DNA of 62,184 nt, the filler included. It is 7 parts of 7 records of this genome, joined end to end, with 100 filler letters (N's around TTAATTAATTAA, not from the genome) between each part and the next. Parts side by side here need not be neighbours in the genome. Positions count along the whole stretch, not along the records: positions 24,194 to 35,544 come from SRR31147125_58457; 6 more parts are not named here. One strand, written 5' to 3'. Of this stretch, positions 1 through 62,184 are shown piece by piece. The position numbers and the translations under genes are program-made. How positions within the stretch are numbered: position 1 is the first letter of the stretch; every line of letters begins with the position of its first letter. Under the pieces are notes generated by a model. That model made no database searches. It was not told where the DNA came from and saw nothing but the letters and a program-made list of their open reading frames with translations.

Positions 1-1
1 T

Positions 2-3000
2 AGGGGCCGGGTTGGTTGCACTGTCAATGGCCGGTACATCATTGGTCCCGGTGATGGTGATGGTGACGGATTTTTCGACATAACTGATCTCGTTTTCACC
101 GCTTGCGGTGTTGAAACCACTGTTGTCGGTTGCTCTGACCGTGTAATTAAGAATCAGGGTCTTATTTAGCGCGAGAAAGTCAAATGCTTCACTACCGGAG
201 TTGAACCCCCAGTTTATAGTTCCTGTAGTGGCCGTGTTGCCAATAACGTCGCCTGAATCAACACTCAACATGTTTTTAAGCGCCTGGTTGGTGCCAGCGC
301 TGAGTTCCGAGGGCAGGGTCCCATCAAAAGTGCCGCCCACATTGAGGTCATACACGGTCACTGATACACTATCCGTGGTGTCAAGATCCTCAATGCTCAG
401 AGTACCACCCGTCGAACTCAGGCCCGCATCGGTCTCGGTGAGCCCTTCTGCATCACTGTCACCTCCTGCTAAAGTAATCGCAGGCGTGTCGTTGCTACCG
501 GTGATCGTGATGGTCAAGGCCTGGCTTGCAGTCGCGGAATGGTTGTCCGTGGCGTTGAGGGTATAGTTCAACACCAGGGTTTCGCCTTCTGCCAGGTAGT
601 TGAATGTTTCACCGTCAGAGTCGAAGCTCCAGCTCAGTGTGGCGCTGGTCGTCGACCCGTCGAGAATCGACAGGGGGGAGAGCTCAAGCATGTTCTCGAG
701 ATCGGTATCCGTCGGTGCTGCCGGATCGGTTCGGTCAGAGGTTCCTGCTACGCTCGTTAGCTCGTATGATGCAGTAACAGTGTCGGTGACGTCCACGTCA
801 CTTACTGTTACCGCTCCCGAAGTTGTCAGGGGTGCGTCAGTCTCGGTGAGTTCTGTATTACTTTCAAGCGCTGAGGAAATCTCGCTTGCATCAAGCGCTC
901 TGTCCCAGATCTTTATGTCATATACCTTGCCGCTGCTGGTTGCCTCTGAACTGGTAGCCAGATCATCGTAGAAAAAGCCAAAGCGAGATAGACCATCCTG
1001 CGTTTCAAATGGAATTGATTCGCCATTAGTGTCTACTACCTGAAGTTCCTGTGTATATCCCCCTGTTCCGTCGGAAACATAGACGGTAAAAGTATCTGTG
1101 TCCGCATCTCTGGTTGCAATGAGGTCAATGACATCGCCAGCCTGGTAGGTGGTATTGACACCAGTTCCAAGATTATAGAATTGGATGTTTCCGTTATAAA
1201 CATAGAACCCCGTATCATCGACACGATTGAGGTAATCAATAATTTTATTCCACGACGATACTTCATCGAAGGTAAAACGAAGGGCTACGGAATATTCGGC
1301 GTTGTCCGCCAGGTTTGCGTCAACCGTAAATCCTCCGCCGCGCGGGTTTGTGGTCGTCCAGGTCCAATAGGTTCCTGTTTCGTCAGACCCAAACTCCGCT
1401 GTTGCATTACTGGGGTCGCCGTCATCGGCATCATACACCGTGACCACATCATCACCGAAGGTATCCGTGATCGAGCCGTCAAAGGTATACTGGCTGATCA
1501 TGGAAAGATCCAAACCACCTGCACTAAATTCGGGCGCGTCGTTGGTGCCATTGATCGTAACCGTCAACTCGGCTGTATTATATCCTCCCTCCCCGTCATG
1601 GACCTGATAGGTAAATGTATCAGTCTTACTTTCTCCGACGGCAAGTGCCTGCACATCGCCATTGGTGTTGTCAACGTTGTAGATATATGAGCCGTCGGCT
1701 CCGATTGTCAGGGTCCCGTAATCGCCGGTAATAGCCGAGCCCGTAACGCTGTTCGTTCCGTCTGCGACGGGCGTGAAACTGCCTTCCGAAGAATCCTTTG
1801 CACCAGTTATCACCAGAGCATCGCTTCGACCAACGCTGCCGATATCGTCATCACTGTCGGCAGTAGAATCAGGGTCGCCCGAGCCGGTCAGAACATTACC
1901 GGTCGTCGTCGTGGAGTCCGTAGTGGCCACACCTTCATCGACACTGTTCGCATCGGCTACCGCCTCCGGTAACCGGTTGATGTTGATGGTAATAGTATCC
2001 GTGACACTGAGTGCTCCACCGTCTCCCTGGTCCTGGCCGGATCCGGCCGAACCGGAAGTATCCGTATTGCTGTTTTGATCGTTGAAGCTAATGTCCAGGT
2101 CAACAGAGTTGTATGTTGGCAGTGCGCCAGCCGTCGCGACACTGTTGCTGTAGGTAATGTTGTTCAGGGCCTCGTTGACCAAGGCTGTGGTTGCGTTGGC
2201 GTTGAAGGTGAAAACAAGCGTGCCTTCATTACCGGTATCGCTGTTCGTATAGGTTCCGATAGTGGTTCCTGAGACAACGATATTTCCGGTCGAAGCAGAT
2301 ATGCTGCTCAGGTTTCCGCTGGCGCTGGCACCGAATACGTCGTCGACGCTCGCGCCGCCGTTACGGGCAATGGTCAGGGTGCTGCCGATCCAGTTGCCTG
2401 CTGGTGAGTCCGTCCCTTCTGGAAGGGCTTCCAAGTCAAGGTCCCCGAGAACAGCATTTGCGTCAATGACAACCGGGTCGCCTGCCTGAATGTAGGTTGT
2501 ACCGTTCGTTTCGTCAAGGCCGGTGAGTGTGGGTGCATCATTGAGGCCGACAACGGAGAAAGCCCCGGTGATTGGCGTCGTGTCGGTGGATGCGGTTCCG
2601 GTTCCGCTGTTGTCGCCGTCGTCCATCGTGATGGTGACTGTACGGCTGTTGTACACACCTCCAAAGGTCGGGTTCTGTGTCGTGTTTGCGTAGGTGAGCT
2701 GCCCAAGCAGAGCGGCTGCCGCTGTTTCGGTCGCCGCTGTGGATGTGAAACTGATAATGAGATTCGCTTCATCCCCTCCGGTTACCGTACCGATTACATC
2801 ACCATCGTAACTGATGGTGCCACCCGAAACCGTAATAAGGCTTCCGTCGGTAATTCCGAGGGTATCCCCGGTGTAGTAGTTTCCGAGAGCAACCGTAAGC
2901 TCTCCTCCGTTGAACTGGTCCGTATCGAGATCAGAAACCGATAGAGAACTCAGGAACTGCAGCGCCGTCCCATCCTCGGTGAAGGTGCCATCCACCGTTG

Positions 3001-6000
3001 CGTCGGCATCCACCGGGTCGTTGACGGGAACAACGGTGACGGTAGAAACCAGATCAAGTTCGGCGACATTGTCATGATTGGCACCGGAAGAACCACTGTC
3101 CGTCAACGAGGTGATCGTTACTGCACGGTCACCGGCTGTGGGATCCTGGCTGGTGTTGCGGTAGGCGAGATTGTTGACAAGGGTGTTCGTCTGTTCTTCA
3201 GTCAGCCCTGATGAAGGCGTAAAGGTGACGGTTGCCGTGGTCCCGTCAACTGCAACTGTTACGGTGCCGGCTGTCGTACTTGTTGTTCCCGCTACAAGAT
3301 TGATCTCGGTTCCGTCGATGGTCAGTTTCTCAAAGTCCCCATCGCTGAGGGCGGCCACGGTCAGTGTCAGTCCGGTGAGGGTCTGCAATGGCTGAATTGT
3401 ATCCGTGTCTGCACCGCTGAACAGGGTCGCTGTCTCGGCTGTGTCGGTTTCTGTAAAAGTCGGGTTCAGCCCTGTTACATCCAGGCTGGGTGGGTCATTG
3501 GCCAGAGTAATGGTGATATCTCCCGTCAGCGTCGCGCTCAGGCCTGTAGCACCGCCAGCGGTATTGCCGTCAGCATCCAGATTGTTACCATCATTGAGGG
3601 TAATGGTGTAGTCACGGGTGGCGGTCGGCGGATTGTCCGAGGTGTTTTCGAATCGAATCGCCTGCAAGATTGCATTGGCCTGAGTGATGGTGGTGGTGTC
3701 TAACAGGGTTATGTGCAGGTTGCTTTCATCACCACCGATAACCGAGTCAATCCCAGCCAAACCGCTGTCGGTTATGCTGAACAGGTCACCGCTGCTGTAA
3801 CCCGCATCGAGGGTGACGGTGATCGATCCGTCGCCGAAGACGGTATCTGATAAAGTGTCGGTTGTTGCAAGGTCCAGATCGTAGACGGTGGTGTTGTCGG
3901 GAACCAGTTTTTGTTGAGGGGTGCCTTCGCCCTCGACAGGCGATTCAAGCAAGGTGCCGCTCCAACCGGCAGAAATCGGAGTGCCGCTACCGTCCTGGAA
4001 TTCAGGTGCGTCGTTGACCGCGTCAATCTGCACGTCAATCGCCACCGAACCCGCCGTAAGACGCGATTCCAGAGTGTCCGCAGTTGTATCATAGGCCTTC
4101 AGATCACCACTGGATGAGTAGCCTGGCATGATCGGTGTCGGTTCACTCGACCCATCCGGTAGTGTGCTTTCCACTCCATAGACCGTCAGGCTGGGTAGAG
4201 TGGCGCCGTTGGTGTTGATATCGTCGTTGGTAGGGACGAATTTAATCTGGGCTGAACTGCTGAGGAGCAGGGCGTTTGTATCCGAAACGGGGTTGCTTCC
4301 TGGTTGAAGAGTACTCAACTCCACCCAGCTGTTGTTTCCGCCATCTAGATCGACCCACCAGGCTCCAAGGCCCTGGGTATTGTAGGCCGAGATTGCTACT
4401 CCGCCGAGCGTGTTGCCAGCAACCGCATCCGGGTCGGAAAATTTGTCTCCGAGCATATCGGCAAAGCTTCTGACCTCCGGCGTCGCTGCCTCAGTTGTCT
4501 CGATTGTATAACCACCGGACAGACCAGGCGCATCATTGGTGGGCTCCAGATTGATCGTGACGGTCGCGGTGAAACTCTCGCTGTCGCCATCCGCCGTCAG
4601 CCCGGGGTCGATACCTGCTTTTCCTGCGTCATCGAAGGTGATGTCGACCGATTTTGTTCCGTCCTGGATGGCCTCGTTATCACTGTTGAATGAGATGTTC
4701 TGCAATATTGCGTCGATTGCTGAAGCAGTCGCGTCTGCATTGAACGTAACGATCAGTTCACCGCTGACAGCGCTGTTGTCGGTAATGGTTGCCACCGTGG
4801 TGCTGTTATAAGTGATCGCACTGCCGGTGTTGTAGATGCGCTGGCCGGAGATGATCGAGCTCCCGCCGGAAACACCGACATCGTTGACACCGCTTTTTAT
4901 AAAATAGAAATCGGTGTCATCGGCACCACTCGCGTCAACCACCTTGAGCGTTGTGTTGGAGAAGTTTCCTTCATTGTTGCTGATCAGCTCTATTTCTTCG
5001 GAAAGGCTGGCGTCACCATTCAAATCCAGGAGGATTGCCGCACCCTGGGCATCAGCAATGCCCTCAGTGAAAGTTACTGCGTCGCCATCAAGATTGGATA
5101 TGACCGGTGTGTCGTTGACAGCCACCACCGAAGCGGAGAGCTGCACGCTGCCGGCGGCGATAGAGGAGGTACCACCGCCGGTGGCGTTGACCGTGGACCC
5201 GGAGGAGAGGCTGGTACTGCTGTCCACAGCTTTTACATCAAGAGCCGGTGTGCCGCCGTTGTCATCGAATGTATCGTTGTTTGCGTTCTCATCGGGCACA
5301 AAGCGTACCTTGTCTGTCGTATCAAGGTAGAGCGCAGCGGTGGTGGTAACAGTGCCGATGTCCTGCCATGTGGTTCCATCGGTCGAGTATTGCCAGGTTC
5401 CCTGGACTGTCGAGCTGTTATTGCCCTCTATTGCGATGCCCGCGAGTGTATCGCCGTCAATATCGCCGAATCCCGAGATAACATCGGCTACTGTTTGGCC
5501 CTGGTTGTTGGTATTGTCTGATGCGTCGTCGTCCCCGTCGGCGCTGCTGGCGTCATCATCCCCGGCATCTTCATTGATGTTGTTCATTGTCAGGTCTGAT
5601 GCCAGGGTCGGGGAGTCGTTGGTCCCGGTCACACTGACGGTAAAGGTGCCTGTCGCGGAGCCTACGCCGATTCCCTGGGCATCAGCGCTGTTACCATCGT
5701 TGAACGTCATCGCTACGGTGATGTCGCCGCTGAGATCGTCATCGATGTTGCTGTAGGTGATGCGCTTCATTACCGCGCTCACTGCGTCTTCAGTAGCGTC
5801 GCTGTTGAACGTGACTACCAGCGTACCGGAGCTGCTGTCGTTAGTTATCGTTGCGACGGTGGTCTGGGTGGAGTAGTCGGTACCACCGGTCGGATTGCCT
5901 GTTATCTGAATGTTACTGTCACTTACAGAGAGTGAATAATCGTCTCCGATACTGGTTGTGGTGTCTATATCATAGCGATCGACGCTTTGCGCAACACCGC

Positions 6001-9000
6001 TGCGCTGGACGGTAAGGGTAGATGAAGCGAAATCATCCTCTCCACGCTCGGTCAATTCGATATCCTGCACCAATTGCATGTCGTGGTTGCCATCCAGTAG
6101 CACCGGGTCTCCTTCCACGCCCAGGCCGGCCCCTTCTTCATAGCTGACTGAATCGCCCAATCCGGAAATCTCCGGTGCATCGTTAACTGCGTTGACGGTT
6201 ATGGTTGCCGTCTGTACGTCACTCTCGAGACCACCGCTGTCCACCGCTTTGTAGGTGAACGTGACCGTACCGTTGTAGTTGAGGTCCGGGGTGAAGGACA
6301 TTCCGATGGCCTGAGCCGCTGTGATAGTTGTATTTTCTGCGGAAATGATTGTTCCTTCGCTGTTTTTTAACGTCCCATCACCGGGCAGGGTTACGATAAC
6401 AAAACTGTCGACCGTCTGGTGGTCGGTAATGTCATTTTCTCCCACATCGGAGTAAGGGAGCGTGAACGTCAAATTCCCGTCTTCACTGACGGAACGGGAG
6501 ATATCGCTGCTGGAGGGTGCGTCATTGACTTCTGTTACCGTGATGGCCACGGAGTCGGTGTCACTCAGGACGCCGCCGACTCCGAAGTTGCCTAGGTCGC
6601 TAGTGGTGACAGAGAGAGTGTCCCCCCCGTAATAGTCGGCGATCCCTTGATAGAGAAGACCGTCCAGTGTGTTGTTGATATCGTTTCTGGTTCCGGTTAC
6701 CGTCATTGACGAGGTCCCGGAATTTGTTACGACGGCCGTACCGGCACCGGTGGCCGCAAGGGTGCCGTAGCTGACGCTCAGTGTGATGGTTGCCTCGTAG
6801 CTACCGCCATCGGCGATGTCGGGGTCGTCAATCGTGATGGCATTGCCGTTGGTAGATGAAAATACGAGCGGGGTGTCTTCATTGACCGTTTGCGCATCAG
6901 GGACAGTGTTGACTGGTTCGTCGTTGACCGGGTTTACCCTGATGGTGAGGGAACGGGCTGCTTGCTCGTATGTGGTGTCACTGTTTGAATCATCAGTCAG
7001 CGCCGGGATGAAAATCAATCCTTCCAGTGCTTCACCTGATCCTGTCAGATCCGGGTCAGTGCCGATGCTGCCGCCGTCCTTGACGAGGATCGAGAGAGAA
7101 TCGTCACCAACGAAATTTGCAGCACCAGTGTACGTAAGGGTTCCCAGAGTGGCGTTGATATCGGCCATTGTGCCGGTGACAGTCAACACGGCAGTGCCAT
7201 TTCCTGTCAGGGCTGGCACATCAGAACCGCTATCCGCCGCAGAGTCAGTGGCTGTTACATCCAGGGTACCGTTTGCTACCGTGAGGGTCGCTTCCAGGTT
7301 GTCTACGGAACCGAAATCTCCGTCAGTGTTACCGAGCGTATCGACTGCGTCGGGATCGGTTATCGAAATGCCGGTGAGCGAGATCACCTGTTCTTCTGCA
7401 CCGCTGAAGCTCTCTGTGGAAGCCTCGATGACGGGGGCATCGTTTATCGGGTTGACGATGATATCCAGGGTGCCACTGGGCTCTGTTCCGCCGCCGCCGT
7501 CGGAGATTGTGTAGCTGAATTGATCGTCATAGGTCCCGGCGTCACCGTCGGCTTCGGATCCATCGTGCCGGTATATGATGCGGTCTGCATCCAGCTCTGC
7601 CTGGGTGAAAACGCTGCCGGTCCCAAGGACGATCCCGGTACTTCCACCGGCAGCATCGAGCTTGATCAACTGTCCATTATCGACCGCATCGGTGATACGG
7701 AACTGCAGCTGTTCGTCAGTATTGTCGGCGTCCTCGGCCCGGAGCAGATCCTCGGTGCGGATAATCTGCTGCTGGCCTTCGTAGATAGTTGCAATTCCAG
7801 AGACTTCTTCGGTGGGGTCATCGTTGAACGGTACGATGCCGATGTCAATCGTCCGTGTCGCACTGTCGTTATCCGCTCCAGAATCGTCCTGCACCTGGAT
7901 AATAAAGTTATCGGTGGTTTGTTCCGTACCGTCATTGACGTACTTCAACAGGCCGGCATCGATATCGTCCTGATTGAATTCAATGGTTGCCTTGTTGGCT
8001 TCGGTGATTTCGGTGGTGTCTAACCACAATGCACCGTATGAAGGAAGGTCGGTGATGGTGAGTGTCAGGGTGTCGGTCAGAATACCAGAGACATCTCTGT
8101 CTACGTCGCGAACTTCGATATAGGTGTCGTCGATGACGACGTCGCCACCTTCATCGACCTGAACCTGGTCTTCTATTATATCGGTATCACTGATGAAATA
8201 CGGGCGGTCATTTACCGGGGTGTCCTGCAGGGTTGCCGTGCCCGAGAGGATGTAGTCCTCAGACCCGTCGGTGACGGTGAATGTGAAGGTAGCGGTGTGC
8301 GTCTCCCAACCGTTGTGCTGGAACTTGATATAGCCGTTATCGAGGTCTTCCTGGGTGAAGGTGTCGTTGATGCGCAACTCAACGGCATCACCGGTTCCAT
8401 CGTCATAATAGAGGGTGCCGGGATTATCGTACTGCTCGGGCTCAGTGCTCTTGTCGGGCAACTCGGTGAGCGTGTAAATCAGCTCAGCGTCGGTGTTGTC
8501 GACATCGCTGGTGTCAAGGGCCGCGCTCGTTACGGTGACCCGGGTGCCTTCGTTGAAGTATTCTCCGGGGGCATCACCTTGAATTCCGGTGGTTAATACA
8601 GGGCTGTCATTTTGTGCCAGTGTGATAATCGATACGCTCGCGGTAGCCGTTTGGGTATCGCCGGTTGTGGCATCTTGAATGGTATACGTGAAGGACGCAC
8701 CGGTGCCATTGTAATCTTCTGCAGGCGTAAAGGTTATCGTGTCGCCGTCGAGTTCGACACTTCCATTGACCGCTGACTGCACTGAGATGATGTTCAGCGG
8801 CAGATCACCGGAGTCGTTGCCGGTCAGCTCCGCCTCAGATATCGTGATCGGGGTGTCCTCGTAGGTGACGAAGCCGTCGTCAGCTGAAGCGACGGGAGGA
8901 TTGTTGACTTCCGTGGTCACGTAAACGGTTACCGTGGCGGTGTCGGTTTCACCGTCACCGTCCTGCATCGTGTAATCAAAGGTGATGGTGCCGCTGAAAT

Positions 9001-10063
9001 CATTGGTTGGTGTAATGATTATCTCATCGGTGGAATCATTCCAGGAAACGGTGTAATCGGTTTCTGATTGTTCGACCACATTTGTGACCGTACGGCTGGT
9101 ATTGCCGCTGTCGTTGGAGAGCAGGTCACTCTCGCTGATGGTTAGCTGGGTGTTCTTTGGAGTCGTGAATGAGTCATTTCTGGCGAGGAGGTGATAGACG
9201 GAAACCGTAACCGTTGCCGTATCCACTTTACCGTAATCATCTCGAATCGTATAAGTGAAAGTGGCTGTACCTCCATCGGCATCCCCCGGCGTGAAATAGA
9301 CGTTGGAAGCATCGTAACTTACTGCAGTTGTATTGCTGCCGGCCGTAACCCCGACTATTTCCAGGCCGGTGCCGCGGTCATCGCCGAGTAGTTGATTCCA
9401 GCTATAGACCTGCTGCGTTCTTTCGAGAGCCGAATATGCATCATCCACTGCTACCGGCTGGACATCGACATATACGGTGACGTTTTCCGTATCACCATCA
9501 CCATCCTGCAGGGTGTAGGTAAATGATGTTTGCCCGTTGGTACCGCTGGCGGGAGTGAAAGTGACCACTCCATCCGCCAGGGTGACTGTTCCTGTGGCAG
9601 GGTCGAGACCCTGGACACTGGTGACGCTCAAATCGGGGTTGCCCACATCGTTCGAGAGCAGTTCTTCTACCGCAATGTCGATTGCCGTATCCTTCGCGGT
9701 TATGTATGAATCATTATTTCCGTCTATCTCATAAACGTTGACCGTAACCGTCGCAGTGGCGGTGGCGGTTGTAGTGTCCTGTATCGTATACGTGAATGTG
9801 GCGTTTCCGTTAAAGTCCGTATCCGGGGTGAAGGTGATACTTTGGTCCCCGTTGAGGGTTGCGGTGCAGTTTGTCTGATCCTGTAGACTGGTGATGGTCA
9901 GCGTGCCTTCGCCGCTGTCGTTTGCGAGCAGTTGGCTCTTTGTGATGGTGAGGGTCCTGATGTCACCGGTAACATTTTCCAGCATCGAGAAGCTGTTGTC
10001 CCCGGCGGAGATATCGCCTTTGATAGTGAAACTGACGGTGAGTGGAGTCTCGTTACCATCTTC
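2..10063 (-). CDS. Giant repetitive surface protein/adhesin, C-terminal continuation (cadherin-like, tandem-95/Ig-like, VCBS-type repeats, one LamG-like domain); runs off the window edge
   Basis: The minus frame starting GAA GAT GGT AAC at 10063 reads EDGNETPLTVSFTIKGD...LLANDSG...TFTPDTDFNGNATFTYTIQD. The same frame is in use at position 2-49 (GTNDVPAIDSA). It is absent from the ORF track, consistent with no stop before the edge. The many S/V/P-rich plus-strand ORFs are its antisense shadow. Confidence 0.88.
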
Positions 10064-13000
10064 CCAACTCCCCCTCGCCGTCGCGCAGGGTGACGGAGAA
10101 GGAATCGTTTGCGTCCAGCGTACCGTCATGCTCATACCTCAAGATCCCGGACGTGATGTCAGTCAGGGTGAATGTCGCTCCTTCACCGAGCGGGGATGTG
10201 CCGAGATACAGAAACCCGTAGGCAGGCCGACTCTCCAGCTGAAAGGTGAGCTCTACGGCGTCGGTATCGACGTCAGTGGCGTTGAGCAGCGCCGTTGTTA
10301 TTACAACCGTGTCGCCTTCGTCGATGGCAATGGATCCCGAGGTTCCAACCGGATCATCGTTGATCGCCTGCAGTTCGACGTAGACTGTCGTATCTTGATA
10401 AAGAGGAGATGTCTGGTCATCGTCTGTCACCCTGAAGGTAAAACTGACGTCCTGTGGATCGACTTCATTGGCGGAGACATGATCGATGGTGAGCAGGTGT
10501 TTATTTGCTGCAGAGAATGTGTCGCCGGCCGTAACGACACTGCCGTCGTATTTTAAGACAGCTTCATTGGAGTCGGGCAGCGTGAGGATCTCGACCGTCA
10601 GGTTGACCGGGTCAGTGGTCTGGTCATCATTAAATTCGGTATTGGGGAATACCTGAACGCCGGTCTCACCCTCATCGAGGCCCAGATATACCTGGTCGTT
10701 GTTCCCGACCTGGGACCCGCTGAGGTATGGGGCGGTGTTGAGCTCGTTAATGGTGATGTTCACCGTCACGGGCGTACTCGGGGTGCCCCCTTCTGCTCCA
10801 ACCACGCCTCCTGCGCCATCACGCAATGAGAGGGTGAACGAATCGTTGGCGGAAGCATCGGCGTCGGTGTCGGCAGTGTAGACTATGCTGCTCAGGTTAT
10901 TGTAGGAAAATGTAGAACCAACTGCGACCGGGGCACCGTTGATAGTGAGGGTACCTTCAGTCGGTAATGATTGCAGGCGGAAAATCAGCTGGGCGTCCAG
11001 GTTATCGGGATCGGTTACACTGAGAATGGCGGTGCTGAAGGTCAGCGTGTCCCCCTGGGTGATCGCGGCCGTTCCAACTGTCAACTCCGGTGCGTCGTTG
11101 ACGGGCGACACATCGATGGTAAGTGTCCGGGCCTCGGTTGTGCCGAGTTCAGCAACGAGATCTGTGACCGAATAGGTTACCGTGAGGCTGGAACCGGTGA
11201 CGGCCGGTTCTGTACCGTTGTGCACGAAGGTGATGCGGTTGTTGTCAATATCGTCCTGGGTGAATGTGTTGTTCGTTGTCGTGTTAAGGATGGTTTCGTT
11301 AAGCTTCAGTTGTCCAGCTGAATCGGGCAGGCCAGTCACGGTGTAGACAATCTGGGATGCACTGGCTTCCACATCTGTAATGTGGAGCATATCACTGGAG
11401 AGCGTCGCGGTTCCGCCTTCACTGACGATGAGATTCTCGTCCACATCCACCACCAGCGGGTCATTTACTGCTGTCACACTGGTGGTGAGAGAATTTCCTG
11501 ATGCGTCGATGTCTGCGTCGCCACTGGAGACGTTTGTCGTTTGTCGACTGGCAGGGTCGATGGTAAATATCCGACTGCCGCTGTCATCGACAGCATGAAC
11601 TGTGAGCGCACCGACGGTGCCGCTGTATTCTGAAGCAGGGACGAAACGGATCTTCGCTGCTGCACTGAGCAGCAGAGCGCTCTCGGCAGAGACCGTTCCT
11701 ACAGAAGACCAGGTGGTGCCGTCATTGATGGAGTACTGCCAGATTCCCTCCGATGTTGTTGATATATCAGCGCTGATAGCGATGCCGGCGAGACTGTCTC
11801 CATCAATGTCTGAATAGCTTTCCAATAGACTTGAAACCGTAGCGCCGGACGGATCAGTGTTGTCTTCCAGAACATCGGCCAGGGCTGCCGAACCCGTATC
11901 CGGTGGGTCATCTTCAGGGGTTACCGTGACAGTAAAAGTGTCACTGTCCGTTTTAGTGCCTCCCGCGGGGGTATCGTCGACCGAAACGGTGATTGTTTCA
12001 TCACCGTTGAAATTTTCCGCCGGATCGTATTTCAGACCTTCCAGGGCTGTGTTTATATTCGCGAGTGTACCTTGTACTGTGACTGTTGCGGATCCGTTGG
12101 TAGTACCGTCCTGAAGGGTAAGGTTGTCTAGCGTGCTGAGCGTGACTATTCCGCCCTGTGCAGTGCTCACCGTCACTTCAATCGTGGCGTCCCCTGCATC
12201 CAGATCGGATATGGAAATGCCGCTGATGGTAAGTCCGGCCGGGGCGTCCTCTGCAACGGTCTGGGTGCCGGGTATGGTAATTTCCGGTGCTTCGTTGAAG
12301 GTTTCCACCGTAATCGTCACGGTGGAGGCGTCGCTCGCTGCTCCTGCTTCGTCAATAGCTTGGAAGGTGAACGTAGCATCACCGGTGTAGTTAGTAGTGG
12401 GGGCAAACTTCAGCGCTGCTGCTTCAGCAGGGGTTAGTGAACTATCGGCTGCCAGGATTGTTCCGTCGGCTTTCTGGAGTTCACCCTGATCGACTGTCGG
12501 TATGCTGACGATTGTGTAACTGATGATTGCAGCGTCCGTCGAACTGTTCGTTCCACCGTCCACGTCGCTTGCATGTGCGGTCAGGTCGATCCCTGTGAGA
12601 GTGACATTCTTGGTGACCGTTTCTACGAAATCCTCTGAGACCGGGGGGTCGTTAAGTGGATTGACGGAGGTTGACAGGGGCGCGGTATTGGTGGAGATAT
12701 CTGTCGCCCCGCTGCCGGTATTGATGTGCTGTGCGGTGGAATTGTCCGTGAACGTCCGGCTTCCGCTGCTATCCACGGCTCGAACCGTGAGGCTGCCTGG
12801 GTCGCCATGGTAGTCATCTGCGGGGTTAAATCGAATCAGCGTGTCGCTGCTTAGCAGCAGGGAACTGCTGGTGCTGACGTTTCCGATTGCTGTCCAGTCT
12901 CCGGAGTCAGCCTGGTATTCCCATGTGCCCTCGCCAGCGGTGCTCGCATCCGCCACAATCGCGATACCCGCCAGGGTATCAGTTGTATCCGCGTCCTGGT

Positions 13001-14531
13001 AGAGACTGTCGAAGAGGCTGGATATCGTCGCTCCTGTGGGATCGCTATCTTCATCTATACTGTTCAGTGTTGCGTCGCCGGTCAGGGTCGGAGCATCTGG
13101 CAGGGGAGTGATGGTGACGTCGAAGGAGACGAAATCATCCCAATTTGTGTTTTCTGTACTGGTCTGGCCGCTATTCTGGTCTACCCGAACTACAATCGTT
13201 GCCATTTCATTCGAATCACTGTCAGGCTGATAAGTCAGTCCCTGCAGAAAAGAATTAATGTCATCCAGGCTGCCAACCGCGCTGAGAGAATTGCTCGATA
13301 CACCGGAGCTTGAAAGGTTGCCAGAGCCCTGGGTAAGCAGTACCTCGGCAATCATGTCGGAGTCACCGCCACTGATATTGACCAGAGACGGGAAGATAGA
13401 GGAGAAATCGAAAGACGAACCTTCAGTAACGGTTTGGTCTGCGATAGTATTCGCGGTATCTCCATCGATCTGTGCATCGGCCAGCAGATGCGGATACTGC
13501 TCCAGTATTGATTGTTCAATCAGGTCTGTTGATATGTCACCTGAAATTACTTCCAGTTCCCAATCTCCCCCAAGCTTTTCCGGGCCAGTCGGGTCATCCG
13601 AAGCAGCAACATCAGCACCGGTGAGCGCGGCAATTTCATCCAGAAGCGTCAGGCCTCCATCGGTTTCAGCTACCGAGCACCCGTAGATAAGCAGGTCACC
13701 GTCCTCACTGAAGCTCTCTCCCCAGCCCATCAACGAGTCGCTGTACTCTTCGATGGTATCACCGGTCAGGTCCGTGGTGCCGAGTGTGATGCTTCCATCC
13801 GAGCCGTGCGAGAAGATATGCAGACCATCGAGGTCGCTTCGCTCCGCGAGGATCTCGTCGATCTGCTCTATCCCGTCGCGGTCCGCATCGAGGGTGACTA
13901 CCTCGATTTCGCTGTCGATGAGCTCGGCCAGAGCCTCATGGTCGGGGGCCGACGGATCGATAATCGCGAGCTGGTTTGTCGAGGGTTCCTGCTCCGTGGT
14001 CTCCGCTTCAGAGACTGCAGCGGTGTCGTCGGCCGGAGGGGTCTCCTCAAGTGCCTGCTCCTCCACCGTTTCACCAGTTTCGGGGCTTTCTGCCGAGGCA
14101 TCTACGGACGTCTCCATGGCGTCTTCAGAGGCGGCCACATCCGCCTGAACGTCAGCGTTGAGGTCCTGGCCGAAAGTGGTTTCGGAATAATCGGTATCCT
14201 GATCCTCGGTGAGCGGTGCGAGCCCCTTGGCCAGTTCTGCAAGAGCCTCCGCCGAGTTCTCCGATGACTCGGCTGTGGCGGCATCGTTATCCTGAGCTTC
14301 AGAGGTGTCGGCTTCACCGGCAGGTGGTTTGATGATGATCTCGTCGCCGTTAATCGCTTCGGCGACGAGTGTTGCACCTGCGGCTACGGCAGACCCGTCG
14401 TACAGCAGGCGTTGTTCGAGTGCGTGCATATAAGCAATTGAACCAGGAGTTTGTGCCGAAGAGTCTTTCTTATCGATTTTTTTTGACTTAGCCATTGTGG
14501 AATCCGGAGACGTTATGCCATCAGCAGGCAT
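10053..14531 (-). CDS. Giant surface protein, N-terminal part: LEPRxLL-type motif, DUF4347 domain, cadherin-like repeats
   Basis: LEQRLLYDG near the N-terminus. DUF4347 signatures LHIFSHGSDG, LLIYGCSVA, LTGADVAASDDPTG..GGDWELE. Repeated NDAP/NDPP and FTQDDID cadherin-like motifs. Ends at a frameshift near 10065. Alternative start ATG at 14495. Confidence 0.9.
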   Translation of the reverse strand: MPADGITSPDSTMAKSKKIDKKDSSAQTPGSIAYMHALEQRLLYDGSAVAAGATLVAEAINGDEIIIKPPAGEADTSEAQDNDAATAESSENSAEALAELAKGLAPLTEDQDTDYSETTFGQDLNADVQADVAASEDAMETSVDASAESPETGETVEEQALEETPPADDTAAVSEAETTEQEPSTNQLAIIDPSAPDHEALAELIDSEIEVVTLDADRDGIEQIDEILAERSDLDGLHIFSHGSDGSITLGTTDLTGDTIEEYSDSLMGWGESFSEDGDLLIYGCSVAETDGGLTLLDEIAALTGADVAASDDPTGPEKLGGDWELEVISGDISTDLIEQSILEQYPHLLADAQIDGDTANTIADQTVTEGSSFDFSSIFPSLVNISGGDSDMIAEVLLTQGSGNLSSSGVSSNSLSAVGSLDDINSFLQGLTYQPDSDSNEMATIVVRVDQNSGQTSTENTNWDDFVSFDVTITPLPDAPTLTGDATLNSIDEDSDPTGATISSLFDSLYQDADTTDTLAGIAIVADASTAGEGTWEYQADSGDWTAIGNVSTSSSLLLSSDTLIRFNPADDYHGDPGSLTVRAVDSSGSRTFTDNSTAQHINTGSGATDISTNTAPLSTSVNPLNDPPVSEDFVETVTKNVTLTGIDLTAHASDVDGGTNSSTDAAIISYTIVSIPTVDQGELQKADGTILAADSSLTPAEAAALKFAPTTNYTGDATFTFQAIDEAGAASDASTVTITVETFNEAPEITIPGTQTVAEDAPAGLTISGISISDLDAGDATIEVTVSTAQGGIVTLSTLDNLTLQDGTTNGSATVTVQGTLANINTALEGLKYDPAENFNGDETITVSVDDTPAGGTKTDSDTFTVTVTPEDDPPDTGSAALADVLEDNTDPSGATVSSLLESYSDIDGDSLAGIAISADISTTSEGIWQYSINDGTTWSSVGTVSAESALLLSAAAKIRFVPASEYSGTVGALTVHAVDDSGSRIFTIDPASRQTTNVSSGDADIDASGNSLTTSVTAVNDPLVVDVDENLIVSEGGTATLSSDMLHITDVEASASQIVYTVTGLPDSAGQLKLNETILNTTTNNTFTQDDIDNNRITFVHNGTEPAVTGSSLTVTYSVTDLVAELGTTEARTLTIDVSPVNDAPELTVGTAAITQGDTLTFSTAILSVTDPDNLDAQLIFRLQSLPTEGTLTINGAPVAVGSTFSYNNLSSIVYTADTDADASANDSFTLSLRDGAGGVVGAEGGTPSTPVTVNITINELNTAPYLSGSQVGNNDQVYLGLDEGETGVQVFPNTEFNDDQTTDPVNLTVEILTLPDSNEAVLKYDGSVVTAGDTFSAANKHLLTIDHVSANEVDPQDVSFTFRVTDDDQTSPLYQDTTVYVELQAINDDPVGTSGSIAIDEGDTVVITTALLNATDVDTDAVELTFQLESRPAYGFLYLGTSPLGEGATFTLTDITSGILRYEHDGTLDANDSFSVTLRDGEGELGRW

Positions 14532-15052
14532 GCGTTAGTGTTGATGGAAGCACCTCGTTGATTGGGAGCTTCCAGGCCCTTTGTCGTCACTGTCGAGTCT
14601 GATGCCGAGGGTATTTCCAGGTGGTGGGGCTTCGTTCCGGTTGGAACGAAATAAAAATGCCGGGGAGCACCGTTCTGACCAGATAATGAGATCAATCTTG
14701 AGAAGATCGTTAGGTTTGCCTGCATTGAGAACCTGATCATTTTTGAATCTGAAAAGCAAAATCTTGGTTATTTTAGGCGATTATCCACCCAGTGCATGAA
14801 TCCATCCTAGCACAAATAGGCTAACAAAACAAACGTTCCTCGTGATTGTTTTGATAATTTTTTAACTAACACTATCACCGTATATTCCGTTTCGGCTGAG
14901 TTTGTACAATTATCTGATAATAAGGACAAATCCGATTACTCCTAAACCGTGGCATGAATCCGTGAGACAGGTTGAATTTTTCCATGAAGCCCAGGGGGAC
15001 TGAATCTTTTTTTCGCGTTTTTTGCGAAAATCATTCTGTCCCCGAGTTGGAA

Positions 15053-15152
15053 NNNNNNNNNNNNNNNNNNNNNNNNNNNNNNNNNNNNNNNNNNNNTTAA
15101 TTAATTAANNNNNNNNNNNNNNNNNNNNNNNNNNNNNNNNNNNNNNNNNNNN
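15053..15152. other. Contig-joining spacer (N-run with TTAATTAATTAA)
   Basis: 100-nt N block with six-frame stop linker; composition changes across it. Confidence 0.98.
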
Positions 15153-15917
15153 CATACTGCCGACTGGAAGCCACCGCAGAACATAAAATCCGTTTCCGGC
15201 CCGGTTATAGCCACCAGCGAATTTTGGGATCATTTGCGAGGTGTACCGGAAGTAGACGCTGCTGTCCGATACGAGTTTTACCCGGGTGCGCCATATTTTA
15301 TCAGTTCCACGACGATGCGGATTAACGAGACAATCGGATGTTTGGCGCTGCGAAATGCGGAAATCGTTTTTAAACGGGAGTTGATGACACATGCCGCCTG
15401 GTACGATATCGTCAGAGACACCATCATCACCTACGATATCACCAATATGCCTGACCTGACCGATTTAAAAATGGAAGCGGACGTGCCCTGGATAACTTTT
15501 TATAATGTCAACACCGGTATAGGTTTTGGCGGTATTCAGTTGAGTTATGCCAACGCGGGATTAGAATCACGATCACGACTTTTAAATCCATACATGTATA
15601 TTACAGGTGGTCCCTGGATCTATTGGGCCAGAGCACTGTCTCTTAGTTTTCTCTCATCCAATATGCAACAGTTAATTCCAGCTATGCAAGGTGCTACTTT
15701 TTCTGAAAAATGGGCCTATGTAACCTATGAAATCGACAAAACAGGACAACCCTACACTCCGATATTAGAATGGAAGAATCGCCTTACAAATCCCCTCAGG
15801 ATACATGTTGTCGAGGAGGTTGATGAGCGTGTCTCAAAAACCGTGGAAGAAATTTATATGGATGAAGGCAAGAGCGGTTGGGAAGGCAGGGAGACGGGCA
15901 AGCATGGGCATGATTAA
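15153..15917 (+). CDS. Hypothetical protein, 5'-truncated by contig edge
   Basis: Frame is open from the first base of the contig (HTADWKPPQNIK...) to TAA at 15917; protein-like composition, no recognisable motif. Confidence 0.7.
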   Translation, partial: HTADWKPPQNIKSVSGPVIATSEFWDHLRGVPEVDAAVRYEFYPGAPYFISSTTMRINETIGCLALRNAEIVFKRELMTHAAWYDIVRDTIITYDITNMPDLTDLKMEADVPWITFYNVNTGIGFGGIQLSYANAGLESRSRLLNPYMYITGGPWIYWARALSLSFLSSNMQQLIPAMQGATFSEKWAYVTYEIDKTGQPYTPILEWKNRLTNPLRIHVVEEVDERVSKTVEEIYMDEGKSGWEGRETGKHGHD

Positions 15918-15992
15918 ATTTTGTTAGATAATTACGTAATCATTTTATTGGATGCGACTATATGAAAATTAAATAATGGAATACATATTAAT

Positions 15993-17628
15993 ATGAAGTC
16001 ACAACGCTTTTGTACGGTTTTTAAGCATATTATCTATCTTTTTGCAGTTACAAGTTTGTTTGTTGTCGGATTCTCCTTTGGTCAAAACAGGCAGCAACCG
16101 GAATCCCCACGGCAGTTACGCTGCGAATACCAGTCAAATCCCCTGGGTATTGATGTTTTAAAATCAAGACTGTCCTGGCTGGTCAATGACAGTCGGCGGG
16201 GAGCAATTCAATCGGCTTTTCAAATACTTGTTGCAAGTGAGGAAGATTATTAGAGAAAAATAAAGGTGATATATGGGATAGCGATAAAGTTCTTTCAGAT
16301 CAGTCGGTGCATGTTCAATATGACGGCCCGTCATTAGAATCGCGAAAAAGATATTTCTGGAAGGTGCGCACCTGGGATGCCCAGGGACAACCTTCGCCCT
16401 ATAGCAAAATTTCCTGGTGGGAAATGGGGCTATTGAAACCTGGTGATTGGCAGGCTGAGTGGATTGCCAAAGAATCTGAAAAGAAAGACCGTGCCACAGA
16501 AGAATGGCCCTGGGGTGAGTGGATCTGGCATCCTACAGAAACCGGGATTGATGTTCCCGTTTACTTTCGCAAGATATTTAAACTTGACCCGGGCAAAAAA
16601 ATTAAAAATGCACTGATTAAAATTACGGCTGATAACTATTTCACCACATATTTAAATGGCGTTGAGCTGGGTGGCGGAGACAGTTGGTCAGATGTTTATG
16701 AGTTTGATTGTCAACAATATGTGCAGCCTGGCAAAAATGTGATCGCGGTAAAAGCCGCCAACGCCCGCGGGGTTGCTTGCGGATTGATTGTCAGCCTAAA
16801 GATTGAATTTAAAGACGGCTCCGGTCTTGTGGTGAATTCTGATAAAAGCTGGATGAGCGAGACCAAAGAACACTCTGGCTGGCGCCTGCCGGATTTTAAA
16901 GACAAGAGTTGGGATAAAGTAAAATCGAACGAAAAATATGGCGGCAGCCAGTGGGGCAAAGTTGACTCGAAAGAAGCTTATGTGCCGCCGCCTTCCGTTT
17001 TTGAGAAAGCAGTTTGGGGTTGATAAACCCATTAAACGGGCCAGGGTCTATGTAAGCGGCCTGGGCAGCTATATTCTGCATATTAACGGCAGCCGTGTAA
17101 GACAAGATATTTTTACACCCGGCTGGACAGATTACCCCAGCCGAATACAATATCAGGTCTATGATGTGACAGCGATACTGAGAGTCCGGAAATGAACTCA
17201 TACAACCTTGTTGACTTTGGTGCTGTTGGCGAATAGTATTATGGCTATCTCGCCGGTTTACGTAATGTTCCTGAACAGCCCGGATTTAAACGGACAATAA
17301 TCGCACCAGTACCTGTTGGCGATTTAACCTGGGTAAATGCTTTAATAGAAGCAATGTATGGTTCTTTGCACAGCTTCTGGGAAAAAGATGAGAAACAAAT
17401 ATCTCTGAAAATTTCAGTACCAGCAAATACCAGCGCTGAAGTCCATGTACCGACTTTTGGCAAAAATAAACCGATTGTTTTTGAAAGTGATCAACTTTTG
17501 TTAAAAAGGGAGAAATTGTAAATAATGTTGATGGCGTGATATTTAAAGAACTCACGTTAAATGAAGCAATTTATACAGTCGGATCAGGTGATTATGAATT
17601 TAAAGTTCAACCTGATACAGAATTCTAA
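15993..17628 (+). pseudogene. Alpha-L-rhamnosidase (GH78) remnant with frameshifts, internal deletion and nonsense codon
   Basis: Signal peptide, then LRCEYQSNPLGID, RYFWKVRTWD, WEMGLL, LRKQF..ARVYVSGLG, PGWTDY..YQVYDVT. Jumps at ~17185 to C-terminal motifs MNSYN..FGAVGE*YY.YLAG..PGFK..IIAP..VPANTSAEV. In-frame TAG at 17234. Confidence 0.8.
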
Positions 17629-18124
17629 TATTAAAAATGAATTCATAAAAGAAATTGTTTATGTAAAGAGTGGCTAGTAATGAAATAAGTAATATTATAG
17701 AGTTCAATTTGATTATTAAAACAAATTTCAATTGTATTTAAACGAGATAATGGCCCATGTTTATTCAGCCAGTTTTACCGCATTTTAATAAATCGAATCC
17801 ATGGCCTTTTGCAGGAATCATCAAGTTAAGCACATTCTTCCAGGGCAGTAATCCATTTAAATCAAGCTGTGAACTAGGGCGCAAAAAAAGCGAATATAGC
17901 CGAACCAAGAGATGCATTTGATTATGAAATTGATTATATTCTATTACAAAAATACAGGACAGAAATTTGTGATATTTTAGAAAAACTGAATAATCATTAA
18001 TTAGTGAGATGCTTATAAGGTTCAACCTTTTATACATCCTGCTAAGAAAATGGTTCGCTTGTCTGATCACATAAAATAACAATAACAGTATATTATTAAA
18101 AAATTAATTCAAAGGAGCTACAAA

Positions 18125-19078
18125 TTGAGTGATTACGATGAACCCGAGGATGCGCAGGTAATGAAAAAGAAATCTGATAAATACAATGGTACCTGGCCCA
18201 CACTGCTTACCCCTTATGATGAGAATTTAAAAATCGATGTGAGTTCTTATCGTAAAATGATAGAGTGGTATTTGAAAAAAAATATCGGTGGAATATATGC
18301 AAATTGTTTGTCCAGTGAAATGTATCATCTGGATCCGGATGAACGTCTGTTGTTGGTTTCTGAAGCTGTGAAAACGGTAGATGGACACGTCCCTGTTGCA
18401 GCAACCGGGAATCTAGGGGATTCCATTGAAGAGCACATAGATTTCTGTCAACGGGTAGCTGATGCCGGTGCTGATGTTGTCATGCTTCTGGTGCCTACAT
18501 TTTGTGATAATGATGCAGATCTGCAACAATATTACATGACTATCTCAGAAAAAGTCAATGCACCTCTTGGTTTATATGAATGCCCACTTCCCAGACACTA
18601 TCTTTTGGGAGTTGATCTGGTCAAAAATTTGGCAATTACAGGGCGTTTCCTCGCTTTCAAGGAAACAAGCTGTGATTTAAATAAAATACGCACATACCTT
18701 GATGTGCTTAAAGACACGCCCATGTCCCTGCTTCAGGCGAATACGCCTTATTTGCTTGATGCTGTTCGATCCGGTCAGTTAGGTGCCATGAGTGTCGTTT
18801 CTATCTGGATCCCGGATTTGGTTGCAGCTGTTGTCAAAGGCGGACGAACAGGAAATCCGCACGTTGAACAATTAAATGGCATTTTATGTACACTGGAAAT
18901 GATGCAGCGGGTTGTACATCCAAAAGGGTCCAAGTACTTATTAAGCAAGAGGGGTGTCCCAATCAGCATGATGTCTCGATCCGCAAAGACCGAGTTTTCT
19001 TCAGAAGTGATTCAGGCCATGGATTGTGTGCATAATCACTGGTTCGATAAGGACGGGAATCTGACTGTATTAAAATAG
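18125..19078 (+). CDS. Dihydrodipicolinate synthase (DapA/NAL) family aldolase
   Basis: GTWPTLLTPYDENLKID, ANCLSSEMYHL, ADVVMLL, GLYECP and the Schiff-base Lys in AFKETS. Alternative start 18161. Confidence 0.85.
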   Translation: MSDYDEPEDAQVMKKKSDKYNGTWPTLLTPYDENLKIDVSSYRKMIEWYLKKNIGGIYANCLSSEMYHLDPDERLLLVSEAVKTVDGHVPVAATGNLGDSIEEHIDFCQRVADAGADVVMLLVPTFCDNDADLQQYYMTISEKVNAPLGLYECPLPRHYLLGVDLVKNLAITGRFLAFKETSCDLNKIRTYLDVLKDTPMSLLQANTPYLLDAVRSGQLGAMSVVSIWIPDLVAAVVKGGRTGNPHVEQLNGILCTLEMMQRVVHPKGSKYLLSKRGVPISMMSRSAKTEFSSEVIQAMDCVHNHWFDKDGNLTVLK

Positions 19079-19517
19079 GATCGCTTTAAATTTCATTCTT
19101 TTTTGAGATCCGATTGTGGAAAGCAATTAAATATTATTTATTTTTATTCATTTTCTGCTTGATAAATTTGATTTTTTCATTACTTTAGCATAGGGTAGGT
19201 GGTGTTATTTTTATTTAACATCACCACACTTTCTTGTTCAGATTTTTATTATTTAACCAGGATGACATGTTTTAATCTTGTTTGAATTCTTTTTATCCCC
19301 AAAAGAATTCATATCTCTTCACATTTGGGGATATACCGATTATGAATGCCTTTTATTTCAGCGCTATAGTTTCTTTGTGTTTCCTATAATATTTTTTATT
19401 AAGGAACAAATCTTGAATTGGAAGGCTTTATATTTTTTCATTATTCGTAACTGACCTACAATATGAATACTCATCGAGTGGTGAGTATGAATAGAAAGAG
19501 CAAGGAGGTAAAGTTAA

Positions 19518-20720
19518 ATGAGCCCAAAATGTTATGATACAGCAATAATTGGTGGGGGCATTGTAGGTTTAGCCACAGCCATGGCATTGTCAAAGCATGC
19601 CAAAGTGGTTGTACTTGAAGCAGAAAATAAAGTGGCTGCCCATCAGACTGGCAATAACAGCGGTGTTATTCATTCCGGATTGTATTATAAACCCGGTTCT
19701 CTCAAGGCTAAAAATTGCACCGATGGCAGGGAGGCAATGTACTCCTTTTGTGAAAAATATAATATTTCACATGACCGTTGTGGAAAAGTAGCCGTTGCGA
19801 CTAAAAAAGAACATATTCCTGCTTTGGAAGAACTACAAAGACGTGGCACGGCTAATGGATTGCAGGGTTTAAAACGAATAGGTCCTGAAGAAATTAAAGA
19901 GCATGAACCTCACACAAGTGGGATTGATGGCCTTTTTGTACCTCAGACCGGGATTGTTGATTTTGTTCAGGTAACCGAAAAATTTGCAGAACTGGTACAG
20001 GAGCAAGATGGTGCGATTAAATTAAACACCAAATTTTATAAGTTAGAACAAGACAATAACGAACTTGTCCTGGTAACTAATCAGGATGAAATTCGCTGCC
20101 GTTACCTGATTAATTGTGGTGGTTTACAATCCGATCGAATCGCGCGAACCTGTGGGGTAAAACCTAATTTGACGATAATCCCGTTTCGGGGTGAATATTA
20201 TGAGCTTAGACCAGAAGCTCATCATTTGGTCAATAACCTGATTTATCCTGTACCTGATCCGAGATTTCCCTTTTTGGGTGTTCATTTTACCCGAATGATA
20301 CAGGGTGGTGTTGAAGCAGGTCCAAACGCAGTTCTCGCTTTTAAACGAGAAGGCTATAAAAAATCAAGTTTCTCGATTAAAGATTCCCTGCAATATGCAA
20401 CTTATGGTGGTTTCTGGCTCATGGCCATGAAATTCTGGAAAATGGGCATGGGTGAATTTTATCGTTCATTTAGCAAGAAAGCTTTTGTAAAAGCATTACA
20501 GGAATTAATTCCAGAAATTACGGATGAGGACGTTATTTCAGCAGGAGCAGGAGTACGTGCACAAGCATTGGAGGCAAATGGTGCACTTGTTGATGATTTC
20601 CGTATTGTCGAAGCTGAGCGGATGATTCATGTACTCAATGCACCTTCTCCCGCAGCAACAGCTGCCATTAGCATAGGAAAAACTATAGCAGGTATAGCAG
20701 AGAAAAAATTTGGACTATAA
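19518..20720 (+). CDS. lhgO: L-2-hydroxyglutarate oxidase
   Basis: IIGGGIVGLATA FAD motif, HQTGNNSGVIHSGLYYKPGSLKA, IYPVPDPRFPFLGVHFTR, GVRAQA, NAPSPAATA; AGGAGG RBS upstream. Confidence 0.92.
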   Translation: MSPKCYDTAIIGGGIVGLATAMALSKHAKVVVLEAENKVAAHQTGNNSGVIHSGLYYKPGSLKAKNCTDGREAMYSFCEKYNISHDRCGKVAVATKKEHIPALEELQRRGTANGLQGLKRIGPEEIKEHEPHTSGIDGLFVPQTGIVDFVQVTEKFAELVQEQDGAIKLNTKFYKLEQDNNELVLVTNQDEIRCRYLINCGGLQSDRIARTCGVKPNLTIIPFRGEYYELRPEAHHLVNNLIYPVPDPRFPFLGVHFTRMIQGGVEAGPNAVLAFKREGYKKSSFSIKDSLQYATYGGFWLMAMKFWKMGMGEFYRSFSKKAFVKALQELIPEITDEDVISAGAGVRAQALEANGALVDDFRIVEAERMIHVLNAPSPAATAAISIGKTIAGIAEKKFGL

Positions 20721-20885
20721 AGGCACTTTAATTATTAAGCAAAAGTTGAAATGTCTGGCACATATCTTCTGGTAGTAATGATTCGGATTTGCCTTCTCAC
20801 ATTTGTTTAAAGTAGAATCCTGGCAAATCAGTTGGTACATGAAAAGGCGTTAGTGGGAAAATAAAATGAATCTTAAAGGAATGGA

Positions 20886-21698
20886 ATGCGAGTTATGGGT
20901 AATGTTCGGAGTTTAGTAATATTAACCTTTTTGGCAGGTATGATTATTATGGCATGTCAGCAAAATCAGGAAACAGAAAAAATGATCATCACCGCTCATC
21001 GCGGCGCATCGGGTTGGGCACCGGAAAATACATTGGCTGCCTTTAAAAAGGCGATGGACATGGGCGCAGATTATTCCGAGCTGGACGTTCAACTCTCCAG
21101 GGATGAGCAGGTCGTCCTTTTGCACGATGATACATTGGATCGGACTACAACCGGACAAGGTATGCTCGGTAATTTTACATTAACAGAACTTTCGAAATTT
21201 GATGCCGGCTCATGGTATGCACCGCAGTATAAAGGAGAATCCTTACCAACTTTAGAAAATGTGATCCAGCTGGTCAGAGGAAAGATGAAGCTTAATATCG
21301 AAATAAAAGTGGCAGAAAACGCATCTGGTCCACATATTGCTGAAAAGGTTATCAATGTTATCCGTTCTGAGGGATTCGAAAAGGAATGCATGATCACATC
21401 TTTTGACCGGTCCGCTGTCGAATACATAAAAGAAGTGGCCCCGGAATTAACGACTGGTTTAATATTTGGTGATAAATATGAGGGAAATGTTTTTGCCGGA
21501 AGTTGGGATGTTCTTAGTGCGAACTATAAGGTGATAAATTCCGATTTTATAAGTAATGCTCGAAAAGCACATAAAAAGATTCATGTTTGGACTGTAAATG
21601 AAAAACAGGCTATGCAAGATCTCATAGATATGAAAGTGGATGGTATTATCACAAATTATCCCGATAAACTTGTTGATGTTTTAGAAAATAAAAATTGA
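20886..21698 (+). CDS. Glycerophosphodiester phosphodiesterase (probable lipoprotein)
   Basis: AHRGASGWAPENTLAAF, ELDVQLSRD, LHDDTLDRTT, NIEIK, VWTVN, DGIITNYPD; lipobox-like IIMAC. Confidence 0.92.
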   Translation: MRVMGNVRSLVILTFLAGMIIMACQQNQETEKMIITAHRGASGWAPENTLAAFKKAMDMGADYSELDVQLSRDEQVVLLHDDTLDRTTTGQGMLGNFTLTELSKFDAGSWYAPQYKGESLPTLENVIQLVRGKMKLNIEIKVAENASGPHIAEKVINVIRSEGFEKECMITSFDRSAVEYIKEVAPELTTGLIFGDKYEGNVFAGSWDVLSANYKVINSDFISNARKAHKKIHVWTVNEKQAMQDLIDMKVDGIITNYPDKLVDVLENKN

Positions 21699-21918
21699 TT
21701 TTTATTTATCTTGTTTATTTATCTTGACATTGTAATTATTAAAGCTTAATTTTTTAAAGAGCTAAAGTCTACAAAAAGTTATATAATAATGAAAATTAAT
21801 CAAATTTTGTGATTATCTATTAAAAGGAGGTATATTCTTTATTAAAAATTATGTGCACTTTCTTTTCAAATAAACACGCTTACGCGAGGCCGAATGTTCA
21901 CAATCGCTTCGACATTAT

Positions 21919-21978
21919 TCTAATCTAATCTATTCTATTCTATTCTAATCTATTCTATTCTAATCTATTCTAATCTAA
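21919..21978. repeat. Tandem array of 12 TCTA(A/T) pentamers
   Basis: TCTAA TCTAA TCTAT TCTAT TCTAT TCTAA TCTAT TCTAT TCTAA TCTAT TCTAA TCTAA read directly. Confidence 0.9.
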
Positions 21979-22503
21979 ATTCTCCACATTTCGAATAAAA
22001 ATAACGCTGGAATTTCATATTTGGGTTTTACATTAATTAGTAAAATGATCCCATGATTATGAAAAAAATCGTATTGAGTGATTCAGGTAAATTATCCCGA
22101 TGTAAAGACCTGGAAATAGTCGAACCAATAAATTAAGAATAAAATACAATGTGATGCTGTTGTATATGCATATATTAATCCTGGTGAATAAATTGGGATG
22201 GGTAAAGGGAAAATTACAGGATTACATAAAATCTCATTTATAGCACAAAAATTATACATTTTATTCAAAGTGAGAGGGGTACACAAGTTCTGATCTCGGG
22301 TAAAGACGCATTCTGCATTTATATTTTTTCTCTTCCATTAGATTATCTAACGAGAGCGCACAGCGGAATGAGATCCTCTCCTAATTTGTAATAGTCATCT
22401 TTTGGAATTGATTTTTTTCGATGCTCTGTAGAAGGCCAGGTAATAATTGTTTTGCCACAAATCATCATTTGAACTGCAACAAGAGTATGTTGGGAATTTA
22501 TTT

Positions 22504-23874
22504 ATGTCCAGAGTATTAATAATCGAAGAGCAATCATCAGAGGCATATGAGCAGTCTGTTTTAATATCGAATATGGGATACGAGTGCTACATTGCTAACG
22601 ATTTAAACAGTGCGGTTGATATGCTAAAAGACTTTGCTGCCGATATAGTGTATGCTAATTTTGGCATGGCAGAGACGAATAATTTTAGCTTTCTCGCAAA
22701 AGTATTCGAGTCTTATTCATCCCTTCCTGTCATTTTATATTCAGGTGGCATTACAACAGAGTTAGCTATAAAAGCTATGAAACTGGGCGTTTACGATATT
22801 TTGCAATTGCCAGCTTCTGACACCCAAATTGAAAAAGTGTTTAAAGATGCCGTAATCCCCAAAAAACCGAACAATTCTAAAAAAAACAGAAAAGTATCAA
22901 ATTACCAATCTACTTATTTATATGATGTTATCGGCGAAAGCCAATGCATAAAAGATGTGGCGAAACGAGTACTAAAAGTTGCGCAATCAGAAGCAAATGT
23001 GATGATTTATGGCGAATCCGGAACAGGTAAAGAATTGATTGCAAAAAATATTCACTTACATAGTGAACGCCATAATAAGCCTTTTGTGCCATTAGATTGT
23101 GTTTCCCTTCCTTCAAATTTAATTGAAAGTGAATTGTTTGGTTATGAACGTGGTGCATTTACTGGTGCTGTCAAAGAAAAACCCGGTCTGATAGAGCTGG
23201 CTGATGGAGGTACCATTTTTCTTGACGAGATTGCAGAACTGGATTTATATTTGCAAGCTAAACTTTTACGATTATTACAGGAACGGCAATTTCGAAGAAT
23301 TGGTGGTAAGGATATGATTAATGTGAACATTCGGATCATATCTGCTACAAACTGGAATCCTGAAAAAGCAGTCCAAAAACAAAAGTTAAGACAGGATCTT
23401 TATTACCGTTTAATTGTCGTACCCATTCAATTACCTCCACTTCGCGACCGAAAAGAGGATATCTCTTTATTAGTTCAGCATTTCATTCATAAATTCAGTC
23501 CATTTTGTAAAAAGCAAATCAATGGCATTTCAAGTGAAGCCCTGCAATGTTTGAAGAAATATGACTGGCCGGGTAATGTCAGAGAGCTGCAAAATGCCAT
23601 AGAACAGGCTATGTCATTTGCAGAGTATGAAGCGATCGGCATCGAAGACTTGCCTGAAAAAATACGGGAAAATATTCAGGTATATGAAGAAGCTTTTTTT
23701 CAGAACATGAGCTTTAAAGAGGCAAGAGAAAAATATATGAGAAGTTTTTGCGAGCATTATTTTAAAACCATGCTCAAAAAGTATGAAGGCAATATTTCAA
23801 AATTAGCGCGAGAATCGCAGTTAAGTCGTGGAACAATATATCGTCTACTTCAGGATCTGAAAATTCAGACATGA
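22504..23874 (+). CDS. Sigma-54-dependent transcriptional activator (NtrC-like; atypical receiver, AAA+, Fis HTH)
   Basis: GESGTGKE Walker A, ELFGYERGAFTGA, FLDEI, RQDLYYRL, WPGNVRELQN, C-terminal GNISKLARESQLSRGTIYR. The ORF track starts at 22447; ATG 22504 is more likely. Confidence 0.92.
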   Translation: MSRVLIIEEQSSEAYEQSVLISNMGYECYIANDLNSAVDMLKDFAADIVYANFGMAETNNFSFLAKVFESYSSLPVILYSGGITTELAIKAMKLGVYDILQLPASDTQIEKVFKDAVIPKKPNNSKKNRKVSNYQSTYLYDVIGESQCIKDVAKRVLKVAQSEANVMIYGESGTGKELIAKNIHLHSERHNKPFVPLDCVSLPSNLIESELFGYERGAFTGAVKEKPGLIELADGGTIFLDEIAELDLYLQAKLLRLLQERQFRRIGGKDMINVNIRIISATNWNPEKAVQKQKLRQDLYYRLIVVPIQLPPLRDRKEDISLLVQHFIHKFSPFCKKQINGISSEALQCLKKYDWPGNVRELQNAIEQAMSFAEYEAIGIEDLPEKIRENIQVYEEAFFQNMSFKEAREKYMRSFCEHYFKTMLKKYEGNISKLARESQLSRGTIYRLLQDLKIQT

Positions 23875-24093
23875 TACATCTTGAAGGGGGATTGTAAATA
23901 GATAGAAATTATTTTCAAAAGGTGGATTTGGCTGCTTTTAGAAAAATATGCTTAGAACGAATAGATTCATTTACCTTTATCGCTGTTTGATAGTTTGTAA
24001 TACCATAGATTATAAAATTGTACGGCTTTGCTGCAAAAAATAAGCATGATAATAGTACAGGGCATTTTTTTGTTTCAACGCAGAGGGGATCTT

Positions 24094-24193
24094 NNNNNNN
24101 NNNNNNNNNNNNNNNNNNNNNNNNNNNNNNNNNNNNNTTAATTAATTAANNNNNNNNNNNNNNNNNNNNNNNNNNNNNNNNNNNNNNNNNNNN
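24094..24193. other. Contig-joining spacer
   Basis: N block with TTAATTAATTAA. Confidence 0.98.
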
Positions 24194-24457
24194 AACATCC
24201 TGGAACATGCCCTGATCATCTGCCGCGAGGCGGCCATCCACCCGGATCACCTGCCCGATTATGTCAGACAGACCGCGCCGGTCAGCCGGAAATCCCAACC
24301 GCCAATCTTTTCGGCAATATCCCCGACCCCGGAACACCGGCGCATCCTGGCGGCCCTGGAGAAAACCGGCGGCCATCGCCGCAAGGCGGCGCGGGAACTG
24401 GGCATGGAGCGCACCACGTTGTGGCGCAAGATGAAAAAGTACCGTATTCAATTGTGA
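24194..24457 (+). CDS. Sigma-54-dependent Fis-family activator, 3' fragment
   Basis: Manual translation NILEHALIICREAAIHPDHLPDY...ILAALEKTGGHRRKAARELGMERTTLWRKMKKYRIQL* matches the end of an AAA+ domain plus Fis HTH. Confidence 0.88.
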   Translation, partial: NILEHALIICREAAIHPDHLPDYVRQTAPVSRKSQPPIFSAISPTPEHRRILAALEKTGGHRRKAARELGMERTTLWRKMKKYRIQL

Positions 24458-24491
24458 CCTCGGTCACACTATTTATGTGAGTCCCGTCACT
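24453..24491. promoter_or_regulatory. Two tandem TGTGA-N6-TCAC(A/T) palindromic binding sites
   Basis: TGTGACCTCGGTCACA at 24453-24468 and TGTGAGTCCCGTCACT at 24476-24491, 23 bp apart, upstream of the GRE operon. Confidence 0.65.
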
Positions 24492-24607
24492 GCGCAAAGC
24501 GACAATCTCTGCTCATAGTGCAACCATTCCAAGCTGGCACCGATAAAGGATAGGCGCCATCGCATCCTATTCGGTATGGACCGCCCCCCTATGCATAGGG
24601 AGAAGAA

Positions 24608-26302
24608 ATGGACATCCCTCACCTTAACATTGCAAATTTTCAGTCGCCCGATTCCGCCTCGGCGGCGACCTTGGCCAAGGACCTGGAGACGTTGCTGAAC
24701 GCTGACTACGAGGGTGACATGTTCGCCCTTCTGGCCGGCTACCAGCGCATCCTGGCCGACAACCGTCAACGTCGCCATTGGGCCGTAATCCACCACAAAC
24801 TGGAGACCTTGTTCAAGTGCGGGACCTATTGTCCCCTCGACGGCCCCATGATCGGCGTCTCCGTGTCGATCCGGGACAGTGACTACTTCCGGGAAACGGC
24901 GAGGCGGTTGGGCCGCACGCGCTCCAGCATCGCCAATATCGAATGGATGGCCAGCGCCTGGAACATGACCTTTGCCGACACCGGGCTCTGGATGGGCAAG
25001 ACCTTCGAGCCGGTGGACCGCCAGGTGGTGGACCACAAGACCGGCGGTGATGCGGCCACCATGGCCGGCTACGATCCTGAGACCAGCCGCATCGGCCGCA
25101 ACTACTTCCGCGATCCAGCCCGGCCCGATCCGCTCCAGCGCCTGGGCCTGCCCGTGCTCACCCCCCTGTGGGGGCTGAAACCACGCCCCATGACAACGGA
25201 TGCCGAAGGGTTCGACGGACGCCTGACCGAAGACAACCTGGCCAGGGAAATGAAGATCCCCTACACCATGACCGGCGGCATTTTTCTCGCCGCCCCAGGC
25301 CGGTCGGTGGTCCCGGAGATGAACGGCAAGGCCGTCTACCAGCTTAACTACCGCTGGCCACGCCTGGACCCCACCTATCCCCTGACCCGGCTCATCGACG
25401 AGCTGGTCCAGATTGCCGAGGGCATCTACCTGGGCCAACTGGTGTTTGCCACCCGGCATTACAGCCTGGGCAGCCCGCGCCTGCCGGATCGTCCCGGCAT
25501 GTCGGCCAGCTCCCTGGGCAAGGCTTACACGGGTGAGGCGGACAGGTCGCTGGACACGCTTTTCGATCGCTTCATTGGCGATCGGGCCGTCGATTACGGC
25601 TATCAGAACAACGGCTTTTTTCTCATGCTGGATCCGGACCATGCCGAAAAAATCTACGCCGACGATGCCTTTCCCCAATTGCGCCCCCGCAGAGGGGAAA
25701 GCGGCTTTGTCGAGCTGGGCGACGATGCCCGGGTCCGCACCGCCGCAGCGGCCAAGCCGCCGGGACGCGGGGCCGTGATCACGGACTGGACCAACGGCTG
25801 GCGGCAGCACGCACCACTCGCGGAGAAGTTCACCACCTTCCTCCTGGAGCCGGATCTGCCGCCCACCGCCGTCGATGACGTCCAGGCCATGCGCCGGGAG
25901 GGCGAATCGATCCTACAGATGCTCCAGCGCATCAGCCGGGAAACCGCCGCGCGCACCGCCGGCGATGACCGCCTGCGCCATTTCGACCGCTTCCACCGCC
26001 TGTTCCGCGCCGGCGTGGCCCCAACCGTGGTGGACATGGTCTGGCACAGCATCGGCAAATACATCTTCCCCTGGGCCGGCAAATCCTTCGAGCGCATCGG
26101 CGGCCGCAAGCTGAGCATGTTCCTCGACGAGAGCGTTGATCTAACCGAGCGCTACCCACAACGCGTCCGGGAGCTAAAAACCCACCTGGCCAGCGCACCG
26201 CACTACGCCCTGGTCAAAAAGGCCGCCCGGCGCCACGGCCCCCCCGGGGGTCTACGCGCCGCACCTGGCCGGCGGCAGTTGGGACCGGGGGATGAGCCAT
26301 AA
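24608..26302 (+). CDS. Hypothetical protein with an internally repeated W-x-GK-x-F domain; 3' end apparently truncated
   Basis: GGGAG RBS and GC-rich coding pattern. Motifs LWMGKTF, YQLNY, LIDELVQIAEGIYLGQ and a second PWAGKSF. The C-terminus degenerates at a C7/G5 run and an AT-rich insert. Confidence 0.75.
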   Translation: MDIPHLNIANFQSPDSASAATLAKDLETLLNADYEGDMFALLAGYQRILADNRQRRHWAVIHHKLETLFKCGTYCPLDGPMIGVSVSIRDSDYFRETARRLGRTRSSIANIEWMASAWNMTFADTGLWMGKTFEPVDRQVVDHKTGGDAATMAGYDPETSRIGRNYFRDPARPDPLQRLGLPVLTPLWGLKPRPMTTDAEGFDGRLTEDNLAREMKIPYTMTGGIFLAAPGRSVVPEMNGKAVYQLNYRWPRLDPTYPLTRLIDELVQIAEGIYLGQLVFATRHYSLGSPRLPDRPGMSASSLGKAYTGEADRSLDTLFDRFIGDRAVDYGYQNNGFFLMLDPDHAEKIYADDAFPQLRPRRGESGFVELGDDARVRTAAAAKPPGRGAVITDWTNGWRQHAPLAEKFTTFLLEPDLPPTAVDDVQAMRREGESILQMLQRISRETAARTAGDDRLRHFDRFHRLFRAGVAPTVVDMVWHSIGKYIFPWAGKSFERIGGRKLSMFLDESVDLTERYPQRVRELKTHLASAPHYALVKKAARRHGPPGGLRAAPGRRQLGPGDEP

Positions 26303-26559
26303 ACCCCAATATTGCATAGTAAAGATTGATAAAAATCGCCAATTACCATGACCATCGAATATGAGACATACTGGCCACCATTTTTAGAATCAACCGACGG
26401 TTGCATTACAGGATTGGAGGCTTTTTCTTCATCTTTTTCCCCTTCGGGAACGCCGGAGGAGACCGGATCCGGCGTTGCCAAGGGATCGCGGTAGCGAGAT
26501 CACAGCTTCACCCTTGGCGCCTTGGCTCTGGCGCCCTCCGGCTCTTGCACCATTGGGGT
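26303..26559. mobile_element. Putative MITE/IS remnant with imperfect 14-bp terminal inverted repeats
   Basis: ACCCCAATATTGCA (26303-26316) and TGCACCATTGGGGT (26546-26559) are reverse complements at 12/14 positions. Abrupt GC drop at the left end. Confidence 0.4.
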
Positions 26560-26579
26560 AACTATCTAAGGAGGGAATC

Positions 26580-29054
26580 ATGCCCCAGATCACCCTAAAC
26601 GACATTGCCCTGAAAGACTTCACCCTGGACAATCTGCCCCGGCTGGCCGAACTGCGCCGCCTGTCGTTCGCGCGCAAGCCGGAGATATGCATCGAGCGGG
26701 CCCGCCACGTCACCGCCTATCTCAAGACGCGCGACAGGCCGGACGACGCCCCGGAGGTGCGCCAGGCCGGAAAAGTGGCCTATTTCCTGAAACGCAAGAC
26801 ACCGGTCTTCCACGACCGCAACCTTTTGGCCGGCAGCACCACCAGCAAAGCCCTGGGCGCGCCGCTGTTCCCCGAGTTCTTCGCCCTGACCCTGTGGCCG
26901 GAGCTGGACACGGTCGGCACCCGGGAAAAGAACCCGCAGAAACTAACCGCCGAGGAGGCGAGGGAACTCAACCTGGAGATTTTTCCCTTCTGGATGGACA
27001 AGAACGTCCTGGAACTGACCCGCCGCCAGGTGGGCAGCGATCGCCAGAGCCTCAAGCTTTTCGAAAGCCTGGTCTTCTTCATCGCCGCCAAGGCCGGCTG
27101 CATCTCCCATGCGGTCCCCACCTACGCCCCCATGCTGACCCACGGCCTTACCGGCCTGATCGACATGGCCGAAAGGATGCAAGCGGCAGCCACCGTACGC
27201 GCGGATAGCCAAGCCGCAGGTCAGGCCGATTTCTACCGCGCCGTGCGGATCGCCCTTAACGGCATCATCCGTTACGCCGAAAACATGGCCGACGCCGCTC
27301 TGGACATGGCCGAAATGACCGACGACCCGACGGTCAGGCAGGAATTTCGCGACATGGCGGCGGTCTGCCGGCGGGTGCCGGCCCAGCCGGCGACCACCTT
27401 CCGTGAGGCGCTCAACGCCGTCTGGATCTGCCAGGTGGGCATCCACGCCGAGAATATCAACATGGCCATGAGCCCCGGCCGCCTGGACCAGCTGCTCTAC
27501 CCCTACTACCGCGAGGACATGGACGCGGGACGATTGGACCTGGCCACGGCAATGGAATTGATCGGCTGCCTGTGGCTGAAGATCGCCGACAACGTCACCA
27601 TGGTGCCCGAGGCGTCGGAAGAGCTGTTCGGCGGCGCGGGCACCGTGCCGGCCATCACCCTGGGCGGCGTGGACGAGAACGGCGAGGATGCGGTCAACGA
27701 CCTGACCTACATCATGCTGCGGGCCACCGAACTGCTCGCTATCCGCGACCCCAACGTCAACGCCCGCTTTGATGTGGACAAGAACAGCCAGGCGTACTGC
27801 CGTCGGGTATGCGAGGTGATTCTAAACACCAAGGCGGTGCCGGCTTTCTTCAACGACCAGGCCAACATCGCGGCACTGATGGGCCAGGGCGAGGCCATCG
27901 CGCACGCCCGTGACTATGCGGTGATCGGCTGCGTGGAGCTGGCCAGCAGCGGCCGGGACTACCCGGCCTCCAGCTCCATCATGCTCAACCTGGCCGCGCC
28001 ATTGGAGATGGCTCTTTTTGGCGGCAAACGGCCCATCACCGGCGACGAGCAAATCGGCCCGGCCACCGCCGATGCGGCCACCCTGACCAGTTTCGAGGCC
28101 TTCTGGGAGGTATTCAAGACCCAGCTGGACTGGCTCATCGAACAAGCCATCGAGATCAACGAGGCCATGGGCGCCGTGCACCAGCAGATGATGCCCTCGC
28201 CCCTGCTCTCCGCCTTTTTCGAGGGGCCCATGCAGTCGGGCCGCGACCTGATCCGGGGCGGATCGACCTACAACTCCTCCGGTGCCACGCACATCGCCTT
28301 TGCCGACGTGGTCGACTCGCTCAACGCCATCGAACAGGCGGTGTTCATCGACAAGAAAATCGATTTCGCCACCCTCGTGGCCTTGGTGAAAAATGATTTC
28401 GCCGGCCAGGAGGGAGAGAAGATCCGCCTCTATCTGAAAAACAGGACGCCCAAGTACGGCACCGAAAACCCCATCGCGCGCAAGAATGCCCAAAATCTTA
28501 TCGGCCATCTCTTTGCGGTCTACCAGTCCCACATCAACTACCGCGGCGGCCCCTACCGGCCGGCCTACTGGACCATGACCAACCACGCCGGACTGGGCGG
28601 CATCACCGGTGCCCTGCCCCACGGCCGCAAGGCCGGCCGGCTGTTTGCCAGCGGGATCACCCCGGTCTCGGGCGCCGCGCCGGAGTTGACCGCCTGCCTC
28701 AATGCCGTGGCCGAACTGGGCGGTAAAAATGTGCCGGGCTGCTGGGCCCTCAATATCAAGTACCGCCCCGAGGAAGACACGGCCGCCATGACCAGGCGCT
28801 TCGCCCAGACCATCGAGGCCTATTTCCGCGCCGGGGGCCAACAGGTGCAGTTCAACATCATGACCTACGAAATGCTCATGGACGCCAAGCGGCACCCGGA
28901 AAAATATCCCGAGCTGATGGTGCGGGTGTCCGGCTACTCGGCCTATTTCAAGGATCTCAACGAGATGATGAAAAAAGAGCTGATCACGCGTGCCATGTAT
29001 GATCTGGCAAACGGCCGGGCCGTTCCCTGCCCGGATTGGGAAGAAGGGAGGTAA
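26580..29054 (+). CDS. Glycyl radical enzyme (PFL2/eliminase-like), uncharacterised class
   Basis: Gly loop LMVRVSGYSAYF, Cys loop VIGCVE, MSPGRLDQLLYPYY, ITLGG..G.DAVNDLT, QVQFNI; AAGGAGG RBS. Confidence 0.93.
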   Translation: MPQITLNDIALKDFTLDNLPRLAELRRLSFARKPEICIERARHVTAYLKTRDRPDDAPEVRQAGKVAYFLKRKTPVFHDRNLLAGSTTSKALGAPLFPEFFALTLWPELDTVGTREKNPQKLTAEEARELNLEIFPFWMDKNVLELTRRQVGSDRQSLKLFESLVFFIAAKAGCISHAVPTYAPMLTHGLTGLIDMAERMQAAATVRADSQAAGQADFYRAVRIALNGIIRYAENMADAALDMAEMTDDPTVRQEFRDMAAVCRRVPAQPATTFREALNAVWICQVGIHAENINMAMSPGRLDQLLYPYYREDMDAGRLDLATAMELIGCLWLKIADNVTMVPEASEELFGGAGTVPAITLGGVDENGEDAVNDLTYIMLRATELLAIRDPNVNARFDVDKNSQAYCRRVCEVILNTKAVPAFFNDQANIAALMGQGEAIAHARDYAVIGCVELASSGRDYPASSSIMLNLAAPLEMALFGGKRPITGDEQIGPATADAATLTSFEAFWEVFKTQLDWLIEQAIEINEAMGAVHQQMMPSPLLSAFFEGPMQSGRDLIRGGSTYNSSGATHIAFADVVDSLNAIEQAVFIDKKIDFATLVALVKNDFAGQEGEKIRLYLKNRTPKYGTENPIARKNAQNLIGHLFAVYQSHINYRGGPYRPAYWTMTNHAGLGGITGALPHGRKAGRLFASGITPVSGAAPELTACLNAVAELGGKNVPGCWALNIKYRPEEDTAAMTRRFAQTIEAYFRAGGQQVQFNIMTYEMLMDAKRHPEKYPELMVRVSGYSAYFKDLNEMMKKELITRAMYDLANGRAVPCPDWEEGR

Positions 29055-29056
29055 GC

Positions 29057-29497
29057 ATGCTGGACCTGATTACCAACGCAGCCCAGAAACGACTGTGGGC
29101 GAACTTCAAGGACGCGTTCTCGTCCCAGGTGGCGGAGGATTTCCTGGAGACGCTGCTGAACCTGATGAAGATCGTTTTCGTGATCAACCCCGACTATCGC
29201 CGCAACATCGAGAGTTTCAAGGGGCGCTACCAGTTCCTCGGCAAGGACGAGCGGCTCAAGGTGGGTGTGATCTTCGGCGGCGGCCGCATGGCGGTAGCGG
29301 ACGAGAAGATCGAGGATCCCGACATCACCATCGCCTTTCGCGACGGCCGGACGCTGCTCGACTTCATCTTCTCGCCGCGCCAGGACATCCTGGGGGCCAT
29401 GTTGCGCCACGACGTGGAGACCACGGGCAACCTGAACTACCTATACAAGTTCGGGTACATGGCCAAACAGCTGCAGCTTATGATGCCGCAACTGTGA
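29057..29497 (+). CDS. SCP2 (sterol carrier protein-2)-like small protein
   Basis: GGAGG RBS overlaps the GRE stop. Pattern RYQF..VIFGGGRMAV..EDPDITIAFRD..LL..DILGAML..VETTGNL.YL.KF resembles the SCP2 fold. Confidence 0.7.
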   Translation: MLDLITNAAQKRLWANFKDAFSSQVAEDFLETLLNLMKIVFVINPDYRRNIESFKGRYQFLGKDERLKVGVIFGGGRMAVADEKIEDPDITIAFRDGRTLLDFIFSPRQDILGAMLRHDVETTGNLNYLYKFGYMAKQLQLMMPQL

Positions 29498-30396
29498 AAA
29501 CGGCCCTGATCGGCGACATCGGCCGCTACGCGCTGCACGACGGCCCCGGCATGCGCACCACGGTGTTTTTCAAGGGCTGTACCTTACACTGCCCCTGGTG
29601 CCACAACCCGGAGTACATCGCCGCCCAGGCCGAGATCGCCTGCCATCCGGAGCGCTGCATCGGCTGCGGCGACTGCCGGGAAACCTGCCTGGAGGGGGCC
29701 GTGAGCGTCGACCCGGTGGTCCAAATCGATCGCCAGCGCTGCACCGGCTGCGGCCGGTGTACCGCCGTCTGTCCGGCCAGGGCCCTCGATAGGGTGGGCC
29801 GGGAATACGAAACGGAAGCACTAATCGAGATCCTGTTGCGCGACCGCCGGTTTTACGAGGCCTCCAACGGCGGGGTGACCCTCTCCGGCGGCGAGGCCAC
29901 CGGCCAGATGGGATTCTGTGGCGACCTGCTCGAACGCCTGAAACAGGAAGGAATCCACACGGCCATCGAGACCAGCGGGTTTTTCGTCTGGGAAAGGTTT
30001 CAAAGGATCTGCCTGCCACACCTGGACCTGATCCTGTGGGACCTGAAACTCGCCGATCCGGACCGTCACCGGCAGGTCGTCGGCGTGGACAACGGGCCGA
30101 TCCTGTCCAATCTGAAGCGGTTGCTGAAAAAAATCCCCGATCGCGTCATCGTGCGCGTCCCCCTGATCCCGGGCTACACGGCGGACCGTAAAAATCTCAT
30201 GCAGATCGCCGACCTGCTGCTGCATGGGCACCCCGCCCGCCGCTGCAGCCTCCTGCCCTATCATCCCATGGGGCGGGGCAAGGCCGAAACAATCGGCCGA
30301 TCAACGGATGCGACACTGCCACGGACACCGCTGGATGCAAAGACCCTGTCGCAGTGCCGGCAGTATTTCAACGCTTTCGAAATCGTCGATCCATGA
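29494..30396 (+). CDS. Glycyl-radical enzyme activating enzyme (radical SAM with ferredoxin insert)
   Basis: HDGPGMRTTVFFKGCTLHCPWCHNPE, CIGCGDC..C and CTGCGRC..CP, GGVTLSGGE, LLPYH. GTG start overlaps the upstream TGA. Confidence 0.93.
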   Translation: MKTALIGDIGRYALHDGPGMRTTVFFKGCTLHCPWCHNPEYIAAQAEIACHPERCIGCGDCRETCLEGAVSVDPVVQIDRQRCTGCGRCTAVCPARALDRVGREYETEALIEILLRDRRFYEASNGGVTLSGGEATGQMGFCGDLLERLKQEGIHTAIETSGFFVWERFQRICLPHLDLILWDLKLADPDRHRQVVGVDNGPILSNLKRLLKKIPDRVIVRVPLIPGYTADRKNLMQIADLLLHGHPARRCSLLPYHPMGRGKAETIGRSTDATLPRTPLDAKTLSQCRQYFNAFEIVDP

Positions 30397-30427
30397 CAAT
30401 TGACAGCATGCAAAAAGGAGCAAGACC

Positions 30428-31486
30428 ATGCAAATCGATTTCCATCACGCCACCACCTACGTCGCGGCCCGCCTGGCCGGCTTCGCCCATGCCGAGGCGG
30501 ATATTGTCGCCCATGCGGCCCAGTATGTGGACGACGCCACCAGCAGCGGATTGATCAACTTCGACAAGGATCAGCTTTATTTGCGGATCAGTTCGGCCCA
30601 CAAGATGATCGATACGCGCAACACCAGGAAACTGAAAAACCATCTGGTTTGGATACCGTTTCATTTTCTTCCGGGTAACGATGGCTTGGGCCAGGGCCTG
30701 AATCCCATCGGCACCTTCGTCAACAAGCTGGTCTGCAGACCCGACAGCCCCATCGCCCAGCTGATGGTCCGACAGGCCATCCTCGACCGCAAACGGCCCT
30801 ACGGGTTGCATCGCCTGGGAGTGACCATGCACGTGTATGCCGATACCTGGGCCCACCAGGGATTCGCCGGCGTGCGGCACAAAATCAACGAAGTCGAAGA
30901 TGCCAAGGAGACATCGAAATCGGGTGTCTTTTCCTCCGGCCTGAAGAGATTCGTCAAGGATATTCTCGACGATGCCATCCCGCCCCTGGGCCATGGCCGG
31001 GCGACGGTTTTTCCGGATATGCCCTTTCTCTCCTGGCAATACACCAACGGCAACAAGCAGATCATCCAGCGTGACAACACCGATCAGTTCTGCCAGGCGG
31101 CGGATCAAATGTGCCGTGCAATGCAGCGCTATGCCCTGGGCGATCCGTTTGCCGACACCAGCGGTATCGGTGCCAAAGACATGGCGAAGATCCGCAAACG
31201 GTTCGCCACGTTAAGGGAAAAGGATGGTAAAAAGCGGCATGCCGCGTGGCTCAGGGCCATCGCTGACGGGGCCTTCAGTTTCGGGAAGCAAAAGGTTTCC
31301 TATCCGGGCAAGGGCCCCGGTTCGTGGAAGGAGCAAGCGTTAGGCACCAGCGCGGACCAGCCCAGATACAAGTGGACGCCGTCCTTCATGGACAGCAACT
31401 GGAAGTATTTCCACGACGCCCTGCAGGCCCACCGTTTTTTCGTGATTCACGATCTATTACCAAGGTTCGGTATCTGCGCGGCCTGA
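30428..31486 (+). CDS. DUF6765-family protein (Zn-dependent phospholipase C/P1-nuclease-like motifs)
   Basis: MQIDFHHATTY..AR.AGF, AQYVDD, WIPFHFLPGN, LGVTMHVYADTWAHQGFAG, LGHG; AAGGAG RBS. Confidence 0.75.
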   Translation: MQIDFHHATTYVAARLAGFAHAEADIVAHAAQYVDDATSSGLINFDKDQLYLRISSAHKMIDTRNTRKLKNHLVWIPFHFLPGNDGLGQGLNPIGTFVNKLVCRPDSPIAQLMVRQAILDRKRPYGLHRLGVTMHVYADTWAHQGFAGVRHKINEVEDAKETSKSGVFSSGLKRFVKDILDDAIPPLGHGRATVFPDMPFLSWQYTNGNKQIIQRDNTDQFCQAADQMCRAMQRYALGDPFADTSGIGAKDMAKIRKRFATLREKDGKKRHAAWLRAIADGAFSFGKQKVSYPGKGPGSWKEQALGTSADQPRYKWTPSFMDSNWKYFHDALQAHRFFVIHDLLPRFGICAA

Positions 31487-31984
31487 CATATCCGCTCAGC
31501 GGCTGATGGAGGTGTGACGCGGGATTCTTATAACAAACTGTTTTATGAAGGGACTCGAGATGAACGCCTTAAATAAAAACATTGAAAATTTATTGGAGAA
31601 CTCACGGCAACTCATTCAAACGGACAACCATCCCCAAACAAATATCAGCACCCGGTTTCCCTTCGATGAAAGAAGGCGATATTATCAAACCGGAGAGGAA
31701 AATCAAAAAAAGCACCGACCTCTGACGAAAAAAGAAGTATGAAGTAAAGCTGTTGAATCCACAAGCCCTTATTTAGTGTTCGTACGGCATGATCGCCGGT
31801 GTTATTCTCTATACCATAGTCAAGGCGGACCCGATCATGGAATCCGTAAAAACAAATAACTTTCAACTATTTACATTCGGTTTCATTTATTGAAAACCTG
31901 TTAAAAACCAGTCTAAGGCCCCTGACGGTATTGGAAACACAATTTAAAATACTCACATTTCATTGATACGGGAGAATATCATGA

Positions 31985-32494
31985 ATGAGAAAGGAAGTGA
32001 TGAAAAAAGTAAGTGGACGAGTGCAAAAAGCGAATTCATACCTGGACAAAGAGTACAATCTCGGTGGTCAGCTTGAATGGTACGATAAGAAAGCGGTATT
32101 CAACAAATCCTGGCATATGCGATTGGGGCTGATCATCATTGCATCCGGCGCGGCGACATCGGTTGTGCAGCTATGGTCCCCCACACCGGAAGGTGTTCAC
32201 TGGAGCGCATGGCTATCCGCGGTTCTTGGAGCGGTTGTGATTGTCGCCAAGGGCATAGACAGCCTTTGGAAATTTGATGAGAACTGGTCCACCTATCGTC
32301 AGGCGGCCGAAATGATAAAACGTGAAAGACGCCTTTATGTCAATTCGATCGGCCCCTACCGACCATGTCCGGATGAGGACGGCGCTTTTGAATTGTTGGC
32401 AAAAAGAATAGAGCAAATTATCGCAACCGAAGAAAATATTTTCTGGAAGGACAAATCGGTGGCAGGTGATAATTCACATAAAACCAACGATTAA
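31985..32494 (+). CDS. DUF4231 / SLATT-family two-TM protein
   Basis: QLEWYDKKA..NK, two hydrophobic helices, ENWSTYRQAAEMIKRERRLY...GPY, RIEQII..E. The start may be ATG 31981 with a homopolymer slip. Confidence 0.85.
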   Translation: MRKEVMKKVSGRVQKANSYLDKEYNLGGQLEWYDKKAVFNKSWHMRLGLIIIASGAATSVVQLWSPTPEGVHWSAWLSAVLGAVVIVAKGIDSLWKFDENWSTYRQAAEMIKRERRLYVNSIGPYRPCPDEDGAFELLAKRIEQIIATEENIFWKDKSVAGDNSHKTND

Positions 32495-32505
32495 GGAGAA
32501 ACGTC

Positions 32506-33915
32506 ATGTCATTGAAGCCACTTTGTTTCGTGGTCATGCCTTTTGGACAGAAGCCGGACCCCGGTGGGCGTTCCGACATCGATTTCGACAACATCTACGA
32601 CAACGCCATCAAGCCGGGCATAATGGATAGCGGCATGGAGCCAATCCGCGCCGATGCGGAACGGACCGGGGGCATCATTCACAAACCCATGTTCGAAAGG
32701 CTTTTGTTATGCGACTATGTCCTCGCGGATTTGACCGCCGCCAATCCGAATGTTTTTTACGAGCTGGGTGTTCGTCACACCGCCCGGCCGGCCACGACAC
32801 TGACCATTTTTGCGAAACAACAGATTATTCCCTTCGATGTGAACTTCCTGCGTTCGATGCCCTATGACATTGGTGAGGACAACGCCTTTGGCGACCAGGA
32901 AGCGCATGCACTTCGCGAGGCAGTTGCCTCGACGCTTAAGGCGCTTAAGCAAGCGTCTTCAAAAACGGCCGCCGTTGACAGCCCGCTATTCCAATTGGTC
33001 ACGGATTGGAAACCGGGAGACATCGCGCACATCAAGACCGACGTATTCAGGGACCAGGTTCGGCTCAACGAGGAATTGAAGCAACGTATGGCAGCCATCC
33101 GCGCGGAAGCGAATATTGTAGAAAAAAAGGCGGTGGCCATTAAGAACCTTCAGGATTTCAGCCGGGAATTTGAAGACCTCGATGTGTTGGATGCCGGGAC
33201 CATAATCGATCTGTTCCTCTCGTTCCGAGCATGTGAGGACTGGGAAGGCATGATATCGCTATACAACAGGATGCCGGAGCTGCTGAAACGGCTGATTCTT
33301 GTGCGGGAGCAGCTCGGCTTTGCTTACAACCGACGCGCCGGCAAAACGGAAAACCCCGCTGACCGGGCAGAGGCATTGAGGATTCTTGTAGATGTAGAGA
33401 AACAGCAGGGGCCGAGCTCGGAAACATGCGGGCTGATTGGCAGAATATACAAAGACAATTTTACGGAGGCGCTGTCAAAAAAAGAAAATGAATTTGTAGC
33501 GCGCGGTCACCTCAACAAAAGTATCGACGCCTATCTTCGCGGTTTCATGGCCGACATCAGGGATGCCTACCCTGGCATCAACGCGGTAACCTTGCTCGAT
33601 GTGCGGGGAGATGAAAAGTCGCTGAACCAAAAAGAAAGGCTATTGCCTGTCGTGAGGTTTGCCGTTGAAAGACGACTGGGCGATCAGCCGGATTACTGGG
33701 ATCATGCAACCATGCTCGAATTATCGGTGCTGGAAAACGACATCGATACGGCCGAGGCACACCTCGCCAATGCCCTGGGCAGCGTAAGAGAACCCTGGGA
33801 GCCTAAGACCACGGCCAACAACCTGCGCATGATCGAGAGGGCGCGAAAAGAACGCGGGACTGACACCTCATGGCTGCTTAAGGTTATCGAGGTACTTGAT
33901 GCGAAGCATGCATAG
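32506..33915 (+). CDS. DUF4071/TRAF-binding-domain protein: N-terminal nucleoside deoxyribosyltransferase/hydrolase-like domain plus TPR-like region
   Basis: CFVVMPFG, IRAD, ADLTAANPNVFYELGVRH, IPFDV. Helical C-terminus with EQLGFAYNRR, ETCGLIGRIYKD, YPGINAVTL, DYWDHATMLEL, WEPKTTANNL. AAGGAG RBS. Confidence 0.85.
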   Translation: MSLKPLCFVVMPFGQKPDPGGRSDIDFDNIYDNAIKPGIMDSGMEPIRADAERTGGIIHKPMFERLLLCDYVLADLTAANPNVFYELGVRHTARPATTLTIFAKQQIIPFDVNFLRSMPYDIGEDNAFGDQEAHALREAVASTLKALKQASSKTAAVDSPLFQLVTDWKPGDIAHIKTDVFRDQVRLNEELKQRMAAIRAEANIVEKKAVAIKNLQDFSREFEDLDVLDAGTIIDLFLSFRACEDWEGMISLYNRMPELLKRLILVREQLGFAYNRRAGKTENPADRAEALRILVDVEKQQGPSSETCGLIGRIYKDNFTEALSKKENEFVARGHLNKSIDAYLRGFMADIRDAYPGINAVTLLDVRGDEKSLNQKERLLPVVRFAVERRLGDQPDYWDHATMLELSVLENDIDTAEAHLANALGSVREPWEPKTTANNLRMIERARKERGTDTSWLLKVIEVLDAKHA

Positions 33916-34195
33916 GGCGACAACCAGTACTAATTATCAGGAAATGATGACCGTTCGCCTTCCTGTTGAAACCTCATTAGGATTATTGCGAAAGGAAGTG
34001 TTTACCGCTGCGCATCCTTCTTAAAAGTCCATAGGATCAATCATTATCGATACACGCTCATGAAACCACCCAAAAGAAGGACTATTCTGAAATTGCCAAT
34101 AACCAGCCTCCCGAGAGCTGCTTACGACTCTTTGGAGGAGCAGCATAACTGCCAATCATTTTTTCTATACTTACACCACATAAAGGAGGCCTATC

Positions 34196-34537
34196 ATGGC
34201 TTGGAAGTGGTATGAAATCAAGGGCTACAAAGCATCGGTCGGTGGTAGTGGAACTTATTATGGTGGAGTACAGCTTTTTGGAAAAAGTTTTTACGCGCTA
34301 TTAACATTTCATAAGGACGGGGCGTTGCCCAATGCGTCCGCACCTACAAGATTTGGACAAAGGTTCTATGGCCACATGGATTTTCAGCAGATAAATACTG
34401 TTGTGGATCTATTGCGCAATGAAGGGCCGTTAAAATTTGGCTGGTTAGATGCAAATCCGAATCTGTTTCACCTGATGACAGGAACAGAGCCCGTCGGTGA
34501 AGGAGATGGCGTGCTTTCTGAGGATGCACCGGCATAA
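34196..34537 (+). CDS. Small hypothetical protein
   Basis: Strong AAGGAGG RBS; 113-aa ORF with VVDLLRNE.P and TG.EPVGEG motifs. Confidence 0.75.
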   Translation: MAWKWYEIKGYKASVGGSGTYYGGVQLFGKSFYALLTFHKDGALPNASAPTRFGQRFYGHMDFQQINTVVDLLRNEGPLKFGWLDANPNLFHLMTGTEPVGEGDGVLSEDAPA

Positions 34538-34565
34538 TGGATACAAAATTTCATGAGTCTCACGG

Positions 34566-35060
34566 ATCGGCCAACCCAAAATAGAACAGTTACTGGGCGT
34601 CGAGAGAGAAGAGCCTCTTGCCATTACTACTTCGATACGCGGAGCAGGTGGATACGGGAAAACCACACTGGCCATGGCATTATTCCACGATGAACGCGTG
34701 CAAGACGCGTATGATGGCGGTAATCCATGGGTCACTTTGGAAGAAGAACCCGGCAACATAACAGAAAAAATAAAAACCTTATTGAAATCTTAAGCGGTAA
34801 ACGTCCGGGGTTTACCGATGAAAGTTCGGCGGCTACTCATTTATCGGAATTACTTGCTGACGGCGACATACTGATAGGTATTGATGATGTATGTAATAAA
34901 GAGGTTGTGCAGCCCCTATTACCAAGACACCTTGCGAATGCATGCAATCTCGAAAATTACGGAGAGATGATGAGTGAACAGGATATAAACACTGTACGAG
35001 TTTTTATTTCGCATAAATTAGAAAACCGAAAAATAGTCGATTTGTTAATTAACCGGACAG
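34566..35060 (+). pseudogene. NB-ARC (STAND NTPase) fragment followed by a TIR-like N-terminal fragment
   Basis: AITTSIRGAGGYGKTTLAMALFHDERVQDAY..WVTL (Walker A 34641-34667), frameshift ~34770, LSELLADGDILIGIDDVCN (Walker B 34868-34891), then VRVFISHKLENRK. Confidence 0.7.
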
Positions 35061-35103
35061 TCGCATTTGCTGAAATGAAACCACCCAAAAAAGGGGTAAG
35101 GCT

Positions 35104-35544
35104 ATGATCAAAGAAACACAAGTCCCGGAGGAAGTGTCCAAACACCCCGCATGGCACCGCTTGGAAAGACAGCGCGGATGGTATTCCGAAGCGAGTGCCA
35201 AGAACAAGAAATATTACCATCTGATAAAGCTGTGCCAGATTATCACGGCAGGTCTTATCCCTGTAATCACCCTGATTGATTTTTCGATCACGAAATATAT
35301 CGTGGCTTTGTTTGGTGCTGTCATCGCGGCGTTGGAGGGCGTTCAGCATCTGTATCAGTTTCACGCCCTCTGGTTTGAGTACAGATCGACCAGCGAGCAA
35401 TTGAAACATGAGAAGTATCTGTTCCTCGCCATGAGTGGGCCATACCGGGGCCTGGATCGGAAAGAGGCGCTGCTTCTCCTTTCGGAGCGTATCGAGGAAC
35501 ATATTTCCAAAGAACATGCGAAATGGATCGATATGTCCAAAAAA
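35104..35544 (+). CDS. DUF4231 / SLATT-family two-TM protein, 3'-truncated by contig edge
   Basis: RLERQRGWYSEASAKNKKYY, two TM segments, WFEYRSTSEQLKHEKYLF..GPY, ERIEEHISKEH..W. Confidence 0.9.
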
Positions 35545-35644
35545 NNNNNNNNNNNNNNNNNNNNNNNNNNNNNNNNNNNNNNNNNNNNTTAATTAATTAA
35601 NNNNNNNNNNNNNNNNNNNNNNNNNNNNNNNNNNNNNNNNNNNN
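35545..35644. other. Contig-joining spacer
   Basis: N block with TTAATTAATTAA. Confidence 0.98.
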
Positions 35645-37705
35645 GCCCGAACCGTGGGGGATGTGCTGGGTAAATTTCATCCCCATGGCGATACTGCCTG
35701 CTACGAAGCCATGGTGCTTTTGGCCCAACCCTTTTCCTGTCGATATCCTCTGCTGGACGGTCAAGGAAACTGGGGGGCGCCGGACGATCCCAAATCCTTT
35801 GCCGCCATGCGGTATACGGAATCCCGACTCTCCAAGTACGCCGAGGTGCTGCTTTCAGAGCTCAATCTGGGGGCAACGGAGTGGATTCCCAATTTCGACG
35901 GAACCTTGAAAGAACCAACCCTGCTTCCGGCACGGCTGCCGAATCTTCTCCTTAACGGCACCACCGGTATTGCCGTGGGTATGGCAACGGATATTCCGCC
36001 CCACAACCTCACCGAAGTGGGCAATGCCTGCATTCATCTATTGAGTCATCCAAACGCCGATCTCAATGACCTGATGAAATTCATCAAAGGTCCGGATTTT
36101 CCCACGGAAGCGGAAATCATCACACCGGAAGCCGAAATAAAAAGCATGTACACCACCGGTCACGGCCGGATTAAAATGCGGGCCAAGTATCAGGTGGAGA
36201 ATCATGAGATTGTCTTGACGGCCCTCCCCCATCATGCCTCGGGAGAAAAAATAATCGAGCAGATCGCCGCCCAGATGGAGGCCAAACGCCTACCCATGGT
36301 GGTGGATATCCGGGATGAATCAGACCATGAAGATCCGACCCGTCTGGTCATTGTCCCCAGATCTTCCCGGGTGGACATAACGGCTTTGATGGATCACCTT
36401 TTTGCCACCACCGATCTTGAAAAATCCTACCGGGTCAACATGAATATGATCGGCCTTTCCGGTAAACCAGAGGTGAAAAACCTTCACACGATTCTCACCG
36501 AATGGCTGGCGTTTCGAAAAGAGACCGTCATCAAACGGCTGGAGCATCGTCTCAATCAAGTTCTGGATCGACTTCATATCCTCGAAGGGCTGCTCGTGGC
36601 ATTTCTCAATATCGATGAAGTGATCGAGATCATCCGAAATTATGATGAGCCGAAAGCAGAGCTTATCCGCCGATTCAACCTCAGTGAGAGACAAGCGGAG
36701 GCTATACTCGAGATCAAGTTGCGTCAGTTGGCCAAGCTGGAAGAGATCAAGATCACCGGGGAGCGGGACGAGCTTGAAAAAGAGCGTCGGACACTGGAGA
36801 AAACATTGGGATCCGACACCCTGCTCAAGAATCTGATTAAAAAGGAAATCAAGCAGGATATCAAAACCCACGGGGATGACAGACGCTCTCGGATTCGGGA
36901 GAGGAAGGAAGCAGAAGCCTTCTCTGAGGAAGATGTCATTCTGGTGGAGCCCCTCACCGTCATTCTCTCTAAAAACGGATGGATTCGATCGGCCAAAGGG
37001 CACGATTTTGAACCGGAAAAACTGAAATTCAAATCCGGTGACGGTTACTTTTCCCACGGAAGAACCTTGAGTAATAAACAGACCGCCTTTTTAGACTCCG
37101 GCGGACGAAGTTACTCTCTGCCGTCCCACTCATTTCCGTCGGCACGCAGCATGGGAGAACCTCTGACCGGCCGCCTTGTTCTCAAACCGGAGGCTGTCAT
37201 TTCATATATGGTCAACGGAGATGACGACACCCTGATTTTTCTTTATTCCGACATCGGTTTTGGATTTGTGACGGCTCTCTCCAATCTTTTCTCCAAAAGC
37301 AAAAATGGAAAAGCGATGATCACATTGAATGGTCTGGCCGAGCTTATGCCGCCGGAATATATATATGCGCCGAAATCGGATCTCATTGCAGCGATCACCA
37401 CAGCTGGTCGCCTGCTTATATTCCCTGTCAATGAAATGCCCATGCTGGATAAAGGAAAAGGGAACAAAATCATCGGGATCCCAAGAGATCAGCTTGAAAT
37501 TGCCGGTGCCGAGCGCGTCAAATTTCTGAAAATTTTCGCTAATGACGATACGTTGATTATCCACTCCGGTAAACGGATCCTGAAATTGAAACCGGCCAAT
37601 CAGGAAAACTATCGAGGAAAGCGGGGCCAACGGGGCAAGAAGCTCCCCAGGGGCTATCAGAATGTTCAAGCAATTGAAATTGACCGGAAAAATAACGAGA
37701 TTTGA
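35645..37705 (+). CDS. parC: DNA topoisomerase IV subunit A, 5'-truncated
   Basis: [72 protein letters not shown]; no GyrA box seen. Confidence 0.92.
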
Positions 37706-37786
37706 CACTTACCCCCCGCCGCCTTTTTCTTGACGACGGTCACGTAAGAGGGGCAATCGATTTTAAAAAAGAATAATTTAGATCGC

Positions 37787-39197
37787 ATGCCGAAAAAAAT
37801 AAACATCTTTTTTTCCATAAATTCTTTCTTTTATTGATTGTCCTCTCTTTTATTGCGATTTTGCTCGCTATCGTCATCTCCATCGAAAAAAAAAACGGAT
37901 TGTCCCTCCTCCGGAAGACGGTCTTTCCCGGATTTTCAAAAAAGGGAAAATCCGAATGATCACCGAGAACAAAGCCAACTGTTACTATGTATACCGTGGC
38001 CGACACATGGGATTCGAGTATGATCTGGCCAAGGAATTTGCCGCATTTCTCCAAGTGGAGCTGGAAGTCCATACGCCGGGATGGAAGGACATGTTTGCCT
38101 GGCTTGAGATGGATTACGGTGATTTTATCGCGGCGGGAATCACCATCACCAAGGCAAGACAGAAGCATATGCTTTTTTGTCAACCCTACCTGGAAGTACA
38201 GCAAAGATTCATTCATCATAAAAATAAGCATCCTTTGGAGAGCATTGCCAAACTGCCGGCGAGAACCATCCATATTCCCGCTGAAACGTCATATTACGAA
38301 CGCCTTCTTGAGATCAGAAGCAGCGGCATCGATGTGGATATGGTCGTTCATGACGATGTCAACTCCGAGGAGCTGTTGAAAATGCTTTCCGATAAAGAGA
38401 TCAGTTATACCATCGTCGACTCCCATGTGGCCATGTTGAACCGACGGTACTATCCCGATATCCGAATCGGGATTCCCATCAATGGAATAGAGCATCTCTC
38501 ATGGGCGGTAAGGCCGTCCGATGTTCGTCTTTCAGACAAGATGGTGATCTTTTTCGATATCATCAAAAGCAACGGCATCTTCGATCGCATTTACGACAAG
38601 TACTTTGGAAACGTTGAAGAATTCGACTATTTCGATATCTATAAATTCCATGAGCGTATCAAAACAAGGCTGCCTCGATATAAAAAGACCATTCAACGGG
38701 AATGCAAAAGATTCGGCTTTGACTGGCGAATGATCGCCGCCATGGTCTATCAAGAGTCTCATTTTGATCCGACGGCCCGCAGCAAAACCGGCGTCAGGGG
38801 ATTGATGCAGGTGACTGAAGAAACCGCTGAGGATATGGGAATTACCAATCGAAGAGATCCCTTTCAGAGTCTGAAAGCCGGAATTGGATATCTGAAACTC
38901 CTTTACGACAAGTTTAACGACATCAATGATTCTTTGGATAGAATTAAATTTGCCATGGCCAGTTACAACATCGGATACGGGCATGTACTGGATGCCAGGC
39001 GTCTGGCCAGATGGCGGAAAATGCCGGATAATAAATGGCGTTCCATCAAACAAACGTTGCCGCTTCTTGCAAAAAAGAAGTTTTATAAACAAGTTCGATA
39101 CGGCTATGCCAGGGGTGGAGAGCCGGTAAAATATATTGAGCGCATTTTCATGTACTATGATATATTGAAACAAAAAGCCCATGAAGCTGGGGGGTGA
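37787..39197 (+). CDS. mltF: Membrane-bound lytic murein transglycosylase F (5' region frameshifted)
   Basis: GFEYDLAKEFA SBP-like domain plus SLT motifs YQESHFDP..RS.TGVRGLMQ, ASYNIGYGH, YGYARG.EPV.Y. Continuous ORF from 37956. Confidence 0.87.
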
Positions 39198-39234
39198 ATG
39201 CCTCAAAACGATACTTCAACCGCTTTTTCTCCAT

Positions 39235-39318
39235 GCCGAAATTGTCACCGACGGATCCGTCGGCCCGGCCAAATCCCTTTCCGATCCCGACTTTACGATT
39301 CCTGAATCACTGGGTACC
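39235..39318 (+). pseudogene. Relic of a TpsA/filamentous-haemagglutinin N-terminus
   Basis: AEIVTDGSVGPAKSLSDPDFTIPESLGT aligns with ADIVTDGTVGPAKALTGPDFTIPQNLGT at 41449-41532. Confidence 0.7.
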
Positions 39319-39525
39319 ATAACCGCAGTGTCATTCAGGCGGCTGCCGAGAACGACACCCTTTCCCCAACCCCCTTGACCGAAAAACGCCTTCAACAATG
39401 GCTTGATATGAAGAAATAAAAACAATCATTTGACACACAAATATAGAATATATTACCAATAGATATTTCAAGCATTTGTTCGTTTTCTCACCCAACATCT
39501 CAATCCATCGACGAGGATTTCGCTT

Positions 39526-41254
39526 ATGAACAATCATCGGTTTATGGTGTTTTTGTTGCTTCTGTCGGCATTTGCTTTTTTCGACTTCGCCATGCCATCC
39601 GCCCATTCCCAACCGATTCCCCCGAAAACTATACGCCTCCGGCTCAGCCGCCACTTCCCATTCCCGACTACCTTCCCGAGCATCCTGAAAAACACTTCAC
39701 CTTACCGCCCATACAAAAGCCGCGTTCCCCCTCTACGGAGCCCACGCAAACTTTTTTATTGAGAGACATCGCCTTGGAAGGCAATACCGTCTTTTCCCAC
39801 GAGGTTTTAAAAGGCGTCGTCAAAGCGTTCTTTCAAACCCGTGTCACTCTGGCGGATCTTGAAGAGATCCGCTACAGACTCACCCGGTTCTACGTGGATA
39901 AGGGGTATGTCAACTCCGGTGCCCTGATCAAACCCAAACAGAGAGTGACAAACGGAGTGGTCGCCTATCTCATTGTGGAAGGGATCCTGAACCAAATTCA
40001 TGTCACTGGTAACGGCAACCTTCGGCCCGGTTACATTAAAAAACGAATCCGGCCCGATCCCCAATCTCCCTTCAACACCTCCGAGCTTCAACACCGCTTT
40101 CAACTCATGCTGCAAAATCCCCTGATCCACCGGATGGACGGCCGGATTCTTCCGGGCGAGAAACCGGGGAGGCGATTCTCGAGCTGGATGTCATTCGGGA
40201 TACACCCTATGATGTGCGCTTCACGGCGGACAACCATTCGTCTCCCAATCTCGGTGCCGAGGGCATCTCCATGGACGTCACATTACGGAACATCACCGGA
40301 TTCGGAGATACCCTGTTTCTCGACACAGGATTGACGGAAGGCATCGAAAAGCTGGAGATCGGCTTCTCCGTCCCCCTGAATGCAACCGACACCTTGCTGA
40401 GCGTCAATTACAGCATCAGCGACAGTGATCTCATCGCCGAACCCTTCAAGGATTTAAATTTCAAAAGCATCATTGAAAGTGTGGAGCTCACCCTGATGCA
40501 CCCGTTCCATCGCTCATTGAATCGCACGTTTTCCATGGGGTGTTCATTGGAGAAGAAAAAGAGCCGCACGGAATTCATCGCTCTGGAAGAAGGGGACGAA
40601 GAAGATGCGGACGGCGGCATCTTCCGGAGCACAGCCCTTCGGATGATTCAATCCTATCAGGAGCGAACATCCGATCAGGTGTTTGCCCTGCGCTCCACCT
40701 TCAATATCGGTGTGAATCTTCTCGATCCCACGATCCATCCGGGCACCACCCCCGACGGCAAGTTTTTCTTCTGGCTGGGTCAGTTTCAATACGGGAAACG
40801 CCTTGGAAAAAAGGCCGGTCAACTCATATTGACCGGCGACGTTCAGCTCTCCAATGACCGACTCCCATCCATGGAAAAATTCTCCGTCGGCGGTGCGAAC
40901 AGCGTCCGAGGGTACCGGGAAAACGAACATATCGGAGACAACGGTCATCGCCTCTCCCTGGAGTGGCGATGGCCGATTTGGAACAAAGGAAATATCGGAC
41001 AACCCACACCATGGGAACTTCAACTGGTTCCTTTTGTAGATTACGGCACGGCATGGGACCGGCATCATGATGCCAGGACAAAAAATGCCAAGGACAACAC
41101 CCTGCTCTCCACCGGTCTGGGGCTGGTCTGGACAAGCCCATGGGTCGATGCCGCCCTCTATTACGGATATGCCATCGAGGACGCCGACGATGAAGCGGAT
41201 TACGATCTTCAGGATGACGGCATCCATTTCAAAGTCAGCTGTAAATTGCCGTGA
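39526..41254 (+). CDS. ShlB/FhaC/HecB-family two-partner secretion transporter (TpsB), split by frameshifts
   Basis: Signal peptide; POTRA (LEGNTVF, LTRFYVDKGYVNSGA, IVEG); barrel motifs VGGANSVRGYREN, FVDYG.AW, LQDDGIHF across ORFs 39526, 39759 and 40214. Confidence 0.87.
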
Positions 41255-41325
41255 TGGACGGCCCCGCCGGAGCCGGATGGAGATGAGAGCTCCGGATATG
41301 TGAAACCACCCATTCAAATAAGGAT

Positions 41326-42978
41326 GTGATCGAGATGAACCCTATCAATTTTTTCATTGTCGACCCTCTTTCTTACCTATTTCGTTCGACAGTTTCCATG
41401 GTCGTGTTTCTCTTCCTGTTTCTCCATACCCTCCCCTCACCCGGATACGCGGACATTGTCACCGACGGCACGGTGGGCCCTGCCAAAGCCCTAACCGGTC
41501 CGGATTTTACCATACCGCAAAATCTGGGCACTTTGTCCGGTCAAAACCTCTACCACAGCTTCCAGACCTTCGGCATCTCCCAAAATCAAAGCGCCACCTT
41601 TACCGGATCCGACGCCATCTCCAACGTGATCTCCAGGGTGACTGGCGATGAGGCTTCCGTTATCGACGGCCTTCTGCGTTCCGAAGTGGGACAGGCCGAT
41701 TTTTTCTTCATCAATCCCAACGGCGTTCTGTTCGGTCCACATGCGGAAATAAATGTACCAGCCGCCTTTCACGTCAGTACCGCAAATGAGCTGACTTTTG
41801 ATGACGGCACAAGGTTCAGTGCCGTATCCCCGGAGAGAAGCACTCTCACCCAGGCCGCGCCTGAGGCCTTCGGATTCCTTGGACCCCAAGCGGCAACCAT
41901 CGAGGTCAACGGCAGTGTGCTGGAGTTTGCACCGGAGAGCCGCGTGACTTTCAGCAGTGGGGATATTACCATCCAGGGCGCTCAGCCAAACAGCAACGAC
42001 GTAGAGGGAAATCCCACAGATAGCCCCTTAAGCGGGAATCGGGCTTCCATGACGTGTGAGCAGGGAGAGATTCAACTGACGGCAATGGGAGAAACCAGTG
42101 CTACGCTCTCCCTTGACGGAGCAACATCCGCTGATGCTGCTGGAAGCCTGCTGCTCAATGCCGCAGATGTAACCGTCAACGGTAACGGCGGCGGCAGGAT
42201 CTCCATTCAGGCGGGAAATGCACGCATCAGCGGAAACAGTGTCGTTGCATCGGATAACACTGGAGATATCGATGCCAAAGAGGATCGCGGTGTCCACATA
42301 CAAACCAACGGAACATTTGAAATCATGGAGGGCAGCCGAATCCAGAGCAATGTATCTGGCGGCGGCGACTCAGGAACAATAACCATCGATGCCCAAAATA
42401 TGCTGATTAAGCAACAGGACAACGAAGCGCTCACCGGCGTGTTCATGGAAGTGGAGCCGGAAGCCACGGGAAACGGAACCGCCATGAACGTCACCGTGAA
42501 AGAGCAACTCACCATACAGGGAGCGGCCAGCCTTCCCAATACCACATATGGGTACGGCAATGCGTCATCGGTCAATGTCAAGGCCGGTGATCTGGTTTTG
42601 GACGGTGAAGGGAGATCCGTGGCGTATAAGAACAGTGAGAGCTGGATTGCCGGTATTTCAAGTCAAGCTGCTGAAGGATCTCATGGAGATACCGGCACGG
42701 TGTCGGTATCAGTTGACAATCTTCTTACCATGCAAGGCGGATGTGGAATAAACAGCTCTACTTCCGGGTCAGGAAACGCCGAAAATGTCATCGTGGAAGC
42801 GAAACAGATCAATGTTGACGGATTAGATTCAAATGGAAATTTTACTGGAATTGCCAGCGGAACAGCCTCAGAAGGTGATGCCGGAATTATTACTATCTCC
42901 GCTGATCATATCAACATTGATGGAAAGGGATACCACGCTGGAATTTTAACTAATGCAAATCCCGACTCAGAAGGTAAT
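41326..42978 (+). CDS. Filamentous haemagglutinin-family exoprotein (TpsA), 3'-truncated
   Basis: Signal peptide, NLYHSFQTF, NVISRVTG...IDG, FFINPNGVLFGP (NPNG secretion motif), beta-helix-type repeats. Confidence 0.92.
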
Positions 42979-43078
42979 NNNNNNNNNNNNNNNNNNNNNN
43001 NNNNNNNNNNNNNNNNNNNNNNTTAATTAATTAANNNNNNNNNNNNNNNNNNNNNNNNNNNNNNNNNNNNNNNNNNNN
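42979..43078. other. Contig-joining spacer
   Basis: N block with TTAATTAATTAA. Confidence 0.98.
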
Positions 43079-43309
43079 AAAATCCTCAAAAGGTCCGGAT
43101 CAATTGCTATTTTTATTCTTTTCATATATCTTCGTATGATGGCCGTTTAGTATAAGAATACGCATGCTGATTTAATTAAAGTTCCTGAATGTCTGGATTC
43201 GTCGATTATTCCAAATCTTTAGCTTATAGAATTCAGATTATAAGGACAATACAGGCAACCACATTAAAATATGGGATTCAATCCAGGGATCATATCCCTT
43301 ATTATAAAA

Positions 43310-44671
43310 TCAGGTGGTTAATCCAAAAGTTTTTTTTCGAAGTTTTTTATATCTGGCACTGTACTGGTCTTCAACAGTCACTTCTACTTTTACCGGAATT
43401 TTAAAATGTGCCAATTTATCTTTACAAAAGGCCCTGATTCGCTTCTTTATCTCTGTAGTACTTTCCGGGTTGACTAAATTCAGCCGGACAGCAACAATAT
43501 TACCCATGATTGGATTTTTTTCTCCATAAACTGTTGCATCCTGTATGTTATCCATTTGCATAAGAACGCTTTCCACTTCAGCAGGATAGACTTTTTCTCC
43601 GCCTACATTTATTATTTCTGTCTTTCTCCCCAGAATACGAATATAGTCACCATCAACTTCAACCGCGTCCTGCGTGTTCATCCAGCCATCTTTATCAAAT
43701 GGACTGGGTGCGTTCAAATATCCCAACATGGCAGATTTAGCACGGATCCATAAAATACCATCGACAATTTTTGTTTCGAATCCTTCGCCACCTATCTTTA
43801 CCCATAAAGAACCGGAATCCTTTGATTTAGAACGTAATATCCCAAGCTCTGACAGACCATATGTCTGTTGTAATTTCACTTGAGGTAATATTTTATGAAT
43901 GCGTTTCAATGTGCTTTCCGGCATTGGCTCTGTGCCATATGTAACTGTTTTCAAAGATGTTAAATTATACTTCTTATAAGCTTCACTCAGTAAAACCAAA
44001 TTTATAAATGTCGGAGATGTTGGCAGTAACTCAACTCTATACTTTTCAATGGCATTTAGAACACTATCCGGGTTGCGGTCTTGCAGAGTGATAAAGCACC
44101 CCCCATTTGACAGGGTATACAGCATGGTATTTATACCACCAATATGGTCAAATAGTAAAAACGTGATCGTCCTGAGGCTATATCTGGCTATTTTAAATTT
44201 TTCCAGCAATGATACAAAATCATGTAGCGCAGCCTTGTTTTTTCCGGTAGATCCAGAGGAAAACAGTATAAATCCCGGATGATCCTGCTGACGTAATTTT
44301 TGATAGTATTCATGATCTGCCTTATAAGGTAATTTCATCATCTCCACAGTGTCATGTTCATCAATCCGGAATGAAAACTCGCCCTGTACAATTTCTATAA
44401 ACTCAGCCTTTTTAGCAGCGACAGAACTCGTTAGTGGTACAAGAATACAACCATGCTCTATAAGTGAAAGGAACAGAGCAACAGCATTTGGAGAAAAATC
44501 CGCTTCCAGAATCGTAATGGTACCTGGCTTTAAATTTTGAGACGCTATCTTTTTCTGCCATTCAATCATCCTATCAAGGAGCCAGCCATAGCTAAAAGTT
44601 TGATCTTTCCAAACGATGGCATCCTTGTCTCTGTTTTCCTTAAATTTCTCGATCATGAAATCAATAAACAT
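43310..44671 (-). CDS. AMP-dependent acyl-CoA/acyl-ACP ligase (ANL superfamily)
   Basis: FSSGSTGKNK, QTYGLSE, GRKTEIINVGGEKVYPAEVE, FKIP. Confidence 0.9.
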   Translation of the reverse strand: MFIDFMIEKFKENRDKDAIVWKDQTFSYGWLLDRMIEWQKKIASQNLKPGTITILEADFSPNAVALFLSLIEHGCILVPLTSSVAAKKAEFIEIVQGEFSFRIDEHDTVEMMKLPYKADHEYYQKLRQQDHPGFILFSSGSTGKNKAALHDFVSLLEKFKIARYSLRTITFLLFDHIGGINTMLYTLSNGGCFITLQDRNPDSVLNAIEKYRVELLPTSPTFINLVLLSEAYKKYNLTSLKTVTYGTEPMPESTLKRIHKILPQVKLQQTYGLSELGILRSKSKDSGSLWVKIGGEGFETKIVDGILWIRAKSAMLGYLNAPSPFDKDGWMNTQDAVEVDGDYIRILGRKTEIINVGGEKVYPAEVESVLMQMDNIQDATVYGEKNPIMGNIVAVRLNLVNPESTTEIKKRIRAFCKDKLAHFKIPVKVEVTVEDQYSARYKKLRKKTFGLTT

Positions 44672-44719
44672 AATCGCCTCTTTAGATAGTCAAAAACTGA
44701 TTCGGACGTTGAGATTTGC

Positions 44720-45171
44720 TTAAAGCGGTATCTTGCGTATGGCACCTTTCCCATACATAACTGCTATATGACGAACGCCTTTAATTTTTTTAGCAATGTC
44801 CCGTAATTGGGCAATAAAGCGTATGACAAGCATGTCGTTTTGATGTTTTCCAAAAATGGAATATTCATCTTTAATACCGATGTGCAACACAATAATCATT
44901 TCAAAACTTATTCGCACAAAAATCATAACACCAACCAGATCGGTGTTTTTCACACATCCATTAAATGCATATAATGTTTGCACATCATTAAATTGCCCTA
45001 CCTTTATTCGAAGTAATTCGCCGTCTTCCACAATCCTTGGACTGCCATATTCTTCAATCGACTCGATAATTTTTGCTCGAACTTGAAATTGTTGAGGATT
45101 AAAAAATAATAGTGTTTCCAGTTCATCACGATGATTCTTTTTTAAACTTGATGAAAAGATAATGGACGTCA
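44720..45171 (-). CDS. Hypothetical protein, possibly GNAT-like acyltransferase
   Basis: Operonic ORF; LVGVMIFVR....IIVLHIGIKDEY...G pattern resembles GNAT beta3-beta4/motif A. Confidence 0.6.
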
Positions 45172-45179
45172 TAACGATT

Positions 45180-45884
45180 TTACCCCACGCCACCTAAATA
45201 AATAATCTGACCAGTGATGTAATCACTTTCAGGTTTAATAAAAAAATCAATAACATTTGTTATATCTTTAAAGGTACCCAATCTTTTTATGGCTAACCTG
45301 TCTACGAGAGCATCAATTTTATTTTTTGGAACAGCTCGAATTAAGTCCGTCTCCACTGGAGAAGGTCCAATGACATTGCATGTGATGCCAAATTGTGCCA
45401 CTTCACGGGCAAACACTTTTGAGAACATGGTAACAGCACTTTTTGAGGCTGCATAGATCGCCTCTCCTTCCAAATGCATAGGAACAGCAACGGTGGAAAA
45501 ATTAACAATACGTCCATGTTTGCTTTTTCTCATTAATTTTGCGGCTTCTCTGCAAAAGAGAAATGTTCCCCGAAAATTTGTCGTCATTATCCGGTCAACC
45601 ATCAAAGTTGGCATTAACAACGTGTGATTCATTGATGCAATACCAGCATTGTTGATGAGTATGTCTAACCGTCCATATTTTTTTTGAATAGAAGAGACCA
45701 TTGACTTAACCTGAGTCTCATCTGTTACGTCAACAATGTGGTGGGTGTAATTAGTCAATTCCCAATCAACAGGTTTTCGACTGCACCCTTCAACAAGAGC
45801 ATTTTGTGTCACAAAATGCTGAGCTAGCTGATATCCAATCCCCTTTCTTGTGCCACTAATGAGAACAATTTTGGGCTCCCTCAT
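45180..45884 (-). CDS. SDR / 3-oxoacyl-ACP reductase (FabG-like)
   Basis: SGTRKGIG, LINNAGIAS, YAASK, ITGQIIYLGG. Confidence 0.9.
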   Translation of the reverse strand: MREPKIVLISGTRKGIGYQLAQHFVTQNALVEGCSRKPVDWELTNYTHHIVDVTDETQVKSMVSSIQKKYGRLDILINNAGIASMNHTLLMPTLMVDRIMTTNFRGTFLFCREAAKLMRKSKHGRIVNFSTVAVPMHLEGEAIYAASKSAVTMFSKVFAREVAQFGITCNVIGPSPVETDLIRAVPKNKIDALVDRLAIKRLGTFKDITNVIDFFIKPESDYITGQIIYLGGVG

Positions 45885-46204
45885 TCTCCGGACTCCAAAA
45901 CCAATACCTGAATGTAATCCGATAAAGTCTGCACTGTTCTAAAAGGACTTCTTTCCTGTGACATAGCGCGTTCATCCGCTAAAGTGATTTGACATCCAAA
46001 ATCCTCATTTAATCTTTGCTCAAGATCGACAAGAAGGGTTACCAAGCCAAGAGAGTCCAGTAAGGATTGGCGCCCGATTAATTTTGATTCATTATTGATG
46101 GTACTGGTACCAGCCTCCTCCTTTTCTGCGAGAACACTTTCAAGACTGGAAAAAACAATGTTTAAAATATCCGATTGTTTTAATTCAGAAACGTGATCTC
46201 CCAT
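45881..46204 (-). CDS. Acyl carrier protein
   Basis: LDSLGLVTLLVDLE phosphopantetheinylation motif; small acidic protein with PFRTV.TL.DYI. Confidence 0.85.
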   Translation of the reverse strand: MGDHVSELKQSDILNIVFSSLESVLAEKEEAGTSTINNESKLIGRQSLLDSLGLVTLLVDLEQRLNEDFGCQITLADERAMSQERSPFRTVQTLSDYIQVLVLESGE

Positions 46205-46302
46205 TTTCAATTTCTCCTAATATGTTCCTTTACAATCTCGCCGTTAAATAAAGGGATATTAATATGAAAAATTTTTGTACATTATATGAGATAGATACTT
46301 TA

Positions 46303-47665
46303 TTAAATGTGCGGCCTTACTTTGTTGTATTCCCCAATTTTACTTTTCTGTAGTTGATCCGACTGTTCAAACTGAATACTTTGCTCATCTAAAAATTCTT
46401 TAACATGCTGTGCTACTGTATTATTATTAAGAGTGTCACTAACAAACTGTGAAGTATTCACGACATAAAAGTCATCATGCTTTGTCGTCACATCTGGGAT
46501 CAAACTCGAATAATTTAACACCTGCAACGGTTGAACCCTCTGAGCTCTGTTAATGTGGACGGATACAATGTCAGACTTTATAAAATTCGGAAACATTAAA
46601 TTAAAACCTGTAAAAAACAGATCCATCACATCATCATTATTCAAGTGCCAGAGTTCATCATTCGTATGGATATACTTGGGTAAATAGGTTAAATGATATC
46701 CTGCTGTTTCTTGAGGTGGTGCGACAGTACTCATTCCAATGACACCCGTAAAAGGAATAGATGGATCGGCAATATTTAAAACATAATAGGGTGTTAACGG
46801 TTTTCGAGTAACAAGTACCATACATATGACGCCCAGGTATTCCACTGTATGATGATCATTAGAAAATTCTAATAGACTCTTATCTGTAATTTTTTTCAGC
46901 ACATTCACCGGACTTGTAGCTATAACTTTATCATATATTTCTTTCTGAGCATTGGATTTGATAACGAGCTGATTGTCCTCATTCGTACTAATTCCTTCAA
47001 CGAGTACACCGGTTCGAATTTCTCCGCCTTTAGAGGTAATTAACTTTTTCATATGATCAAAAACCATCTTGTAACTTCCCTGAACGTAGCCTAATTGTTC
47101 TTTCTTAGCTGAGGAATTACGGGCCGAAAAACTGCGTTTTATATACGACCATATAAAAACGGCTGATGCCCGACGATAATGTTCTCCTAATTTGGCCCGT
47201 AACAATGATAACCACAGCTTTTCATACGTTTTTCTCCCGCCGATTCGAATCAACCATTCCTCTAACGGGATATTTTCCAGACTCTGCCAATCCTTGATCT
47301 TTGAACAATATAGTATAGTGAATGCCAATCTTATTTTATTCAATAAATTCAATGGTGGGAAAAAGAAATTCCAGACTATTGCTCATTGAATAAAATTTCT
47401 GATCAATATAAAATCCGGTAAAAGTTTCGTTCCATTTCAGTTTATGGCCAAGTCCGATTTCGCGGAGATAATCTATCAGAAAATTATCTGAGGGTAAGAT
47501 CACATGATAAAAACGATCCCAAACGAATGAGCCATAATCATGGTAGGTTGCCAAACCACCGAGTTGTTCACTTTTTTCATAAACGACAACGTTATGGCCA
47601 CTATTTGATAGACGTTCTGCTAGCATCAATCCCGTAAACCCACCGCCTATTATCCCGATTTTCAT
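46303..47665 (-). CDS. FAD-dependent oxidoreductase (protoporphyrinogen/amine oxidase-like), frameshift ~47360
   Basis: MKIGIIGGGFTGL...YEKSEQLGGLA, DRFYHVIL; continues in ORF 46303-47352 (EQLGYVQG, PFTGVI, YLPKY). Confidence 0.85.
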
Positions 47666-48664
47666 ATTCTGCATTCTCATTTCTATAAATACTTTTTGCC
47701 ACTCAATTGTGTTCTTCAATCCTTCTTCCAGGCCAACCACGGCCTTGACACCCAATATTTCTTCACAACGGGTTGTATCTGGCACACGTCTTCTTACATC
47801 TTCATATTTATTTCCGGTAAATGATTCATATGGTATAAAGTTAATTTTGAGATCATGGGAGGTATCACAAAGCCTGTGAATAATTTTTGCCAGTTCCAGT
47901 ATCGAAATTTCATTATTACTGCCAATATTGAAAATATCACCATTTGCCTCTTCGCTCATAATAGCGCTGTAAATACCCTCGACAGTATCTGAAACATAAG
48001 TAAAAGTCCTTGTTTGTAAACCATCCCCATGAATAGGTATTTCTTCATTTTTAAGTACCGCATCAATAAATACGGACTGAGGCCCTCCCCACCACGTTAA
48101 ATGATGACGAGGACCAAATGATCCAAAAAATCGTAAAAGGACGACGGGAACACCATAGGCGTCCTGACAGGCTAAAGCAAGGTGTTCGTCAAAAAGCTTG
48201 GATACCGCATAACTCCATCGAGCAACTTTTGAAGAACCTAATACACTCTCATCATCCTCCCTGAAAGGAATGTTGGGATTTCTACCATAAACATCTGATG
48301 TAGAAGCGAGAACACATTTTGTCTTTCGTCTAATCGAAAAATCCAACACATTTTCTGAACCTTTAGCATTAATCCTCAAGGTATCTATTGCTTTTCCATA
48401 TCTTGGAATTTTAAAAGCAGCCAGATGAACAACACAATCAAATTCATCATTCAAACTTTTAAATGTTTCCTCATCTGTTATATCCATCTTGAGAAACTTG
48501 AAGTTTCTATTATTTAAATGAGAGGAAATATTTGATAATTTACCCATGGATAAATTATCAATTCCGACTACCTCATGACCAGCTTCCATAAGTTTATCTA
48601 ACAAATTGGATCCTAAAAAGCCAGCAACCCCGGTTACAAGAATTTTTCTAGATGAATCATTCAT
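47666..48664 (-). CDS. NAD-dependent nucleotide-sugar epimerase/dehydratase (decarboxylase-like)
   Basis: VTGVAGFLG, HLAA, ASTSDVYG, RWSYAVSK, GDGLQTRTFTYVSD. As assembled it reads in-frame into the oxidoreductase. Confidence 0.88.
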
Positions 48665-48792
48665 GAACAGTCCTCCATTTTTCAGATTGAGAATTGAGTC
48701 TACTCAATTTTCAATCTAAGAATTAGAACATCCTAATTTTTAGAGGGCCATTTTGAATATCGGTTCATATGATTAGCTACACAAAAATCATT

Positions 48793-50367
48793 TCAACCCA
48801 CAAATCGTAACTTTAATAAACGGAGTAACAATCGTAGATGGCCTGCTATTGTCTGTAACGTTTTCATACTGGAATTACCTAACATTCTCGACTCGAGTAC
48901 AGCCGGATATTCAAGAATCTTTGATCCCTGCAAATCGAGCAGTCCAATAATTTCAGCAATACCTAGAAATCCTCCTTCTTTTACAGGTTGATCTATAATA
49001 ACACTTTTTCGGTACACACGAAAGCAACTGGTATATGTATTTATCTTTTGTCGGAGTACACGTTTATATAAAAATGAAGCTGCTTTTGATAAAGTCAGTC
49101 TCCATGCGGGTACATTCAACACTTTGCCCTGCGAATGATATGGCGATGCGGTTACAAGATCAATTCCATCATCAAGCAAAGGAATCATATTCTCAAGTTC
49201 ATGGGGATCATAGGTGCAATCACAATCAATTGAACTTACAATCTCTGTTCCGGCATGTTGAATGCCTGTTAATATAGCAGCTGCAACACCTTTATTTTGT
49301 TCATGGCTTATTATTTGACAGTTTGATTTATTTGCAAAAATTCGTTCTAACTGTATTAACGTATTATCGCTACTGCAATCATCTACAAATATAAAGTACA
49401 AATTGTACACTTTACCAAGTTTTTTTTGAACACTATCTAGTGTATTAGATAGATAAAGCAATGTTTGCTCTTCGTTGTAGCAAGGTATAACGATAGACAC
49501 ATCGATTTTATCATTTTTAGATTCATGATAATGCTTCCTGATTTTGGATAAAGGAAGCTTTTTCTCATCAGAAATCATCTTAACCGAGCAAACGAATTCT
49601 GATGCTTCATTTTTATTCCTCTCCTTATCTAAAATCAAGGTCTCGTCCAGACCAAGATAGTGGCCTATTCCAGTAAAATAATACTTTTTAAAATAGTCCT
49701 CAAGAATCCATATCATCTTGTCTAAATTTCGATAGTGACGAATCCGGGATTTAAGTGATCCCGCACTTATTCGGGGCTGATCTGGATCCAGTTCCCATAT
49801 ATGAAAGTACATGACAAATGGATTTTGATTCTTTTTATGCCAGCGAGCCACGGCTCTTTTGACTATCGTGTGAGGAAATTGCCGATAATAATTTCCGCCG
49901 GCAATAGGTATTGCATTTCCCAAAACATTCATTGAAGAAAGCGGAAATTCCCACAATGTTTTTCCGTTAAATGACTGCTGATGCACAAATTGACGCCATG
50001 GTTCAGAATAAAAACGTTTAAAGAGACATCCAATACTCGAATCATAATCATATCCTTCCTTGGCCAGCAATTCCAAAATCCAGAGATCGGATTCGGTCAA
50101 CCATCTGTGTGCCACTCGATAACCAGAAACCTTTGTCCCACTGGCTCTTTCCAATACTTCGCGCGCCCGTGCCAGGTCTTCCTTTAACTCAGATTCAGAT
50201 AAATTATGAACGACTCTATGATAGTAACCCTTGCTGGCTACTTCATGGCCGCGTTGAGCTACCTCTCTTACTATCTCAGGCATTGCATCAGCCACCCACC
50301 CCAATACAAAAAAAGTTGCCTTGATATTAAATTGATCCAATAAATCTAACGCTGAATGCGTATTTTT
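48793..50367 (-). CDS. Polysaccharide deacetylase (CE4, DUF3473-type) fused to GT2 glycosyltransferase; 5'-truncated
   Basis: KATFFVLGWVA, YDSS, IAGGNYYR, YFHIWELDPDQP, then VSIVIPCYNEE, VDDCSSDNT, IDCDCTYDP, TSCFRVYR in one frame. Confidence 0.87.
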   Translation of the reverse strand, partial: KNTHSALDLLDQFNIKATFFVLGWVADAMPEIVREVAQRGHEVASKGYYHRVVHNLSESELKEDLARAREVLERASGTKVSGYRVAHRWLTESDLWILELLAKEGYDYDSSIGCLFKRFYSEPWRQFVHQQSFNGKTLWEFPLSSMNVLGNAIPIAGGNYYRQFPHTIVKRAVARWHKKNQNPFVMYFHIWELDPDQPRISAGSLKSRIRHYRNLDKMIWILEDYFKKYYFTGIGHYLGLDETLILDKERNKNEASEFVCSVKMISDEKKLPLSKIRKHYHESKNDKIDVSIVIPCYNEEQTLLYLSNTLDSVQKKLGKVYNLYFIFVDDCSSDNTLIQLERIFANKSNCQIISHEQNKGVAAAILTGIQHAGTEIVSSIDCDCTYDPHELENMIPLLDDGIDLVTASPYHSQGKVLNVPAWRLTLSKAASFLYKRVLRQKINTYTSCFRVYRKSVIIDQPVKEGGFLGIAEIIGLLDLQGSKILEYPAVLESRMLGNSSMKTLQTIAGHLRLLLRLLKLRFVG

Positions 50368-50467
50368 NNNNNNNNNNNNNNNNNNNNNNNNNNNNNNNNN
50401 NNNNNNNNNNNTTAATTAATTAANNNNNNNNNNNNNNNNNNNNNNNNNNNNNNNNNNNNNNNNNNNN
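50368..50467. other. Contig-joining spacer
   Basis: N block with TTAATTAATTAA. Confidence 0.98.
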
Positions 50468-50468
50468 T

Positions 50469-50771
50469 CCACGCGATGGAATGGTAATGGATTTTGGGCG
50501 CCTCAAAAAAATTGTAAAATCAAAAATAGTTGAAGATTTCGACCACGCCCTGGTTTTAAACTCGGCATCATCCGAATCATATATTAAAGCCATGAAACAG
50601 GCTACTGAACGGGTAATTGTTCTTGATTTTCAGCCAACATCGGAAAATATGCTTTCCTATTTTGCCGAACTTCTAGCACCCGAATTACCCGATAATGTTT
50701 CCCTTTACAGCATTCGCCTTTACGAAACAGGAACTTCGTATGCCGAATGGTTCGCATCCGACAATGAATAA
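50469..50771 (+). CDS. queD: 6-carboxytetrahydropterin synthase, 5'-truncated
   Basis: GMVMDFG.LK.IV..FDHAL, PTSEN, IRLYET.TSYAEW. Confidence 0.88.
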   Translation, partial: PRDGMVMDFGRLKKIVKSKIVEDFDHALVLNSASSESYIKAMKQATERVIVLDFQPTSENMLSYFAELLAPELPDNVSLYSIRLYETGTSYAEWFASDNE

Positions 50772-50814
50772 ATCGTTTCAATTTTAACATCTCGTATCAA
50801 AACAAAAAAATATC

Positions 50815-53585
50815 ATGCCTGAAAATACTTCAAAAAAACTTTTCCTTTTAGATGCCTTTGCACTGATTTACCGTAGTTATTTTGCTTTTATCCGCAATCC
50901 ACGTTTTAACTCGAAAGGGCTAAATACTTCGGCAATGTTGGGTGTTACCAATACCATTGTTCAGCTTTTAGAAAAAGAAAATCCTGATTACCTGGGAGTA
51001 GTATTCGATGTTTCGGCACCCACTTTCAGGCACAAAATGTTTAAGGAATACAAGGCCAACCGCGAGGAAATGCCCGAAGACTTACGAAAATCAATTCCGT
51101 ACATTCGTCGCCTTATCGAGGCTTTTAATATTCCTATTATTGAAAAAGAAGGATTTGAAGCCGACGACGTTATTGGCACGCTGGCAAAAAAGGCAGATAC
51201 AGAAGGTTTTACTACTTACATGATGACGCCGGACAAAGATTATGCACAATTGGTTTCGGAGAATGTTTTTATGTACAAACCGGGAAAAGCAGGTGGCGAT
51301 GCCGAGGTTTGGGGACTGCCAGAAGTGAAGGAAAGTTTTGGTATTGAAACGCCCGAGCAGGTTATTGATATTTTAGGATTAATGGGCGATTCAGCCGATA
51401 ATATTCCGGGATGCCCGGGTGTTGGCCCTAAATCGGCACAAAAACTTATTGCTGAATTTGGCAGTATTGATGGCATTTACCAAAACACGGACAAATTAAA
51501 AGGTAAACAAAAAGAACGGCTAATAGAGAACGAAGAACAAGTACGTCTTTCGCGCGTTTTGGCAACAATTATTCTGGATGTGCCGGTTGAGTTTGAAAAA
51601 GAAAAACTGATACGCGAGGAAGTTCATAAGGAAGACCTAAAGAAACTACTTGAAGAGTTGGAATTCAGAACTCTGATTACACGTTTAAAGCTAAGCGATG
51701 CACCACCTGAAATGAATTTTCAGGGAACACTTTTGGAGCCGCTGAAGTTGCTCCGGTGGAGACAAAAACACAAGACAATATCGACTCTGTTCCTCACCAA
51801 TATTATTTGGTTGAAAACGAAATGCAACGTGCAAGTTTACGTGCCGAGCTTTCGATTCAAAAAGAATTTTGTTTCGATACTGAAACGACTTCGTTAAATA
51901 CACAATTGGCCGAAATTGTTTGCATGTCGTTTGCGTTTAGAGAGCATGAAGCTTATTGCGTTACCTTGCCCAACAATCGCGACGAAGCACAAAAAATAAT
52001 GGACGAGTTTCGCGAGGTTTTTGCCGACACCAACATAACCAAAATAGGGCAAAATATTAAATACGACATCCTTATTTTAAGCAACTACAACATAGCCGTT
52101 AAAGGAAAATTGTACGACACTATGCTGGCACACTACCTTATTCAGCCTGATCAGAAACACGGTTTGGATTTGTTGTGTCTGCAATATTTAAATTACGAAA
52201 AGGTACCAACAGAAAAACTTATTGGCAAAAAAGGGAAAAACCAGCTTACCATGCGCTCGGTTGGCACTGAAAAACTTCGCGATTACGCCTGCGAAGATGC
52301 AGATCTGACGCTTCAACTTAAAAATGCGCTCAACCCCGAACTCGACAAAGCGAATGTACGCGAGTTATTCGAAACGCTGGAAATGCCACTTGTTCCGGTT
52401 CTTGCTAAAATGGAAAACTCAGGAGTTAAATTGAATTCGGCAGAGCTTAAAAAATACGCAGTTGTTCTGCGCGAACAAATAATTCAACTTGAAAAAGAAA
52501 TTATTGAACTGGCCGGCGAAGAATTTAATGTATCGTCGCCAAAACAATTGGGGCCAATTCTCTTTGAAAAGTTAAAGATTGACAGCAAAGCGAAAAAGAC
52601 TAAAACCAAACAATATTCAACTGCTGAAGAGGTTTTGATTCGGTTGGTAGACAAGCACCCTATTATTCAGAAAGTTCTCGATTTTAGGGGATTAAAAAAA
52701 TTACTCTCTACTTATGTTGAGGCTTTGCCGTTGCTGGTAAATTCTAAAACCGGAAAAATACACACCTCTTACAATCAGGCAATTGCAGCTACAGGGCGTT
52801 TGAGCTCGGGAAATCCAAATCTTCAGAATATTCCAATTCGTACTGCAAACGGTCGCGAACTAAGAAAAGCATTTATTCCGAGCGACAGCGAACATATTTT
52901 CTTTTCTGCCGACTATTCGCAAATTGAATTGCGTATTATGGCTGCCCTTAGTGGCGACGAAGAAATGCAACGTGCTTTTAACGAAAAAAGAGATATTCAT
53001 GCCACTACCGCAGCAAAAATCTATCAGATTCCGTTAGAGAAAGTTGACACCGACATGCGTCGTAAAGCAAAAACTGCCAACTTCGGTATTATCTACGGCA
53101 TTTCGGCCTTTGGACTTTCGCAGCGTTTAAATATTCCGCGCACCGAAGCCAAAGAACTGATTGACGGTTACTTTGTGAGCTTCCCAAAGATTAAAAAATT
53201 TATGGATGCACGAATTAAACTCGCTCAGGAACAAGGATATGTGGAAACGATAAAAGGCCGCCGCCGTTATTTGAAAGATATAAATTCGGCCAATGCAGTG
53301 GTACGTGGAGTAGCAGAACGAAATGCGATAAATGCCCCCATCCAGGGTTCGGCAGCCGACATTATAAAAATTGCGATGATTAATATTCATCGGAAAATGG
53401 AGGAGCAGCAGTTAAAATCCAGAATGATATTGCAGGTACACGATGAATTGAACTTTGATGTGTACAAACCTGAGTTGGAGATAGTTCGAAAATTAGTTAA
53501 AACAGAAATGGAAAATGCCGTGAACATTGGTGTGCAGTTAACCGTTGAAAGTAATGCAGCGGATAATTGGCTGGATGCACACTAA
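50815..53585 (+). CDS. polA: DNA polymerase I (single frameshift ~51733)
   Basis: LDAFALIYRSYFA, YKANR, EADDVIGT (5' exonuclease); FDTETT; TGRLSS.NPNLQNIP, ADYSQIELR, AKTANFGIIYG, QVHDEL. Confidence 0.95.
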
Positions 53586-53588
53586 AGG

Positions 53589-53747
53589 ATGAATTACGAT
53601 TTAGATACCGAAGACGACTATAGGAAAGCTTTATCCAGATTTCTTGAAATTTGCGATGAACCTAAAAACGATGAAGAGGTACAGGAAATATTTCTGTTAA
53701 TGAAACTAATGGAGAAATACGAACGTGAAAATTGTTCGTACAACTAA
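53589..53747 (+). CDS. 52-aa protein resembling the N-terminal part of HigA-type antitoxins
   Basis: MNYDLDTEDDYRKALSRFLEICDEPKNDEEVQEIFLLMKLMEKYERENCSYN*; starts 3 nt after the polA stop. Confidence 0.6.
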   Translation: MNYDLDTEDDYRKALSRFLEICDEPKNDEEVQEIFLLMKLMEKYERENCSYN

Positions 53748-53749
53748 TT

Positions 53750-54679
53750 TTATTGACGGAATATACTTTGTACTTCAGCTTTATATTTCAATATATTCTT
53801 TGATTTTTTCACCAGCTTAAAGGCTTTTTTCTGATTCGAAAAATTATAACTGAAATAAATCCAAAACTGTTGCATTTTATTGAGCGTATTCCCCGGATTA
53901 TCCATCACTTCGGCATACTTTTCAAACACATTTTCGTGAAAATCGATAAGTTTTTGAAGCTTCTCTTTTTCCGAAATAGGCTCTTGCTTAACTTCGGCCG
54001 GCAAAAACGGATTCATCAATATTCCCCGGCCCAACATCCAATTCTCTGTTTCTGAAAATTGATTTTTTCGTTCTCTAAAATCGTCGATGGTAAAAATATC
54101 GCCATTGTAAACCAGCCGATGATTACTGTTTGCACCGACAAGACTATAGGCCGAACTTATAATTTCGCCTTTGTATAACTGTTTGGCAATACGCGGGTGC
54201 AAAATTATTTCATCTAAAGGGAATTCATTTAAAACAGAAAAAACTTGTTCAATTTCAGTTGGGAGCTCCAATCCTGCTCTTAGTTTCACCGACAACTTCA
54301 GATCGAAATTCTCGAAAAATGCAGAAAGAATGCGCTTAATCTTTTCCGGAAAAGGAAGTAGCCCGGCACCTCGCCCCCGCTTAGTTACCATTGGATAAGG
54401 ACAGCCAAAATTCAAGTTTATTTCCTGGTATCCAAAATCGTTTAACAAAGTAACCAACCTAACGGTTTCCTCTTCATCCTTCACCAAAATCTGGGGAACT
54501 ACGGTATTTTTCAGCTTATTATTTTCAGGAATAACTTCTTTCAAATATTTTGCCGGCACTTCGCCATTCTTAAATACAATATAAGGAGTAAAATATTTAT
54601 CAACTCCATTAAAAATATTGTCGTACGCCTCACGATAGACAAAATCGGTAAATCCTTGAAGTGGTGCCAGGTAAATCAT
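53750..54679 (-). CDS. tRNA-dihydrouridine synthase family protein
   Basis: LAPLQGFTD, NLNFGCP, GAGLL, SVKLR, HPR, YNGDI, MLGRG. Confidence 0.92.
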   Translation of the reverse strand: MIYLAPLQGFTDFVYREAYDNIFNGVDKYFTPYIVFKNGEVPAKYLKEVIPENNKLKNTVVPQILVKDEEETVRLVTLLNDFGYQEINLNFGCPYPMVTKRGRGAGLLPFPEKIKRILSAFFENFDLKLSVKLRAGLELPTEIEQVFSVLNEFPLDEIILHPRIAKQLYKGEIISSAYSLVGANSNHRLVYNGDIFTIDDFRERKNQFSETENWMLGRGILMNPFLPAEVKQEPISEKEKLQKLIDFHENVFEKYAEVMDNPGNTLNKMQQFWIYFSYNFSNQKKAFKLVKKSKNILKYKAEVQSIFRQ

Positions 54680-54930
54680 ATCAAAAAAAGAAATCCAACT
54701 ATTAGACTACAGTGTACAAAGAAAAGCATAATCTCATTTATAAAAAATGTCTTACAAAGGGCATAGTTATACCGATTAGTTAATGACCTTAGCGTTAAAA
54801 TGGAAAATTTTAACACTGTCATTAATCTATCGGCATAATACCAAGTGCTAACTTCATTGTCAAAGGGTATTATTTGCTTTTTGAAATTTTGGGTTTTATT
54901 ATTTTGGTATCTTTGCGCCGATAATTCACT

Positions 54931-55853
54931 ATGGATATTTTAAGCACATATAAACAAGATACTACACAGGTTAATCTCTTGCAAGAGCATGTGCAATCCG
55001 CAAAAGAATTAGAGATTGGCAGAAAACCCGTTTCAGTTTTGCGAATTGAAAAAGGGAGGCTAAGACCGGGCAAATTCCGGCAAAAAAAACATATACACAC
55101 CAACAAATTAGAAACTGGCGATGGAAACAGGAAAACAAACTACTTGTCGACAGTTCGAGATATATTAAATCTCGCGAAGGTGTTGAACTTAGTTATACTG
55201 CTGAACAAGATTACAACATTGTACTCCCCATTCGCGAAAAAATTTCGGCAGGCACCGATTGGTTGACCATTGTTCTTTTTCTTGGAATATTATTATTTGC
55301 TACTATCCGGTATTCGTACGTAAAATATATAAGCCACCTGTATTTATCGTTATTTAACTATGCAACATCTTTGCGTTTACTTAAGGAAAAAAATTATCCG
55401 CTTTTTCATGCAGCGTATCGGCTCGATGTTATTTTCTATCTTACTTTTTCACTTCTCGTATTTCAGTCGTTAAACATTATAAAGTGGGAAAATCCGGTAA
55501 CAAACTGGAGCTATTTTGCCATTGTTCTCGTTGCGGTACTAGCTTATTTTTATTTAAAAAAATTAATCTATCTCTTCTTAGGATTAATTTTTGAAGCTGT
55601 TCCTGAAACACGGGAATACCTTTTTAATATGGATAATTTTAACCGTTCGCTCGGAATTATTTTACTCCCGGTAGTTGCGGTAATTTCTTTTTCGCCTGCT
55701 CAAAATCCTGATTTTATTGTGTTTGCAGGACTTACAATTGCCATCACCTTTAACATTTTGTTACTTCAGCGTGGTATTTCGCTATTATTAAAAAAACAAT
55801 TTTCGTTATTATATCTCTTTTTATACCTTTGTACCCTTGAATTTTTACCCTTG
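54931..55853 (+). CDS. DUF4271-like membrane protein (frameshifted, 3'-truncated)
   Basis: Multi-TM ORF 55263 ending YLFLYLCTLEFLPL; the upstream soluble part is split at A-runs. Confidence 0.7.
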
Positions 55854-55953
55854 NNNNNNNNNNNNNNNNNNNNNNNNNNNNNNNNNNNNNNNNNNNNTTA
55901 ATTAATTAANNNNNNNNNNNNNNNNNNNNNNNNNNNNNNNNNNNNNNNNNNNN
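55854..55953. other. Contig-joining spacer
   Basis: N block with TTAATTAATTAA. Confidence 0.98.
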
Positions 55954-55977
55954 AAAAATATTTTTAAAACACCATAT

Positions 55978-56841
55978 ATGTTTTTAGCGCCAGCATTATT
56001 ATTCTATTTGATGTTTTGGTTCTTACCAGTCATACTATCGTTCTTTCAAAGTTTTATATCAATTGATAATAAGTTTAGCTTTGAGAATTATGGTTTAATG
56101 TTTGAAGATCCATTGTTTTTTAAAGCACTCACAAATACATTAATATTTGCGGTTGTATCGCTTGTGATACAATTTACGATTGCTTTAGTACTCGCGATAT
56201 TAATCAACAGAAACTTTAAAGGATCTAAGTTATTTTTATTTATCATGCTTATTCCTATGGCATTGCCGCAATCAGCGGTAGGTATATTATGGAATACAGG
56301 TCTTATAGAATCTGGGTGGATTAATTCATTTTTTGAAGTGATTGGGCTACAAAGCGTTTTAGAAAGTTTTAATGTTGTTTCTGGACCAATTATTTGGAAA
56401 AATGTCACATCAATGGAAAGTTTAATGATGATCATATTAATTGATACATGGACTGTAACGCCTACTGTAATGATTATTATACTTGCAGGATTACAAAATT
56501 TTAATAAAGAGTATAGTGAAGCAGCTCAAGTGTTTGGTGCGACAAAGTTCCAAGCGTTAAAAGATATTGTTATTCCTATTATTAAGCCTTCCATTATTAC
56601 AGCATTAATGCTTAGACTTATTGCAGGTCTTCAAGTTTGGTTAATTAGTGTTATGATTTTTGGTTTCCAACGACAACCATTCTTATTAGAAAGAATTGTC
56701 TATTATACTGATAAAGTTCAAACGGGTGTTTATAGTTATAAACTAGCTGTTGCTTATTCTGTATTTACATTGTTAGTTGTGTTTACAATGGCATTTACTT
56801 TCTCTAAACTCACAAAAGGTAAAGATTGGAGGAAACAATAA
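55978..56841 (+). CDS. Carbohydrate ABC transporter permease 1
   Basis: Multi-TM; EAA loop LAGLQ..YSEAAQVFGATKFQ. Confidence 0.9.
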   Translation: MFLAPALLFYLMFWFLPVILSFFQSFISIDNKFSFENYGLMFEDPLFFKALTNTLIFAVVSLVIQFTIALVLAILINRNFKGSKLFLFIMLIPMALPQSAVGILWNTGLIESGWINSFFEVIGLQSVLESFNVVSGPIIWKNVTSMESLMMIILIDTWTVTPTVMIIILAGLQNFNKEYSEAAQVFGATKFQALKDIVIPIIKPSIITALMLRLIAGLQVWLISVMIFGFQRQPFLLERIVYYTDKVQTGVYSYKLAVAYSVFTLLVVFTMAFTFSKLTKGKDWRKQ

Positions 56842-57866
56842 TGTCAAATGTGAAAAAAACATTGTTTTATATTTTTATAACAGCAATCATGTTACTTGTT
56901 TTAATACCACTTAGTTATTTGTCAACGATTGCTTTTAGTAACTCTATTGAGATTAATGATTTTCCAAAAACTATATTACCAACGTTTAAAGAAGAACTTG
57001 TGATTGATTGGGATGAAGATAATAATTATTACATCATAAGTCGCATTGATAATGATGGTGAAGCTGAAGAGTTATACTATAGTTCTCAATATGATCGAAT
57101 CAGTAAATATTTTGAAACGTATTTAAATGTAAAAGTTGATGAAGAAACATTAGAAAATGATTTTTCACCAGCAAAAGATGATGGTGAAATATTAGAGATA
57201 TCATATCGGAAAAGTTTCTTTAATAATTTCCAAAAATTCTTTGAAGTCTTTGATGGTGCGGATAAGGCGTTATATAACAGTATTAAAGCAGCAATATATA
57301 CGATTATCATATCCATGAGTTTTGGTGGGGCTGTTGGATTTGCACTTGCTAGAACGAGCATCAAAGGTAAAGAAGCTGTGAGCATGGGAGCACTCATTGT
57401 TAGAATGTTTCCGGTTGTTTCAATATCAGTACCTATGGCGATTTTATTAATCCGTTATGGTATGTTTGATACAATGCTTGGGTTAGCAATTATTTATGCA
57501 ATACCTAACATAGGACTTACTGCTTGGATTACACGATCAATTTTTATGAGTGTTAATAAAGAGCTAGAAGAAGCAAGTTTAGTATTTGGTGCAAATAAAG
57601 TACAAACATTTAGAAAAATTACATTTCCTTTAGTACTTCCAGCATTTGCAGCATCAAGCATGTATGCATTTATTACTGCTTGGAATGATACTGCAGTATC
57701 ATTGTTATTAACCAATGAAAATGAAACACTTGCTTTATTGATATATAAATCTATGGGTGGTTCCGCATCGATTCAATATGCAGCATCTGGTGCAATTATA
57801 TTAATTTTACCAGCACTTGCATTTACATTCTTACTAAAAAATTATATTAATCAGATGTGGGGTTAG
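56841..57866 (+). CDS. Carbohydrate ABC transporter permease 2
   Basis: ELEEASLVFGANKVQTF..ITFPL, FITAWND; ATG overlaps the upstream stop. Confidence 0.9.
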   Translation: MSNVKKTLFYIFITAIMLLVLIPLSYLSTIAFSNSIEINDFPKTILPTFKEELVIDWDEDNNYYIISRIDNDGEAEELYYSSQYDRISKYFETYLNVKVDEETLENDFSPAKDDGEILEISYRKSFFNNFQKFFEVFDGADKALYNSIKAAIYTIIISMSFGGAVGFALARTSIKGKEAVSMGALIVRMFPVVSISVPMAILLIRYGMFDTMLGLAIIYAIPNIGLTAWITRSIFMSVNKELEEASLVFGANKVQTFRKITFPLVLPAFAASSMYAFITAWNDTAVSLLLTNENETLALLIYKSMGGSASIQYAASGAIILILPALAFTFLLKNYINQMWG

Positions 57867-57879
57867 AAAGGATAACATT

Positions 57880-58959
57880 ATGGCGTATTTAAGATTAGAA
57901 CATATAAAAAAAGTATATAATAACAAAGTTGAAGCTGTTAAATCTTTTGATTTAGAAATTAATCAAGGGGAATTTGTTGCTTTCCTAGGTCCATCAGGAT
58001 GTGGTAAAACAACCACATTACGTATGATTGCAGGACTTGAATCAGTTACAAAGGGTGATATTGTGTTAGAAGGGAAATCAATTGTTGGATTAGAACCAAA
58101 AGATCGTGGTATATCAATGATTTTCCAAAGTTATGCAGTGTGGCCACATATGAGTGTATATGATAATGTCGCTTATGCATTAAAATTACAAAAAATGAGT
58201 AAAGACGAAATAGATAAAGTTGTTCATGAAGTTGCTAAAATTTCTGATATTGAGCAATATTTAGATAGATATCCTTCTCAATTATCAGGAGGACAAAGAC
58301 AAAGGGTTGCAGTTGCTAGAGCTATTGCAGTTAAACCAAAACTATTTTTAATGGACGAACCCCTTTCAAATCTTGATGCTAAACTAAGAGTTTCTATGCG
58401 TACAGATTTAAAACGTATTCATCAAGATTTAGGTTCAACTTCAATATTTGTGACACATGATCAATCAGAAGCTCTAAGCTTAGCTGATCGTATTGTTGTC
58501 ATGAATCATGGTGTCATCGAACAAATCGGTAGTCCTCAAGAAATTTATCATGAGAGCGAAACCATGTTTATTGCGAAATTTATAGGATCGCCACCTGCGA
58601 ATTTCTTTAATGTTAAGGTCGAGATCAAAGATGATCAATTATTCTTAGTTCATCCAAGTTTTAGATTTGAATATAAAGGTCCTTTAAAAGAAACTTTAAA
58701 ACAAAAATATGCAGGACTGGAAGTTGTGTTATCAATTAGACCTGAAAATTTCACTGTAAATAAAAAAGGTGTACTTAAAACGCATGCTCAAATTATTGAA
58801 CCACAGGGTTCACATGTTATTATAAATGTTGATATCAATGGTGAAGATGTAAAAATTGTGACTGATCAATTTGATATTCAACCAGGTGATGAAATAAAGC
58901 TAGGTTTTACTGATCGTATTGCATTCTATGATCCAAAAACTGAGCATAGAATTAAATGA
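57880..58959 (+). CDS. Sugar ABC transporter ATP-binding protein (MalK/MsmK-like)
   Basis: GPSGCGKTT, LSGGQRQRVA, MDEPLSNLDAKLR, VTHDQ. Confidence 0.94.
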   Translation: MAYLRLEHIKKVYNNKVEAVKSFDLEINQGEFVAFLGPSGCGKTTTLRMIAGLESVTKGDIVLEGKSIVGLEPKDRGISMIFQSYAVWPHMSVYDNVAYALKLQKMSKDEIDKVVHEVAKISDIEQYLDRYPSQLSGGQRQRVAVARAIAVKPKLFLMDEPLSNLDAKLRVSMRTDLKRIHQDLGSTSIFVTHDQSEALSLADRIVVMNHGVIEQIGSPQEIYHESETMFIAKFIGSPPANFFNVKVEIKDDQLFLVHPSFRFEYKGPLKETLKQKYAGLEVVLSIRPENFTVNKKGVLKTHAQIIEPQGSHVIINVDINGEDVKIVTDQFDIQPGDEIKLGFTDRIAFYDPKTEHRIK

Positions 58960-58982
58960 TAATCCCTTCTCTAAAAGTGAAG

Positions 58983-59005
58983 AAAGCCTGTAAAAGGGCT
59001 TTTTT
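58983..59005 (+). terminator. Probable intrinsic terminator
   Basis: AAAGCC...GGCTTT stem followed by a T-run after the ABC operon. Confidence 0.5.
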
Positions 59006-59045
59006 CATATGATATAATAAAACTATAAGCAAGGATGGTAAAATC

Positions 59046-60155
59046 ATGGAAATAAGTAAAAGACAAGCACAAGCAGTTGTAAGTCATTTAAAAAGTGTCA
59101 TTAAAGAAGATATAAATTTCATTTCACCTGAAGGTACAATTATCGCCAGTTCTGATCCAGTACGTATTGGTAGTTTTCATGAAGGTGCATTTATTGTTGC
59201 AAAAAATCTTCAACCACTCATTATAGAAAAAGATAATCAATATGAAGGCGCTAAAAAAGGTATTAATTTGCCGGTCTTTTTAGAAGATCATTTGGTTGCG
59301 GTTGTGGGTATTACAGGAGAGATTGATCAGATCATTCAATTTTCAAATGTTATTGTAAAGATGAGTGAGATATTAGTTAAAGAAAACTATGTGAATACAC
59401 AAAAACAATTTAGACGTGAAAATAATCGTGTGATTATGGAGCTTATTTCTAAAGAAAATTTTAACGCTGAAATATTTCTGATGAAAATGCAGGAATTAAG
59501 CTTTGATATCCATGACTATCATTACATGCTAATCGCAGAACTTGATCAATTTGATGAACAAAATATTGAATTGAGTAATAAAATATATAATAGTATTGAG
59601 AAAAGAATAAATTTTCATGACTTGCTTGCGAGACATGAAAACAGATTTTTAATGTTATTACAAGAATATGATGTTTCTGTATTAATCAATGATTTTAGAC
59701 ATGTGAAAAATTATATAGAACAAAAGTATAAAGTAAACATTCGTGTTGGGATTTCTGAAAAAATAAATCACATACATGATTTCCCACACAGCTACAAACA
59801 GGCATCTGTTGTCCTTGACATGCATCATGTAAGTGATCAATATGATATAGAACAATTTGATGGATCCTCACTAGAATTTTTGTTCAAAGGCATTTCAAAT
59901 TCTATGAATCATGACTATGCGTCAAGGATACTAAAAGATTTAAATGAAAAAGAAAAAAATGATATTAAGCACATCGTCGATGTTTATATTGCAGCAAATG
60001 GATCGATTAATCAGGCGAGTGAAAAACTATTCATTCATAAAAATACCATGCAGTATCGATTAAATAAAATACAAACACTTACAGGATATAACCCAAGAGA
60101 ATTAAAAGATTTAATTAAACTCTATATTGCACTTCAATTAGATCAACAGAAATAA
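59046..60155 (+). CDS. CdaR/PucR-family transcriptional regulator (sugar diacid recognition domain)
   Basis: G.IIASSD..RIG.FHEGA, GINLP, VVGITG, C-terminal LFIHKNTMQYRLNKI..LTG. Confidence 0.92.
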   Translation: MEISKRQAQAVVSHLKSVIKEDINFISPEGTIIASSDPVRIGSFHEGAFIVAKNLQPLIIEKDNQYEGAKKGINLPVFLEDHLVAVVGITGEIDQIIQFSNVIVKMSEILVKENYVNTQKQFRRENNRVIMELISKENFNAEIFLMKMQELSFDIHDYHYMLIAELDQFDEQNIELSNKIYNSIEKRINFHDLLARHENRFLMLLQEYDVSVLINDFRHVKNYIEQKYKVNIRVGISEKINHIHDFPHSYKQASVVLDMHHVSDQYDIEQFDGSSLEFLFKGISNSMNHDYASRILKDLNEKEKNDIKHIVDVYIAANGSINQASEKLFIHKNTMQYRLNKIQTLTGYNPRELKDLIKLYIALQLDQQK

Positions 60156-60199
60156 AACAAAGCATCACTTACATTTTGTAAGTCAAATGCTTTGTTTTT
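60154..60199 (+). terminator. Long hairpin / probable terminator
   Basis: AAAACAAAGCAT..ACTTACA TTT TGTAAGT..ATGCTTTGTTTT inverted repeat. Confidence 0.6.
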
Positions 60200-60237
60200 A
60201 TTTTGGTGGTCATATAAAATGTATGTAGGTGATAAAT

Positions 60238-61278
60238 ATGAAAAATATAGAGTTTGGATTAATGACGTTTTTAGAAACAGGGCTTGATGAAGCATCAGGT
60301 ATGATTTCAGCAGAAAAACGAATAAAACATGCATTAGAAGAAATTAAGTTAGCCGATCAGTTACATATTGATTTTTATGGGATTGGTGAGCACCATAGAA
60401 AAGATTATGCTGCAACCAATCCTTTAACAATATTAGCTGCAGCAGCATCCATAACAAAACATATTCGTCTAGGGACTGCAGTTACTGTATTATCAAGTGA
60501 AGATCCAATTAGACTATACGAACAGTTTTCTACCCTAGATATCATATCTCAAGGGCGAACTGAAATTATGGCAGGAAGAGGTTCATTTACTGAATCGTTT
60601 CCATTGTTTGGCTATGATCTAAAAGATTATGATATGTTGTTTTCTGAAAAATTAGATTTATTATTAAATATTAAAAAACATGAAAACCTCACATGGGAGG
60701 GCAAACATCGTAAAAAACTAGAAAATGTATCTGTCTATCCTAGAGATCCTTATGATTTAAAAATATCAATTGGTGTTGGTGGTTCATATCATTCTGTGAT
60801 TCGAGCTGCTAAATTAGGTCTACCGATTGTGTTTGCGATTATTGGTGGGAGTCCTCTAAGATTTAAACCACTTATTGATTTATATAAGAAAACTTATATT
60901 GAATCTAATCATCCATTAGAAAAAATGGAAATGAGTATCGCATTGCACGGCCTTGTGACCAATGATATAGAAATAATACATCAATTATACTTTCCAGCAG
61001 CAAAAGCTCAATTTGAACAAATTGGACGTGAGCGTGGGTGGGGGAATCGTTTGACATATGCATCATATCTCGCAAGTACTAAACATGGACACTTATTTAT
61101 TGGAAGTCCAAAAGATATAGAAAAACGTATAATTGATACAATTAAGCAATTAGGTATCCAAAGATTCATCTTGCATACGCCTGGATCAATCATGCCTCAT
61201 GAGATGACATTAGAAAGTATAAGACTCTATGGTGAGCAAGTGATTCCAGCAATAAAGAAGGCACTTAAAAACAATTAA
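60238..61278 (+). CDS. LLM-class (luciferase-like) flavin-dependent oxidoreductase
   Basis: GIGEHHR, RLGTAVTVLSS.DPIR, GRGSFTESFPLFG, AIIGG. Confidence 0.9.
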   Translation: MKNIEFGLMTFLETGLDEASGMISAEKRIKHALEEIKLADQLHIDFYGIGEHHRKDYAATNPLTILAAAASITKHIRLGTAVTVLSSEDPIRLYEQFSTLDIISQGRTEIMAGRGSFTESFPLFGYDLKDYDMLFSEKLDLLLNIKKHENLTWEGKHRKKLENVSVYPRDPYDLKISIGVGGSYHSVIRAAKLGLPIVFAIIGGSPLRFKPLIDLYKKTYIESNHPLEKMEMSIALHGLVTNDIEIIHQLYFPAAKAQFEQIGRERGWGNRLTYASYLASTKHGHLFIGSPKDIEKRIIDTIKQLGIQRFILHTPGSIMPHEMTLESIRLYGEQVIPAIKKALKNN

Positions 61279-61284
61279 GTGAAG

Positions 61285-61310
61285 AAGACAACAAATCGTT
61301 GTCTTTTTCT
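61285..61310 (+). terminator. Probable intrinsic terminator
   Basis: AAGACAAC-AAATC-GTTGTCTT followed by TTTCT. Confidence 0.6.
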
Positions 61311-61372
61311 TTGATTTGCTTTACTTTTAGGTGTTTCTCACATAGAATAATAATGAAAGAAAAAGGTGAATC

Positions 61373-62184
61373 ATGAATCAAACATATGAAGTCGGTCAAA
61401 AACTTAATATTGACATTAAAAATATAGGGATTAACGGTGAAGGTATTGGCTATTTTCAAAAAATGGCAATCTTTGTCAATCAAGCGTTACCTAGAGAAAA
61501 TGTAGATGTAGAAATCACAGAAGTCTATGATAATCGATTGGTTGCAAAACTACTAGATATTCATCAAGAAAGTGATAAACGTATTAAACCGTTTTGTCCT
61601 ATTTATGAATCTTGCGGAGGATGTCAATTACAGCATCTCGATCCTCAAGAGGTTGCACAAACAAAAAGAAACATTGTCTTAGACTCTTTTCAAAGATATA
61701 CACATAGAAATCTACCACAAGATATTGTCCTAGATACAATAACAGCTGAAAAAGTAAAAGGATATCGTCATAAAATATCACTACCTGTAAGATTTACAGG
61801 TAAGAATCATGTTGGTATGTATGTAGCAGGCACAAGAAACTTTATACAAATGGATGAATGTCCTATTCATCATCCTGCACTTAATGAAGTCGTATTAGAG
61901 ATTTTATCATTAATGAACCATTATGGAATTAAAGGCTATGATGAAAAATATAAAAAAGGGCATGTGCTAACTTTAATCGCACGTATTTCTTCACTTGATG
62001 AAATTCAAGTGACATTTGTCATTCAAAAAAATCATTCAAAATATATTGAACTTGCCAAAGACCTAATGAAAAAAGATAAACGTGTTGTCTCTGTTTTTAA
62101 AGTCTTCGATCGCAAAGGCCAAAAAGTTGGTTTCTTTAATGATAGTTTAAGAAAGATTAAAGGTAAAGATACGATTACTGAAAA
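61373..62184 (+). CDS. rlmD: 23S rRNA (uracil-C5)-methyltransferase, runs off the window end
   Basis: Manual translation: TRAM domain IGINGEGIG..IFV..ALP.E, CPIYESCGGCQLQH Fe-S motif, YRHK. Confidence 0.88.
   Translation, partial: MNQTYEVGQKLNIDIKNIGINGEGIGYFQKMAIFVNQALPRENVDVEITEVYDNRLVAKLLDIHQESDKRIKPFCPIYESCGGCQLQHLDPQEVAQTKRNIVLDSFQRYTHRNLPQDIVLDTITAEKVKGYRHKISLPVRFTGKNHVGMYVAGTRNFIQMDECPIHHPALNEVVLEILSLMNHYGIKGYDEKYKKGHVLTLIARISSLDEIQVTFVIQKNHSKYIELAKDLMKKDKRVVSVFKVFDRKGQKVGFFNDSLRKIKGKDTITE

Follow-up and report, generated by a model that had tools for sequence, protein, structure and literature searches.

A glycyl radical enzyme encoded beside an SCP2-fold protein: a possible eliminase of glycerolipids in anaerobes

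Which reaction does a glycyl radical enzyme (GRE) catalyse when it is encoded next to proteins of lipid-binding type? The question is raised by a locus in a window of 62,184 nucleotides (the whole stretch of DNA analysed, made of contigs joined by N linkers), where contig SRR31147125_58457 occupies positions 24194-35544. To our knowledge, none of the GREs characterised so far has a membrane lipid as its substrate or a lipid carrier as its partner. Our literature search found no paper on a GRE/SCP2 system, and the main text of a 2026 review (PMC13450708) contains no word beginning with "sterol", "ether" or "phospholip". The answer which we favour, with a confidence somewhat short of even, is that the system is a radical C-O eliminase (1,2-eliminase) for the backbone of glycerolipids freed of their head group.

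The operon and its recurrence

The five open reading frames first described were confirmed, with their coordinates unchanged and all on the plus strand (Table 1). The GRE, SCP2 and activase genes had been called tightly coupled, and both signs of this were seen: the ribosome-binding site of the SCP2 gene lies inside the end of the GRE gene, which on sequence grounds indicates translational coupling, and the GTG start of the activase gene overlaps the TGA stop of the SCP2 gene (GTGA, 29494-29497). The gene for DUF6765 does begin 31 nt after the activase stop, while the gap between the barrel gene and the GRE gene is 278 nt here, against about 90 nt in close homologues. The activase scores 300 bits with TIGR02494 (cut-off 174), and 41 of the 44 loci with good flanks have it. 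The arrangement recurs in 79 GTDB loci, far above chance; the operon is real.

Table 1. Features of the locus, in positions of the window
Feature	Positions	Strand	Length and remarks
Tandem-repeat beta-barrel ORF (predicted lipocalin/calycin-like)	24608-26302	+	564 aa
GRE, eliminase-type, uncharacterised clade	26580-29054	+	824 aa; PF02901 and PF01228
Ribosome-binding site GGAGG of the SCP2 gene, within the last GRE codons	29047-29051	+	sequence
SCP2-fold protein	29057-29497	+	146 aa; predicted fold, near-obligate GRE partner
GRE activase, radical SAM with two-cluster ferredoxin insert	29494-30396	+	300 aa; GTG start
DUF6765 protein	30428-31486	+	352 aa; PF20551; facultative partner

Class and pocket of the glycyl radical enzyme

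The GRE matches PF02901 with 528 bits and PF01228 with 72 bits. Its GCVE loop (Cys451-Val-Glu453), already taken to be of eliminase type, is conserved in 67 of 67 full-length homologues together with His177 and Gly785, the latter carried by RVSGY; Arg804 is also listed among the key residues of this eliminase-type enzyme. Gly785 and Cys451 align with Gly763 and Cys433 of glycerol dehydratase (C. butyricum DhaB1, PDB 1R8W/1R9D), and His177 is the equivalent of its His164. With that enzyme and the GRE propanediol dehydratase, our GRE shares the fold (as judged by sequence), the Gly loop, Cys-x-Glu, this histidine and an activase with a ferredoxin insert; by analogy, it probably shares radical 1,2-elimination with glycerol dehydratase too. 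However, the identity to glycerol dehydratase is 28%, the two stand on separate branches, and the residues which we take to line the glycerol/propanediol dehydratase pocket (His281, Ser282, Tyr/Phe339, Asp447 and Tyr640; positions checked against the C. butyricum protein) are replaced. His281 has become Met295, Ser282 Ala296, Asp447 Ser465, Tyr640 Trp664 and Ser642 Met666 in all 67 homologues, and Tyr339 has become Val356 in 60 of them. Met295, Ala296, Val356, Ser465 and Trp664 speak against a glycerol or propanediol dehydratase, and the partners differ as well: alcohol dehydrogenase or a microcompartment in those systems; SCP2, barrel and DUF6765 here. Apart from the catalytic set, the pocket residues are small or apolar and near-invariant among the 67 homologues.

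The identity to characterised eliminases is 26-30%. The NCBIfam equivalog cut-offs for HypD, CutC, HpsG, HpfG, PflD, IAD, HPAD and PFL are not reached (best 419 bits against 994-1150), nor is that of TIGR01774 (550 against 678). In a tree built without A. fulgidus PFL2, the GRE lies on a branch apart from the HypD, CutC, HpfG, PflD, YbiW, glycerol dehydratase and GrpM references. Scores, tree and replaced substrate-binding residues agree with the earlier placement of the GRE outside characterised classes. Its sister clade, to which it is 34-40% identical and with which it is joined at a node of support 0.948, consists of uncharacterised GREs of about 1000 aa with an N-terminal SCP2-like domain. 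They share with our enzyme Lys171, His177, Trp664, His669 and a homologous SCP2 domain, but there the domain is fused and not free, position 356 holds Asn, Asp or Glu where ours has Val, and Met295 is lacking.

Lys171, six residues ahead of His177, is found in 67/67 GREs of the clade, in 16/19 sister sequences and in 0/7 characterised references. It may bind an anion, and this leads to a somewhat unlikely alternative: the lipid would keep an anionic group anchored by Lys171 (lysophosphatidic acid, alkyl-glycerol phosphate, the glycerol head of phosphatidylglycerol, a sulfonolipid or a hydroxy fatty acid), the GRE would eliminate water, phosphate/phosphatidate or sulfite, and DUF6765 would act later or in parallel. 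Besides the invariance of this lysine within the clade and across most of the SCP2 superclade, it is in favour of an anionic lipid that C-S lyases anchor their anion by Arg/Gln (PMC13450708, section 5.6.3), and that phospholipases went undetected in 25 of the 32 loci without DUF6765, many of these 25 being short. One lysine is nevertheless less than the two Arg which, with a Gln, form the sulfonate anchor of the sulfite lyases IslA/IseG/HpsG, and the score with the HpsG model is 413 bits for a cut-off of 1000, our alignment containing no IslA, IseG or HpsG reference.

The best match of solved structure is PFL2 (AF1449, A. fulgidus, PDB 2F3O; 381 bits), which has the His and GCVE in common with our GRE but keeps the equivalents of Asp447 and Tyr640; it is 776 aa long and has no SCP2 domain. 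SCP2 folds bind many types of lipid, and the same His/Cys/Glu set would suffice for a non-glycerol amphiphile with vicinal OH/OH or OH/NH2 (a long-chain 1,2-diol, a sphingoid base, a hopanepolyol side chain or a hydroxysteroid). This substrate, or hydrocarbon activation as once proposed for Archaeoglobus PFL2, makes up a very unlikely reading. The resemblance to PFL2, for which dehydratase and alkyl-succinate synthase are debated (PMC13450708, section 7), is in its favour; the Asp and Tyr retained by PFL2 and exchanged in our clade are not. An EEP-family phosphoesterase adjoins DUF6765 in two loci, but it gave no sphingomyelinase match. As for hydrocarbons, BSS, MASS and HPAD also have a small accessory protein beside the catalytic subunit, and the substrates of BSS and MASS are hydrophobic. 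The accessory proteins of these three enzymes bind iron and are HiPIP- or rubredoxin-like, and the 2026 review (PMC13450708) lists no other kind; the partner found here differs, with 0-3 Cys in 70/70 aligned sequences and no Cys cluster motif. This lack of an Fe-S small subunit and the scores of 182-190 bits with BSS/MASS, against 381 for PFL2, argue against hydrocarbon activation and against the fumarate-adding class.

The partner proteins and the neighbourhood

The 146-aa protein matches no Pfam family at E 0.01, SCP2 models included, and a PDB profile search at E 10 gave no SCP2 chain. Its predicted structure (pLDDT 78) nevertheless bears out the description as SCP2-like: the best match is the SCP2 domain of UbiJ (Z 11.9, rmsd 3.1, 114 aligned), among 48,161 chains the 10 top ranks all go to SCP2 or SCP2-domain proteins, and the Foldseek E value is 3e-6. 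We concluded from this model that the fold is SCP2. Among the 79 loci examined, its gene stands next to the GRE gene in 73/73 with sequence there; in the other six, the contig ends at most 153 nt from the GRE. Of the 150 nearest GRE representatives, moreover, 18 carry SCP2 as a fused domain, at the C-terminus in 5 and at the N-terminus in 13 (one of the 18 only at E 0.024). The expected conservation or fusion of SCP2 beside homologous GREs is thus observed.

Upstream, the repeat-domain protein which had been noticed is present and has repeats, but it is a damaged copy of a two-repeat protein of about 820 aa: repeat 1 is intact, repeat 2 has an internal deletion of about 83 residues, and the final 165 or so residues are gone. 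A frameshift near 26240 is missing from a public contig, perhaps of the same sample, and is therefore probably an assembly error. The fold was predicted on a single repeat of a homologue of the window protein (L030; pLDDT 92.8). It best matches Tcur_1030 (Z 10.6, rmsd 3.1, 141 aligned), for which the papers searched describe no function; with lipocalins it reaches only Z 5-6.5 at an rmsd of about 4, a level which may reflect merely the common eight-stranded arrangement. On this model, the protein upstream of the GRE is probably a barrel in tandem, of lipocalin-like type. The nearest named Atlas clusters, GXWXG/DUF4334 (0.78-0.79), are a lead only.

In Desulfobacterota, the barrel occurs in 8/10 genomes with a stand-alone SCP2 gene and in 0/191 others (one marginal match, E 8.6e-4, was set aside); in Nitrospirota, the counts are 3/5 genomes with the system and 0/146 others. 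Since every genome carrying the barrel has the GRE system (8/8 and 3/3), the barrel is a dedicated partner of this GRE clade. It was not found in six genomes whose SCP2 matches were all weaker and mostly of the fused type, and eight loci from the nearest sister subclade, most of them short, yielded neither the barrel nor DUF6765.

DUF6765 occurs in 47/79 loci, at varying positions and as two divergent subfamilies. Its His6, Asp35, His79, His135, Asp139, His143, His189 and Asp197 are invariant (48/48), and Met1 is present in 47/48. This agrees with what we take to be the metal ligands of the phospholipase C/P1 nuclease superfamily (N-terminal residue, His, Asp, His, His-x3-Asp-x3-His and a late His or acid), a pattern visible in the PF00882 alignment; DUF6765 thus carries a phospholipase-C/P1-type motif. 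Profile scores are weak: with a profile from 17 PF00882 members, four true members rank first and DUF6765 proteins are 16 of the next 18 (E 0.017-0.42); PF00882 is matched by 4/26 DUF6765 members (best E 0.016); hhalign gives a probability of 25% over 36 columns (P 8e-4); and a PDB search gave no match. DUF6765 is probably a cytoplasmic metal-dependent phosphodiesterase of phospholipase C/P1 nuclease type, and a nuclease would fit the motif equally well. Identities of the SCP2 protein, DUF6765 and the barrel to the families nearest in fold or motif are low, 12-16%.

At the genome level, DUF6765 is not significantly enriched with the system (Desulfobacterota 4/10 against 32/191, p 0.08; Nitrospirota 2/5 against 6/146, p 0.02, rising to 0.18 when the centre genome is left out). 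Within the proposed lipid-handling operon it is a facultative partner, more loosely linked than SCP2 or the barrel. Among the 32 loci lacking it, a PF00882 gene (PDB match to phospholipase C, E 3.5e-4) lies upstream of the GRE in four and Lipase_3 occurs in one. All three tested genomes whose GRE adjoins PF00882 have DUF6765 elsewhere, so that PF00882 is not a strict replacement. DUF6765 stands beside patatins in 2/30 unbiased loci. Other neighbours are proteases, peptidoglycan hydrolases and amylases, and the lipid hydrolases may simply reflect general hydrolase islands.

One can also suppose, as an unlikely reading, a small polar or mildly hydrophobic substrate, SCP2 being a structural or gating subunit as in BSS or HPAD, with barrel and DUF6765 unrelated or auxiliary. 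Fold matches place SCP2 domains in alkylsulfatases and acetyltransferases too, where lipid carriage need not be their role, and DUF6765 is common without the GRE (the 32/191 genomes above). Known small subunits of GREs, indeed, serve solubility and gating (PMC13450708, section 4.2). Against this stand the recurrent fusions of SCP2 to either end of GREs, the apolar pocket, a further, exclusive partner of lipid-type fold, several unrelated lipid hydrolases near the GRE and, as the preliminary description had remarked for this locus, the lack of microcompartment genes and of conserved small-solute transporters among the recurrent neighbours.

A possible reaction and its setting

The proposal of a hydrophobic substrate is thus favoured by the apolar pocket, the barrel and the lipid-hydrolase neighbours, and weakened by the invariant Lys171; the same three observations make us prefer a glycerolipid to a sterol. 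In the glycerolipid eliminase which we favour, the activase would put a radical on Gly785, relayed to Cys451 (a step supported by homology). DUF6765, or at other loci a lipase or a phospholipase C of the PF00882 family, would free the terminal CH2OH on the backbone of a glycerolipid, for example a mono-acyl, mono-alkyl or dialkyl glycerol. The barrel would bind or ferry the lipid upstream of SCP2, which, docked on the GRE, would grip the hydrocarbon chain and present the glycerol end. By analogy with the His and Glu of glycerol dehydratase (PMC13450708, section 5.6.1), the thiyl radical would abstract H from the carbinol carbon while Glu453 deprotonates its OH, and His177 would protonate the oxygen on the neighbouring carbon, the group departing as water or alcohol. 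The product would be a lipid aldehyde (a 3-acyloxy- or 3-alkoxy-propanal) able to release fatty acid or alcohol, the rest being left to aldehyde oxidoreductases encoded elsewhere. It speaks against this reading that no aldehyde- or CoA-processing gene is conserved near the GRE, with a single AOR among the 79 loci.

Direct ether cleavage by the GRE is possible by analogy with the E. coli isomerases YbiW and PflD, which cleave an ether C-O beside a carbinol via Cys-x-Glu (PMC13450708, section 5.7), although these act on a polar sugar-phosphate with a ring ether, are 27-30% identical to our GRE and differ in pocket and branch. It is a rather doubtful extension that the system is an anaerobic ether-lipid lyase, in which a phospholipase C-like enzyme would strip the head group of dialkyl-glycerol (bacterial or archaeol-type) lipids, barrel and SCP2 would deliver the core, and the GRE would expel the sn-2 alkoxy chain or make a 3-alkoxy-propanal that sheds alcohol. 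Sediment bacteria would then break ether bonds of membrane lipids without oxygen, by the first GRE with lipid-carrier subunits.

The likely purpose is salvage of membrane lipids from dead biomass in anoxic sediments. Quite unlikely, by comparison, is a biosynthetic or remodelling role, in which a membrane lipid of the cell itself would be dehydrated or deoxygenated, for instance to an ether, vinyl-ether or deoxy lipid. Downstream catabolic genes are indeed not conserved, the lipobox found on 9/48 barrel ORFs ties these barrels to a membrane, and hosts include sulfate reducers, a group for which alkyl ether lipids are reported (PMC11150832). The system is nevertheless patchy (10/201 Desulfobacterota and 5/151 Nitrospirota genomes), and its neighbours are hydrolases, with no recurrent lipid-synthesis gene.

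What is new here is the barrel partner exclusive to the system and the phospholipase-C/P1-type motif of DUF6765; they give the first functional leads for DUF6765 and for the unnamed barrel family. Because the gene of this oxygen-sensitive GRE travels with SCP2, with an exclusive barrel and often with a likely phospholipase, our results suggest that sediment anaerobes carry an undescribed oxygen-free route for cutting membrane lipids. If this is true, GRE chemistry gains a lipid branch, and these are candidate genes for the way in which anaerobes attack the backbones of glycerolipids, and perhaps of ether lipids, in sediments; this is relevant to how carbon is recycled and to how lipid biomarkers survive. 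With these partner proteins, the candidate substrates become few enough for assays, and some hosts are in culture: all five genes are present in Desulforhopalus sp. IMCC35007 (L011).

The glycyl radical enzyme and its SCP2-fold partner

The system unites a known class of enzyme, the glycyl radical enzymes (GREs), with accessory proteins that are undescribed for that class: a GRE with the catalytic residues of an eliminase and an apolar pocket is accompanied by an SCP2-fold protein and by an exclusive barrel partner. In full-text searches, which covered main texts and few subscription papers, no paper was found that treats a GRE with SCP2 (there was one unrelated match) and none that names DUF6765; PMC13109099, PMC13081902, PMC13101534 and PMC8473560 proved to have no bearing on the matter.

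The GRE matches both PF02901 and PF01228, reaches no NCBIfam class cut-off, and has PFL2 of A. fulgidus as its best solved relative. Its identity to eliminase and isomerase references is 26-30%, the class references being annotated plasmid records and genome GREs labelled by NCBIfam; the dehydratase numbering was reproduced on the C. butyricum protein. Residues were counted over 67 full-length homologues from the 79 GTDB loci, after a filter on length and motif had removed fragments and frameshifted copies. His177, Cys451, Glu453 and Gly785 are invariant. According to section 5.6.1 of PMC13450708, a His and a Glu bear the chemistry in glycerol dehydratase (GD), and since His177 and Glu453 do not vary, this pair is kept in the clade. 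Also invariant are Met295, Ala296, Ser465, Trp664 and Met666, which replace His281, Ser282, Asp447, Tyr640 and Ser642 of GD, while the position of Tyr339 is Val356 in 60 of the 67 homologues. Asp447, His281, Ser282, Tyr339 and Tyr640 are the residues which we take to grip the small triol in GD, a literature search on its pocket residues having turned up just PMC13450708 and one unrelated paper; judging from the alignment, the gripping positions have turned apolar or small in this clade. That the substrate is nevertheless a small polar compound we consider distinctly unlikely. Lys171 is invariant in the clade and missing from 7 references.

We built a FastTree tree of 106 sequences rooted on PflB. 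Besides the query it includes 10 members of the clade, 20 references and genome GREs, and 75 representatives of at least 760 aa, which come from among the first 95 in a listing of 150; PFL2, IslA, HpsG and BSS were left out. The tree separates the clade from GD, GrpM, HpfG, CutC, HypD, PflD and YbiW. The clade nests in a group rich in SCP2 fusions (support 0.948-1.0). One GRE representative, P0152, is 1095 aa long with an apparent activase fused at its N-terminus.

The small protein had been called SCP2-like, which holds, and it is conserved beside homologous GREs. It adjoins the GRE in 73 of the 79 loci, the remaining 6 all being contig ends, and its model (built on 70 homologues, pLDDT 78) is matched to SCP2 folds by both structure searches. 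Fold search alone revealed this link, which Pfam and PDB sequence searches did not see; among its 223 homologues, the 120 matches listed carry no Pfam label. Fusions to GRE homologues occur as well: with the profile of the small protein, homologous domains were detected in 18 of the 150 nearest GRE representatives, N-terminal in 13 and C-terminal in 5, the latter in the order of the operon (for example P0122, hhalign 99%), and such a domain also occurs in five GREs of about 1000 aa from two complete genomes. As SCP2 is found free, C-fused and N-fused, a physical partnership with the GRE is likely. The protein has too few Cys for an Fe-S subunit; with its Cys-poor SCP2 fold, it differs from the Fe-S (iron-binding) small subunits, the only GRE small subunits given in section 4.2 of PMC13450708.

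The cultured Desulfoluna limicola (L108-L111, L115) encodes four N-terminally SCP2-fused GREs and a member of the present clade without adjacent activase; it is well suited as a model for the entire SCP2-linked GRE superclade. A secreted phospholipase C-family gene lies 2.4 kb from one of its SCP2-fused GREs and was not counted, because of an intervening gene.

The barrel protein, DUF6765 and other neighbours

The barrel protein consists of one or two units of about 270 aa without Pfam family. Its fold was predicted on one repeat of the homologue at locus L030, with an alignment of 51 rows, and not on the window protein. The model (pLDDT 92.8) is a barrel whose nearest structural match is Tcur_1030 (Z 10.6, rmsd 3.1, 141 aligned); lipocalins and other small barrels match it at Z 5-8. 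The gene is present in 48 of the 79 loci, and in 31 of the 44 whose flanks reach 5 kb or more on each side, at varying places (upstream, downstream or on the opposite strand); a lipobox is seen in 9 of the 48 ORFs. Several polar positions of the barrel do not vary (Lys, Asn, Tyr, Arg, Asp), and given these it may be an enzyme instead of a carrier. Fusions of barrel to enzyme were sought, and the best 120 of 459 matches contain just unannotated proteins of 595-728 aa.

Among 201 Desulfobacterota genomes, 10 have a stand-alone SCP2 gene and 8 have the barrel, every one of them among these 10, and within a few kb in 6 (Fisher p 8e-13, kinship ignored). In a second phylum (151 genomes, a set centred on a Nitrospirae MAG), the barrel occurs in 3 of the 5 genomes with the SCP2 gene and in none of the 146 without it. 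The profiles were made from GRE-linked copies, hence distant free-standing relatives may escape them; in the Atlas, free-standing barrel-related clusters do occur in other taxa. In the Smithella-type genomes G248 (contig C154), G252 and G253, a further barrel gene, a long one, lies elsewhere than at the GRE locus examined.

The upstream ORF of the window is a damaged copy of a protein of about 820 aa, with about 83 residues deleted internally and about 165 gone from the end. A public contig, which may come from the same sample, matches the window over 24200-27688, the sole differences being extra C's in two homopolymers. One of these is at 26238, and the frameshift there is hence probably an assembly error; the internal deletion and the C-terminal truncation stand. 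The first repeat is undamaged, and homologues with a single repeat exist.

DUF6765 has a conserved Met start without signal peptide, and eight invariant His/Asp spaced as in the metal sites of phospholipase C/P1 nuclease, which makes it a probable metallo-phosphodiesterase of that type; the statistical tie is weak but consistent. A PDB profile search returned chance matches only, and ESM Atlas gave DUF6765 clusters alone, without a model. The gene stands at 47 of the 79 loci and also occurs in genomes without the system (32/191 and 6/146); hence it is a facultative partner. At four Smithella-type loci without DUF6765, a PF00882 gene lies upstream of the GRE, and the three of their genomes that were tested retain DUF6765 elsewhere; in G248, G252 and G253 a DUF6765 gene lies at a distance from the GRE locus examined. 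At L133 and L136, patatin-like phospholipases flank DUF6765, and the SCP2 gene was not found in those genomes. A GxSxG protein just upstream of the GRE (L016, L018), presumably resembling a lipase by its motif, had no Pfam or PDB match and was not counted.

The scan of further neighbours (91 of 124, plus two) gave one Lipase_3, one PLD-like protein, two EEP phosphoesterases and one AOR, the rest including proteases, cell-wall hydrolases and housekeeping genes. Recurrent neighbours are a C1 peptidase (10 loci), a PG-binding protein, DUF2278, an amylase and an amidase. Neither barrel nor DUF6765 was seen in eight, mostly short, loci from the sister subclade closest to the clade; a FadL-type channel is near one of them and two PAP2 phosphatases are near another.

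Substrate and mechanism

A lipid-like substrate of some kind is, in our judgement, highly probable. Tentatively, and with slightly less than even confidence, we read the system as a neutral-glycerolipid eliminase. The phosphodiesterase would remove the lipid head group, and the SCP2 protein would present the glycerolipid core to the GRE, which would take H at the free carbinol; the neighbouring oxygen would then depart, assisted by His, as water or alcohol, leaving a lipid aldehyde. An anionic lipid as the substrate seems to us unlikely. Another amphiphile is very improbable, and a biosynthetic role for the system is rather improbable. Section 5.7 of PMC13450708 gives YbiW and PflD as a precedent for ether cleavage by a GRE; true ether cleavage by the present system is doubtful. 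The substrate range is narrowed and can be tested.

Operon, contig and sample

The layout described for the operon, with five ORFs, an RBS within the end of the GRE, an overlap at GTGA and a gap of 31 nt, was borne out when the sequence was checked again. The window is made of contigs concatenated with N linkers (six joins), whose GC ranges widely, from about 0.31 to 0.63; owing to this spread, its source may be a mixed bin. The closest relatives of the GRE, at 80-85% identity, sit in Desulfobacterota-type genomes.

Features of the operon-bearing contig (window positions)
Feature	Position	Remark
Contig bearing the operon	24194-35544	
Contig-edge fragment	24194-24455	No Pfam match at 1e-5
Match to public contig	24200-27688	
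One of the two homopolymers with extra C's	26238	Frameshift nearby
AT-rich segment	26300-26580	In place of the upstream gene's end
Weak sigma70-like site	26361-26390	Inside the AT-rich segment
TPR-S/MAP3K_TRAF_bd protein with SLATT (DUF4231) genes on either side	31985-33915 and 35104-35592	Probable conflict or defence module

Scans for promoters (5 vs 2.6) and terminators (6 vs 7.6) both came out near chance; the sigma70-like site could be the GRE's own candidate promoter. By its motif, we take the contig-edge fragment to resemble the helix-turn-helix at the C-terminus of sigma54-type activators. The SLATT and TPR-S genes downstream were rejected as parts of the operon, none of the 79 homologous loci having them. 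A membrane protein of about 195 aa without Pfam family lies beside or inside the operon in a few loci (L054:15721-16308, L065, L069, L007, L207). Finally, of L030 and L032, one is labelled Candidatus Methanogaster and the other is a Deltaproteobacteria locus, yet their matches and the coordinates of these are identical; the former is probably a misbinning rather than an archaeal copy.
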